A stretch of DNA of 49,784 nt, taken from positions 1 through 49,784 of the forward strand of contig JBBIOR010000007.1 of NCBI GenBank assembly GCA_037443265.1, given 5' to 3'. Of this stretch, positions 1-49,784 are shown piece by piece. Both the position numbers and the translations under genes were made by a program. Below the pieces are notes generated by a model that was not told the origin of the DNA, made no database searches, and saw nothing but the letters and a program-made list of their open reading frames with translations. Source of the stretch: Candidatus Fraserbacteria bacterium (GTDB lineage Bacteria > Bipolaricaulota > Bipolaricaulia > RBG-16-55-9). Position 1 is the stretch's first letter, and every line of letters starts with the position of its first letter.

Positions 1-88
1 CCGACTCCCCCAGCCACATGATCGAGCCCTCCCCATAGCGCCTCTTGATCTGCTCCAGGACCCCTTGCAACACTTCCGCTCTGCCCAT
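1..88 (-). CDS. recA: Recombinase RecA, N-terminal fragment (runs off the window edge)
   Basis: Hand translation MGRAEVLQGVLEQIKRRYGEGSIMWLGES matches the RecA N-terminus (..QIEKQFGKGSIMxLG). GGGGGA RBS upstream; directly downstream of lexA. Not in the ORF track. Confidence 0.9.
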   Translation of the reverse strand, partial: MGRAEVLQGVLEQIKRRYGEGSIMWLGES

Positions 89-106
89 GATGCATTCCCC
101 CTTGAA

Positions 107-742
107 TTAGTGAATTATCCTCTTCGATGAACGCAGATGGCGGATGACTCCAATCACCACGCCCACAATCCGGGCCTCGTGGGTGACGATCGGCAGATAA
201 TTCTTATTGGCCGGCTCGAGTTTAATATGATCTCCGGACCGGCCGAATCTCTTCACCGTTCCCTCCTCCCCCAGGGTGGCCACGACGATGTCTCCAATAT
301 CGGCCGTCGGCTGCGGGCGGACAATGAGAATATCTCCTTCGAGAATGCCCGCCTCGATCATACTATCACCCTTCACCCGAAGCGCGAATAACCCCTGATC
401 CGTGGGGAAGAGACCTTCGAGTTTTAAGACGTCTTCGATGTTCTCTTCGGCCAAGATGGGTCTTCCGGCGGCCACCCGTCCCACCAGCGGAATGCCCTCC
501 CGCTCCCAAAAGAGCCTCCTCACTCTCTCTTTGACCGGTTCGATCCCGCGGGCCGTCCACTCCCTACGGCGGATGAAGCCTTTGCGCTCCAGCGCCTCCA
601 GATGGCCCTTCACGCTGGCGGGCGAGGCGAAGGAGAAGCGGGCCGCGATCTCCCGCAGCGTCGGAGGCGCGCCCCGCTCCTCTATACAATCCACGATGAA
701 TCTCAAGACTTGACGTTGTTTCTCCGTCAGCTCTCTCTCCAT
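107..742 (-). CDS. lexA: SOS repressor LexA
   Basis: PPTLREIA winged HTH, VAAG autocleavage site, GDSM catalytic Ser and TVKR catalytic Lys. True start is likely the ATG at 742 (MERELTEKQ). Confidence 0.96.
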   Translation of the reverse strand: MERELTEKQRQVLRFIVDCIEERGAPPTLREIAARFSFASPASVKGHLEALERKGFIRRREWTARGIEPVKERVRRLFWEREGIPLVGRVAAGRPILAEENIEDVLKLEGLFPTDQGLFALRVKGDSMIEAGILEGDILIVRPQPTADIGDIVVATLGEEGTVKRFGRSGDHIKLEPANKNYLPIVTHEARIVGVVIGVIRHLRSSKRIIH

Positions 743-755
743 AGTCGCCCCTGAG

Positions 756-784
756 CGAACATAAATATAGCATACAAATGTTCG
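756..784. promoter_or_regulatory. Two tandem degenerate LexA boxes (cGAAC-ataa-ATAT and cATAC-aaat-GTTCg)
   Basis: Both resemble the GAAC-N4-GTTC Firmicutes/Actinobacteria-type SOS box and overlap the lexA -10 and spacer. Confidence 0.7.
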
Positions 785-792
785 CCTGTCAA
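764..792 (-). promoter_or_regulatory. sigma70-type promoter of lexA-recA
   Basis: TTGACA (792-787), N17, TATATT (769-764) on the minus strand. Confidence 0.8.
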
Positions 793-800
793 GGGGGGTC

Positions 801-829
801 TTGACAGCGCGGGCGGGTTGTGCTAATAT
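801..829 (+). promoter_or_regulatory. sigma70-type promoter of the envelope protein gene
   Basis: TTGACA (801-806), N17, TAATAT (824-829) with an extended -10 TG. Confidence 0.8.
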
Positions 830-958
830 ACCCCCTGCGAAAGAAAAACTCGCGCTCACAAAAGGGAGGTGGTTAGCTCAAGGGAGGAGAATCAAACCCA
901 ACGCTCAATCCCTAGGGGGTTTAGCAAGCAAATTTCTCAATAAAAAGGAGGTCGCTAA

Positions 959-2194
959 ATGTCTAGCAAGTTTAAGGTTTTTACCATCGCCTTGATAGCG
1001 TTGTTTGCTATCGGGTTCTACACCGCCACTTCCAAGGCCGAGGTGACTGGCTTCTTCAGCACCCATATCTCCATCCATCCACAGACGACGGCCACGGAGA
1101 TTGAGCTCATCGAGTTCGACATTGAGAACAACCTGACGGTCACGGTGGCCATCAGCGGGCTCAACACCACCCTGCACGCCCACTTCGGCATCGCCGGCGT
1201 AGAGGACGTCCAGCTGACTCTGGCCGCCACCCTGGGCGCGCTGGACATCTCCAGCCAGCTCGTCTTCGGGCGGTTCGCGGCTGCCTGTGCCGTCGCCGTC
1301 GGCCCGAACTGTCTCGTCATTAGCAACGTGACGACACCAGCCTCCGCCACGTTGCGCTTCATCAAGAAGCGGGTGACGGTCAACGCGTCCTTGGGCGGCG
1401 TCACTATCAACAACTTGGCTATCTTCGAGGACACCAACATCGGGTCCACCGCCCCATGGCCGACGGCTACAGCGTTTGCGTTTGGGGACGTCTTCACCCT
1501 GAGCGGCTCAACCCCCAGTGGCATCAGCGTCTCCGCCCAGACCGGCATCTGCGCTCAGCGGGCACCCAACGTCATCAAGAAGCACGCCTTCCCCTTCACG
1601 GTCAACCCGGATTGCGCCACCACTCCGAAGCCGGACATCCTCTTCGACTTTGAGCGGATCACGGTCAGCGGCGTGGTACTCTCTCCAGGCGTGACGGCGA
1701 GTGCGACGATCAGCTGTGTGACGGTGACAGCGTGCAGCCTGACGCAGACGATCAGCTTCGCCGGCCCACTGCCGTTCACGGCCAGCTTCACCTTCACCGA
1801 CCTCTTGAGCCTCAGCTTCGGTGGAGCCACCCTGAACTTCACCGCGGGCGGCTGTACGCTCCGGCTTAGCATCACCACCACGGGCACGGTTGGCGCCACG
1901 CGGATCCTCTGCAGCTTGGTTCTCAACCCCGGGGCCAGCGAGGCCGGGCTTGACATCGATGCCACCATTGTGCCCGGCACGGGTCTGACCTCCGCGACCG
2001 TGGGCCTATCGGTGGAGCGCAGCGGCCTGGAGTTCGGCGCTACGGCCAGCTTCGCTGGTGGTCCTCCGGCCACGTTCAGTGACGTGACGTTCACGTTGGG
2101 GACCACAGCGGGAGTCATCGAAGTCGACACCAGTGCCACCTTCACGACCACCGGTCTGGACTCGGCTGATGTCGACCTGACGGTGAGATTCTAA
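959..2194 (+). CDS. Secreted beta-rich envelope protein, putative outer-membrane beta-barrel or surface-layer protein
   Basis: Sec signal peptide (..ATSKA|EV), Thr/Ser/Gly-rich alternating beta pattern, C-terminal DVDLTVRF, 8 Cys in 4 apparent pairs, AAAAAGGAGG RBS, own terminator. Confidence 0.6.
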   Translation: MSSKFKVFTIALIALFAIGFYTATSKAEVTGFFSTHISIHPQTTATEIELIEFDIENNLTVTVAISGLNTTLHAHFGIAGVEDVQLTLAATLGALDISSQLVFGRFAAACAVAVGPNCLVISNVTTPASATLRFIKKRVTVNASLGGVTINNLAIFEDTNIGSTAPWPTATAFAFGDVFTLSGSTPSGISVSAQTGICAQRAPNVIKKHAFPFTVNPDCATTPKPDILFDFERITVSGVVLSPGVTASATISCVTVTACSLTQTISFAGPLPFTASFTFTDLLSLSFGGATLNFTAGGCTLRLSITTTGTVGATRILCSLVLNPGASEAGLDIDATIVPGTGLTSATVGLSVERSGLEFGATASFAGGPPATFSDVTFTLGTTAGVIEVDTSATFTTTGLDSADVDLTVRF

Positions 2195-2255
2195 GGACGG
2201 ACTATCAGGGCTCTGAGCTTTAAGCTTGGAGCTGTAAGATACGAGGAGAGGAGAG

Positions 2256-2293
2256 GAGAGGATCGGGCCTTCGGCTCGGTCCTCTCTCTTTTT
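2256..2293 (+). terminator. Rho-independent terminator
   Basis: GAGAGGATCGGGC-cTTCGg-CTCGGTCCTCTC stem with a UUCG loop, followed by TCTTTTT; preceded by (GAGGA)4. Confidence 0.85.
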
Positions 2294-2364
2294 GTTAAGC
2301 TGTCAACGGATCTGAGAACGGATGAGCGGATCGAACGTTGACAGATTTCCGCTGACCGCGATCA

Positions 2365-2394
2365 TTGACATCGGCCTTTCAGATTCCATATAAT
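2365..2394 (+). promoter_or_regulatory. Promoter of the nuo operon (probably leaderless transcript)
   Basis: TTGACA-N18-TATAAT ending 6 nt before the GTG at 2401; no SD sequence. Confidence 0.75.
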
Positions 2395-2400
2395 CAACCC

Positions 2401-2757
2401 GTGCCGACGGAATATCTTCCGATTTTGATCTACATGGTTCTGGCCGCGGGGCTGGCGCTGATCGTGCTCTTTATCAATCGCCTGCTGGGAGGGAGCAAGC
2501 CCCTGGCGAACAAACAGATGGCCTATGAGTCGGGCATCCACCCCATCGGCACCGCCCGCGAACGCTTCCACATCCGCTACCATGTCATCGCCATGATCTT
2601 TCTCATCTTCGACCTGGAGATCGCCTTCATCTACCCTTGGGCCGTGGTCTATAAAAGATTGGGCTGGGCCGGCTTTCTGGAGATGATGATCTTTTTGGGG
2701 ATTCTCGTGCTGGGGCTCGTCTACGCCTGGAAGCGAGGTGCCTTGCAATGGGAATAA
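2401..2757 (+). CDS. nuoA: NADH-quinone oxidoreductase subunit A
   Basis: YESG loop, [24 protein letters not shown]; start placed at GTG 2401. Confidence 0.93.
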
Positions 2758-3248
2758 TGGGAAGCCCGGTGGTCACAACCACAGTGGAGCAATTCGAAAG
2801 ACTCATCAATTGGGCTAGGAGAAATTCTGTCTGGCCGTTTCAATTTGGGTTGGCCTGCTGCGCCATCGAGATGATGGCCACGGCCGCGGCCCGCTTCGAT
2901 CTGGCCCGCTTTGGGGCCGAGATGATGCGCGCCTCCCCGCGCCAATCAGATCTTATGATCGTCGCTGGGCGCGTCTCCCAGAAGATGGCCCCCGTTCTAA
3001 GACATTTATATGATCAGATGCTTGAGCCCAAGTGGGTCATCGCCATGGGCGACTGCTCCTCCTGCGGAGGAGTCTACAACAACTATGCTCTGGTCCAAGG
3101 GGTGGACAAGATCGTGCCCGTGGATGTCTATGTGGCCGGCTGTCCCCCCACGCCCGATGGGCTGCTCTATGGCTTCTTGAAGCTCCAAGAGAAGATCGCG
3201 CGTGAACGTCCTTTCTCCCGGCCGAAGAAGGAGCTGAAGCCGGCGTAA
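2748..3248 (+). CDS. nuoB: NADH-quinone oxidoreductase subunit B
   Basis: [16 protein letters not shown] and GCPP N2-cluster motifs. Confidence 0.96.
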
Positions 3249-3252
3249 GCTC

Positions 3253-4311
3253 ATGGAAACCCCGCCGCTCTGGGCCGTCCTCGTCCTCCACGCCCTAAAG
3301 GGCCTAGTGATCCTCGTGGCCTTGCTGACGGCCTTCGCCTACATGACTTGGCTGGAGCGGCGACTCGTCTCGCGCTTTCAAGTGCGAATCGGCCCCAATC
3401 GCGTGGGGCCGTTTGGGCTGTTGCAGCCTGCGGCCGACGGCATAAAACTCTTCTTCAAGGAGGACTTCATGCCGGCGGGCGCGGATCGGGTGCTCTATCT
3501 CCTTGCGCCGGCGATCTCGATGATCACAGCTTTTGTGGCCTTCTCGGTGGTCCCCTTCGGCCCGCCGGATATAAAATTATTCGGCGTGCCCCTCTTCCAG
3601 ATGGCTAATCCTAACGCCGGGATTCTCTTCATTCTGGCCGTAAGCTCCATCGGCGTCTACGGGATCATCCTGGGGGGGTGGGCCTCGAACAGCAAATACC
3701 CGCTCTTGGGGGCCCTGCGCTCCTCGGCCCAGCTGATCAGCTATGAATTGGGAGTGGGGCTGGCCATCGTGAGCGTCATCCTTTGGGCGGGCACGCTCGA
3801 GCTCCCCAAGATCGTCGAGCAACAGACCGGCACTTGGTTCGGATTTTTCCCCCGCTGGAACATTTTTATCTTGCCCGTGGGGCCGGTGGCCTTTCTGCTG
3901 CTCTTGCTGGGAGCCACCGCTGAGATCAACCGGGCACCCTTCGATCTGCCCGAGGCCGAGCACGAACTCACCGCCGGCTACCAGACGGAATACGGCGGGA
4001 TGAGATTTGCCGCTTTCTACGCGGCAGAGTACGTGAACATGATCACGGCCAGCGCCCTCTCCGTCGCGCTCTTTCTGGGGGGCTGGGATGGCCCGTTCGT
4101 GGAGCAAGTGCCTCTTCTGGGCGTGCTCTGGTTCCTCGTAAAAGTCTTTGCGTTCGTCTTCTTCTTCATCTGGGTGCGGGCGACTCTGCCCCGGGTCCGC
4201 TATGATCAGCTGATGGATTTGGGCTGGAAGCTGCTTCTGCCTCTGGCGTTGCTCAATCTGGCCGTCACTTCCGTGATGGTGCTGCTTTGGAGGGAGCTGG
4301 GAGGAGGATGA
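3253..4311 (+). CDS. nuoH: NADH-quinone oxidoreductase subunit H
   Basis: GPNRVGPFGLLQPAADGIKLFFKE, NRAPFDLPEAE, RYDQLM. Confidence 0.96.
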   Translation: METPPLWAVLVLHALKGLVILVALLTAFAYMTWLERRLVSRFQVRIGPNRVGPFGLLQPAADGIKLFFKEDFMPAGADRVLYLLAPAISMITAFVAFSVVPFGPPDIKLFGVPLFQMANPNAGILFILAVSSIGVYGIILGGWASNSKYPLLGALRSSAQLISYELGVGLAIVSVILWAGTLELPKIVEQQTGTWFGFFPRWNIFILPVGPVAFLLLLLGATAEINRAPFDLPEAEHELTAGYQTEYGGMRFAAFYAAEYVNMITASALSVALFLGGWDGPFVEQVPLLGVLWFLVKVFAFVFFFIWVRATLPRVRYDQLMDLGWKLLLPLALLNLAVTSVMVLLWRELGGG

Positions 4312-4814
4312 CCATCGAGCTAGTGATCTTCTGGGTGTTGGCCATCGTAGCCGTGGGGACGAGCCTGGCGATGATCGCTGGGAAGAGGCCTGTCCACTGC
4401 GCCGTGATCTTCTTAGGCACGCTGGGGAGTCTGGCCGGACTCTTTTTGCTGTTGATCGCCCAGTTCGTGGCCATCTTGCAGGTCATAATCTATGCCGGGG
4501 CGATTCTCGTTCTGTTTTTATTCGTGATCATGCTGCTGCATGCCCACTCGGGCGAGGGGCCTGGGGAGAAGATTCGCTTTCAGAGGCCGCTGGCCCTTGC
4601 GCTTTCCTTGGCGCTTTTGGTTGGGATGAGCCTCGTGTTCTGGCAGTCGGGCTTTGGAGAGGCTCCGCCGGCTCCTCCCGAGGGCATGGGCACGGCGGAA
4701 GCCGTGGGGAACGCCCTCTTCGAGCGCTTCATTTTGCCGTTTGAAGTCGCCTCCGTGCTACTTCTGGCCGGAATCCTGGGGGCCGTGGTGCTCAGCAAGA
4801 AGGAGCGGGGATGA
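4308..4814 (+). CDS. nuoJ: NADH-quinone oxidoreductase subunit J
   Basis: [20 protein letters not shown] and [13 protein letters not shown] at 4308 after GGAGG. Confidence 0.94.
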
Positions 4815-5116
4815 CGATTCCTATCAGCTATTATCTCGTGCTCAGCGGCGTGCTCTTTGCCATCGGGACGCTGGGCGTGCTGGCGAGAAGAAACGCGCTC
4901 ATCGTCTTTATGTCCATCGAGCTCATGCTGAACGCCGTGAATCTGGCCTTCGTGAGTTTCGCCCGCCTGTGGGCTGACATGGCCGGGCAAGTGATGGTCT
5001 TCTTCGTGCTGGTGGTGGCGGCTGCCGAAGTGGTCGTTGGGCTGGCCATCATCGTCAATATCTTTCGCACCAAAGAGACAGTCGATCTCGACGACATCGA
5101 TCTTTTGAGGGGGTAG
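4811..5116 (+). CDS. nuoK: NADH-quinone oxidoreductase subunit K
   Basis: [12 protein letters not shown] and [12 protein letters not shown]. Confidence 0.96.
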
Positions 5117-5117
5117 C

Positions 5118-7010
5118 GTGGGGGGCGTCTGGCTGGTTTTGCTTCTGCCCTTGCTGGGATCTTTGATCAATGGACTCTTTGGGCGTCGTCTCCCGAAGCC
5201 GTGGATCGGCTGGGTGGCCTGCGGCAGCGTGGGGCTTTCGCTCATTCTTTCAGTGCGCGTCCTCTTTGATCTATTGGCGCTCCCGCCTGAGGGGAGAATC
5301 TTCACGCAGCCGCTCTTTGACTGGATCGTCGTCAACGACCAAGGAGCCCCATTCAGCCTGCTGGTCGACCCGCTCTCTACGCTCATGATCCTAGTGGTCA
5401 CGGGCGTGGGGTTTCTGATTCATGTTTATTCCATCGGCTACATGGGGCAGGACCCCGATTATTCTCGTTATTTTTCTTGGCTGAATCTCTTCATGTTCTC
5501 GATGCTCTTGCTCGTGCTGGCCGATAATTTCTTGCTTCTCTTTGTGGGCTGGGAGCTGGTGGGGCTCTGCTCATATCTGCTCATTGGCTTCTGGTTCTCT
5601 AAGCCCACGGCGGCGGCGGCGGCCCAGAAGGCCTTCATCGTCAATCGCATTGGGGATTTCGGCTTCATGATCGGGCTCTTTTTGCTCTTCGCTACGTTCG
5701 GCACATTCGATTATCTGAAGATTTTTGAGGGCGCTCCAGAGGCTCTGCCCTATGGGGGCGCTTTGGCCACGGCGATTGCGCTCTTGCTCTTTGCGGGGGC
5801 CGTCGGAAAGTCCGCGCAGATCCCACTGTATATCTGGCTCCCCGACGCCATGGAAGGCCCTACGCCTGTTTCGGCCTTGATTCACGCGGCTACCATGGTG
5901 ACGGCCGGGGTCTACATGGTGGCTCGCGCTCATGTGCTCTATGAGCTGGCTCCCGTCTCGATGGCCCTGGTGGCCTCTATTGGGGCCGTCACCGCCTTGA
6001 TGGCTGCCTCCATCGCGCTGGTGAACAACGATATCAAGCGCGTGTTGGCGTATTCCACCATCTCGCAGCTGGGCTATATGTTTTTAGCCGCCGGCGTGGG
6101 AGCCTTTGCCGCGGGGATGTTTCATCTGACCAGCCAAGCTTTCACCAAGGCTCTGCTCTTCTTAGCGGCTGGAAGCGTGATGCACGCCTTAGGCGGTGAA
6201 GAGACAGATATGCGCAAGATGGGTGGGCTAAGCCGAAAGCTCCCCTGGACCTGGGGGATCTTCCTGATCGGGGCGCTCTCCATGTCCGGGATCTTTCCAT
6301 TTGTGGCTTTCTTCAGCAAAGATCTCATTCTTGAGAGAGTCTTCATCAGTGGAAACACAGCTCTCTGGATAATTGGGCTGTTCACGGTGCTCTTGACTGC
6401 TTTCTATATGCTACGGGCTCATTTCCTCACGTTCCATGGGAGGCCTCGCTATGGTGAGAAGAATCCGCACGAATCTCCCCCCGTGATGCTCTGGCCCATG
6501 CAAGGGTTAGCTGCCCTCACTCTGTTCGGCGGCGTGCTCTTTCTCTCGTTTGCGGGCTTTGCACCTCTGAATGAATTTCTCGCTCCGGTCTTCGCAGGTG
6601 AGATCGTCCTAGAGCAGCCTGCTGTGTTGAGTGAGGGCGCGCTCATGGCCACCTCGCTGCTGGTGGCCCTTTTGGGCATCGGGATCGCCTGGCTGGTGTA
6701 TATGCGCGGCTTGCAGCCCGCAGAGGCGCTACGACGGGCCTTCCGCCCGCTCTACACGCTTCTAGACGGGAAATACTACGTGGACGAGCTCTATTATGCC
6801 CTCTTCGTCTGGCCGGGTAAAAAGATCTCAGAGTTTCTAGCCACGGTCTTTGATTTGGGCTTGCTGGACGGGATCATCAATGGCCTGGCTCGTCTGATCG
6901 ATCGGGCAGGCGGGGCGCTGAGGCGCATAGAGAGCGGCTATATTAGAAACTACGCGGCCTGGGTGCTGCTGGGAGCCTTAGGAGTTCTCATCTATTGGCT
7001 GATGCGCTGA
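5118..7010 (+). CDS. nuoL: NADH-quinone oxidoreductase subunit L
   Basis: GKSAQIPLYIWLPDAMEGPTPVSALIHAATMVTAG and AYSTISQLGYM. Confidence 0.96.
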   Translation: MGGVWLVLLLPLLGSLINGLFGRRLPKPWIGWVACGSVGLSLILSVRVLFDLLALPPEGRIFTQPLFDWIVVNDQGAPFSLLVDPLSTLMILVVTGVGFLIHVYSIGYMGQDPDYSRYFSWLNLFMFSMLLLVLADNFLLLFVGWELVGLCSYLLIGFWFSKPTAAAAAQKAFIVNRIGDFGFMIGLFLLFATFGTFDYLKIFEGAPEALPYGGALATAIALLLFAGAVGKSAQIPLYIWLPDAMEGPTPVSALIHAATMVTAGVYMVARAHVLYELAPVSMALVASIGAVTALMAASIALVNNDIKRVLAYSTISQLGYMFLAAGVGAFAAGMFHLTSQAFTKALLFLAAGSVMHALGGEETDMRKMGGLSRKLPWTWGIFLIGALSMSGIFPFVAFFSKDLILERVFISGNTALWIIGLFTVLLTAFYMLRAHFLTFHGRPRYGEKNPHESPPVMLWPMQGLAALTLFGGVLFLSFAGFAPLNEFLAPVFAGEIVLEQPAVLSEGALMATSLLVALLGIGIAWLVYMRGLQPAEALRRAFRPLYTLLDGKYYVDELYYALFVWPGKKISEFLATVFDLGLLDGIINGLARLIDRAGGALRRIESGYIRNYAAWVLLGALGVLIYWLMR

Positions 7011-7011
7011 T

Positions 7012-8544
7012 ATGCTCACGCTCATCACGTTCCTTCCCGCCTTGGGTGCTGTTCTCATCGGGGCGATCGCCCGCGAGCGCGCAAGACTCCTGCGAGCTGC
7101 CTCTCTGGCGGTGAGCTTAGGCGCGTTCACCCTCGCGCTCTGGCTCTCCTTCACCTTCGATCCCTCTCTGCCTGGGATGCAATTTGAGGAGCGGCGCCCT
7201 TGGATCTCTGAGATCGGCATCGGCTATCACGTGGGAGTAGACGGCATCTCGCTCTTTTTAGTTCTATTGACGACGTTCCTCGTCCCGCTCTTGCTATTAG
7301 CCCCGTGGGATGCAGTTAAAGAGCGCTACAAGATGTTTTCCATCATGGTACTCCTTTTGGAGACGGCCCTCCTCGGTGTCTTTGTGGCTCTAGATCTTGT
7401 GCTCTTTTATGTGTTTTGGGAGGCGATGCTCATCCCCATGTATTTTCTCATCGGGATCTGGGGCGGTCCGCAGAGAAGCTATGCGGCCATCAAATTCTTC
7501 TTGTATACCATGGCCACGAGTGTCTTAATGCTGGTCGCCATCATTGCGCTCTATTTTACCAGCAACTTGAGCACGTTCGATTGGACGGTGCTTCAATCCA
7601 TACAGCTTGATCGGGTGCTGGAGTTCTGGCTCTTTGGGGCGTTTGTGGCGGCCTTTGCCGTAAAGATTCCGCTCTGGCCGCTGCACAGCTGGCTCCCGGA
7701 CGCCTATAGCGAGGCTCCTACGGCGGGCACCATTCTGTTGGCGGCTCTTATGTCCAAGGCCGGGCTCTACGGCTTGCTGCGCTTTGGGTTGACGCTCTTT
7801 CCCACAGCGGCCGCGGCTATGGCACCTTATCTATTGGCGCTCGCCCTCATCGGGGTGATCTACGGAGCCTTGGTCGCATCCGCCCAGAAAGATCTGAAGC
7901 GCATGATCGCGTATGCGAGTCTTTCTCATCTGGGGCTTGTGGCGATCGGCATCCTCGCCATGAGCCAGCTGGGCACAACGGGCAGCGTGCTCCAGATGGT
8001 CAATCACGGGATTATTATCACCGGGCTCTTCTGGACGGTCGCCATTTTAGCGGGGAGATTCGAAAGGCGCGGCCTGGAGGACTTCGGAGGCGTGATGAAA
8101 GAGATGCCGCGCTTGGCGGCTTTGTTTTTCATCTTCATGCTCGCCGCGGTGGCCTTGCCCGGCACCAACGGCTTCGTCGGAGAATTTCTCATCTTGCTGG
8201 GCACGTTCCTGACAGAATATAAAATCTACGCGATCCTCGGAGCTTCTATCGCAATTCTTACAGCCGTCTACATGCTCTGGATGGCTCAGAAAGTCTTCCA
8301 CGGTCCCACGGCAGCTCATATTGAAAAGGACTCCCGTGATCTAAAGCCGAGAGAGATCATGCTGCTGGCACCTCTGGTTGCAGTCATTCTGTGGATTGGG
8401 ATCTATCCGAAGCCACTTCTCGATCGCATCTCGCCCTCGGTGGAGGCGCTCGTCTCTCAAGCCCACAGCCGCGTGGAGTTCGTTCAAGAGCTGCTCCAGA
8501 TTCAGCCGCGGTCTTCTGAGGAACCGCCGGGAGGAGCCCCATGA
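7012..8544 (+). CDS. nuoM: NADH-quinone oxidoreductase subunit M
   Basis: FWEAMLIPMYFLIG, VKIPLWPLHSWLPDA, LPGTNGFVGEF. Confidence 0.96.
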   Translation: MLTLITFLPALGAVLIGAIARERARLLRAASLAVSLGAFTLALWLSFTFDPSLPGMQFEERRPWISEIGIGYHVGVDGISLFLVLLTTFLVPLLLLAPWDAVKERYKMFSIMVLLLETALLGVFVALDLVLFYVFWEAMLIPMYFLIGIWGGPQRSYAAIKFFLYTMATSVLMLVAIIALYFTSNLSTFDWTVLQSIQLDRVLEFWLFGAFVAAFAVKIPLWPLHSWLPDAYSEAPTAGTILLAALMSKAGLYGLLRFGLTLFPTAAAAMAPYLLALALIGVIYGALVASAQKDLKRMIAYASLSHLGLVAIGILAMSQLGTTGSVLQMVNHGIIITGLFWTVAILAGRFERRGLEDFGGVMKEMPRLAALFFIFMLAAVALPGTNGFVGEFLILLGTFLTEYKIYAILGASIAILTAVYMLWMAQKVFHGPTAAHIEKDSRDLKPREIMLLAPLVAVILWIGIYPKPLLDRISPSVEALVSQAHSRVEFVQELLQIQPRSSEEPPGGAP

Positions 8545-9992
8545 CCCTACAAGATCTGATCGCCCTGCTGCCAGAGTTGATTCTGACGGGCGTGGCCATC
8601 ATCATCTTGATCCTGGATCTGTTTCTGCGCCCAGAGCAGAGACACGGGCTGGTCTGGGTGAGCTTGCTAGGGCTAGGCGCGGCGGCCATAGCGAACGGGC
8701 TTGTGCCGACTCAGATGGCGTCGCTGGCGCAAGGGATGCTCCGTTTCGATGAGCTCTCAAAGATCTTCAATTATATTTTCTTGTTGGGCTGCGCTTTAGC
8801 GCTGGTGCTCTCGCTGGAGTATCTCTGGCGGCAGGGCATCGCGCGCGGGGAGTACTACACGCTCGTCTTGCTCTCCACAGTGGGGGCGATGCTCATGGGA
8901 AGTAGCGCGGATCTTCTGATGCTCTTCTTGGGGCTGGAGACTCTTTCCATCCCGCTTTATATCTTGGCCACGTTCTTTATAGGGAGCGCATCCTCTCAAG
9001 AGGCCGGCCTGAAATATTTCTTGCTGGGAGCCTTCTCCAGCGCGCTCTTTCTCTACGGGATTGCGCTCGTGTATGGGGCGACCGGGACGACCCAGCTGGA
9101 TGCCCTCCCCAAAGCGCTCTGGGAGGCTATGGAGGGGACCCCGCTTCTGCTCTATGCAGGTGTGGGATTGCTTCTGGTGGGTCTGGGCTTTAAGGCCGCG
9201 GCGGTCCCTTTTCATACTTGGGCTCCGGATGTCTATGAAGGAGCGCCTACTTCGGCCACGGCCTTCATGGCGGTGGCTGCCAAGGCCGGAGCCTTCGCGG
9301 CCCTCTTGAGAGTCTTTGCCTTCGCGTTGCCGGCGCTGGCTGAGAGCTGGGCCTCTCTCATTGGGGTCCTGGCCGTGCTCACGATGATTTTGGGCAACGT
9401 CGTGGCCATAGTCCAGCTCAATCTCAAAAGACTCCTGGCGTATTCGAGCATCGCCCATGCGGGCTATCTGCTCATCGCCGTGGCCTCTGCCCAGAGTCCT
9501 GTGCTCATGGCACCGGCTACTTCTAGCTTGCTTTTTTATCTGCTCGTCTACACGCTCATGACGCTGGGCGCGTTTGGGGTGCTCATGTTGGCTGAAGGCC
9601 AGGGCGAAAATCTTTCACTCTCCGATCTATCCGGCCTGGCGACGCGCCATCCTTGGGCGGCCGCCTCTATGGCCCTCTTTATGATCTCGCTTGCCGGGCT
9701 TCCCCCAACGGCGGGCTTCTTCGCCAAATTTTATGTGTTTAGCGCGGCGATCCAAGCGGGTGAGTGGGGGCTAGTTCTCATCGGCGTGCTCACCAGTGTG
9801 GTCTCCGTCTATTATTATTTGCGGGTTGTGTATTTTATCTATATGCGCCCGGCGACGGTCGAGCGCCCCCTGCACGTCTCCTCACTGGCTCTTTTGGGAC
9901 TGGCTCTGGCGGCCCTGGGAGTGCTCGTCCTGGGGCTCTACCCTCCGCTGGCACTAAGCTGGATCGCGCAGATCCTCCGCGCGCTCCCTTAG
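8541..9992 (+). CDS. nuoN: NADH-quinone oxidoreductase subunit N
   Basis: EAGLKYFLLG, FKAAAVPFHTWAPDVYEGAP, KRLLAYSSIAHAGY. Confidence 0.96.
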   Translation: MTLQDLIALLPELILTGVAIIILILDLFLRPEQRHGLVWVSLLGLGAAAIANGLVPTQMASLAQGMLRFDELSKIFNYIFLLGCALALVLSLEYLWRQGIARGEYYTLVLLSTVGAMLMGSSADLLMLFLGLETLSIPLYILATFFIGSASSQEAGLKYFLLGAFSSALFLYGIALVYGATGTTQLDALPKALWEAMEGTPLLLYAGVGLLLVGLGFKAAAVPFHTWAPDVYEGAPTSATAFMAVAAKAGAFAALLRVFAFALPALAESWASLIGVLAVLTMILGNVVAIVQLNLKRLLAYSSIAHAGYLLIAVASAQSPVLMAPATSSLLFYLLVYTLMTLGAFGVLMLAEGQGENLSLSDLSGLATRHPWAAASMALFMISLAGLPPTAGFFAKFYVFSAAIQAGEWGLVLIGVLTSVVSVYYYLRVVYFIYMRPATVERPLHVSSLALLGLALAALGVLVLGLYPPLALSWIAQILRALP

Positions 9993-10028
9993 TTGGAGCG
10001 CTCTTCTTCTCTGTGCTATAGTGAATCC

Positions 10029-10496
10029 ATGCTCATTGGTGACCTCATGACTCGGGATGTGCTTACTGCCCGAGAGGATGAGACTCTCATGACGGCCATG
10101 CGGCGGATGCTCTCTCAGCGCCTCGACGGCCTGCCCGTGGTCGACGGCGAGGGCCGCCTGAAGGGCCTCTTGGAGATCGATGATCTGCTCCCCAAGCTCG
10201 AGCCCGTCCCCTTCTCTGAATTGGCTGCGCTCAAGCTCTTCGATGAGTGGGTGGATGAGAACAATCTGGAAGGCTTCTATCAGCAGTACCAGAAGATGAG
10301 CGTGGCGAAGATGATGCGTCCGAATGTGGACGTCCTCTCCCCAGAGGACTCCCTGTCCAAGGCCCTTCATCTGATGGCCAGAAGCGGCGCGCGCCTTCTG
10401 CCGGTGGTCGGGGAGGAGCAGCGGCTGGTAGGCGTCCTCACCCGCAGCGATATCTTACGCACGCTCACCCGCACAGAGAGAGAGAGAGGAGTATGA
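10029..10496 (+). CDS. CBS-domain pair protein
   Basis: Two CBS repeats (LPVVDGEGRLKGLL, LPVVGEEQRLVGVLTRSDIL); ATG at 10029 lies 6 nt after TGcTATAGT. Confidence 0.88.
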   Translation: MLIGDLMTRDVLTAREDETLMTAMRRMLSQRLDGLPVVDGEGRLKGLLEIDDLLPKLEPVPFSELAALKLFDEWVDENNLEGFYQQYQKMSVAKMMRPNVDVLSPEDSLSKALHLMARSGARLLPVVGEEQRLVGVLTRSDILRTLTRTERERGV

Positions 10497-11662
10497 ACAC
10501 CGCCGCGCACCTTTTGGAGCTCTTCTATCTCTTTTTGGCCGCCTCTCTTTTGGGCTGGCTCTTTCGGCGCTTTCAGCAGCCGACGGTAATCGGCCAGATG
10601 CTCGCGGGCATCCTGGTGGGCCCGGCCCTCCTGGGCCTCGTCCATGAGGGCGAGATTCTAGAATTTCTGGCCGAGATGGGCGCGGTCTTTCTGCTCTTCC
10701 GCGTGGGTCTGGAAATCCGCTTCAAGGACATCCTCTCCGTGGGCCGCGAGGCCTTCTCAGTAGCCATAATCGGCGTGGCTCTTCCGTTCTTGGGAGGCTA
10801 TCTTTACGGGGGCCTGATCGGCTTCGCTCAATTGCCGGCACTCTTTCTGGGGACGGCCCTGGTGGCCACCAGTGTAGGCATCACCGCAGCGGTTTTGCAA
10901 GAGCTGGGCGTCCTCTCCCGCTCTTATAGTCGCATCATCTTGGGAGCGGCCGTCATTGATGACATCCTCGGGCTGATCGTATTGGCCATCGTCTCGGGGG
11001 TGGCCCAGGCCGGCGTCGTGGACGTTGGATCGATCCTTAAGCTCAGTCTGCTCTCGCTGGCCTTCGTGGGCGGTGCAGCGCTGCTGATCTCCGTGATCCG
11101 TCATCTCCCGCTGGATCGAATCCCAAACCCGTACAGTTTTGCCCTCGTCTGGGGCTTGGGCCTCTCTGCCCTCTCTGCAGCCATAGGATTGGCCCCCATC
11201 GTCGGAGCGTTCTTAGCCGGCATGATCCTCGCGGAAGTCCGGGAGCAGCACGATCTCGATCAGCCTGTCGCAGCCGTGGAGTCATTTCTCGCCCCGATAT
11301 TCTTTGCCATGGTGGGCGTGCGGCTGGAGCTGGCCGTCTTTGGGGATCTTAAGATCCTGGCCGCCGGGGCCATGGTGAGCCTGATTGCCATCCTCGGAAA
11401 ACTTCTGGGAGGCCTGGGAGCACTCACCCAGGGCCTCCGCGAGATGGTGCTCGTGGGCACCGGCATGGTCCCCCGGGGTGAGGTGGGCCTGATCGTGGTA
11501 GCCATTGGGCTTTCGGCAGGGGCGGTCGTTCAGGAAGAATATGCCATTGTGCTTTTTATGGTGGTGGTGACCACGCTCTTTGCGCCTCTGGCTCTGCGCT
11601 TGCTCATCCACCGTCTGGAGGGTCAGAAGGAGAGGGCACCGGAGCCCGCCCCCGCAGACTAG
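10493..11662 (+). CDS. Cation:proton antiporter, CPA2/NapA family
   Basis: ATSVGIT, GAAVIDDILG and GMVPRGEVG motifs; multi-pass hydrophobic profile. Confidence 0.92.
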   Translation: MNTAAHLLELFYLFLAASLLGWLFRRFQQPTVIGQMLAGILVGPALLGLVHEGEILEFLAEMGAVFLLFRVGLEIRFKDILSVGREAFSVAIIGVALPFLGGYLYGGLIGFAQLPALFLGTALVATSVGITAAVLQELGVLSRSYSRIILGAAVIDDILGLIVLAIVSGVAQAGVVDVGSILKLSLLSLAFVGGAALLISVIRHLPLDRIPNPYSFALVWGLGLSALSAAIGLAPIVGAFLAGMILAEVREQHDLDQPVAAVESFLAPIFFAMVGVRLELAVFGDLKILAAGAMVSLIAILGKLLGGLGALTQGLREMVLVGTGMVPRGEVGLIVVAIGLSAGAVVQEEYAIVLFMVVVTTLFAPLALRLLIHRLEGQKERAPEPAPAD

Positions 11663-14600
11663 TCAATGTCCAGCTCTTTGCCGTCGGCGTTGTAGGCCCT
11701 AAACGAGAGTGCCAGGCTCTTCAGTTCTTTGACGAGCACGCGGAAGGACTCGGGCAGGCCCGGCTTGGGGTACTCTTCGCCCTTGAGGATCGCTTTATAG
11801 AGCTTCACCCGCCCTTGTGGGTCATCGCTCTTGAGCGTGAGCATCTCTTGCAAGGTGTGCGCAGCCCCATAGGCCTCTAGAGCCCAGACCTCCATCTCGC
11901 CTACGCGCTGGCCGCCCAGACGAGCCTTTCCGCCCAGCGGCTGCTGCGTGATGAGTGAGTACGGCCCCGTGGAGCGGGCGTGGACCTTCTCATCCGCGAT
12001 GTGCTCCAGCTTCAAGAGGTACATATAGCCCACTACGACGGGGTGATCGAAAGGCTCTCCGGTGCGCCCGTCGCGCAGGATCACTTTGCCATCGGGTTTC
12101 CCGTCGGGGTCCTCCAGGCCATCGCCCACGTCTAGACCCCGCTCCACTCTAAGCTTGTGGAGCTCTTGGAAGATCTCTTCCTCTTTGGCGCCGTCGAAGA
12201 CCGGCGAGGCCACATACTCGCCCTTAAGATGAGCCAGCCAGCCCAAGTGGGCCTCGAAGACCTGGCCCAAGTTCATCCGGGAGGGCACACCCAACGGGTT
12301 CAAGATCAAATCTACTGGCGTGCCATCGGGCAGAAACGGCATGTCCTCTTCCGGGAGGATCTTGGCGATTACGCCCTTGTTGCCATGGCGGCCAGCCAGT
12401 TTGTCCCCCACGGAGATCTTCTTGCGCTGCGCCACATAGACTTTCACGAGCTCATTGACGCCGGCCTCCAGCTCGTCTCCCTGGTTGCGCGAGAATTTCT
12501 TGACGCGAATGACTTTACAGCCCTCACTGGAAGGCGGCAGTGTCTTCGAGGTGTTCTTTACGGCCCGCGTCTTCTCCCCGAAGATCGATCTAAAGATTCG
12601 CTCTTCGGGCGTGGGCTCGCTCTCGCCGCGGGGGGTGAGCTTGCCCACTAAAATATCGCCGGTGCGGACTTCGGTGCCCACCCGGATGACCCCGGAGTCG
12701 TCCAGATTGCGCAGCTCTTCGCGGCTGATATCGGGAATATCGTTGGTGATCTCCTCGGGGCCGAGCTTCGTCTCCTCCGCCCGCACCTCAAATTCCTGAA
12801 TGTGGATGGAGTCGAGGACATCTTCCTTGACGAGCCTTTCGGAGATGACGATGGCGTCCTCGTAGTTGTAGCCCTCAAAGGGCATGAAGGCCACCAGCAC
12901 GTTGGTGCCCAGGGCGAGCTCCCCCTGATCCGTGCTCTCCGAATCGGCGAGTACAGCGCCCCTCTTGACCTTCTGGCCCTTCTGGACGATGGGCCGCTGG
13001 TGCAGGATCGTATCTTGATTGGAGTTCTCGAAGACCCGCAGCGGGTAGATGCGCTCCTTCTTGCCGCTGCGCACTCGGATCTGGGTGGCGTCCACATACG
13101 TCACGAGGCCGTCTTCTTCGGCCATGACCAGCCGGCCGGAGTCGCGGGCGGCGACCCACTCCATACCCGTGCCCACATAGGGGGCCTGAGGTTTCACCAG
13201 AGGCACGGCCTGGCGCTGCATGTTGGCCCCCATGAGCGCCCGGTTGGCATCGTCATGCTCCAGGAAGGGGATGAGCGAGGCGGAGACCCCGACTAGAGCC
13301 GCCGGCGAGACCTCCAGATAGTGCACCTCTTCCGGGGGAACGCGCTTGATCTCCTCCTGGCCCGTGCGAATCTCTATAAAATCCCCCATAAGGCGCCCCT
13401 GCGCGTCTATGGGAGTCGTCGCCGGGGCGATGTTATAGCGCTCTTCGACATCGGCCATCAGCCACTCGATCTGGTCAGTGACTCTGCCCTTCTCGACCTT
13501 GCGATAGGGCGTCTCCAAAAAGCCGTAATCATTGATGCGGGCGTAAGTGGCCATCGAGGTAATCAGCCCGATGTTCTGGCCTTCGGGTGTCTCGATCGGG
13601 CAGATCCGTCCATAGTGCGACGGATGGACGTCGCGCACTTCCAGCTTGGCACGCTTCTTGTTGGCGCTCGCCCCCAGAGCGGAGAGCCGCCTCTTGTGGG
13701 TGAGCTCTGTAAGAGGATTCACTTGCTCCAGATATTGGGAGAGTCTTCCGGTGTAGAAGAGCTTGTTGATGGCACTCTGCACCACGCGGGCCAGCACGAG
13801 ATTCCTTAAGGGTTCTTCCTCTTCGAGCGAGTATTTGCTCAAGCGATCGGCGGTGATCTTGGCCATGCGTCTAAGACCCGCGCGCAGAGCGTCCGCCGCT
13901 GTCTCACCGGGAGTCTTGACCCGCTTGTTCGCCAGATGATCTTTGTCGTCGAGTAGGTGTGGATTTCCTGGGATCCCCAGCTTCGGGTCGCCCGGAATCT
14001 CGAGGAGTCGCTCCAAGATGAGCACGATCTCTTCCAGATGCAGCACGGTCTCCTTCTCGGGGAAGCTGAGCCCCAATTTCTTGTTGATCATGAAGCGCCC
14101 CACCCGAGAGAGATTGTACGTCTCGGGGTTCATGTAGAGCTGTTCAAAATATTCTTGCATGGTCTTGAGCGAGGCTCGCTCGCTGGAGCGCAGCTTCCGG
14201 TAGATGAGCTGGAGAGCCTCTTTTTGATCGGCCGCCCGATCTTCTTCCAGGCTCTTCTGAATGTAGCGATAGACCAGCCGAATGCGCGGGACCTTGGCCC
14301 GGACGATCTGTTCGATGAGCTCCGGCTTAAGCTCTTCTCCCTCGCGCAGGATCACTTGATGGTTCGTCACGGCCTCGCTCACGCGATACCCGATGAATCT
14401 CGCGAGTTTTTCGGCGCTGATGGGGTTGAGCACAAAGTGGAAGCGCCTCAGAATCTCTTCCGTGGACATGCCGAAGGCCCTAAGCACCGTGGTGGCGGGT
14501 ACGGTGGCTTTGCGATCCAGATGGGCCGTGACCCGCTCGCGCTTCGTATCGAGAATGAATTCCAGCCAGGCTCCGGCTTCGGGCCGCACCTGCGCGTGGA

Positions 14601-15054
14601 ATTCATTCCCCTTGGGAGAGCCGAAGGGATTCGGGTCCTCTTGAGTAAAATAGACCCCCGGCGAGATGGCCAGATGATTGACGATCACGTTCTCGCTGCC
14701 ATTGATGATGAACGTCCCCCGCTCCGTCATGAGCGGGATCTCCGCCAGGAAGAGATCGTCTTCCTTGACGAGTTTTCCGCCCCTCTTCAGGCGCCCCTTC
14801 ACCCGAAGGGGCGCGGCATACGTCAAATTCTTGTCCTTGCAGTCCTGCTCACTGTAATGCGGCTTGAGCAGGTGCGGCTCGCTGAGCTCCAGCACCAGAT
14901 CGTCCTTGCCCTCAGCCGGGATGACGGCGATCTCCCGAAACAGCTCCTTAAGTCCCTGGGTGAGGAACCACTCATAAGATCGCTTCTGGTCTTCCAGCAA
15001 ATAGGGAAGCTCTAAGACCGGTTTGACCCGGCCGTACGAACGCCTCTGCCTCAC
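11659..15054 (-). CDS. rpoB: RNA polymerase beta subunit
   Basis: RDVHPSHYGRICPIETPEG, GDKLAGRHGNKG, GQRVGEMEVWALEAYGA. Confidence 0.98.
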   Translation of the reverse strand: MRQRRSYGRVKPVLELPYLLEDQKRSYEWFLTQGLKELFREIAVIPAEGKDDLVLELSEPHLLKPHYSEQDCKDKNLTYAAPLRVKGRLKRGGKLVKEDDLFLAEIPLMTERGTFIINGSENVIVNHLAISPGVYFTQEDPNPFGSPKGNEFHAQVRPEAGAWLEFILDTKRERVTAHLDRKATVPATTVLRAFGMSTEEILRRFHFVLNPISAEKLARFIGYRVSEAVTNHQVILREGEELKPELIEQIVRAKVPRIRLVYRYIQKSLEEDRAADQKEALQLIYRKLRSSERASLKTMQEYFEQLYMNPETYNLSRVGRFMINKKLGLSFPEKETVLHLEEIVLILERLLEIPGDPKLGIPGNPHLLDDKDHLANKRVKTPGETAADALRAGLRRMAKITADRLSKYSLEEEEPLRNLVLARVVQSAINKLFYTGRLSQYLEQVNPLTELTHKRRLSALGASANKKRAKLEVRDVHPSHYGRICPIETPEGQNIGLITSMATYARINDYGFLETPYRKVEKGRVTDQIEWLMADVEERYNIAPATTPIDAQGRLMGDFIEIRTGQEEIKRVPPEEVHYLEVSPAALVGVSASLIPFLEHDDANRALMGANMQRQAVPLVKPQAPYVGTGMEWVAARDSGRLVMAEEDGLVTYVDATQIRVRSGKKERIYPLRVFENSNQDTILHQRPIVQKGQKVKRGAVLADSESTDQGELALGTNVLVAFMPFEGYNYEDAIVISERLVKEDVLDSIHIQEFEVRAEETKLGPEEITNDIPDISREELRNLDDSGVIRVGTEVRTGDILVGKLTPRGESEPTPEERIFRSIFGEKTRAVKNTSKTLPPSSEGCKVIRVKKFSRNQGDELEAGVNELVKVYVAQRKKISVGDKLAGRHGNKGVIAKILPEEDMPFLPDGTPVDLILNPLGVPSRMNLGQVFEAHLGWLAHLKGEYVASPVFDGAKEEEIFQELHKLRVERGLDVGDGLEDPDGKPDGKVILRDGRTGEPFDHPVVVGYMYLLKLEHIADEKVHARSTGPYSLITQQPLGGKARLGGQRVGEMEVWALEAYGAAHTLQEMLTLKSDDPQGRVKLYKAILKGEEYPKPGLPESFRVLVKELKSLALSFRAYNADGKELDID

Positions 15055-15090
15055 GGATTCTCTCCTCCTAGGGTGTTGGGCAGGGATGCT

Positions 15091-15483
15091 CTATTGCAGC
15101 TCGACTTCCGCGCCTAGCTGCTCTAACTGGGCCTTGAGCTGGTTGGCCTCCTCCGGGCTTAGGCCGTCTTTGACCACCGCGGGCAGCGCATCCACGAGCT
15201 CCTTGCACTCCTTTAGACCCTTGCCCGTAATGTCTTTGATCTTCTTGATGAGCTGGACCTTCTGCTGGCCCGCGTTCTTGAGGACGACCTTCACCGTCGT
15301 GGGCGCCGCAGCCGGTGCCGCTCCTCCTGCTGGGGCGCCCGCGGCAGGCACGGCGGCTACAGCCACGGCCGCCTGCGCGCTCACCCCGTACTTCTCCTCC
15401 AACGCTTTTACCAGCGCATGGAGGTCCTTCACCGTCATGCCGTCAATGGCCTCGAGAATCTGCTCCGCTGTCATCGTACTCAT
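15091..15483 (-). CDS. rplL: 50S ribosomal protein L7/L12 (own start inside the fused L10-L12 frame)
   Basis: ILEAIDGMTV..LVKALEEKYGVSA, Ala-rich hinge, GLKECKELVD; AGAAAGGAG SD upstream of the ATG at 15483. Confidence 0.92.
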   Translation of the reverse strand: MSTMTAEQILEAIDGMTVKDLHALVKALEEKYGVSAQAAVAVAAVPAAGAPAGGAAPAAAPTTVKVVLKNAGQQKVQLIKKIKDITGKGLKECKELVDALPAVVKDGLSPEEANQLKAQLEQLGAEVELQ

Positions 15484-16047
15484 CTGTGAGGCTCCTTTCT
15501 CCTGCTCAGGGTCAGGGTCAAGTTGAGTTTGCTCCTTCTTCTTCTGCTGCTCGATGGCGTGTAAGGCCACTGTGAGTTTGCGCCAGAGGCCGCCCAGAGC
15601 CGTGGCTAGCCCCCGAATGGGGCTCTGGAAGGCTCCGGCCAAGCGGGCCAAGAGCTCCTCGCGGGTAGGCAGCTTGGCCCATTCTTCCACCCCGTGGGCA
15701 TCGACCAGCGACCCCTCGATCACCCCGCCCCGAATCTTGTACTGCTCAAATCTTCTGGCGACGGCCACCGCGAGCTTAACGGCCAATGAGGGGTTGTCAT
15801 AGCCAAAGCAGATGCCCGTAGGGCCCTCCAAGAGCGGCTCGATCTCGATTCCGGCACGAGCTGCGGCCAGCTTGGCCAAGCGATTCTTCACCACACGATA
15901 TTCCAGGTGATGACGCTTCAGTTCCCGGCGGACTTCCACCATGTCGCCGGAGGAGAGCCCGCGGAACCCTGTAATGACAAGGGCCTTCGCACGCTTGAAT
16001 CTCTCTTCCAACTCCTGGACTTGACGTTCCTTCTCGGCCGTAGGCAT
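15091..16047 (-). CDS. rplJ: 50S ribosomal protein L10, reading through in frame into L7/L12
   Basis: YRVVKNRLAKLA, LEGPT, LPTREELLARLAG; no stop before rplL in this sequence. Confidence 0.88.
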   Translation of the reverse strand: MPTAEKERQVQELEERFKRAKALVITGFRGLSSGDMVEVRRELKRHHLEYRVVKNRLAKLAAARAGIEIEPLLEGPTGICFGYDNPSLAVKLAVAVARRFEQYKIRGGVIEGSLVDAHGVEEWAKLPTREELLARLAGAFQSPIRGLATALGGLWRKLTVALHAIEQQKKKEQTQLDPDPEQEKGASQMSTMTAEQILEAIDGMTVKDLHALVKALEEKYGVSAQAAVAVAAVPAAGAPAGGAAPAAAPTTVKVVLKNAGQQKVQLIKKIKDITGKGLKECKELVDALPAVVKDGLSPEEANQLKAQLEQLGAEVELQ

Positions 16048-16067
16048 CTTAGCTTAGCTTAGCTTAG
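16048..16067. repeat. (CTAAG)4 pentamer repeat filling the rplA-rplJ junction
   Basis: cttagcttagcttagcttag on the plus strand; includes the rplA stop codon. Confidence 0.85.
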
Positions 16068-16777
16068 AGCCTCCTCTCCGCCACCCGTCGGCTCACTTCA
16101 TCCGGGTCGAGCTTGATCCCCGGCCCCATGGTGGAGGAGATCGTCACCCTTCTTAGATAGCGGCCCTTCACATCCTGGGGCTTCTCCTCGAAGAGGGCCG
16201 AAGCCAGCGCCCAAAAATTTTCTAATAGCTGCTCCTCCGGGAAGGAGACCTTGCCGAAGGGCGAATGAATCTGCCCATACTCATCCAGGCGAAACTCCAG
16301 CTTCCCCTGCTTGAGTTCTTTGATGGCTTGGCCGATGTCTCTGGTGACCGTGCCCGTCTTGGGCGAGGGCATCAGGCCTCGGGGACCCAGAATGCGCCCC
16401 AGGCGGCTGACTACGCCCATCATCTCCGGCGTGGACACCACTCGATCGAAATCCATCCAGCCCTCTTCGATCTTCTTGACGAGATCCTCGCCGCCGGTGT
16501 AGTCCGCCCCGGCCTCCTCGGCCTCCTTGAGAGCTTCCCCCTTAGCAAAGGCTAGCACCTTAACGCTCTGGCCCGTGCCGTGGGGGAGAGTTACCGTCCC
16601 GCGGATCCGATGTTCGTTCCTCTTGGGGTCGACTCCCAGTCGAAACGCGGCTTCGGCCGTCTCATCGAACTTGGCCGTGGCACACTCCTTCATCAGACGG
16701 ATCGCCTCTTCGACGGAATAGCACCGACTGCGATCCACTCTCTCCTTGACCGCCAAAAAGCGCTTTCCATGCTCCAT
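16064..16777 (-). CDS. rplA: 50S ribosomal protein L1
   Basis: AKFDET, RGTVTLPHGTG, LGPRGLMPSPKTGTVT, SSTMGPG. Confidence 0.97.
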   Translation of the reverse strand: MEHGKRFLAVKERVDRSRCYSVEEAIRLMKECATAKFDETAEAAFRLGVDPKRNEHRIRGTVTLPHGTGQSVKVLAFAKGEALKEAEEAGADYTGGEDLVKKIEEGWMDFDRVVSTPEMMGVVSRLGRILGPRGLMPSPKTGTVTRDIGQAIKELKQGKLEFRLDEYGQIHSPFGKVSFPEEQLLENFWALASALFEEKPQDVKGRYLRRVTISSTMGPGIKLDPDEVSRRVAERRL

Positions 16778-16780
16778 AGT

Positions 16781-17224
16781 TTACGCACTCTCCACGATCT
16801 CAATGCCCATGTTGCGGGCCGTGCCCGCGATGATCTTCATGGCAGCCTCAAGATTATCCGTGTTGAGATCGGGCAGCTTCATCTCGGCGATCTTCTTCAG
16901 TTGCTCGCGGGTGATCTTGCCCACCTTCTGCGCGTTCGGAACTCCAGAGCCCTTGGGCACTCCAGCGGCCCGCTTGAGGAGCTCACTGGCCGGCGGCTTC
17001 TTCAGCACAAAATCGAAGCTCTTGTCGATATAGACGGAGATCTGGACCGGGATGATCAACCCCTTCTCCATCTCTTTGGTGGCCTCGTTGAACTTCTTGC
17101 AGAAGTCCATGATGTTCACTTTGTGCTCGCCCAGGGCCGGACCCACCGGCGGAGCCGGGGTCGCTCCCCCAGCCGGGATCTGCAATTTAATCACGGCTTC
17201 CACCCTCTTGCCCGGTGCAGGCAT
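16781..17224 (-). CDS. rplK: 50S ribosomal protein L11
   Basis: [27 protein letters not shown]. Confidence 0.97.
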
Positions 17225-17242
17225 GATATCCCTCTCCTCAGC

Positions 17243-18328
17243 TTAGAGCTTCTCGATGCCCTCGAAGCCCAGCTTCACAGGCGTCTCGCGCCCGAAGATC
17301 TTGACCATGACTGTGACTTCCTCTTTCTCCTTGTTGATCTCAACGATCTCGCCCGTAAAGTCCGCAAACGGACCTTCGACGATCTCCACGACTTCCCCCA
17401 CCTCGAAGTCCACCTCAATCACTGGGCCTTCGCGCTTGGGCGTAGGAGTCTCCAAGAAGCCAGCCTTGCGCTTGACGACTTTCATCTCTTCCTCCGGGAC
17501 CGGAAGAGGCGGATTGCCCACGAAGCGGGCCTTCAACCCACTGACCAGTCCTAACACCTCCTCGCTCATCTCCAGCCGGGCGAAGACGTAGCCGGGGAAG
17601 AGTCTGCGTTTTTCAATGCGCTGGATCGTGATCACGCGCTTGTCTTTGTACTCTTTGACCTTGACCATGCCTGAGGCCTTGGACTCGATGCGATCTTCTT
17701 TTTCTAGCAGATCACCCTTCTTGAGCGGCAGGCCCTCCTTGAGCTTGACCAGATATCTTTCGGGGATCTCTTCGATGACCCGCTCGCCGTCTGGTTTTTC
17801 TAATGTGATGCGCTTGACGCGCGAGCGCTCAACCACTTTACCCTTCACTTTCGTGAAGAAGTGCGGGTCGCGATCACTCGTCAGCGGCACGTTCGCCGGC
17901 ACTTTCTCGCCTACGCGAATGTCCCGACGGATGCGCTTCTCCTCCGGGATTTTGTAGATTTCTTCATTGCGATTCGTCAGCTCAATGATCACCCGCTGGA
18001 AGGTCTCTAGGCCCACGACCTTCGCATCGTACTCGAGAGTCCGCTCCGGCTTGATCGCGAGGACCTCCCCCCGATTGATCCTTTGGTTCGGCTCGATGAC
18101 CAGATTATAATTGTATGGAATGCGATACTCCGCCGTGCGACCTCGCCGGCTCTTGGAGGTGATCACCTCCTCCACGGGGGCAAGGAAGTAGCTCTCCTCC
18201 CCGTTTAGGCGAAAACTCTCAAAGCGATCCGTAAGCCCCAGCTGCCGGACCCTCTTCTCCAGCTCCTCTTTGATCTTGAGCTCGCTTCCCGCGTAGGTCT
18301 GAATCGCGTACCACTTCTTCATATCCAT
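17243..18328 (-). CDS. nusG: Transcription elongation factor NusG with a large insertion
   Basis: KWYAIQTYAGSE, LFPGYVF, KOW motif GPFADFTG, IFGRETPV; 361 aa. Confidence 0.93.
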   Translation of the reverse strand: MDMKKWYAIQTYAGSELKIKEELEKRVRQLGLTDRFESFRLNGEESYFLAPVEEVITSKSRRGRTAEYRIPYNYNLVIEPNQRINRGEVLAIKPERTLEYDAKVVGLETFQRVIIELTNRNEEIYKIPEEKRIRRDIRVGEKVPANVPLTSDRDPHFFTKVKGKVVERSRVKRITLEKPDGERVIEEIPERYLVKLKEGLPLKKGDLLEKEDRIESKASGMVKVKEYKDKRVITIQRIEKRRLFPGYVFARLEMSEEVLGLVSGLKARFVGNPPLPVPEEEMKVVKRKAGFLETPTPKREGPVIEVDFEVGEVVEIVEGPFADFTGEIVEINKEKEEVTVMVKIFGRETPVKLGFEGIEKL

Positions 18329-18337
18329 CCCTTGAGT

Positions 18338-18532
18338 CTAGCTGCGTGCACCCAGCAGATATCGAATGACCTGAGAGAAGACCAGATCATAGAAGAAGAT
18401 GATCCCGGTGAGCACCACGATCATGGCAATCACCAGGGCCGTAAGCACCACTGTCTCTAGCCGGTTGGGCCAGGTGATCTTGGAGAACTCCGTCCGCACC
18501 TCGCGGACGAATTGAACCACTCGTTCGATCAT
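18338..18532 (-). CDS. secE: Preprotein translocase subunit SecE
   Basis: FVREVRTEFSKITWP plus one TM helix; lies between tRNA-Trp and nusG. Confidence 0.93.
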   Translation of the reverse strand: MIERVVQFVREVRTEFSKITWPNRLETVVLTALVIAMIVVLTGIIFFYDLVFSQVIRYLLGARS

Positions 18533-18551
18533 CTTCTTCGCTTCTCCGGGG

Positions 18552-18624
18552 CAGGCCCGGGAGGAGTTGAACCCCCAACCTGCGGATTTGGAGTCCGCTG
18601 CTCTGCCAATTGAGCTACGGGCCT
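18552..18624 (-). tRNA. tRNA-Trp(CCA)
   Basis: AGGCCCG acceptor stem, GCGGA-CT-CCA-AA-TCCGC anticodon arm, TTCAA T-loop; 3' CCA not encoded. Confidence 0.95.
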
Positions 18625-18670
18625 GTATCTTCTACTTTACGCGTGCCCATGCCTCTCTGCAAGGCCAGCG

Positions 18671-18817
18671 TCAGACTTCCTTGTGGACGGTGTGCTTGCG
18701 GCACCACTTGCAATATTTGCGCAGTTCCAGCTTGGAGCGCACCGTCTTGGGGTTCTTCGTCGTGTGGTAGTTTCTGCGGCGGCACTCGGTACAAGCTAGC
18801 GTCACATGCTCTCCCAT
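18671..18817 (-). CDS. rpmG: 50S ribosomal protein L33 (zinc-binding type)
   Basis: Hand translation [48 protein letters not shown] (48 aa, below the ORF cutoff); two CxxC motifs. Confidence 0.96.
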
Positions 18818-18826
18818 GGCCTCTCC

Positions 18827-20026
18827 TTATTCGATGATCTTGGTGACGACTCCTGCGCCGACGGTCCGGCCTCCCTCACGGATGGCAAATCGGAGGCCCT
18901 CTTCCATGGCGATGTGCTTAATTAACTCCCCGGTGATGCGCACGTTGTCGCCAGGCATCACCATCTCGACGCCATTGGGGAGCGCGATCGTGCCGGTCAC
19001 ATCCGTGGTGCGGAAGTAGAACTGGGGTTTATAGCCCGAGAAGAAGGGCGTGTGGCGCCCGCCTTCGTCCTTGGAGAGCACGTAGACCTCGGCCTCAAAT
19101 TTCGTATGCGGAGTGATCGAGCCGGGGGCGGCCAAGACCATACCGCGCTCCACATCTTCCTTTTCGATGCCGCGCAGAAGCACCCCGACGTTGTCTCCGG
19201 CGATCACCTCATCGAGGGTCTTGTTAAACATCTCCAGGCTGGTGGCCACGGTCTTGATGGGCTTCTCGCGCAGACCCACCAGCTCGACTTCTTGGCCCGG
19301 CAAGAGCCGACCGCGATCGACCTTGCCCGTCACCACCGTACCGCGCCCCTTAATCGAGAAGACGTCCTCGATGGGCATGAGGAACGGCTTATCGACTTCG
19401 CGCTTGGGCTCGGGGATGTACTCATCGAGGGCCTTGAGCAGATCATGAATGGGCTGAGTAGCCTGAGGGTCGTTGGGGTTCTCCAGGGCTCGTTTGGCCG
19501 AGCCGCGGATGACCGGCACCTTGTCGCCCGGGAACTCGTATTTGCTCAGAAGATCCCGCACTTCAATCTCCACCAGATCGACGAGTTCTGGATCATCGAC
19601 CAAGTCGACTTTATTGAGGAAGACGACGAGGGAGGGCACGTTCACCTGGCGGGCCAAAAGCACGTGCTCCCGGGTCTGGGGCATGGGGCCGTCGGCCGCG
19701 TCCACCACCAGAATCGCTCCGTCCATCTGGGCCGCTCCTGTGATCATGTTCTTCACATAATCGACGTGGCCGGGGCAGTCGATGTGGGCATAGTGGCGCC
19801 TCTCCGTCTCGTACTCCACGTGGGCGACTGCCACGGTGAGAATCTTTGAGGCATCGCGGACCACACCGCCCTTGGCGATCTCGGCATAGGACTTCTCCTT
19901 GGCCATGCCCTTCTGGGCCAAGACTTTGGTGATGGCCGAAGTGAGCGTGGTCTTGCCGTGGTCGATGTGGCCGATGGTGCCCACGTTGATATGCGGCTTG
20001 GTCCGCTCAAACTTCGCTTTCGCCAT
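18827..20026 (-). CDS. tuf: Elongation factor Tu
   Basis: [42 protein letters not shown] at 20026 after AGGAGG. Confidence 0.98.
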
Positions 20027-20090
20027 ACAAACCCTCCTTGAAGAATTGATGGAGCGATCAGCTCTCAGCCGGGGCTGATCTTGATCCAAG

Positions 20091-20162
20091 AGCCCGCGGC
20101 CGGGATCGAACCGGCGGCCTTTTCCTTACCAAGGAAACGCTCTACCACTGAGCTACACGGGC
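20091..20162 (-). tRNA. tRNA-Thr(GGT)
   Basis: TTTCC-TT-GGT-AA-GGAAA anticodon arm, GGTTCGATCC T arm. An upstream TTGCCG-N17-TATAAT promoter is also visible. Confidence 0.95.
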
Positions 20163-20207
20163 GCGATCTGGTGATTATAGCGGAAAATTTCCCCGCCGGC
20201 AAGCAGG

Positions 20208-20290
20208 TGGAGGGGGAGGGATTCGAACCCCCGAAGGCTTCAGCCACGTGGTTTACAGCCACGCCCGGTTGACCACTTCGGTACCCCTCC
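20208..20290 (-). tRNA. tRNA-Tyr(GTA)
   Basis: GGAGGGG/CCCCTCC acceptor stem, CGTGG-CT-GTA-AA-CCACG anticodon arm, long variable arm. Confidence 0.95.
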
Positions 20291-20293
20291 AGG

Positions 20294-20365
20294 AGCCGGC
20301 GGGAGGATTCGAACCCCCGACCCACGGTTTACAAAACCGCTGCTCTGCCCCTGAGCTACGCCGGC
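20294..20365 (-). tRNA. tRNA-Thr(TGT)
   Basis: GCCGGCG acceptor stem, GCGGT-TT-TGT-AA-ACCGT anticodon arm, GGTTCGAATCC. Confidence 0.95.
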
Positions 20366-20381
20366 TCGGCTTCCCCGGGGC

Positions 20382-20410
20382 ATGCTATCGAGCCGGAAGC
20401 CCCTTGTCAA
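20382..20410 (-). promoter_or_regulatory. Promoter of the tRNA-tuf cluster
   Basis: TTGACA-N17-TAGCAT followed by a GC-rich discriminator. Confidence 0.75.
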
Positions 20411-20420
20411 GGCCTCGGCA

Positions 20421-20597
20421 CTACTTGCCTTGGCCCTTGTCCTTCCTCTCCTCGCGCTCCACGTATTCCAGGATGGCCTGGACGACCAGATAATTGACGG
20501 AGCGATCCCGCTTCTTAGCCAGCTTCGTCAGCCGCTCAATCGGCTGATATTGCCGCTTGTCCTGCGGGACGTAGATGCTGAGCTTGTCCATCGGCAT
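20421..20597 (-). CDS. Small ribbon-helix-helix (Arc/CopG-like) DNA-binding protein, 58 aa
   Basis: Hand translation MPMDKLSIYVPQDKRQYQPIERLTKLAKKRDRSVNYLVVQAILEYVEREERKDKGQGK; SD AAGGAGGTGA; promoter TTGATG-N17-TATAGT at 20668-20696. Absent from the ORF track. Confidence 0.85.
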   Translation of the reverse strand: MPMDKLSIYVPQDKRQYQPIERLTKLAKKRDRSVNYLVVQAILEYVEREERKDKGQGK

Positions 20598-20975
20598 CAC
20601 GCGGCTTCACCTCCTTTTTAATGCCGCCACTCATCCCAACCTGATCGAGTTGGGGGGTGCAGAGTGTACTATACCGCAAGAAGAGAGGAACATCAAGTTG
20701 CCTTTGTTCCGTGAGGAGTCTTTCGCTTGCCTCTGAATAGCTTTGATGTCCTTGCCTGATCACCGGAGTGTAAGATCCAATGGTCTCCAGCCCCGCTCGT
20801 TCCACAAACCATCCATCTTGATTCCATGAAATCCCTATTAATTATATTGGCCCTAGATACGTTACAGATACTCGAGAGCTCTGCTTGGCCTACGCGCCTT
20901 CCGTCGAGCCTTCTTGCCCCTATGAATATATTCTAGCCTTGACTCGATTGCAAGATCTGAGGGCCGCTTTTGTCT

Positions 20976-21524
20976 TCATGACAGATGCCTCAACGCTTGT
21001 AGAATCTTCTCCAGAGCTTCGTCGGGAGGGCCATCGTTCTCGACGATGAAATCGGCCTCGAGATAGTACGGCTCGCGGGAGAGGAGCAGCTGCCGGAGCA
21101 GGCGGAGTCGCTCCTTAAGATCCGCCACCTGCAGCAGGGGCCGCTCGGGGTGAGAGGGCAGCCTAGCCAAGCCCGTCTCCGGCCTGATCTTCAAATAGAT
21201 GGAGTATCCCGTGGCCCGGATGATCCGGCGATTCTCTGCGCGCAACACGGCTCCCCCTCCGAGGGCGACCACCCAACCCCGGCCCTGGCTCACTTCCAGA
21301 AGAGAGGCCGTCTCCAGATCGCGAAAATGGGCCTCGCCCCGCTCGCGGAAGATCTCCGCAATGGAGGAGCCAGCGCGCAGCTCGATCCACTCGTCCGTAT
21401 CGACAAAGGGGCGCTTGAGCTCCTCCGCCAAGAGTCTCCCCAGCGTGCTCTTGCCTGAGCCCATCATGCCGATAAGATAAATATTCGCCTCTTTGAACGA
21501 TCGGCGAGGGAATGCTCGCTCCAT
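20976..21524 (-). CDS. aroK: Shikimate kinase
   Basis: GMMGSGKS P-loop, FVDTD, GEAHFRDLE, GGG, RPLL. Confidence 0.95.
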   Translation of the reverse strand: MERAFPRRSFKEANIYLIGMMGSGKSTLGRLLAEELKRPFVDTDEWIELRAGSSIAEIFRERGEAHFRDLETASLLEVSQGRGWVVALGGGAVLRAENRRIIRATGYSIYLKIRPETGLARLPSHPERPLLQVADLKERLRLLRQLLLSREPYYLEADFIVENDGPPDEALEKILQALRHLS

Positions 21525-21604
21525 CCCAAGGCCATCTTATGGGAGGGAGGAGTTCAGATCAAGCCCCGTATCACATCGTTCCCGTCAACCCGAAGATGGA
21601 AGTA

Positions 21605-22414
21605 TCAAGAAGGCGTCAGCCAGCTCGTCTCAGGTCTTGTGTTCGCTTTCAGCTGCTGTACAAAGTTTTTCAATGCTTCTGGAGAAATGCCGGCGGCGAT
21701 GCGCTCGATAAGGGCGCTCTCGACCAGCACGCCCTGCGCCCCGGCTTGTAGGAGCGAGCGGACCTGCGTAGCCTCTGGAACCTCAAGCTCCACGGCCAGC
21801 GGAAGCTCGGGAGGAAGCAGTGAGCGGAAGCGCTGGACCAGAGCCTCCGGCTGCGCTCTCAGGGGCCCTTCGGCCATCCCGTAGCGCAACAGGGCTAAAA
21901 AACCCGTGGTCGCCTGCGCGCTCGCCCTTACGCGTTCCTCATCCGTCTCGGGCGTGACGGAGAAGATCGTGTCCACTTGATATCTGCGTGCCTGAGCCAG
22001 AAACGAAACGGCCTCCTCCACAGGGAGATCCCGCAGGAAGATCCCATCCACGCCTGCCTCGGAACAGCGCTTCAAAAATGCCTCCTCTCCGCTGGCCAGC
22101 ACCGGGTTGTAATGCGTCACCAGGGCGATGGGACTCTGAGTCTCTCGGCGAAGCTCCTTGACCAGATCGAAGATCGCAGAGAGCGTAGTCCCTGAGCTGA
22201 GAGCTCGCCCTGAGGCGGCGCGAACGGTCGATCTCTCTGCCAAAGGATCAGAAAAGGGTATGCCAAGCTGCAAGAGAGCGATGCCTCCGGCGAGCAGCGC
22301 ACGGGCGTATTCCCGGCTCCTAGTGAGATCTGGGTCTCCGGCAATTATGCTGCCAATGAGGGTGCCTTCGCCTCGAGCCAAAAGCTCTTTAAGTTGGCCA
22401 GCGGTTCGACTCAT
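21605..22414 (-). CDS. trpA: Tryptophan synthase alpha-like protein with a degenerate active site
   Basis: [25 protein letters not shown]; catalytic Glu/Asp and phosphate-binding Gly motifs are substituted. ATG at 22414. Confidence 0.85.
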
Positions 22415-23615
22415 GGTAGGGAAGGACCGTCTCGAGGTCTTTCTCGCCGCAGCCGGATAGGGTGACCACAATCAAGCCATCTCGCCCCATCGAGCGGGCC
22501 TGCTCGATGGCCGCATAGATGGCATGCGCAGGCTCGAGTGCCGGCATGATCCCCTCCAGCTGTGAGAGCCTGCGAAAGCCCTCCAGAGCCTGCTCGTCCG
22601 TCACTGTGATATATTCTGCGCGCTGGCACTGATGATAGAACGCATGTTCTGGTCCCACGGCCGGATAGGCGAGGCCCGCGGCGATGCTGTGCGTCTGTTT
22701 CACTTGGCCCCACTCGTCTTGCCACACGTATGTTTTGGCTCCGTAAAGCACCCCCACTTGGCCATGGCTTATAGATGCCGCGTGGCCGTGGGCTGAGCCT
22801 CCGGCCTGCACGCCCAGGAGTTTCACCCCATCATCATCGACAAAGGGGTAGAACGTGCCGCTGGCGTGGCTGCCTCCTCCGACGCAGGCGATGAGCAGAT
22901 CCGGCAGGCGTCGCTCTTTTCTTAAGATCTGCCCCTTGATCTCGTCGCCGATCACTCGTTGGAAGCCTCGTACTATCATCGGGTAGGGATGGGGGCCGAG
23001 GGCAGAGCCGATCACATAGTGGGTCGTGCGCCAGCTTGTAGCCCAATCCAGAAAGGCTTCGTTGATGGCGTCTTTTAGGGTGCCTACGGGGTGGACTTTC
23101 GCGCCCAGAAGCTTCAGGCGAAAGACGTTCATCTTCTGGCGCTCGATGTCGGCTTCGCTCAGGTAGATCTCCGTCTCCAATCCCAAAAGGGCGCCGGCCA
23201 TGGCGGTGGCCAGGCCCTGTGGGCCAGCTCCGGCTTCGGTGATCAGGCGTTTCTTACCCATCTGTTTGGCCAGGAGCGCTTGGCCGAGGGCGTTATTGAG
23301 CTTGTGAGTGCCTCCGGGGAGGAGATCTTCGCGTTTGAGATAGATTCTGGCTCCTCCGGCCCATTCCGTCAAGCGGCGGGCGAAGTAGAGCGGCGTGGGT
23401 CGCCCGGCATAATCTGCCCAGAGTTGCCGAAGCTCACCCTCAAACTGCTTATCCGAGCGGGCGGCCCGAAAGGCTTCTTCCAATTCGCGCAGCGCCGGAA
23501 GGAGGATCTCTGGCACAAAGCGGCCGCCGAAGGGGCCGAAGTGGCCCTCCTTTGGCCAGTCGCTCAGCTTCTTAGGCTTTGCTCGTTCCTCCTGGGCTTT
23601 GATCAGACGGGACAT
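22389..23615 (-). CDS. trpB: Tryptophan synthase beta chain (divergent)
   Basis: [30 protein letters not shown] (PLP Lys), GPHPYP, ACVGGGS. Confidence 0.9.
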
Positions 23616-23626
23616 GGCACACGATC

Positions 23627-23655
23627 ATCTTAAGGGAGTGAATTTGTGACTTCAA
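23627..23655 (-). promoter_or_regulatory. Putative trpB promoter with a very short leader
   Basis: TTGAAG-N17-TAAGAT, 11 nt upstream of the ATG. Confidence 0.55.
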
Positions 23656-23667
23656 CTGTTAAGGCAT

Positions 23668-24855
23668 CTAAGCCGGGATCGTGAGGCTCTCCAGAGCTCG
23701 GGGATAGTAGGTGATCAGCTCGACGCCCTCCTCCGTGATCAAGATCGTGTCGCTGTGACGGAAGCCCGCCTTCCCAGGGATATACAAGCCGGGCTCGATG
23801 CTATAGACTTGCCCCGGCTGCATCTCCTCTTGGCTGTTGCGGTCGATAAAAGGAGCCTCATGCGGCTCAAAGCCCAAATGATGACCCGTGTGATGCTGCG
23901 CATACTGCGTCACGCCGTATCTCTCAAACACATCCCAAGCGGCCTGATCGACTCTTGAGAGTGGGACTCCTGGCCCGGCGGCCTCAATGGCTGCCGTCTG
24001 AGCCTCGAGCATGATCTCAAAATATCTTCTCTGCTCGGGCGTAGGCTTCCCCACGATGAGCGTGCGCTCCAGCTCGCTGGCATACCCCCAGATGTGCCCT
24101 GTGGCCCCCGTGATGAGCACATCGCCCTCCTCAATTTTTCTATTCCAGCTCATGGAGTGCGGCAGGGCCGTGTTCGGCCCTGTGATGAAGCCAGCGTGAC
24201 ACGGCCAGCCACCCCTCGAAAAGCCGCCATACTCCGGCCCGAGTGCTTGGAGCATCTCGCGGCTGGCCTCATAGGAAGCTCTGAGCGAGACCTCGATCTC
24301 GCTCGCCCCCACTCGGGTAGACTCTTGCAGTTTAGCATGAGCGAGATTACCCCAGACGGCCGTCTCTTTGATGATCTCTATCTCCTCGGGAGATTTTATA
24401 CGCCACAGCTCCTCGATGAAGCGTGTGACTTTGATTTCCGCATCGGGAAGCACCTCGGAGAGCTTTGGGCCTTGATAGCCCCACAGGGCAGGATAGCCGT
24501 CGCCGTCGGCCAGAAGTCTTTGAGCGAGACCCTTCTTCGTAAGCCGCTCAGCGAAGATTTTGAGCGGCGGCTCCGCGCCGGGATACTCGAAATAGCTCCA
24601 GACCTCGCCGATCAGAGGCTCATGTTCCGTAGCGTCTTGCTCGAGCCTGGGTACAAACATGATGAGTTTTCCATTGGCACTGGCAGGAATGACGAGGGCC
24701 ATGGGCCGCTCCGTCGCTACAAAGTGATAGCCCACAAGATACGCGATGCGCTTTGCGCCAAAGACGATGAGTGCTTGAGCCCCCTCTCGCTCGAGCTCTG
24801 CGCGCACGCGGGCGATGCGTCTTGCGTATTCTGCTTGGCTGATGCGGAGCCTCAT
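23668..24855 (-). CDS. M24-family Xaa-Pro peptidase-like protein
   Basis: IKSPEEI, ALPH, HHTGHHLGFEPHEAP, SIEPGLYIPG, FRHSDT. Confidence 0.88.
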   Translation of the reverse strand: MRLRISQAEYARRIARVRAELEREGAQALIVFGAKRIAYLVGYHFVATERPMALVIPASANGKLIMFVPRLEQDATEHEPLIGEVWSYFEYPGAEPPLKIFAERLTKKGLAQRLLADGDGYPALWGYQGPKLSEVLPDAEIKVTRFIEELWRIKSPEEIEIIKETAVWGNLAHAKLQESTRVGASEIEVSLRASYEASREMLQALGPEYGGFSRGGWPCHAGFITGPNTALPHSMSWNRKIEEGDVLITGATGHIWGYASELERTLIVGKPTPEQRRYFEIMLEAQTAAIEAAGPGVPLSRVDQAAWDVFERYGVTQYAQHHTGHHLGFEPHEAPFIDRNSQEEMQPGQVYSIEPGLYIPGKAGFRHSDTILITEEGVELITYYPRALESLTIPA

Positions 24856-24951
24856 GAGACCTCCATGATGATTCAGGGGTTAGTTTGCATTATAGAAGAG
24901 CAGCGGGTAAATTTCTATTTCGAGCGTTGCGAGAAACAGCGAAGCTCTATC

Positions 24952-25698
24952 ATGGAAGAGAAGCTCTATCAGCTCGCTCGCTGGATCGAAGAGGCGCGCT
25001 ATGCCGTGGCACTGACGGGGGCCGGAGTCTCCACAGAATCGGGCATCCCTGATTTTAGAAGCCCCCAAAGCGGCCTCTGGCAGATCGTCGATCCCTTCAA
25101 AGTCGCCTCCCTCGAGGGCTTCTTAAATGATCCCGTGGGATTCTATGATTTTTGGAGATGGCGCTTCTCGAAGCTGAAGGAAGCTCAGCCCAACATCACC
25201 CATCGCCTCTTGGCCGGGCTCGAGGTCCGGGGAAAGCTTAGAGCCATCATCACCCAGAACATCGACGATCTCCACAGGAAGGCGGGCTCAAAGCGTGTGC
25301 TCGAAGTCCACGGCAACTACACCCGCGGGCTGTGCCTGGAGTGCCGCACGCCCTACCCGATCGAAGAACTGCTGAAGAAGGCCGAGCAGGAGGGCTTTCC
25401 CCGCTGCGATCGCTGCCGTGGGCTGCTCAAGCCCGATGTCGTGCTCTTTGGAGAGCTGCTTCCTCCGGCGTTCGCTGAGAGCGAAGCCGAAGTCCATCGA
25501 GCGGATCTCTTGCTCGTCCTGGGCTCTTCTTTGGAGGTCTACCCCGTGGCCGGACTCGTCCCCCAAGCGAAAGAAAGCGGAGCGAAAGTGGCCATCCTCA
25601 ATCGAGAAGAGACTCCCTTCGATCGCTTGGCTGACATTGCCATCCACAGCGACTTGGGGTCAGCCATGTGTCGCCTGAGCGAACTTTTATTCTGTTAG
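24952..25698 (+). CDS. cobB: NAD-dependent protein deacylase (sirtuin)
   Basis: TGAGVSTESGIPDFRS, TQNIDDLH, HG, two CxxC motifs, KPDVVLFGE, GSSL; true start at 24952. Confidence 0.94.
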   Translation: MEEKLYQLARWIEEARYAVALTGAGVSTESGIPDFRSPQSGLWQIVDPFKVASLEGFLNDPVGFYDFWRWRFSKLKEAQPNITHRLLAGLEVRGKLRAIITQNIDDLHRKAGSKRVLEVHGNYTRGLCLECRTPYPIEELLKKAEQEGFPRCDRCRGLLKPDVVLFGELLPPAFAESEAEVHRADLLLVLGSSLEVYPVAGLVPQAKESGAKVAILNREETPFDRLADIAIHSDLGSAMCRLSELLFC

Positions 25699-26631
25699 CG
25701 GCCGCCTACGGCCTCGATCAGACGCTTGGATTCCATGATGTCTAACAGCTTCAAATAATCTGACTCTGTAGAGAGTACCAGCGTGCTCTTCTCAGAAAGG
25801 GCCTTCTTATACGATTCGAGGGTGCGCCAGAAGAGGAAGAAGTTCGGATCTCGATTGTACGCCTCGGCGTAGATCTGAAGGGCTTGCGCGTCCCCATCGC
25901 CCTTGAGCTCTTCGGAGCGCTTGCGCGCTTCGGCCAAGATGATCTGCACCCTGCGCTCGGCTTCTTGTCCCCTTCCGCGCGATAGCGCTGCGCAATTTGC
26001 TTTCTTTCGCTGATCATGCGCTGGTAGACAGCTTGCTCATTGGCCTCGGGTAGATCCGCCCGCTTGATGCGCACGTCCACGACCTCGATCTCTCCTTGCG
26101 CTTCTCGGTGAGGGCCTCGTCGACGCCGCGGGTGGCGACCTTCTCGCGGATGGCGGCCTGGGCCGCCTCACGGATGACCGTGCGATAGTCCTCCACTTCA
26201 AACGCAAACTTCTCCGGGTTGATCACGTCGTACTGCACGATGGTCTCGACCCTGATGATGTTAAAATCGCCCGTGAGCATTAGGGCTTCTTCCTCCCGCC
26301 CGGGGAATTGCGTGCTGGGGAGGCTAGGCCGGCTCCGGAATCCCAGCTCCTCAGTGCGCACCGAGCGCTGATCGATGACGACCACACTCTCGATGGGCCA
26401 GGGCAGTCTATAGTGGAAGCCCGGCCCGTTGGCCTGCACGAATTTCCCGAAGCGCTTGACCAGTCCCACTTCGTATGGACCTACAGTGTAGATGCCGCTC
26501 AGCAGCCAAGCCCCTAGGATCACGAGAAGGATGATCCAGCCCACCCCGCCGCTTAGGCGACCCCACTGCCTTCGTCCCCACTCCTGCCACTCCCTGGGGA
26601 ACTCTTCATCTAAATCTAAGGGTCCGCGCAT
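25695..26631 (-). pseudogene. Disrupted hflK/hflC: HflK N-terminal half joined out of frame to the HflC C-terminal half
   Basis: HflK-like MLTGDFNII up to about 26095, then HflC-like IEVVDVRIKRADLP..RMISER in another frame, then a second break near 25965 before IYAEAYNRDPNFFLFWRTLESY. Confidence 0.75.
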
Positions 26632-26776
26632 CGTCGCCTCCTCTTTGGGATTTCCTACAACGCCGTGCCATTCTAAGCGCTTGGGCCTGTGAATTCAACG
26701 ACAAGGGCGGTGCCAGGCCATTTGCAATTCCCCTCGCCGGCTATTACCCTTTTAGCAGGGTATGGGAGGAGGCTAC

Positions 26777-28336
26777 GTGAGCGACGAGTGGGTGCTCATT
26801 CTCGATTTCGGCTCTCAATATACGAGACTCATCGCCAAGGCCATCCGTGAGCTTGGGGTCTACTCTGAAGTCGCCTCTCCCGCAATCACGGTGGAGGAAC
26901 TTAAGAGGCGTCGGCCCTCGGCCCTGGTGCTCTCCGGAGGGCCCAGGAGCGTCAATGAGCCTGACGCCCCGCAGCTCGATCCCAAGATCTATCAGCTGGG
27001 TATCCCCATCCTGGGCATCTGCTATGGCATGCAGCTACTCGCCCACCAACTGGGCGGCCGAGTGACTCGCTCCCAGGGCGAGTACGGCACAAGCACCATT
27101 CAAATCATTGAGAAAGACCCGCTGTTTGAGGGCCTCTCCCAGAAGGAGCGGGTCTGGATGAGTCACGGTGACGTGATCGAGCAGCTTCCCCGCCCTTTTA
27201 AAGTCCTGGCGTACTCGAATCACTCCCAGGCGAGGTTCATCGCGGCCGTCAAGAGCGAGGACTCTTCGATCTATGGACTCCAATTCCACCCTGAGGTCCA
27301 TCACACGCCCCAGGGGAAGATCATTTTGGAGAACTGGCTGCGAAAAATTCTAAATTTAAAATCCCACTGGCAGCCTCAAAATCTCATCGAAGAGAAGATC
27401 TCCCATTTGAAGAAAGAGCTGGCGGGTGCGCGCTGTCTCATCGCCGTCTCCGGTGGGGTGGACTCCACCACCGCTGCCGTGTTGGTCCATCGCGCCATTG
27501 GAGATCGGCTCATGCCCATCTTTGTGGACACGGGGCTTCTTAGAAGGGGCGAGCCCGAGCGCGTTCGAAAGACCTTCCATCAGCTGGGCCTCAAACTCCA
27601 CGTAGTAGACGCCCGCGCGAAGTTTTTCGAGCGCCTACGAGGAGTCGTAGATCCTGAGGAGAAGCGCAGGGTCATCGGCGAGACGTTCATTCGTGTCTTT
27701 GAGTCCCAGGCAAGATGCCTGGAGGAGGCGCACGGGAAGATCGACGTGCTCGTCCAGGGGACGATCTATTCTGACGTGATCGAGAGCGGCGGAGCCGGGA
27801 CGGCGGCCCATGCGGATCGAATCAAGAGCCATCACAACGTCGGAGGGCTCCCCACGACCCTGGGATTTGTGATCGTGGAGCCGTTGCGCGAGTTCTTCAA
27901 AGATGAGGTGCGCTGCGTAGCACAGGCCTTGGGGCTTTCGGAGGAGATCATCGAGGAGCCGCCGTTTCCGGGGCCGGGGCTGGCCGTGCGCATCTTGGGA
28001 GAAGTGACTCCTCAAAGAGTGGCGCTCCTCCAAGACGTGGATGCGATCTTGCGGGAGGAGATCGCGCGGGCCGGACTGGCGCGCGCGATCTGGCAATACT
28101 TTTCGGTGCTTTTGCCGGTGCGCAGCGTGGCCGTCCGCGGAGACGGGAGAGGCTACGGCTGGGTGGTGGCCCTGCGGGCCGTCCATTCCCGTGACGGCAT
28201 GACCGCCGACTGGTTCAAGCTCCCCTATGAGATCTTGGAGAAGATCTCCACCCGCATCACCAACGAGATCCCTGAGATCACCCGTGTGGTCTATGATATT
28301 ACCTCCAAGCCGCCCGGCACCATCGAGTGGGAATAA
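26777..28336 (+). CDS. guaA: GMP synthase (glutamine-hydrolysing)
   Basis: LDFGSQYT, GICYGMQ, QFHPEV, SGGVDS, KSHHNVGGLP, KPPGTIEWE; GTG at 26777 after GGAGGAGG. Confidence 0.97.
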   Translation: MSDEWVLILDFGSQYTRLIAKAIRELGVYSEVASPAITVEELKRRRPSALVLSGGPRSVNEPDAPQLDPKIYQLGIPILGICYGMQLLAHQLGGRVTRSQGEYGTSTIQIIEKDPLFEGLSQKERVWMSHGDVIEQLPRPFKVLAYSNHSQARFIAAVKSEDSSIYGLQFHPEVHHTPQGKIILENWLRKILNLKSHWQPQNLIEEKISHLKKELAGARCLIAVSGGVDSTTAAVLVHRAIGDRLMPIFVDTGLLRRGEPERVRKTFHQLGLKLHVVDARAKFFERLRGVVDPEEKRRVIGETFIRVFESQARCLEEAHGKIDVLVQGTIYSDVIESGGAGTAAHADRIKSHHNVGGLPTTLGFVIVEPLREFFKDEVRCVAQALGLSEEIIEEPPFPGPGLAVRILGEVTPQRVALLQDVDAILREEIARAGLARAIWQYFSVLLPVRSVAVRGDGRGYGWVVALRAVHSRDGMTADWFKLPYEILEKISTRITNEIPEITRVVYDITSKPPGTIEWE

Positions 28337-28349
28337 GAAAGGGGTCAGG

Positions 28350-29456
28350 ATGAGAGTCTGCCTCTATTTAGAAGCCGAAAAGGCCGTGGCCCGCTCCGGG
28401 TTCAAACGAGCCTTCGAGTCTCACAAGCGGGCCCTGGCCCTCTCCGGAGTGGACTTCACGACAGATCCCAATGATGAAAGCTACGATCTTTTGCACTTAC
28501 ATGCCTTCGGGCCCAAATCGCTCTTCTATCTCAACAAGGCCAAGCGCGAGGGACTGAAAGTCGTGGTCCACGCGCACAGCGTCGGAGCCCATGACTTCCG
28601 CGACAGCTACACGATGTCCAACCTCCTGGCCCCCCTCTATGAGAAATATCTGACGTTCTTCTACGAGCAGAGCGACGCTGTGTTTACCCCTTCGCAGTTC
28701 GCCCGCCGGCTCCTGCGCCAGATGGGGCTGGCCAAGCGCATTGAGGTCATCAGCAACGGCGTGGACAGAGAGCGCTTTAGGTTCTTGCCCGCCAAGCGCC
28801 GCCTCTATCGAGAGAGATATGGCCTCAAGCGCTTTACCATCTTCTCCGCAGGGAACATCATCCCCCGCAAGGGCATCATCGATTTCATTCGAGTGGCCGA
28901 GAGGCTGCCCCAGTTTGATTTCATCTGGTACGGCCACCGCTTTTCCAAAGCCCTGGTCTTCCACCCCCAGATGGAGAAATATCTAAAAGAGCGGCCCTTC
29001 AACGTGATCCTGCCCGGCTTTGTGGCCGACACGCCGGGGGCCTTCTCCGCCGGGGATGTGCTCTTCTTCCCCTCACATACGGAGACGCAGGGCATGGTGA
29101 TTTTAGAGGCGGCCTCGCTGGGGCGCCCCTTGGTCTTGCGGGATCTGCCGGAGTACGAAGACTGGCTCAAAAGCGGCGTCCATTGCCTTAAGGGACGAAC
29201 GGAGAGCGAGTTCGTCGAGTACTTGAGAGCTCTGGCAGAAGATCCCCAACTGTATCAAAGGCTCTCGGAGGGAGCGTTGCAGCTGGCCGCGCAGCACAGC
29301 TTGGAAGTCGTCGGCCGGCGGCTCAAGCAGCTCTACTCCTCCGTGTGGGAGCAACCTTCCATACCCTCTTGGGGCTGGCAGGGAGATCTTCTGGAGAACC
29401 CCATTCCGCCGTTTCCTGCCCTCTACGATGATCTCCGTCGTCATTCCCGTCTATAA
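28350..29456 (+). CDS. Glycosyltransferase family 4 (possibly glycolipid synthesis)
   Basis: ISNGVD, RKG, FFPSHTETQGMVILEA (E-x7-E); ATG at 28350. Confidence 0.88.
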   Translation: MRVCLYLEAEKAVARSGFKRAFESHKRALALSGVDFTTDPNDESYDLLHLHAFGPKSLFYLNKAKREGLKVVVHAHSVGAHDFRDSYTMSNLLAPLYEKYLTFFYEQSDAVFTPSQFARRLLRQMGLAKRIEVISNGVDRERFRFLPAKRRLYRERYGLKRFTIFSAGNIIPRKGIIDFIRVAERLPQFDFIWYGHRFSKALVFHPQMEKYLKERPFNVILPGFVADTPGAFSAGDVLFFPSHTETQGMVILEAASLGRPLVLRDLPEYEDWLKSGVHCLKGRTESEFVEYLRALAEDPQLYQRLSEGALQLAAQHSLEVVGRRLKQLYSSVWEQPSIPSWGWQGDLLENPIPPFPALYDDLRRHSRL

Positions 29457-30165
29457 TGAGGAGAGCGCGATCGAAGGTTGCCTGCGCGCGTTCGTGCATC
29501 AAAGCTACCGTGGGCCTTTTGAATTGATTGTGGTGGACAACGGGTCCACGGACGGCTCTGTGGCTCGGGTGCGCTCCTTTGCCCAGGCACATCCAAAGCT
29601 GAACATGAGCGTGCTTGAGTGCGCCCAACGAGGAGTGGCGGCCGCTTCTCAGAGGGGGTTTGAAGCCGCACAGTTCTCGCTTATTGCGCGCACGGACGCG
29701 GACACGATCGCCGATAGCGGGTGGCTTGAGGCCATCGTGCATGGCTTTGCCGATCCTAAAGTAGCGGCCCTCTGTGGCCACGTCGGGTTTCTCGATCCCC
29801 CGCCCCTTATGCGCTGGCTGGAATCGCTCATCGAGGTCCATCAGCGACTCCATATTCTCATCAAGAAACCGCATTTTTGGGGATTCAACTTCGCCGTGCG
29901 CAAAGAGATCTTTAAAAGAGCCGGAGGCTTCAATACGCGTCTGCGTCTGGCGGAGGATCTGGATCTGGCGCTGCGCATTCAACAGGCGCTCCAACCCGGA
30001 GAGCGCATTCTCTATATGTCTAAGATGCGGGTCTATTCTTCCAGTCGTCGCTATGGCTTGAATCGCGCGTGGCTACGCTATACCATCGAGGGCTACCGGG
30101 CCTACTTCCAACGGGCCTGGTTGGGGCGCATCCCTCCCTGGATGTGCTCCCAGGATCTCTCGTAG
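29428..30165 (+). CDS. Glycosyltransferase family 2
   Basis: ISVVIPVYNEE, VVDNGSTDGS, DAD, AEDLDL. Confidence 0.92.
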   Translation: MISVVIPVYNEESAIEGCLRAFVHQSYRGPFELIVVDNGSTDGSVARVRSFAQAHPKLNMSVLECAQRGVAAASQRGFEAAQFSLIARTDADTIADSGWLEAIVHGFADPKVAALCGHVGFLDPPPLMRWLESLIEVHQRLHILIKKPHFWGFNFAVRKEIFKRAGGFNTRLRLAEDLDLALRIQQALQPGERILYMSKMRVYSSSRRYGLNRAWLRYTIEGYRAYFQRAWLGRIPPWMCSQDLS

Positions 30166-30188
30166 AGGGGAATGTCTCAGCTTGAGTC

Positions 30189-31859
30189 ATGTCTGATGAG
30201 GCAAGGAGGTCTTCCGTTGTGCATAGAAGACTGGCTATTATCGCGTTGGATGGGGCCTCGCCGGATCTGGTGGAGCGCTGGACGCGCGAGGGGCATCTGC
30301 CCCATTTGGCACAGCTTAGAGAGCAGGGGGCCTTTGGGCCGCTCTTGAGCGTGATCCCGCCGGTGACGGGTGCGGCTTGGGGTTCGTTCTTGACGGGTGT
30401 GCTCCCCGGCCGGCACGGGGTCTTTGAGTGGATGGGTCGTGGAGAGGGGACGTATCAATTGGGCTTGATCGATGCTCTGGCGCTCCCTCGTCCCACGCTC
30501 TTCGAATGGCTCTCCCGTCATGGGGTGCGCGTCGGGGTGGTGGGAGTGCCTCTTACGTACCCCGTGCGACCCCTGCGCGGGTTTGTCCTAAGCGATCTGC
30601 TTACGCCTCCCGGCCAGAACTATGCTTTTCCGCCTAAGCTCAAGGACGAGCTCGAGCTCTTTCTGGGGAGGCCGTATCCGGTGGCCCCTCCGCCCTGGCC
30701 GGGCCGGTCGCGGGCCGAGCCGTGGCTTAAGGCCCTCAAAGACTCCTTGGAGACTCGAGCCGAAGCCGCGGAATATCTGGCCACCCGATACCCTTGGGAT
30801 CTCTTCATGGTGCATGTGATGGAGACAGATTCAGTCCAGCACCAGATGTGGCACCTGCTGGATGGAGTGGAACGGCCTCGGTATCGGGTGAGGCTGAAGG
30901 GCAATCCCATCTTAGAGATCTACCAGCTGGCTGATGAACTCGTGGGACGACTGCTGGAAGGCTTCGAGGAGGAGGTGATCGTGTGGGTCATCTCTGATCA
31001 CGGATTCGGGCCTCTTTATTACAATCTGCACGTGAACAGCTGGCTTCTGCGCCAGGGGTTCCTCAAGCTCAGAAGGAATCTGCCCACCTGGGTAAAGAGG
31101 GTGGCGTTTGAGGCCGGGATTGTGCCTGAAAATCTCTATCCGTGGGAGGAGCGCTTGAGGCTTCTGGGGCGGGCGCGCCGCGAGCAGGCCTATCGCTGGC
31201 TCAGCCGATTTGCCCTCTCGATGAGCAACATCGACTGGAGTCGGACGTATGCGTACTCCTACGGCAACATCGGGCAGATCTATCTCAATCGCCGGGGGCG
31301 CGAGCCCCAAGGGATCGTCACGGAGGCCGAAGCCGAGAAGATCCTCCACGAGCTGGAGCAGGCCCTCTTAGAGTGGCGGAACCCTCGCAACCACGAGTGC
31401 GTGGTCCGGCACGTCTATCGCCGGGAGGAGATCTATTCCCCCAGGGCTCTTAAGAGCGCGCCGGAGCTGATCTTCCTCCCACAAGAAGGCTACTCTCCCA
31501 TGGGGCTCTCGGAGTTTTTGTCCAACCAGACGATCTCACACCCGGTGGCCCATTCCGGCTGGCATCGCCTAGAGGGTCTCTTCGTGGGAGCCGGAGAGCC
31601 GCTGCGCCCAGGTCCCAAAAGACACCTGCGCCTGTTGGATCTTCCTCCGACGATCTGCCGGCTTTTGGGCGTGCCCATCCTTCCAGACCCCGATGGCCGC
31701 GTTGCCGAAGAACTTCTCGAAGAAGAGCCTCCAGCGTGGGGGGAGGCATCCAAACTAACCTCAAGAGATGCGGAGGAGGAGGCGATGGTTCAGTGCTCCC
31801 CCACCCCGGCGGAGGAAGAACTCATCCGAGAGCGGCTCAAGGGACTGGGGTATCTCTGA
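30189..31859 (+). CDS. Alkaline phosphatase superfamily (type I phosphodiesterase/nucleotide pyrophosphatase-like) protein
   Basis: IALDGA, PPVT..AW.SF.TG..PG.HG, ISDHGFG, C-terminal RLKGLGYL. Confidence 0.85.
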   Translation: MSDEARRSSVVHRRLAIIALDGASPDLVERWTREGHLPHLAQLREQGAFGPLLSVIPPVTGAAWGSFLTGVLPGRHGVFEWMGRGEGTYQLGLIDALALPRPTLFEWLSRHGVRVGVVGVPLTYPVRPLRGFVLSDLLTPPGQNYAFPPKLKDELELFLGRPYPVAPPPWPGRSRAEPWLKALKDSLETRAEAAEYLATRYPWDLFMVHVMETDSVQHQMWHLLDGVERPRYRVRLKGNPILEIYQLADELVGRLLEGFEEEVIVWVISDHGFGPLYYNLHVNSWLLRQGFLKLRRNLPTWVKRVAFEAGIVPENLYPWEERLRLLGRARREQAYRWLSRFALSMSNIDWSRTYAYSYGNIGQIYLNRRGREPQGIVTEAEAEKILHELEQALLEWRNPRNHECVVRHVYRREEIYSPRALKSAPELIFLPQEGYSPMGLSEFLSNQTISHPVAHSGWHRLEGLFVGAGEPLRPGPKRHLRLLDLPPTICRLLGVPILPDPDGRVAEELLEEEPPAWGEASKLTSRDAEEEAMVQCSPTPAEEELIRERLKGLGYL

Positions 31860-32629
31860 GCGACGAGCCGCCCGAGGCCGCCTCCTAGGCCCGCCAGGAT
31901 CAGACCGAGTAGAAACCCACGAATCCCAAGGTGCGCCAGCGCCTCTGGGCTGATGAGCGCAGCATCCATCCATATCTGAGCCCCGTACAAGATGAGCTCC
32001 ACGAGGAGCGCTCCCGCCAGGCCGTAGAGGGCTCCTAAGAGGACAAAGGGGAATTGCATCGTCCGCGGGGAAGCTCCGGAGAGCACCAAAAGCTCAAGCT
32101 CTCCCACAAAGCCCTGCCGAGCCTTTGCCAGAGCGGCATATATCACCAGCAGGGTCGAGCCCAACAGGGCGGCCAAGGCGGCCAGCACCAGCCATCGTAG
32201 CTTTGGGGCCAAGAGCGCAGCTCTCAGCTCTTCTATTATGGAGTCGGAAGCGGGGGAGGAGATCTCTTGGAATGCGCCCCAACTCCTCAAGCGTGCCATG
32301 ACGCCATCGAGATTGGCCTCCGCCTTCACGGAGATCTCAAAATGGCCTGAGGAGCGGATGCTGGCAGGCGCCAACACGTATCGGGATCGGAGGACCTCTG
32401 GCTCTGCGAGCAGTCGCCTATGGAGCTCGTTGATCTCTTCTTCTGAAATGTTGGCGCGGAGCATGGCGATCAGACGGATCTCTCCGCTCCGCGGCTGGAT
32501 CAGAAGCGAGGCCAAAGCCAAGACCCCGGAGAGGAGGGCTACCAATCCCACAGCCGCCAGGGACAGCAGCCACGCCTTGGCGTTCAGCGAGCGCACAAGC
32601 TCCTTGCTTACAAACAGCTCGCTGCTCAT
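31790..32629 (-). CDS. ftsX: FtsX-like permease
   Basis: TM helix, extracytoplasmic loop, then ELELLVLSGAS..MQFPFVL.G; directly downstream of the ftsE-like gene. Confidence 0.7.
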   Translation of the reverse strand: MSSELFVSKELVRSLNAKAWLLSLAAVGLVALLSGVLALASLLIQPRSGEIRLIAMLRANISEEEINELHRRLLAEPEVLRSRYVLAPASIRSSGHFEISVKAEANLDGVMARLRSWGAFQEISSPASDSIIEELRAALLAPKLRWLVLAALAALLGSTLLVIYAALAKARQGFVGELELLVLSGASPRTMQFPFVLLGALYGLAGALLVELILYGAQIWMDAALISPEALAHLGIRGFLLGLILAGLGGGLGRLVAQRYPSPLSRSRMSSSSAGVGEH

Positions 32630-33342
32630 CAGGGCGCCTCGCCTCCGATCTTGCGATCCGCAGGCTGGGGGGAGTGGAGCGCCCGAATCTGCTTATTCTC
32701 CAAGACGTAGAGATTCACCGGAAGATGCTCGGCCCAGCCTGCCCCGCGGGCCGTCATCAAGAGGCTCACGCGTCTGTGCCGATGCACCCTCTCCAACACG
32801 TTCAAAAAGCGCTCCCCTCTGCCTGGGGGAAGATCTCTCAAAGGGTCATCCAAAAGCAGCAATACGGGATCATGACTGATGGCTAGTGCTAATTGAAAGA
32901 GCCTATACTCAGCGGGATCCAGCTCTTGGGGATGGAGCTGGAGGCGATCCTCCAGAGAGACGAGTTCCAGCGCCTCGAGGGCCTTTAGCCGCGCCTCTTC
33001 CTTGGGGTACTCCAGGCTGCGCAGCTTGAAGATCACATACTCTTCCAGGGTCCGATGGCCTAGGGGACTGGCGCACTCGGGCAGAATGCCCATCCGTCGG
33101 CGCAGCTGTCTGAGCTTCTCCGGACTGAGGCGCAACACGTTTCGATCGTCGACGAGGATCTGGCCGTGCTCGGGCCGCGTCATTCCACAGATGAGAGCAA
33201 GCAGCAGGGTCTTGCCACTCCTCGAGGGGCCGATGAGGCCAGCCCACTCCCCCCGATGGAGTCGAAAATGCACGTCATCAAAAAGCTTCTGGCCTTCGGG
33301 ATCGCGGACGGCTAGCTCCGAGATCTGGACGATGACGGGCAT
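32629..33342 (-). CDS. ftsE: FtsE-like ABC ATP-binding protein with degenerate motifs
   Basis: Walker A GPSRSGKT, LRRRMG, Walker B LLLLDDP; ABC signature not conserved. Confidence 0.7.
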   Translation of the reverse strand: MPVIVQISELAVRDPEGQKLFDDVHFRLHRGEWAGLIGPSRSGKTLLLALICGMTRPEHGQILVDDRNVLRLSPEKLRQLRRRMGILPECASPLGHRTLEEYVIFKLRSLEYPKEEARLKALEALELVSLEDRLQLHPQELDPAEYRLFQLALAISHDPVLLLLDDPLRDLPPGRGERFLNVLERVHRHRRVSLLMTARGAGWAEHLPVNLYVLENKQIRALHSPQPADRKIGGEAP

Positions 33343-34265
33343 TAGGCTTCGCTCCTGCGGATCGCTTGAACGATTCGCTCTCGTCCGGCGAGATCTCTTC
33401 GGATCTCAAGGTGAGAGAAAGCGGCTGTCTGTTTAAGCAGCGCGCGCACGTCCTCTGCCTGGTGAGCCCCGATCTCCAGATAGAGCCTTCCTCCGGGCCG
33501 CAGGAAGCGCGGCGCCTCACACGCAATGCGCTCCATCGCCCGTAGGCCCCCAGGGCCTCCATCTAGCGCTTGCCGAGGCTCGTGTTCTCGAACTTCCTCG
33601 GGCAACCTCTCCCACTCTTCCGAGGGGATGTAGGGGGGATTCGAGACGATCAGATCAAACTCTCCGTGGACGGCAGAGAACCAGTCGCAGCAGAGGAAGA
33701 AGACGCGTCCGGCCACGCCGTTGCTTTGGGCGTTCTCGCGGGCCAGCTTCAACGCCTCTTTTGAGATGTCCACGGCAAGCACGCAAGCCTGAGGCCACTC
33801 CTTGGCTAAAGCGACGGCGATCGCCCCGGAGCCCGTGCCCAGATCCAGCACAGAAAGCCTTTGCGCTGGGGCCGACGGGCCAAAATCGTGCAGGATGTGC
33901 TCGACCAGCTCTTCCGTCTCGACCCGTGGGATGAGCACGGAGCGATTCACTTTGAGAGTCGTGTTCATGAACTGGGCCGTACCCAACAGATGCGTCAGGG
34001 GGGTTCCAGCTCTTCTCTGGCGCACCAGCTCCCGATAGCGCGCCCGCTCTTTTAAGCTCAGCACCCGCTCAGGGTTGAGATAAATCTCGAGGCGTTCGAC
34101 CCGAAGGGCATGGGCCAGCAGGCTCTCGGCCTCAAAGCGGGCGGCCTCCACCCCGCCCCGTCGTAGGTACCCCGTCGTCCACTCTAAAACACGCCGGATC
34201 GTCCACTGGGAAGATCCCCTGGCAGCGGGCGGCCCCCAGCTTCCCTTTGAGCGTGCTCTCACCAC
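33342..34265 (-). CDS. prmC: Release factor glutamine methyltransferase
   Basis: VLIPRVETEELVE, LDLGTGSGAIA, SNPPY, EPRQALDGG. Confidence 0.96.
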   Translation of the reverse strand: MVRARSKGSWGPPAARGSSQWTIRRVLEWTTGYLRRGGVEAARFEAESLLAHALRVERLEIYLNPERVLSLKERARYRELVRQRRAGTPLTHLLGTAQFMNTTLKVNRSVLIPRVETEELVEHILHDFGPSAPAQRLSVLDLGTGSGAIAVALAKEWPQACVLAVDISKEALKLARENAQSNGVAGRVFFLCCDWFSAVHGEFDLIVSNPPYIPSEEWERLPEEVREHEPRQALDGGPGGLRAMERIACEAPRFLRPGGRLYLEIGAHQAEDVRALLKQTAAFSHLEIRRDLAGRERIVQAIRRSEA

Positions 34266-34354
34266 CTCAAACCTCCCTCGGTTAAGTTAGCAGAGTCGTT
34301 GTCGCGGCGTCAAGAGACCGCTAAAATACACTTTCGAAGAGAGGAAGAGAGCCT

Positions 34355-35413
34355 GTGTGGAACGTCCTTTGGAAAGCGACCTTCTATCTGGGCTTGATCG
34401 GCCTGGGAGCCCTGGTGACAGCCGGGCAGAGCCCTGTGAGCCTGCGCGTAGATGGTCAGATCGTTCAGCTCTTATGGCTCAATCTGCTGGTGGGGGCCTT
34501 AGGGGGAGCCCTGGTCGCCGGGTTCATGCATGCCGTCTCCGCGGCCGTCTTGAAGCGAGTGGCGGCGGGCGAAGGCGTGGCGCTGCTCAACGGCGGGCTG
34601 GTCGGACTGGTCGGCGCCCTCTTTGGACTGCTCGGCTATGGCATTCTTGAGCTGCTCTTTGCTCCCAGCCTCTGGCTCCAGCTGGCCGAAGCCGGCCTCC
34701 TCTTCTTCCTGACGTTTCTGGGCTTTCGGATCGGCTACAGCAAAGAGAATTTATTTTTGGCGCTGGTGAGCGGGGAGAAGCTCGCCGTGAAGCGCGCGTG
34801 CCCCAAGCTGATCGACACCAGCGCCATCATCGACGGGCGCATCGGAGATCTGGTCAAGACGGGGTTCATCGAAGGCGTGATCCTCTTGCCGCAGTTTGTG
34901 CTCGATGAGCTGCACAGCATTGCCGACTCAGCCGACAGCCTCAGGCGCCGCAAGGGCCGCCGCGGCCTGGATATTCTAGGAGAGCTGCGCCGTCACCCCG
35001 ATGTGCGGGTCGAGATCCTCGATCGCGATTACCCTGAGATCCACGGCGTCGATCGCAAGCTCATCCAACTCGCCAAGGAGCTGGAGGCGAAGATCATCAC
35101 CACGGACTTCAACCTCAACAAGGTGGCCAAAGTCGAGGGCATCCAAGTTTTGAATATCAACGAGCTGGCCAACGCAATCAAACCGCGCTTCATCCCCGGC
35201 GAGGAGCTGGAGGTGGAAGTGATCGATCGCGGGGAGGAGATCGGGCAGGGCGTGGGCTACCTCGACGACGGCACGATGGTCGTGGTGGAGAACGGGCGCC
35301 GCTTCATCGGCAAGAAGATTCGGGCGGTGGTCTCCAGCTCGCTCCAGACGGAAGCCGGCAAGATGCTCTTCGTGCGCCCTAAGGTCGAAGTCGACGGCCG
35401 GATGGAAGAGTGA
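34355..35413 (+). CDS. Membrane PIN/TRAM-domain protein (YacL-like)
   Basis: N-terminal TM helices, DTSAIIDGRI, RGLDIL, TTDFNLNKVA, GVGYLDDGTMVVVE; upstream of ispD as in Firmicutes. Confidence 0.92.
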   Translation: MWNVLWKATFYLGLIGLGALVTAGQSPVSLRVDGQIVQLLWLNLLVGALGGALVAGFMHAVSAAVLKRVAAGEGVALLNGGLVGLVGALFGLLGYGILELLFAPSLWLQLAEAGLLFFLTFLGFRIGYSKENLFLALVSGEKLAVKRACPKLIDTSAIIDGRIGDLVKTGFIEGVILLPQFVLDELHSIADSADSLRRRKGRRGLDILGELRRHPDVRVEILDRDYPEIHGVDRKLIQLAKELEAKIITTDFNLNKVAKVEGIQVLNINELANAIKPRFIPGEELEVEVIDRGEEIGQGVGYLDDGTMVVVENGRRFIGKKIRAVVSSSLQTEAGKMLFVRPKVEVDGRMEE

Positions 35414-35555
35414 GCTCCTCCCCGGCCAAGTGTCCTCTCGCGAGGGGGCGGAAGTGGTCCGCTCAGCGTTCCTAGCTCACCGTCGGGCGAAGGAGTGGGC
35501 GTTATCCTGTGTGACGGGGGCTGTGCAGAGTAGGCCCCCAGCAGGAGGAGAGAGC

Positions 35556-35651
35556 ATGGCGCTGAGCAGAGGTTGGTTCCCCATGATCGTCGGCCTGGAG
35601 GTGCTCCTGTTCCTGGTGGGCTTTCTGGCGTTCCTTCTCTTTTCGCCGTGA
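35556..35651 (+). CDS. Small single-TM protein, 31 aa
   Basis: MALSRGWFPMIVGLEVLLFLVGFLAFLLFSP preceded by a strong AGGAGGAG SD. Confidence 0.55.
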   Translation: MALSRGWFPMIVGLEVLLFLVGFLAFLLFSP

Positions 35652-35689
35652 GCTTGTCCTAGGAGGCCCGGCCGCGATACAACTGGCAT

Positions 35690-36391
35690 ATGAGCCGGAG
35701 GAGGGTAGGGGTCGTCGTGCTGGCGGCCGGCAGAGGAAAGCGCATGGGGGCGTCCCTCCCCAAGCCGTATCTGCTGCTGCAAAAGAAGCCCATTCTCTGG
35801 TATTCTCTCGAAAAATTTTCGAAGAGCCCGCTCGTTGAGGAGATCGTAGTTGTGATCCATCCTGAAGATCGCTCGCTTCTTGAGTCGTGCGTTTTGGAGG
35901 CGTACGCCTTCGAGAAGGAGATCCGGGTGGGGCTGGGGGGGAAGCACCGTCAGGACTCCTCGCGGGCCGGAGTGCGAGAGATTCATTCTCATTGGGTGGC
36001 GGTGCATGATGGAGTTCGCCCGTTCTTCTCGCTCAAGCTGCTGGAGGCTGTCTTTGAGGCGGCCCTCTCTCATCGGGCGGCCATCCCGGCCATTGCCGTT
36101 GGGGAGACTGTCAAATCCGCGGATGCTGAGGGTTTCGCTGCAGCAGACCTCAATAGAGAGAGGCTCTATCTGGCCCAGACGCCGCAGTGCTTCGAGCGCT
36201 CATTGCTCGAACGCTCGCTCGAGGCAGCCCACAAACAGAAGCGTTATTTCACGGACGAAGCGGGAGTGGTCTGCGCGATGAGCGGGGTGCGGGCCAAGAT
36301 CGTGCCGGGCGAAGCGCAGAACATAAAAATTACCACGCCTTGGGATCTTAAGCTGGCAGAGGCGTTACTGCAAGCGGGCTTGGTGGGTTGA
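35690..36391 (+). CDS. ispD: 2-C-methyl-D-erythritol 4-phosphate cytidylyltransferase
   Basis: AAGRGKRMG, RQDS, VHDGVRP, AQTPQ, NIKITTPWDL. Confidence 0.95.
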   Translation: MSRRRVGVVVLAAGRGKRMGASLPKPYLLLQKKPILWYSLEKFSKSPLVEEIVVVIHPEDRSLLESCVLEAYAFEKEIRVGLGGKHRQDSSRAGVREIHSHWVAVHDGVRPFFSLKLLEAVFEAALSHRAAIPAIAVGETVKSADAEGFAAADLNRERLYLAQTPQCFERSLLERSLEAAHKQKRYFTDEAGVVCAMSGVRAKIVPGEAQNIKITTPWDLKLAEALLQAGLVG

Positions 36392-36408
36392 GTTAATGTT
36401 GCGCCTTA

Positions 36409-36622
36409 TTAATTGGGGGAACTACCGGCTGATGATGATTTTGCGGGCTTAAAACGCCAAAGGAGCAGAAGGCCCATGGCAGCCAGGTACACAACCACCG
36501 TCATTGAATCCCAAGATGCGTACTCCACTTGCGCTTTCAGTAGGTAGGGTGAAGAGGATAAGCATGATTGCGGCTCCTAACAAGAACCCACTAGCGAATG
36601 CTAGAACGGTTCGGCCGTCCAA
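36409..36622 (-). pseudogene. Small two-TM membrane protein, apparently frameshifted
   Basis: TTG start after GGAGG gives MDGRTVLAFASGFLLGAAIMLILFTLP..; a second TM stretch (TVVVYLAAMGLLLLWRFK) continues in the +1 frame. Confidence 0.4.
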
Positions 36623-36674
36623 TCTTTACATCACTTCCTCCACTCCTGAGACAGCTTCCAAATGATGTATTGAT

Positions 36675-37265
36675 TTAAGGGTGTGTAGCAAGTCCCAACA
36701 CGATGATGAGAGTTGTGAAGCCGCTTAAAATGGCCAGAATAGCTCCTGCTGCCATCCCCATTTCAAACCGCCCTTTAGAAAAAGCAAAGTAGCCTGCGAT
36801 CATGACTGAGTAAGCAAGCAGGATAGCGGGCAAATAACCAAGGGATCTGGGCCAGGCGGTGATCATAAAAAACAGCGACAAAATCGTCAACCCCAGCGAG
36901 TAAAACACCCAGAACTTGGTCATTTTCCGACTGATTGTATTTATGATGGCTTGATCTGTTGATTGGTCGGCCTTATCTGTCAGAGTCAAAAGCTTCATAA
37001 CGTGTAGGATCACGTGTAGTAAAAGAAAGACCGCTAATACTCCTGCCAGCATGTACTGCGCGAAAAACAGCGAACCGATCAGAGCTATCATCACAGCTGC
37101 ACTGCCCAATACAGAAAATGGCAGCACAAAACGCTTTCGATCCAGAGCGGATTCATATCGGTTCCATTGATAAGTCAGCAGGAAAACTGTGAACGCGGTT
37201 GCCAACACACTGTTGATTAAAACAGCCTCCCAGCCTGGATAGATAAATTCACTTAGAATTTCCAT
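36675..37265 (-). CDS. Multi-pass membrane protein, candidate immunity protein of cassette B
   Basis: About 6 hydrophobic segments; starts 23 nt after the Cys-rich precursor B. The immunity role is inferred. Confidence 0.7.
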   Translation of the reverse strand: MEILSEFIYPGWEAVLINSVLATAFTVFLLTYQWNRYESALDRKRFVLPFSVLGSAAVMIALIGSLFFAQYMLAGVLAVFLLLHVILHVMKLLTLTDKADQSTDQAIINTISRKMTKFWVFYSLGLTILSLFFMITAWPRSLGYLPAILLAYSVMIAGYFAFSKGRFEMGMAAGAILAILSGFTTLIIVLGLATHP

Positions 37266-37288
37266 AGCTCAAGCCCCTAACTTTGCGT

Positions 37289-38378
37289 TTATGTACACCA
37301 CGGTGCACAGTCTGGAGGTGGAGGTGTAGAACCACCTGATCCTAAAGATGAACTAGAGCTGGGGTGGAGACAGCCTCTACAGCTAATTCCTGTGGCCAAA
37401 AGTTCAAGCCCTGTTGTGAAGGCCGCCCCGAGGCAACCGATGGGGCCAAAGAAGCAAAAAGCCAACGACCACCCAGTTGTAACGGTAGTAGCTGCGCTTA
37501 CTCCGCAACCCATGCACGAGAGATTATCGTGCGTTTGCCCTATAACCAGGCTCTGTCCACCAGTGTCTTCGGAAGCGACAAAGGCAGAGACCATTGCATC
37601 AATGTACTCTGAATTCTTTGTCAAGAGGCTGCCAACACGACTATAATGCCTCCATAATTTCCAATCTTTCGCCCTCCCGAGTTTTCTCTCTGTGCTCTCC
37701 GAAACACCTTCCAGGTCATTGTAAATATGAGGTGCCACATCTATTGTGTCATCCGGCAAGTGAATCTTGAATCTATGCCCCGAAAGGCGTTCCGCCAATT
37801 CAGATCGGTGATTCACAAATTGCTTATAGGCATGATCCTTTAATCGAATGCGCTGGTTCTTATCAATCAACCCACGCGCGTTAAAAGGCCAAAAGCCTAA
37901 TGTAGTTAATGCCTGTAACATTTCTTCAACTCGACTGGCGTCATAATTTGATGTAGCGGTAATCAAGTTCCCATCTTGATCCACCGAAAAAAGGAATAGT
38001 TCACCATCCCCGATAAGGACCCTACTGGTAATGGCACCACTCTTCCCCTCATAGGTAAGGTCAAACCCATGAAGTCTATCCTCCCAATTGATTGGAATTG
38101 CAGTGATCGCTTCATCCTTAAGCTTTAAATAGGCCTTCTTCTTCCCCTGCCTCAATCCATCAAGACCCTGCCCTTGAACTGGATCAACATCTTCTATTGA
38201 AATAATTTGGCTGGGCTTGACTTAGCTCAGGGATAAAGGCTTCTAGAGAACCACATCCCGTCAACCCGCCCAGCGCCATCAACCCGGTCCCGACTCCCAT
38301 GGCCCTAAGCACCTTTCTACGTGTGAGTCCTCCCCGACCTTCCTTGACCTCTTCGTATGTCTCTTTGCCACAGCACAT
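37289..38378 (-). pseudogene. Tat-lipoprotein precursor B with a Cys-rich bacteriocin-like C-terminus, split by a +1 frameshift
   Basis: ORF 38184-38378 carries TRRKVL and the lipobox LTG|C. Removing one base near 38206-38208 joins it to ORF 37289-38155, giving about 362 aa. Confidence 0.75.
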
Positions 38379-38414
38379 GACTTGTACCTCCTTCTTTGGC
38401 GAACTTCAAGTCCC
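38253..38414 (-). repeat. Direct repeat copy 1 (5' UTR, RBS and Tat-lipoprotein signal)
   Basis: GGGACTTGA.GT.CGCC..GAAGGAGGTA..ATGTGCTGTGGCAA.GAGACATACGA..; similar to 40105-40267. Confidence 0.9.
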
Positions 38415-38583
38415 TCTGTACTTGAGAACCACATGGCGAACCTGTTTGACTTGATAGGGTTTCGCCTTGGAGTCTTTGGGTTGCAGGTTCAAGATCTCTG
38501 CTACCCCGTCCTTGGTGAAGATATGATGGTCACCCCAGACTCGCTCTTCGAATCCCAGCTTGCGGAGCAACTGGCATAGTCCC
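38406..38583 (-). pseudogene. HicA-family toxin remnant
   Basis: LCQLLRKLGFEERVWGDHHIFTKDGVAEILNLQPKDSKAKPYQVKQVR matches the HicA pattern; no proper start, C-terminus cut by the repeat, no hicB nearby. Confidence 0.75.
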
Positions 38584-38593
38584 GTGTTCGTTT

Positions 38594-39307
38594 TCAGGGC
38601 TGATGCAAGGAGGCCAGGAAGAGCACAAGGGGTGAAAGCACCAGAGGGAGCACCATGAGGGTCAATGTGATGAGAGTCTCCTGACACTTCTCCAGAACAA
38701 AGCTGAATTCTTTGGGAGCTTTGGCCACTCTCAATCCCTCTTCCAGAGATGACCGTGGAATTGATTCTAAGTTCCAGATCACGGATTTCGGCGCTCTAAG
38801 AAGATCCGGATCATGTGCATACATAAAGACGAGATCTTCAGGAACGAGCCACATGATCAGTCGAGGGATCAAATCAGGGGTAAGGAAGATCGGTAGCAAA
38901 TAGAAGACCAAGGCCAAGACCAGTATGAAGGACGAGCTGAAGCTCAAATCGAGCCGTGCGATGAATTGCTGGCTTATATACAGCGATAGTAGTAGCAGAC
39001 TGTAAACACCTAAGATGGAGCTCCACCCAAACCAGAGCACTCTTCTTCTAGCTAGCCTGCTCCATCTTGGGAGGCTTTCGGATGGAGGATGGATTCGTAA
39101 CAAATATGGATAAAAGCCGATAAGATGATCCTTGATGTAGAAGAACAAATAGACGGAGCCTATCGTCAGAAGGAACAGAAAAGCCTTTGCTTGAAGGCGA
39201 GCTTGAACGTCGGAGTTCAAGTGAGTCATCAGCAAAGCAAATAGCGTTGCGATCAGGAGAAAGACGGCTACCAGTACTAGCAAAGGGGATAACCTTAACC
39301 TGACCAA
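38594..39307 (-). CDS. Multi-pass membrane protein, candidate immunity protein of cassette A
   Basis: About 5 TM segments; TTG start downstream of GAGGAG; directly after precursor A. Confidence 0.7.
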   Translation of the reverse strand: MVRLRLSPLLVLVAVFLLIATLFALLMTHLNSDVQARLQAKAFLFLLTIGSVYLFFYIKDHLIGFYPYLLRIHPPSESLPRWSRLARRRVLWFGWSSILGVYSLLLLSLYISQQFIARLDLSFSSSFILVLALVFYLLPIFLTPDLIPRLIMWLVPEDLVFMYAHDPDLLRAPKSVIWNLESIPRSSLEEGLRVAKAPKEFSFVLEKCQETLITLTLMVLPLVLSPLVLFLASLHQP

Positions 39308-39378
39308 CCTTGGGCGACTCCTCTTAGTCTACTACTCTACTTAAGGAACCTCGAAACATCCTACCTTGTCTTGGTGAT

Positions 39379-40230
39379 CTATCCTCTCTGCCACTCAAAT
39401 GTCAGACCTGCCAAACCATCATCCCTACAGATCCACCGACATGCCAGGTGTCCTAATATTGCCGTACCCAAATAGCAAGCCACATCTCCGATTCCTGGCT
39501 CTGGTCCATCCGCTGTAACGAGTATAAGGCATACTAACAGTCCAGCCGCGATCGCAACTGCATCGCATACCCACATGCATACCGTTTGAGCCCGGACTGG
39601 TAGGTCTTCTTCTCTGATTTCTAAGCTACTTGCACCGGAAACATCTGAATCAATACCCTCGATTACCCTCCGCCAATGTCGACTCCAACCTCCATCCTTC
39701 AGGATCGGCTCTAAGACTTCCTTCTTCCCGGAGGTCGGGAAATCTCTCTTGATTGCGTCAATTTGCTTAGGCCAAAAGACGTCCTTCAGCTCATTGAGGA
39801 AGTGATCCTCAAAGCCTTCAGGGAATTCCACAACTTCTGGAGCCTCTCGAATGACCTGATCAATCTGACTGCTGATGCCTATCTGATCTAGGTGGTCCAG
39901 AGCGTTAAGGGTTAGCTCCTTAGCCTTTTTTACTCTCTTGTCTAGTTCTTCCTTGGAGACTTCTTCCAGATGGTTCACTGCTTTTAGGACTTTCTTCCAT
40001 TGATTCCCTGATGCCTGAATGATATCCTTGGCGACTTGCCTTGCGCTGAGAGCAGTCAAGTTCCCGTTAGAATTTTCCCTGGCTGGAAACTGGAAAAGTT
40101 GCGTACACCCCGTCAGCCCACCCAGCGCTACCAACCCTGTGCCGACTCCCATCGCCTTGAGCACCTGTCGCCGTGTAAGTCCTACCCGAGCTTCCTTCCC
40201 TTCCTCGTATGTCTCCTTGCCACAGCACAT
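39379..40230 (-). CDS. Tat-lipoprotein precursor A (283 aa) with a Cys-rich bacteriocin-like C-terminus
   Basis: MCCGKETYEE..TRRQVLK..LTG|C signal, AAGGAGGT SD, C-terminal C-x3-C-x11-C-x17-C-x11-C-x3-C. Confidence 0.85.
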   Translation of the reverse strand: MCCGKETYEEGKEARVGLTRRQVLKAMGVGTGLVALGGLTGCTQLFQFPARENSNGNLTALSARQVAKDIIQASGNQWKKVLKAVNHLEEVSKEELDKRVKKAKELTLNALDHLDQIGISSQIDQVIREAPEVVEFPEGFEDHFLNELKDVFWPKQIDAIKRDFPTSGKKEVLEPILKDGGWSRHWRRVIEGIDSDVSGASSLEIREEDLPVRAQTVCMWVCDAVAIAAGLLVCLILVTADGPEPGIGDVACYLGTAILGHLACRWICRDDGLAGLTFEWQRG

Positions 40231-40267
40231 TTCTTTTACCTCCTTCGTTCGGCGGACGTCAAGTCCC
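40105..40267 (-). repeat. Direct repeat copy 2 (5' UTR, RBS and Tat-lipoprotein signal)
   Basis: Similar to 38253-38414; the similarity stops at the lipobox Cys codon. Confidence 0.9.
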
Positions 40268-40268
40268 C

Positions 40269-40318
40269 GGTAAGGTAAGGTAAGGTAAGGTAAGGTAAGG
40301 TAAGGTAAGGTAAGGTAA
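40269..40318. repeat. Perfect pentanucleotide microsatellite (GGTAA)10
   Basis: Ten exact tandem copies counted in the sequence. Confidence 0.97.
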
Positions 40319-40346
40319 GAGTAGCAGAACTTTAAAGATTTGTCAA
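40318..40346 (-). promoter_or_regulatory. Promoter of the island operon
   Basis: TTGACA (40346-40341), N17, TACTCT with an extended TG; directly abuts the microsatellite. Confidence 0.75.
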
Positions 40347-40476
40347 GACCCTCCAATCTGCTGCGATGAAAACCCGGGATTGTGAGATTCTACAGGAAAT
40401 GCTGCTTCTAGCTTTGTGAGGAAGAGCGAAGTTATAATAATCAGAGCTCGGAAAGTTTTTCGGAGGAATACGAACG

Positions 40477-41142
40477 ATTTCTAAGAAGACCTTTGACATT
40501 GACATCGCTCTGCACCGGATTGAGGGGGCTGTCCGGCCGTACCCGAAGGCCGCGCTCTTTGAGCTGGCCGAAGAGGGTTTCAATGCGCCCTTTGAGATTC
40601 TCGTGGCTTGCATCATCTCGATTCGAACTTTGGATGAAGTGATGCTCCCAACGGCGCGTAGGCTATTCGCTCGCGCTCGCTCTCCACAAGCCCTTGCAGC
40701 TCTGACTCCACAAGAGATCGACGAGCTCATTCGAGCATGCACGTTCCATGAGCGCAAGGCGCATCAGATTCACGCCATCGCAAAGCGCGTCATCGAAGGA
40801 TACAGCGGCCGACTGCCCTGCGATGAGGGGGTCTTGCTCTCGTTTGCGGGCGTGGGGCCGAAGTGCGCAAATCTCGTGCTGGGCATTGCTTGTGGTCAAC
40901 CGCGGATTGCGGTAGACATCCACGTGCATCGCGTCACGAACCGTTGGGGCTACGTGCGAGCCTCCGCTCCCGAGCGCACCCTGGCTGCCTTGGAAGGGAA
41001 GTTGCCGCGCCGTTATTGGGTGGACATCAATCGTTTGCTGGTGCCGTTTGGCAAGCAGATCTGCACGGGGCAGTTGCCTCGTTGCTCCATCTGCCCTGTG
41101 CTCGATATGTGCCCGCGCCTTGGAGTCACAGCCCATCGTTGA
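40477..41142 (+). CDS. nth: Endonuclease III (HhH-GPD glycosylase with 4Fe-4S cluster)
   Basis: GVGPKCANL HhH, VDIHVHRV, C-x6-C-x2-C-x5-C. The Nth-like frame extends upstream to an ATT at 40477 after GGAGG. Confidence 0.9.
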   Translation: MSKKTFDIDIALHRIEGAVRPYPKAALFELAEEGFNAPFEILVACIISIRTLDEVMLPTARRLFARARSPQALAALTPQEIDELIRACTFHERKAHQIHAIAKRVIEGYSGRLPCDEGVLLSFAGVGPKCANLVLGIACGQPRIAVDIHVHRVTNRWGYVRASAPERTLAALEGKLPRRYWVDINRLLVPFGKQICTGQLPRCSICPVLDMCPRLGVTAHR

Positions 41143-42159
41143 TCAGGGCACCAAGACGACCTTCCCGATATTCTTGCGCTCTTCAATGTAGCGATGGGCC
41201 TCGGTGGCCTGCTCAAACGGAAAGACTTTATCGACGTGTGGGCGGATCCAGCCCTCGGCCACGCCCTTTAAAAGCTCTTGCATCCACGCGCGCACTCTGC
41301 CGCCTTCGCCCCAGAGATGCCCTAAATTGACGCCGAAGACTCCACGGTTCCTGCTGATCAGAGGCAGGGGATGGAACCAGGGGGCCTGGAGCGCGCTCTT
41401 GAGCAGACGCAGCTTGCCTCCCCATCTAGGCTCTGCTGCCGAGGAGATCCCGAACATGCCCAGACGCCCCGTGGGCCGCAGCATCCGGTAGCTCTTCTTC
41501 CAGTGGGACCCACCGATGGGATCGATGATTAAATCTACCCCCCGGCCCTCTGTCAGCTCTCGGAGGGCGTCAGTCCAGTCCTGGCTGCGATAGTCGATGG
41601 GGTGATCGAGCCCTCTTCTTTTGAGAAACTCATGCTTGCTGGAGCTGGCCGTACCATAGGTGACGGCTCCGATGTGTTTTGCGATGTCCAGTGCAGCCAG
41701 GCCCACTCCGCCTCCGGCATTGTGAATGAGCACGGATTCGCCCTTCTTGAGCGAGCCCATCACCACGAGCAACTGATACGCCGTCAGATAATTGACGGGA
41801 ATGGCAGCCGCCTGCTCGAAGCTCAGAGACGGCGGCTTCTCGAAGAGTTGATGGACGGGCAGAGCGATCAAGTCAGAATATCCCCCGAAGCGGGTGATGG
41901 CCATCACAGCCTTCCCGATGAGCGCCGGATCCACTCCTCTTCCTACTGCTTCGATGATGCCAGAGATCTCATAGCCGACGACGCAGGGCGGCTTAGGGGC
42001 ATCCGGATAGAGGCCCCTCCGAGCCAGAATATCTGCGAAGTTGATCCCCGAGCCTTTGACGCGGATGAGCACTTGCCCCTCTTGGGGCTTGGGATCTGCG
42101 CGCTCTTGGAGCTTGAGCACATCGGCATGGCCATGCCGGGTGATGACGATCTGGCGCAC
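41143..42159 (-). CDS. MDR-family NADPH:quinone oxidoreductase-like (VAT-1-like) protein
   Basis: GINFADILARRGLYP, GYE, PVNYLTAY, HNAGGGVG, NIGKVVL. Confidence 0.88.
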   Translation of the reverse strand: MRQIVITRHGHADVLKLQERADPKPQEGQVLIRVKGSGINFADILARRGLYPDAPKPPCVVGYEISGIIEAVGRGVDPALIGKAVMAITRFGGYSDLIALPVHQLFEKPPSLSFEQAAAIPVNYLTAYQLLVVMGSLKKGESVLIHNAGGGVGLAALDIAKHIGAVTYGTASSSKHEFLKRRGLDHPIDYRSQDWTDALRELTEGRGVDLIIDPIGGSHWKKSYRMLRPTGRLGMFGISSAAEPRWGGKLRLLKSALQAPWFHPLPLISRNRGVFGVNLGHLWGEGGRVRAWMQELLKGVAEGWIRPHVDKVFPFEQATEAHRYIEERKNIGKVVLVP

Positions 42160-42209
42160 GGTATGATCCCCTCTCCTTGAAAACTGGATCTTCCATCGCC
42201 GCGGCTTAC

Positions 42210-44792
42210 CTAGATCCTCTCTTTGAGCTTACTCAGAATGTTCAAGGCCTCAATGGGCGTCAGCTGGTTGACGTCGATCTTCTTGAGTTCTTCAATTACG
42301 GGATGAGGCTCTCCAGAGAAGAGTGCCGGCTGCTTGATCACCTTGGGCCTGAGGGGCTTCTTGCCCTCAATCGCCTCCAGCGGATTGCCCTGCAAGATTC
42401 TATGAAGAATCTCGCTCGCTTGGTCCGTGACTTCCTTGGGAAGCCCGGCGAGTTTGGCCACGTGCACCCCATAGCTTCCCTCCGCCACCCCGCGCTCCAC
42501 TCGGTGAAGGAAGATCACTTGATCCCCATATTCTTTGACCAGCACGTTCATGTTCACCACGCCGGGCAGCTTCTCTTCTAAAAGCGTCAGCTCATGATAG
42601 TGCGTGGCAAAGAGTGTTTTGGCTTTGACTCTCTTGACGAGATACTCCGCCACGGCCCAAGCAATCGAGACCCCGTCGAAGGTGCTCGTCCCCCGGCCCA
42701 TTTCGTCTAGAATCACAAGACTTCGCTCCGTGGCGTTATGGAGAATGTTGGCCGTCTCGAGCATCTCGACCATGAAAGTCGAATATCCGAAGGCCAGCAT
42801 GTCCGAAGCCCCCACGCGGGTGAAGATCTTATCGACAATGGGAAGCTTGGCACTCTTCGCAGGCACAAACGAGCCCATCTGAGCCATCAAGCAAATTAGT
42901 GCATTCTGTCTGAGCCACGTCGACTTTCCAGACATGTTCGGTCCTGTTAGAATCACAAGGATTTCATTCTCTTTTAGTTTGAGATCGTTGGGGACGAACT
43001 CTTGGCCCCTCTGCCGCCCTTCCACCAGGGGGTGGCGGCCCTCGAGGATCTCGATCTCACGCCCCTCCGTAAAACGAGGCCGACAGTAGTTGTTCTTCTT
43101 CGCTACTTCGCCCAGCGCGGCATACACATCCAGCTCGGCGATGACTTGTGCGAGTCTTTGAATGTCTTTGACGTGCTTTGCCACGCGATCCCGCAGCTTC
43201 AAGAAGAGCTCATATTCAAGCTTCTGGGCTCTCTCTTGAGCTGACAAGATCTTCTCTTCGTATTCTTTCAGCTCAGGCGTGATGTAGCGCTCGGCTTGGG
43301 TGAGGGTCTGCTTGCGAATGTACTCAGGCGGCACACGCTTGGAATGCGTCTTCGTCACTTCAATGTAGTAGCCGAAGACGGTGTTGTAGCCGACTTTGAG
43401 GGACGGGATCTGTGTGCGTTGCTGTTCTAGACGTTCCAGTTCCAGAATTTTTTGTTTATATTCGCGCTCTTGTTCTTTGAAGGCATCTAGCGCGGGGGAG
43501 TAGCCCTCTTTCAAGATGCCGCCCTCTTTGAGCGTGAAGGGAGCATCCTCGCGCAGCGCTCGACTCAGCTCCTTAGCGAGATCATCGAGTGGGAGCTCTT
43601 CAAGTGTCCTTGCCAGCTCCTTAAGTCGCGCAACCTCGCTATGGACCTGCCAATCTGAAACTTGCTGGCGCAGCACAGGCAGGTGCTTAAGCGATTGCTC
43701 AAGTGAGAGCAGATCCCTGGGATTGGCCCGATTCGAGCCCAGTTTCCCGGCCAAGCGCTCCACGTCATAGATCTGAGCCAGAAGCTCTCGGAGCTCGTGT
43801 CGGGCCAGCTCTTGTTCGTAAAAGAGCTCGACCATGTCCAATCTCTTCTCGATGGCCGCTCTGTCAATCAAGGGGCTTAAGATCCACTTGCGCAGCAGCC
43901 GCTCCCCCATGCCCGTGATCGTCCCCTTGAGCACGGTCAGAAGCGTGTGTTCCTCGCCTCCGGTGCGCAGTTCTCTTACGAGCTCGAGATTGCGCTGGGT
44001 GAAGGGGTCGAGCCCCATCTGCTCCGAGGTCGCATAGAACGACGGGGGATGGAGATGGCTGAGTCCCTCTTTCTGCGTCTCTTTGAGATAGCGCAGGAGT
44101 CCTCCGGCCGCGCGGGCCGCCAGAGGCGTAAGCCCCAAGCCCTCCAGCGAGAGGAGCTGGAAATGCTCGGCTACGACATCAGGCTTGAAATGAGAGCGAT
44201 CCAGCTCGGTGATGGCCAAATGGTGCTCCGGATCGGGATGGAGATCTTTCACGTCGTGTCCGCGCGGGAGGACAAGTTCTGTGGGCTGAAGGCGCACGAG
44301 CTCGTGCTGGGCCTCCGTGAGATCTTTCAATTCCGTGGCCTGGAACTCCCCCGTGGAGACGTCGGCCACGGCCAAGCCGACTCTCCCATTTTCCACGAAG
44401 AGTGCGGCAATGTGATTGCTCTTGCCCCGCTCGAGCGCCTCTTCATCGAGCACGGTGCCGGGAGTGACGATGCGCACCACATCGCGCTCGACGACTCCTT
44501 TGGCCTCCTCGGGATCTTGCAGCTGATCGCAGAGGGCGACTTTATAGCCCTTTTTTAATAAGCGATTGATGTAGAGATGGGCTCTTTTAATGGGTACGCC
44601 CGCCATCGGAGCCTCGTCTCGTCGGGTGAGCACGAGATCCAGCTCGCGGGAGATGAGCTCCGCGTCCTCATAGAACGTCTCGTAGAATTCGCCCAGCTGA
44701 AAGAACAAGATGACGTCCCGGTGCTTTTCTTTCAGCCGGAAATACTGCTGCATCATCGGAGTGAGCTTGGCCATCACAACCCCCGGGAGCAC
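42210..44792 (-). CDS. mutS: DNA mismatch repair protein MutS
   Basis: TPMMQQY, GEFYETF, TGPNMSGKST, STFMVEM, DEMGRGTST, FATHYHEL; start is GTG 44792 or ATG 44774. Confidence 0.97.
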   Translation of the reverse strand: MLPGVVMAKLTPMMQQYFRLKEKHRDVILFFQLGEFYETFYEDAELISRELDLVLTRRDEAPMAGVPIKRAHLYINRLLKKGYKVALCDQLQDPEEAKGVVERDVVRIVTPGTVLDEEALERGKSNHIAALFVENGRVGLAVADVSTGEFQATELKDLTEAQHELVRLQPTELVLPRGHDVKDLHPDPEHHLAITELDRSHFKPDVVAEHFQLLSLEGLGLTPLAARAAGGLLRYLKETQKEGLSHLHPPSFYATSEQMGLDPFTQRNLELVRELRTGGEEHTLLTVLKGTITGMGERLLRKWILSPLIDRAAIEKRLDMVELFYEQELARHELRELLAQIYDVERLAGKLGSNRANPRDLLSLEQSLKHLPVLRQQVSDWQVHSEVARLKELARTLEELPLDDLAKELSRALREDAPFTLKEGGILKEGYSPALDAFKEQEREYKQKILELERLEQQRTQIPSLKVGYNTVFGYYIEVTKTHSKRVPPEYIRKQTLTQAERYITPELKEYEEKILSAQERAQKLEYELFLKLRDRVAKHVKDIQRLAQVIAELDVYAALGEVAKKNNYCRPRFTEGREIEILEGRHPLVEGRQRGQEFVPNDLKLKENEILVILTGPNMSGKSTWLRQNALICLMAQMGSFVPAKSAKLPIVDKIFTRVGASDMLAFGYSTFMVEMLETANILHNATERSLVILDEMGRGTSTFDGVSIAWAVAEYLVKRVKAKTLFATHYHELTLLEEKLPGVVNMNVLVKEYGDQVIFLHRVERGVAEGSYGVHVAKLAGLPKEVTDQASEILHRILQGNPLEAIEGKKPLRPKVIKQPALFSGEPHPVIEELKKIDVNQLTPIEALNILSKLKERI

Positions 44793-44855
44793 ATGTACAT
44801 GCTAACGAGCGGAGTGGGTTGAAGGCAAGGCGTCTATCTGCTACATCTACAGGCT

Positions 44856-45593
44856 ATGGTGGTGCGCACCCAACGAAGATCCTCGATCGTCGAGCCCATT
44901 CGCGCGCTGGACAAGATCAAGATCGTTGAATGCGGCGAGCCGCTGGTGAGCCTCGCGGAGCACTGCCCTGAGGTGCTCTTAAGCCGGGAGCCGGATCGCT
45001 CCGGGAGGCCGCGCATATTCTATGTGCGAAAGACGGTGGCCGCCATGCTCAATTGCGCACAAAGGCTCCTCCCCCAAAGGCACAAGCTGCTTGTCTGGAG
45101 CGCCTATCGCACCTTGGACTACCAGCGATTCGTCTACCACGAGATCTATGAGCATTTGAAAAGGGAGCATCCCCGCTGGCCGGAAAATATTTTGAGGCGC
45201 GAGGCGAATCGCTTCGTGCATCCGCCGGATGCCAAGACGCCCCCGGGCCATTGCACCGGCGGAGCAGTGGATGTGACCATCGTGGGTCCGGATGGGCAAG
45301 AACTCGATATGACTTCGCCCTACGGGAGGGAGCGCGAAGAGATGCGCCGGGTGGCCGCGACGCACGATCCAAAGATCTCCGAGACGGCTCGCAAAAATAG
45401 ACAGCTGCTCATCGACGTGATGACCCGAGCGGGTTTTACGAACTATGCAGGCGAGTGGTGGCACTGGTCGTATGGGGAGAGCTGCTGGGCGTGGCGCCTG
45501 GGGAGGAAGACGGCCATCTATGGGCTTGTGGAGCCGACGGAAGAGATCTTGCAAATCCTTGAGGCTCAGGAAGCTCATAATCGAACGCTTTAA
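44856..45593 (+). CDS. M15-family D-Ala-D-Ala dipeptidase-like metallopeptidase, copy 1
   Basis: AYR, H-x2-GGAVD and EWWHWSYG motifs. Confidence 0.88.
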   Translation: MVVRTQRRSSIVEPIRALDKIKIVECGEPLVSLAEHCPEVLLSREPDRSGRPRIFYVRKTVAAMLNCAQRLLPQRHKLLVWSAYRTLDYQRFVYHEIYEHLKREHPRWPENILRREANRFVHPPDAKTPPGHCTGGAVDVTIVGPDGQELDMTSPYGREREEMRRVAATHDPKISETARKNRQLLIDVMTRAGFTNYAGEWWHWSYGESCWAWRLGRKTAIYGLVEPTEEILQILEAQEAHNRTL

Positions 45594-45632
45594 CTTAAGT
45601 GCGAACGCGGTGACGCTCTAGCCGCTCTCGTC

Positions 45633-45662
45633 TTGACAGCTCCATACCCAATCGACTATATT
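45633..45662 (+). promoter_or_regulatory. Promoter of the peptidase-MFS-chrA block
   Basis: TTGACA-N18-TATATT. Confidence 0.6.
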
Positions 45663-45707
45663 ATTTCAACGAATAAGCAATTACTTATAAAAAGGGGAGC
45701 AGGCAGA

Positions 45708-46457
45708 ATGCGCTGGGGCAGCAAGCGGCAGCGAACGGAGTCCATTACCCAACTGAATCGGATCCCAATCGTGGAGTGCGGTGAGCCGTTGGTGCACTTG
45801 GCTGAGGTCTGTCCAAAGCTCCTGCTGGCGCCGCGGCCCGGTCGGCCGGAGACGCGCTACGTCCGCGCCACCGTCGCCCGCCTGCTCAACCGGGCGCAGG
45901 AGCTCCTGCCGTCCGGACATCGCCTGCTCATCTTCGACGCCTATCGCAGCGCGGCCGGCCAGGAGCTCCTCTACGAGCGGATCCTCGCCCGGCTGCGCGC
46001 CGAGCACCCCAACTGGCCGCTGGCCGTGCTGCATCGGGAGGCCAACCGCTACGTCCATCCCCCCCATGCCAAGACCCCGCCCCCCCACAGTACCGGCGGG
46101 GCCGTCGATCTGACCGTGGTCGGACCGGACGGGCGGCCCTTGGGCATGATCGCCCCCTTCCGGGACCCGGAGAACGAAGCCGCCGTGGGCATGGGCCTGC
46201 TCAACGCTCGAGAGACCTCGCCCTACGCCCGCTTTCCAGATCTCGCCTACACCGACAGCCCGCGCATCAACGAGATCGCGCGGGAAAACCGTCGAATTCT
46301 CATCGACGCGATGACGGCGGCCGGCTTCACGAACTATCCGGGTGAGTGGTGGCATTGGTCGTACGGCGACTCCGGCTGGGCTCTCCGCACGGGGCGGAAG
46401 ACCGCCCTCTACGGCCGGGTGGACCTCGACCCGACGGCACTTGAGGAGAGCCAGTGA
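45708..46457 (+). CDS. M15-family D-Ala-D-Ala dipeptidase-like metallopeptidase, copy 2
   Basis: DAYRS, PPHSTGGAVD, EWWHWSYGD; ATG at 45708 after AAGGGGAG. Confidence 0.88.
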   Translation: MRWGSKRQRTESITQLNRIPIVECGEPLVHLAEVCPKLLLAPRPGRPETRYVRATVARLLNRAQELLPSGHRLLIFDAYRSAAGQELLYERILARLRAEHPNWPLAVLHREANRYVHPPHAKTPPPHSTGGAVDLTVVGPDGRPLGMIAPFRDPENEAAVGMGLLNARETSPYARFPDLAYTDSPRINEIARENRRILIDAMTAAGFTNYPGEWWHWSYGDSGWALRTGRKTALYGRVDLDPTALEESQ

Positions 46458-47899
46458 CGCCTTCAGCGGGAGTCCGACGCCGAGCCCTCGGAGTCGTCTG
46501 GATTGCCACCTTCCTGGGCGGCTTTGATGCCTATATCGTCAACCTCTCGTTGCCGCACATCGCGCGGGCGCTCCAGGCAGACATCGGCACGGTGGAGTGG
46601 GTGGTGCTCGCGTATCTGTTGGCGATCACGAGCTTCGTAGTGGCGTTCGGGCGGGCGGCCGACCTGTGGGGGGCCAAGCGGGTCTTCCTCAGTGGGCTGC
46701 TGATCTTCAGCCTGGGCTCTGCCCTGGCGGGCCTGGCTCCCGGTGTGGGGTGGCTGGTGGTCTTTCGGGGGCTCCAGGGGGCCGGGGCGGCGATGCTGCT
46801 GGCCACCGGCCAGGCGATCGTCGCCGACGTCTTTCCCGAAGGGGAGCGGGGCCGGGCACTGGCACTGGGCTGGATGCATGTTGCCGTCGCGACCGGTTTC
46901 ACTGCCGGTCCGATCGTAGGCGGCTGGCTGCTCGAGGGGGTGGGCTGGCGGGTGGTCTTCTTCGCTGCGGTGCCGGTCGGACTTTTCACTGCGGCCGTCG
47001 CGGTCCGCGTCCTGCCCCCGGCAAAGGGGGCCCATCCGCGCCCGCGTTTCGATCTGGCAGGGGCTACCGCACTGGCGCTCGGGAGTAGCGCGCTGCTGCT
47101 CGGCCTGACCTGGGGGCCCCAGGCGGGCTGGCTCGCGCCCCGCACGCTCGGAGCGCTCACCCTGGCGATGCTCTTGCTCACGGCTTTTCTGGCGATCGAG
47201 CGGCGGGCGGCGCAGCCCCTGATCACGCTCGGCCTGTTTCACAACTGGTCCTTTTCGGCAGGACTCCTCGCAGCCTTTCTGACTTTTGTGGCCATGGCTT
47301 CGAACATGTTCCTCGTGCCCTTCCTGCTCCAGGAGGGGCAACGCATGGCGGCGTCGCGGGCCGGGCTGGTGATGATCGCCGTGCCTCTGATGATCTTGTG
47401 GGTGGCGCCGCTGGGCGGTCGGCTGGCGGATCGCTACGGGCCGCGCAGGCTGGCCACCGCCGGGCTGGGGCTGGTCACCGTTGCGATCGGGCTCCTGGCG
47501 GACCTGGCGTCCAAGGGGGGCTCGCCGCTGTGGGCCGTGGCGGTGTTGGCCCTGTACGGCGCGGGAGCCGGGCTCTTCCAGGCCCCCAACAACAGCGCCG
47601 TGTTGGGGGCGGCACCCCCGGGCTGCCGGGGCGTGGCCTCGGGGATGTTGGTCACGGCGCGTCAGCTGGGCCAGATGCTGGGGGTGGCGGTGGCTGGGGC
47701 TCTGTGGGTCGGCCGGCAGGCGGCGTACGCGGCGGACGGGCTGCCCCCGGAAGAGGCGCTGGCCCTGGGATTGCGCGACGCCTTCTGGGGCTTGGCGCTG
47801 ATCGGCCTTTTGGCCGTGACGATCTCTTGGCTGCGGGGTCCTTCCCTCAGCTCCAAGATTCCTCGCGGTGACAGGGAGCGGCACCCGGAAGTAGGATGA
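46454..47899 (+). CDS. MFS efflux transporter, DHA2 (EmrB/QacA-like) family
   Basis: D.YIVNLSLP, GRAADLWG.K, RGLQGAG, GRLADRYG, FQAPNNSA. Confidence 0.92.
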   Translation: MTPSAGVRRRALGVVWIATFLGGFDAYIVNLSLPHIARALQADIGTVEWVVLAYLLAITSFVVAFGRAADLWGAKRVFLSGLLIFSLGSALAGLAPGVGWLVVFRGLQGAGAAMLLATGQAIVADVFPEGERGRALALGWMHVAVATGFTAGPIVGGWLLEGVGWRVVFFAAVPVGLFTAAVAVRVLPPAKGAHPRPRFDLAGATALALGSSALLLGLTWGPQAGWLAPRTLGALTLAMLLLTAFLAIERRAAQPLITLGLFHNWSFSAGLLAAFLTFVAMASNMFLVPFLLQEGQRMAASRAGLVMIAVPLMILWVAPLGGRLADRYGPRRLATAGLGLVTVAIGLLADLASKGGSPLWAVAVLALYGAGAGLFQAPNNSAVLGAAPPGCRGVASGMLVTARQLGQMLGVAVAGALWVGRQAAYAADGLPPEEALALGLRDAFWGLALIGLLAVTISWLRGPSLSSKIPRGDRERHPEVG

Positions 47900-47903
47900 A
47901 GCC

Positions 47904-49013
47904 ATGGTGAAAGAAGTGGCGCTCCTCTTCCTGAAGTTGGGCTGCATCGCCTTTGGGGGTCCGGCGGCCCACATTGCGCTGATGCGGGACGAGGTGGTCC
48001 GCCGGAGGCGCTGGGTGGACGACCAGGAGTTCCTGGACCTGGTAGGAGCCACACATTTGATTCCCGGCCCCAACTCCACGGAGCTGGCGATCTATCTGGG
48101 CCATCGCCGGGCGGGCCGGCTCGGCCTGATCGTCGCCGGGGTCTGCTTCATCGTCCTGGGGTTGGCCGTCGCCTACGTCCACTATGGAGCCGCTCCCCAA
48201 GCGGAGTGGCTCCTCTACGGCATCAAGCCGGTGATCCTCGCCATCATCCTGCATGCCCTCTGGGGTCTCGGCCGCCGGGCCCTCCGGGGCCCGGTACCGG
48301 CCCTGGTAGGTGGGGCCGTGATCGCCCTGTACCTCCTGGGTGTGAACGAGCTTCTGCTGCTCTTCCTCGGCGGGGTGGTCGGCCTGCTCTCCCGGCTGAG
48401 AAAGCACCTCTGGACGGCAGGGTTTCCGGCCTTAGGGCTCCCCTGGCTCGTCGGAAGCCTTTGGAGCTGGGCCGGCCCGGCGGACTTTAGCCTGCCGACC
48501 CTGTTCCTCAACTTCTTGAAGATCGGAGCGGTCCTCTACGGGAGCGGCTACGTGCTCCTGGCCTTCTTGAAGCGGGACTTCGTGGACCGGCTGGGGTGGC
48601 TCACCGACCGGCAGCTCCTAGATGCCATTGCCGTCGGGCAGCTCACCCCGGGGCCCGTCTTCACCACGGCTACCTTCGTGGGCTACGTGGTCGGGGGTCT
48701 TTCCGCGGCCCTAGTGGCCACCATCGGGATCTTCCTCCCCTCCTTCGTCTTCGTAGCTCTGCTGAGTCGGCTCCTGTCCTGGGCGCGCCGGTCCCCTTGG
48801 GTCCGGGATGTCCTGGATGGGGTCAACGCGGCCTCCCTGGGCCTGATGGCTGGCGTCACTTGGCAACTGGCGCGGGCGGCCTGGGTAGACGTCTTCACGG
48901 CGGTGCTGGTCTTAGGGGCCCTCGTCGTCGTGTTCGGCACCCGGCTCAACTCCGCCTGGATCGTGCTGGGCGGAGCCGGTGCGGGAGTGCTCTTCAAACT
49001 CCTCTCCAGCTAG
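47904..49013 (+). CDS. chrA: Chromate efflux transporter (CHR family)
   Basis: FLKLG..AFGGPAAHIA, IPGPNSTE, YGSGYVL, GQLTPGP. Confidence 0.92.
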   Translation: MVKEVALLFLKLGCIAFGGPAAHIALMRDEVVRRRRWVDDQEFLDLVGATHLIPGPNSTELAIYLGHRRAGRLGLIVAGVCFIVLGLAVAYVHYGAAPQAEWLLYGIKPVILAIILHALWGLGRRALRGPVPALVGGAVIALYLLGVNELLLLFLGGVVGLLSRLRKHLWTAGFPALGLPWLVGSLWSWAGPADFSLPTLFLNFLKIGAVLYGSGYVLLAFLKRDFVDRLGWLTDRQLLDAIAVGQLTPGPVFTTATFVGYVVGGLSAALVATIGIFLPSFVFVALLSRLLSWARRSPWVRDVLDGVNAASLGLMAGVTWQLARAAWVDVFTAVLVLGALVVVFGTRLNSAWIVLGGAGAGVLFKLLSS

Positions 49014-49073
49014 GATCGGAGACGGGGAAGCGAAGGAGCCTTGAGCGGATGGAGACAGACCCCAAGGCAGGTC

Positions 49074-49102
49074 TTGACAGGGTGGGAACTCCTAGCTATA
49101 AT
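49074..49102 (+). promoter_or_regulatory. Consensus sigma70 promoter of the metallothionein-arsR operon
   Basis: TTGACA-N17-TATAAT, an exact consensus match. Confidence 0.88.
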
Positions 49103-49110
49103 TTCAGTGC

Positions 49111-49126
49111 ATGAGCATCTACTTAT
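49111..49126. promoter_or_regulatory. Putative ArsR/SmtB operator 1
   Basis: ATGAGCATCTACTTAT imperfect palindrome between the -10 and the RBS; repeated at 49763. Confidence 0.65.
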
Positions 49127-49140
49127 GAAAGGAGGGCACC

Positions 49141-49302
49141 ATGTGTGACTGCTGCCGGCCTCAGAGTGTGGAACTGAAACCCCAGGACAAGGTGGATCAG
49201 GAATCCATCACCGTGGGGGTCCGAGAGGAGCCCAGGGCACAGACGGAAACCCCCTGTAAGAAGGGCTGCACCTGCGACTGTGACTGCGATTGCGGGAAGT
49301 GA
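49141..49302 (+). CDS. Metallothionein-like Cys-rich small protein, 53 aa
   Basis: MCDCCRPQSVELKPQDKVDQESITVGVREEPRAQTETPCKKGCTCDCDCDCGK; 9 Cys; AAAGGAGG SD; stop 3 nt before arsR. Not in the ORF track. Confidence 0.85.
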   Translation: MCDCCRPQSVELKPQDKVDQESITVGVREEPRAQTETPCKKGCTCDCDCDCGK

Positions 49303-49305
49303 ACG

Positions 49306-49722
49306 ATGGCCGAACGCGTCAAAGCGGACCTGAGGACGAAGGAAACAGCGGAGCGCTTCAAAGTACTCTCCGCAGGGGCCAGGCTAGCCATCCTCGAGCT
49401 CTTGAAGCACGGTCCCATGAAGGTGACCGAGATCGCCCAAGCTCTCAAGGCCAGCCAGCCCGCCGTCTCCCAGCATTTGAAAGTCTTGAAGGCCGCTGGA
49501 CTGGTGACAGATGAGAAAGAAGGCTACTGGGTCAGCTACGCACTCAACCACGCCCGGCTGCTCGAGTACAAGCGCGAGCTGGAGGGGGTCTGCTGCTGCG
49601 GCTGTGAGGGCTGCGCGCCTGCGGAGCGCTCTGTACTCAAAGCATACAAGAAGGAGCTGGAAAAGGAGCTCCGGCGGGTGGAGCGGCAGCTGGCCGAGCT
49701 GGAAGGCGAGTCAGAACAGTAA
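49306..49722 (+). CDS. ArsR/SmtB-family metalloregulator with a Cys-rich, coiled-coil tail
   Basis: FKVLS..ARLAIL, SQPAVSQHLKVLK.AGLV, G.WV.Y, then CCCGCEGC. Confidence 0.92.
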   Translation: MAERVKADLRTKETAERFKVLSAGARLAILELLKHGPMKVTEIAQALKASQPAVSQHLKVLKAAGLVTDEKEGYWVSYALNHARLLEYKRELEGVCCCGCEGCAPAERSVLKAYKKELEKELRRVERQLAELEGESEQ

Positions 49723-49762
49723 ACTCACATGGTGCAATAATTTTGCGCCTATATATAAGTCA

Positions 49763-49778
49763 ATGAGCATATGCTGAA
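49763..49778. promoter_or_regulatory. Putative ArsR/SmtB operator 2, upstream of a gene beyond the window
   Basis: ATGAGCATATGCTGAA followed by GAAAGG, the same layout as operator 1. Confidence 0.6.
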
Positions 49779-49784
49779 GAAAGG

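Follow-up and report, generated by a model that had tools for sequence, protein, structure and literature searches.

A modular family of predicted Tat lipoprotein precursors in Candidatus Fraserbacteria and its possible role as a polymorphic toxin and immunity array

Introduction

CDI and Rhs loci encode proteins in which a short conserved junction marks the abrupt change from a constant N-terminus to variable C-terminal modules; the immunity gene comes immediately downstream, and 5'-truncated orphan copies retain theirs. The immunity proteins of two other systems, Cdz and TspA, are membrane proteins. Constant and variable parts are also joined in the phase-variable surface lipoproteins of Mycoplasma, multigene families with a conserved 5' region, leader and signal peptide, divergent mature parts and expression controlled by short tandem repeats upstream.

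Other described systems resemble the locus reported here in the nature of the exported protein. The SitA proteins of myxobacteria, encoded in sitBAI cassettes and delivered through outer membrane exchange, are lipoproteins with an N-terminal escort and a polymorphic C-terminal toxin, and in the available portions of the reports each has a cognate immunity gene and a genome holds several cassettes (PMC8546572; PMC5562445). Hydrophobic, glycine-rich toxins are described, in the parts of the papers at hand, for the glycine-zipper bacteriocin CdzC/D of Caulobacter, which is kept on the surface of the producer (PMC5380434), and for TspA/TsaI of Staphylococcus aureus, in which TspA depolarises the membrane (PMC7456083). 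The halocin C8 precursor ProC8 of haloarchaea, composed of the immunity part HalI and the peptide HalC8, is according to the accessible part of a preprint exported by Tat and 283 aa long; its N-terminal part is folded, and it ends in a peptide of about 70-76 aa that is hydrophobic and rich in Cys (bioRxiv 10.64898/2026.07.27.741052).

Results

The stretch of DNA that was analysed (the window) comprises 49,784 nt of contig JBBIOR010000007.1 from a Candidatus Fraserbacteria bacterium (assembly GCA_037443265.1). It contains a low-GC island of ~4 kb with two minus-strand cassettes, each consisting of a Tat/lipobox leader, a middle domain, a Cys-rich hairpin and an orphan multi-TM gene; the features of the window given below by position are all on the minus strand. 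The AT-richer island of the original prediction was confirmed, as the GC content per kb is 0.523, 0.473, 0.500 and 0.479 across 36.4-40.4 kb (0.47-0.52) and 0.60-0.63 in the flanks (about 0.60 around the island). The prediction of two tandem cassettes held with regard to both leaders and both TM genes, but a frameshift interrupts precursor 2. Of the two cassettes in the window, the first is intact and alone bears a promoter-like head. Cassette 2 is a decaying copy with its membrane gene still whole, like the orphan toxin-immunity modules of other polymorphic systems. The original prediction had overlooked the frameshift, a hicA remnant, a CPBP-protease remnant and a (CTTAC)10 tract between head and leader.

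The promoter-like head of cassette 1 (40318..40346), read from the sequence, has TTGACA at 40346-40341, a 17-nt spacer and TACTCT at 40323-40318. A consensus promoter scan missed it because its -10 element matches at only 3 of 6 positions. The same TTGACA-17 nt-TA(C/T)(T/C)CT arrangement is found upstream of the leaders at C21 and C31 in this genome and at the related locus L011, and the head probably acts as a promoter. It is followed, in the presumed 5' untranslated region, by the pentanucleotide tract (40269..40319), a perfect GGTAA/CTTAC repeat (TRF: period 5, 10.2 copies, 100% matches). Runs of three or more CTTAC units are found at only three places in the 1.69-Mb genome, all immediately 5' of a leader (10, 3 and 7 units), and related genomes have tracts of 11, 6 and at least 5 units. 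The tract may tune or switch the expression of cassette 1. A strong AAGGAGGT ribosome-binding site lies upstream of leader 1.

Leader 1 (40105..40230) has 42 codons, reads MCCGKETYEE...LTRR...LTG|C and contains a long n-region, a twin arginine and the lipobox Cys42. Leader 2 is found in an ORF of 64 aa ending at TGA (38184..38378), with neither a promoter-like head nor a repeat tract of its own. The two were predicted to be near-identical (MCCGKETYEE...LTRRxVLxAMGVGTGLxALGGLTGC), and their identity is indeed 86% at the protein level and 83% over a 145-nt DNA repeat. TIGR01409 picks up the predicted twin-arginine signal with 17.8 bits (cut-off 16.7), and the score with Pfam TAT_signal stays under the family cut-off. 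The search for the leader proposed earlier gave six copies in this genome and more in its relatives, which argues that the pattern in the island is not due to chance. Intact genes follow two of the six copies, and the adjoining TM genes are whole. Over seven leader copies the mean dN is 0.07 and the mean dS 0.66, and the leader is under purifying selection. At the DNA level leader 2 has 97% identity (dS 0.14) with a leader from another genus, compared to a dS of 1.76 for prmC in the same pair of genomes; the bodies behind the leaders share just 27-29% protein identity.

Precursor 1 (type 1; 39379..40230) is an intact protein of 283 aa with the leader, a helical carrier domain and a Cys-rich hairpin module with six Cys (39382-39579, residues 218-283). 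Its AF2 model (pLDDT 63, pTM 0.61) is all helical, with C-terminal helices at 207-239 and 247-282. Body 2 (type 2; 37289..38221), open for 310 codons in a frame other than that of leader 2, has a carrier of beta-sheet and helices, a disordered linker, a CxxC..C..C..CxxC hairpin and a Pro-rich tail with two more Cys (AF2: pLDDT 79.5, pTM 0.78). A single indel between 38186 and 38222 puts it out of frame with its leader. As body 2 aligns along its length with intact homologues of 333-358 aa, precursor 2 is either a frameshifted gene or an assembly error. The middle domains of the two cassettes are unrelated, as predicted, one being helical and the other beta-sheet plus helices in the AF2 models. 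The six Cys predicted for both C-terminal modules are found in module 1, but module 2 has eight, six in the hairpin and two in the tail. In both chains the hairpin is predicted to be helical and the linker before it has a pLDDT of <50. In a crude hydropathy scan, neither the second hairpin helix nor the type-2 module reaches the hydrophobicity of a TM segment. The first hairpin helix lies within the part of the chain for which an alignment to four-helix bundles was obtained.

An orphan multi-TM ORF comes after each precursor, in agreement with the original prediction. The ORFs, of 237 aa (38594..39307; about six hydrophobic segments by Kyte-Doolittle) and 196 aa (36675..37265; about six by crude hydropathy), match only themselves among 5.8 billion proteins, and the 237-aa protein has no Pfam or NCBIfam family. 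As neither has relatives, it is ORF length and hydropathy that indicate that they are coding. They are candidates for the immunity protein or partner of module 1 and module 2, respectively. A TM ORF directly follows eight of nine type-1-like cassettes examined, and the large TM proteins after cassettes are mutually unrelated (blastp, E <= 0.01) save for two weak matches. The ORFs of the whole genome and nine related loci were searched with profiles of two small TM families, A5 and A6. Beyond their training rows they matched the 196-aa gene (E 7.3e-5; across all ORFs of the genome the only non-training match of the profile for a small TM family found after type-2 modules), C3:973-1473 (E 8e-10) and, in one cross-match, a training row of the other family. 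All these matches lie just after type-2 or type-2-like modules and none after a type-1 cassette. A comparison of the 196-aa protein with the small TM family by hhalign was weak (probability 7%). For the small TM family dN is 0.36 and dS 1.26.

Remnants of other genes accompany the arrays. A HicA-like toxin remnant (38406..38579; Pfam HicA_toxin E 4.7e-5, 23.9 bits, under the 27-bit cut-off) has no clear start codon, and its stop falls within the conserved pre-leader segment. It shares 91% identity with a copy at C21, behind which come a HicB remnant and another leader, and at L011 an intact HicB-like gene lies upstream of the promoter-like head. A 57-aa remnant (36449..36622) of a CPBP/Rce1-like intramembrane protease shares 66% identity over 44 aa with an intact 311-aa gene closing the related array at L013; this gene matches Pfam Rce1-like (E 6.9e-20).

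The predicted lipoprotein family is real but narrow and lineage-restricted. Searches gave 13 proteins among 5.8 billion and 28 representatives among 1.84 billion; the named relatives all come from Candidatus Fraserbacteria MAGs, and none of the members is named or assigned to a Pfam family. The type-2 profile matches nine of 35 genomes of the order, and the leader is found in four of eight other genomes of the taxonomic family. Intact genes of 283-358 aa recur across several independent assemblies and sources, and the islands are low in GC. The site beside ispD-PIN/TRAM-prmC carries a different cassette in another genus. Leaderless type-2 modules, with TM genes still following, are found at C31:958-1500 and L011:7567-8037. 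In 24 of 34 members, which are not independent of each other, an [AGS]Q motif occurs no more than 14 residues upstream of the module, compared with 13% of the other windows along these proteins. The genome has genes for TatC and LspA and two for Lgt.

Neither the members nor their neighbours matched a known toxin, bacteriocin or immunity family in Pfam, NCBIfam or, by sequence, the PDB, and Foldseek found nothing in the PDB at E <= 0.001. With VIA the top Z was 5.1 for type 2; for type 1 it was 10.1, to generic helical bundles. The models halocin_C8_dom (TIGR04449) and Hac8_like_N (PF22862) gave nothing in the genome at E <= 10, the Haloferax volcanii control being positive, and were also absent from direct scans of the proteins. 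A language-model search showed a weak likeness to a halocin C8 cluster (0.79, rank 4), which is a lead only. The link to halocin C8 drawn in the original prediction was thus not upheld as homology; since the halocin C8 models do not match, it is one of analogy and not of membership. Literature searches turned up no earlier description of such a system, as had been claimed.

Discussion

We observed a common anatomy, a restricted distribution, mosaicism, purifying selection on the leader and the co-occurrence of module types with membrane families. The full gene consists of the constant 42-residue Tat/lipobox leader and four further parts: a folded carrier domain that can be exchanged and comes in two or more unrelated folds; a short junction that is disordered and often has an [A/G/S]-Q motif; a variable, Gly-, Ala- and Cys-rich helical hairpin 45-90 residues long; and, in some genes, a Pro-rich tail bearing Cys. 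The island belongs to an as yet unnamed family whose members are modular precursors of predicted lipoproteins, and there is an even chance, in our estimate, that it is a polymorphic, bacteriocin-like toxin and immunity array. The mosaic conservation, the leaderless orphan modules, the decayed precursors beside intact membrane genes, the small TM family found after one module type only and the presence of different cassettes at the same site in two genera are together the anatomy of polymorphic toxins. The patchy, low-GC accessory character of the islands and the company of HicAB remnants and a CPBP/Abi-type protease also support a toxin, as do the membrane genes behind the cassettes, the TatC, LspA and Lgt genes, the structure models and the junction motif. 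Of the original prediction, the general idea (constant export leader, variable toxin-like modules, own downstream membrane gene) is backed by the genomic anatomy, and the halocin homology is not upheld. Against a toxin, no dedicated protease or release factor is conserved, the CPBP gene being intact in one related locus and a remnant here. The lack of matches to known toxin, bacteriocin or immunity families and to the halocin C8 models, the hydrophobicity of the second hairpin helix and the type-2 module in the crude scan, the two TM proteins of the window having no relatives, and the chance that several broken genes are assembly errors also count against it.

Tat-exported, lipid-anchored, membrane-active toxins with membrane immunity proteins are our preferred reading, at about even odds. 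The route of export, anchoring, cleavage, disulfide formation, toxicity and immunity that we infer is as follows. The precursor would fold before leaving the cytoplasm, its hydrophobic hairpin packing against the carrier, be exported by Tat in the folded state, and be lipidated by Lgt and cleaved by LspA. The lipoprotein would then be displayed on the envelope of a cell that is probably diderm. Held together by disulfides and perhaps released by a cut at the junction, the hairpin could enter the membrane of a competing relative, and the small polytopic membrane protein encoded directly downstream would shield the producer. If this is true, the cassettes represent a new kind of swappable toxin-and-immunity set.

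The main rival is a family of variable, non-toxic surface lipoproteins, in which the hairpin serves to anchor the C-terminus in the membrane or to dock with the membrane protein encoded next to it, and in which diversity and on/off switching by (CTTAC)n vary the cell surface, e.g. against phages or predators, in adhesion or in kin recognition. We consider it rather unlikely. A conserved leader, an upstream short repeat and a variable mature part are also typical of phase-variable surface lipoproteins; here leader and 5' head are kept while the mature parts diverge, the perfect repeat, whose length varies from 3 to 11 units, sits exactly between promoter-like head and ribosome-binding site and is absent from the rest of the genome, and toxin homology was not found in Pfam or NCBIfam. 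It leaves unexplained, however, why every type of module has retained a downstream membrane gene of its own, why leaderless orphan modules persist with membrane genes, why precursors decay beside whole membrane genes, and why toxin-antitoxin and CPBP genes are nearby. We know of no Mycoplasma variable lipoprotein family with paired downstream membrane genes or with Cys-rich hydrophobic C-terminal modules.

It is quite improbable that the precursors are very divergent true members of the ProC8 family, with a HalI-like immunity domain in the middle, a halocin at the C-terminus and transport or other functions for the downstream genes. The layout is shared (Tat signal, ~200-aa N-terminal part, ~70-aa Cys-rich hydrophobic C-terminal peptide), as is the length of 283 aa with precursor 1 (bioRxiv 10.64898/2026.07.27.741052), and the language-model lead also points towards membership. 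The absence of TIGR04449 and PF22862, beside a positive control, points away from it, as does a census of 26 bacterial homologues that names other phyla in the accessible part of the preprint (bioRxiv 10.64898/2026.07.27.741052), and at least two unrelated carrier folds bearing the modules do not fit a single HalI-like domain. Decaying junk or mis-assembled strain variants that mimic cassettes in a repeat-rich, low-GC region of a MAG are extremely unlikely: contigs often break at the leader or repeat, several copies have frameshifts, some of them possible assembly errors, and the coverage of the related MAG is low by its contig names (about 2.3-2.6x), but intact genes recur in independent assemblies, the leader and the small TM family show dN well under dS, and the AF2 model of type 2 is confident.

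The preferred reading, toxins with membrane immunity proteins, may finally be set beside the known systems. Precursor 1 is like ProC8 in predicted Tat export, length and the Cys-rich hydrophobic C-terminus. This family differs in its lipobox, its conserved long n-region, its several unrelated carrier folds and the lack of a sequence-model match, and cleavage of its precursors is a proposal. It has variable membrane-protein genes downstream, whereas regulator and ABC transporter genes surround halC8 in the accessible preprint text (bioRxiv 10.64898/2026.07.27.741052). The likeness to SitA lies in predicted lipoproteins with a constant N-terminal and a polymorphic C-terminal part, a candidate immunity gene with each and several cassettes per genome. 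SitA toxins, in contrast, are nucleases acting in the cytoplasm, as far as the available portions of those reports describe (PMC8546572; PMC5562445). No nuclease or other enzyme domain was found here, the leader is Tat-type and the candidate immunity proteins are membrane proteins. Cdz and TspA share with this family a hydrophobic, glycine-rich part, here a putative toxin, but use type I and type VII secretion, respectively, are non-lipidated, have no Cys-rich hairpin and are unrelated in sequence. Compared to CDI and Rhs, the family lacks a dedicated secretion apparatus, whether two-partner, type VI or other, as well as Rhs/YD and filamentous repeats, and its proteins are of only 250-360 aa; it shares with them a constant head, variable modules after a junction, a downstream gene, here for a membrane protein, and orphan modules, here leaderless.

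Results

The cassettes lie in an island at 36.4–40.4 kb that is AT-richer than its surroundings, as originally predicted: its GC content is 0.47–0.52, compared with about 0.60–0.63 on either side, and all its long ORFs are on the minus strand. It is bordered by ispD (35690–36391; TIGR00453, E 3.6e-63) and an endonuclease III gene. First in transcription order is the gene of precursor 1 (39379–40230, minus strand, 283 amino acids), and second is a gene for a hydrophobic protein of 237 amino acids (38594–39307, minus strand). Further along the same strand are a HicA-like remnant without a clear start (Pfam E 4.7e-5; 23.9 bits, below the 27-bit cut-off), the ORF of leader 2 (38184–38378), which stops after 64 codons, the open frame of body 2 (37289–38221, 310 codons) in a different phase from leader 2, a gene for a hydrophobic protein of 196 amino acids (36675–37265), and a 57-amino-acid remnant of a CPBP/Rce1-like protease gene (36449–36622) that is 66 % identical over 44 amino acids to an intact 311-amino-acid gene in a related locus. 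The two-cassette description was right in outline, but precursor 2, taken to be a single intact gene, is broken, with leader and body in different frames, and several parts of the island had been missed. Under the best-supported reading, that of a toxin family, the window would hold one live and one decaying cassette.

No HicB was found in the window, and a HicB-like protein above its Pfam cut-off is present in the related locus L011. There is no integrase or transposase among the island ORFs. No att-like sites flank the island, the direct and inverted repeats there being short matches at chance level, and Rfam gave no match at E ≤ 0.1 in 36000–41000.

The endonuclease III gene (plus strand) has no ATG, GTG or TTG upstream of 40603, though its frame is open from 40441. 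The upstream part of this open frame (40441–40603) resembles an ordinary Nth N-terminus, and a GGAGG is located about 10 nt 5' of an ATT at 40477; either the gene relies on a rare start codon or its original start disappeared with the arrival of the island. Between prmC and ispD there is a PIN plus TRAM protein (34355–35413, plus strand) with a long hydrophobic N-terminal part, which occupies the same position in a related MAG with 83 % identity. Elsewhere in the window, GC content reaches 0.68–0.71 with strongly negative AT skew in 46001–49000 (0.60 in the rest of the window), and 18549–20365 (minus strand) carries an ordinary cluster of four tRNA genes (Trp, Thr, Tyr, Thr).

Leaders 1 and 2 have a 145-nt repeat in common with 83 % DNA identity, and their 86 % protein identity agrees with the near-identical leaders reported from the sequence. 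The proposed twin-arginine signal was recognised in precursor 1 by TIGR01409 (17.8 bits, cut-off 16.7), while Pfam TAT_signal gave 17.6 bits, below its cut-off of 22.7. The hydrophobic region is followed by a lipobox, L-T-G-C, whose Cys is conserved in all 13 aligned members; the invariant positions of these N-termini are M1, C2, C3, G4, K5, R20, R21, V23, G32, L39 and C42. The genome has TatC, as well as LspA and two Lgt genes above cut-offs. On these features, the family members are predicted to be lipoproteins and substrates of signal peptidase II. Fraserbacteria are described, in the part of the preprint used here, as diderm Terrabacteria whose outer membrane tether is Thermotogae-like (bioRxiv 10.1101/2021.05.31.446380), and therefore the lipoprotein could sit in either membrane.

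Upstream of precursor 1 there is a promoter-like head consisting of a perfect TTGACA, 17 nt, TACTCT and then a perfect (CTTAC)10 tract (10.2 copies, 100 % matches in TRF), which is separated from the ATG by about 38 nt containing AAGGAGGT. The first genes of other arrays have the same head with 3, 7, 11, 6 or at least 5 units, and within the 1.69-Mb genome the tract is confined to these heads. The head of precursor 1 was not called in a consensus promoter scan. In the minimum-energy fold of the 5' UTR the ribosome-binding site is paired with the repeat, with a z of −1.27, no better than shuffles. Cassette 2 lacks a head, its leader coming directly after the hicA remnant. As far as can be judged from the sequence, expression from the head is probably limited to cassette 1, and slippage of the tract could change it.

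The carriers that follow the leader comprise at least two unrelated domains, in keeping with the unrelated middle domains described earlier. Type 1, that of precursor 1, was modelled as all-helical (pLDDT 63, pTM 0.61), whereas the confident model of type 2, that of body 2, has a seven-stranded sheet with helices (pLDDT 79.5, pTM 0.78). Both types end in a low-confidence linker and a Gly-, Ala- and Cys-rich helical hairpin. The six-Cys module claimed for both precursors is present in precursor 1, but eight Cys were counted in that of precursor 2; type 2 has an extra poly-proline tail bearing two further Cys. In precursor 1 the Cys are spaced as CxxxC...C...C...CxxxC and in type 2 as CxxC...C...C...CxxC, and since the spacing differs among members they are more plausibly disulfides than a metal site. 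In 24 of 34 members an [A/G/S]-Q motif falls no more than 14 residues before the module, and it occurs in 13 % of the other windows taken from those proteins, although the members are not independent and the automatic module start is wrong for a few. Together with the disordered linker of the models, this enriched junction motif hints at release of the peptide by cleavage.

Sequence-profile searches of the PDB had no match below E 0.05 for either type, and Foldseek searches of the PDB with both models gave nothing at E ≤ 0.001. Candidate fold relatives were also considered: the best for type 2 in a wide VIA-align search were beta-barrel pieces (Z 5.1, rmsd 3.9, 98 aligned), which were not convincing, and the match of type 1 to designed four-helix bundles (Z 10.1, rmsd 2.6, 124 aligned) is below the informative level for helical proteins. 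In the ESM Atlas, whole precursor 1 was nearest to an unnamed cluster (0.92) and scored 0.79 with a halocin C8 cluster, and the type-2 module alone gave GrdA (0.81) and circular bacteriocins (0.76), all to be taken as leads. Pfam detected no enzyme domain in the window proteins or in any of 18 type-2 members. The original prediction had named a match to a known non-toxin lipoprotein family as a result that would count against it; the Tat signal, the HicA remnant and noise were all that came from Pfam and NCBIfam for the window proteins and from Pfam for the 18 type-2 members.

Leader copies differ mainly at synonymous sites (mean dN 0.07, mean dS 0.66; range of leader dS 0.14–0.7). At the DNA level, leader 2 shares 97 % identity with a leader in another genus; for the same genome pair the dS of prmC is 1.76, and the bodies behind the leaders are 27–29 % identical. 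As in polymorphic toxins, the alignments combine a conserved N-terminal trafficking part with variable C-terminal modules. The ispD–PIN/TRAM–prmC site of another genus contains a different single cassette.

One or more small membrane-protein genes are located directly after every cassette examined except that of the related locus L029b; by type, such genes were seen after 8 of 9 type-1-like cassettes and after each type-2 module examined. This is again the polymorphic-toxin arrangement, a directly downstream gene that varies with the module, here with a putative immunity role. The larger membrane proteins are unrelated to one another, and the two of the window are unique in the database. Two families of small membrane proteins, A5 and A6, follow type-2 modules and were found only after type-2 or type-2-like ones. 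When their profiles were searched against all ORFs of this genome and of nine related loci, the matches beyond their own training rows were the 196-amino-acid gene of the window (E 7.3e-5), C3:973–1473 on another contig (E 8e-10) and, as a single cross-hit, a training row of the other family; each of these is directly after a type-2(-like) module. With hhalign the 196-amino-acid protein matched weakly, with a probability of 7 % for A5 and 0.3 % for A6. A complex predicted, without controls, for a type-2 module and the two small membrane proteins of the C31 locus had a score of 0.00 (mark 0.32), which speaks neither for nor against binding.

Leaderless modules whose alignment with intact type-2 genes covers the C-terminal half of the latter are present behind main genes at C31:958–1500 and L011:7567–8037, with small membrane-protein genes after them; orphan 5'-truncated modules with downstream genes are likewise typical of polymorphic toxin loci. 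Only two of the six leader copies in this genome have intact genes behind them, and the adjoining membrane genes are whole. HicA/HicB genes or remnants and a CPBP protease keep company with the arrays.

Several loci have features of their own. Crp/Fnr-family regulators (cNMP_binding plus HTH_Crp_2) are directly upstream of two type-2 precursors, at L031:5148–5696 (G101) and L034:1536–2252 (G072), in two different families of the order, and may be dedicated regulators. At L011:8047–9366 (G104) a single orphan type-2 module is followed by three tandem A5 paralogues and one A6 gene, an arrangement that resembles immunity-gene arrays. Two degenerate leaders occur in the genome of the window: that at C21:30292–30697 has no MCCGKETYEE start and follows HicA and a HicB remnant as an in-frame fusion, and that at C31:14–340 has no ATG and is joined immediately to GGGGGVVIEP, the final residues of a type-1 module. 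Both look like products of recombination between cassettes.

The relatives of precursor 1 number 13 proteins, itself included, among 5.8 billion; none has a Pfam domain or a name beyond 'hypothetical'. The type-2 body profile found 28 representatives among 1.84 billion proteins. Across the family the same N-terminus is present or was formerly present, except in a few type-2 relatives, such as P0028 with a plain Tat-lipoprotein signal in its place and P0033 with a Sec-like signal. In named records, the related loci are without exception from MAGs called Candidatus Fraserbacteria. The leader search suggested at the outset returned six copies in this genome, on three contigs, and positives in 9 of 184 genomes across the phylum (counting this one; the weakest matches may be ordinary Tat signals) and in four of the eight other genomes of the same family; the type-2 profile was positive in 9 of 35 genomes of the order. 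Scans of metagenome contigs with the family alignment and with P0011 confirmed no locus. Contig ends often fall inside the leader or the repeat preceding it. A fourth family locus of this genome, without leader, is at the start of contig C3 (1–1500, GC 0.48–0.52) and contains a broken type-2-like remnant followed by membrane proteins of 105 and 166 amino acids, the second an A6 match (E 8e-10).

Discussion

The best-supported interpretation, to which we give an even chance, is a polymorphic family of Tat-exported lipoprotein toxins with membrane immunity partners. That the membrane genes are cognate partners is argued most strongly by the linkage between module type and membrane-protein family. 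The main rival, a variable family of surface lipoproteins without toxicity, is a lesser but serious possibility, and the repeat tract and the conserved leader fit it equally well.

A true, if divergent, relationship to halocin C8 is improbable. The link had been drawn from the precursor layout, and as homology it did not hold: neither TIGR04449 (halocin_C8_dom) nor PF22862 (Hac8_like_N, HalI-like domain) matched the genome at E ≤ 10, with a Haloferax volcanii control above cut-off for TIGR04449 and a positive control also for PF22862. TIGR04449 was not among the NCBIfam matches of precursor 1 or body 2 at E ≤ 0.1, nor PF22862 in the Pfam scan at E ≤ 1. According to the part of a preprint available to us, bacterial halocin C8 homologues are defined through TIGR04449 and fail PF22862 as well, so the absence of PF22862 alone is a weak feature (bioRxiv 10.64898/2026.07.27.741052). 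Of that family's features the Tat signal was found, the C-terminal and N-terminal models being unmatched. That the genes are artefact or junk is most improbable of all, their leaders differing mainly at synonymous sites. The remaining probability belongs to roles beyond these four.

Returning to the toxin family, it is conceivable, though we consider it rather doubtful, that it represents polymorphic toxins of a new delivery class in diderm Terrabacteria, with contingency-switched cassette expression. A dedicated and strongly conserved leader (MCCGKETYEE...) would be recognised by the general Tat and lipoprotein pathways, and interchangeable, disulfide-stapled, membrane-active hairpins on the cell surface would kill relatives on contact, the producer being protected by hypervariable polytopic immunity proteins. 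The (CUUAC)n of the 5' UTR, able to pair with the ribosome-binding site, would act as the contingency switch of the expressed cassette. If the toxin reading holds, interbacterial weapons could be assembled from no more than a private leader and the housekeeping pathways for Tat export and lipoproteins, in a candidate phylum that has no cultured member and whose biology is almost unknown. The polymorphic-toxin catalogue would gain a new kind of toxin module and new families of membrane immunity proteins, bacteria would have a functional parallel to the halocin C8 precursor, and the tract would count among the rare pentanucleotide contingency tracts of bacteria that are not host-associated. Should the proteins prove non-toxic, the family still clearly marks rapid diversification of the surface or envelope in Fraserbacteria-like genomes, and it is one cause of breaks in their assemblies.

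Among known systems, SitA toxins have a C-terminal nuclease and depend on TraAB for outer membrane exchange, whereas no nuclease or other enzyme domain was found here. ProC8 is described, in the portion of the preprint consulted, as a 283-amino-acid Tat precursor cut into an N-terminal immunity protein and a 76-amino-acid C-terminal halocin, and HalC8 domains as also occurring on Rhs-type polymorphic toxins (bioRxiv 10.64898/2026.07.27.741052); to that extent its layout is strikingly like that of the present family. Because the models have no match and the sole link is the language-model score of 0.79, halocin C8 is regarded here as the nearest analogue in function, and not as the family to which these proteins belong. 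The literature searches found no description of the family, in agreement with the original prediction; the family is new, and the kind of system it most resembles is already known.
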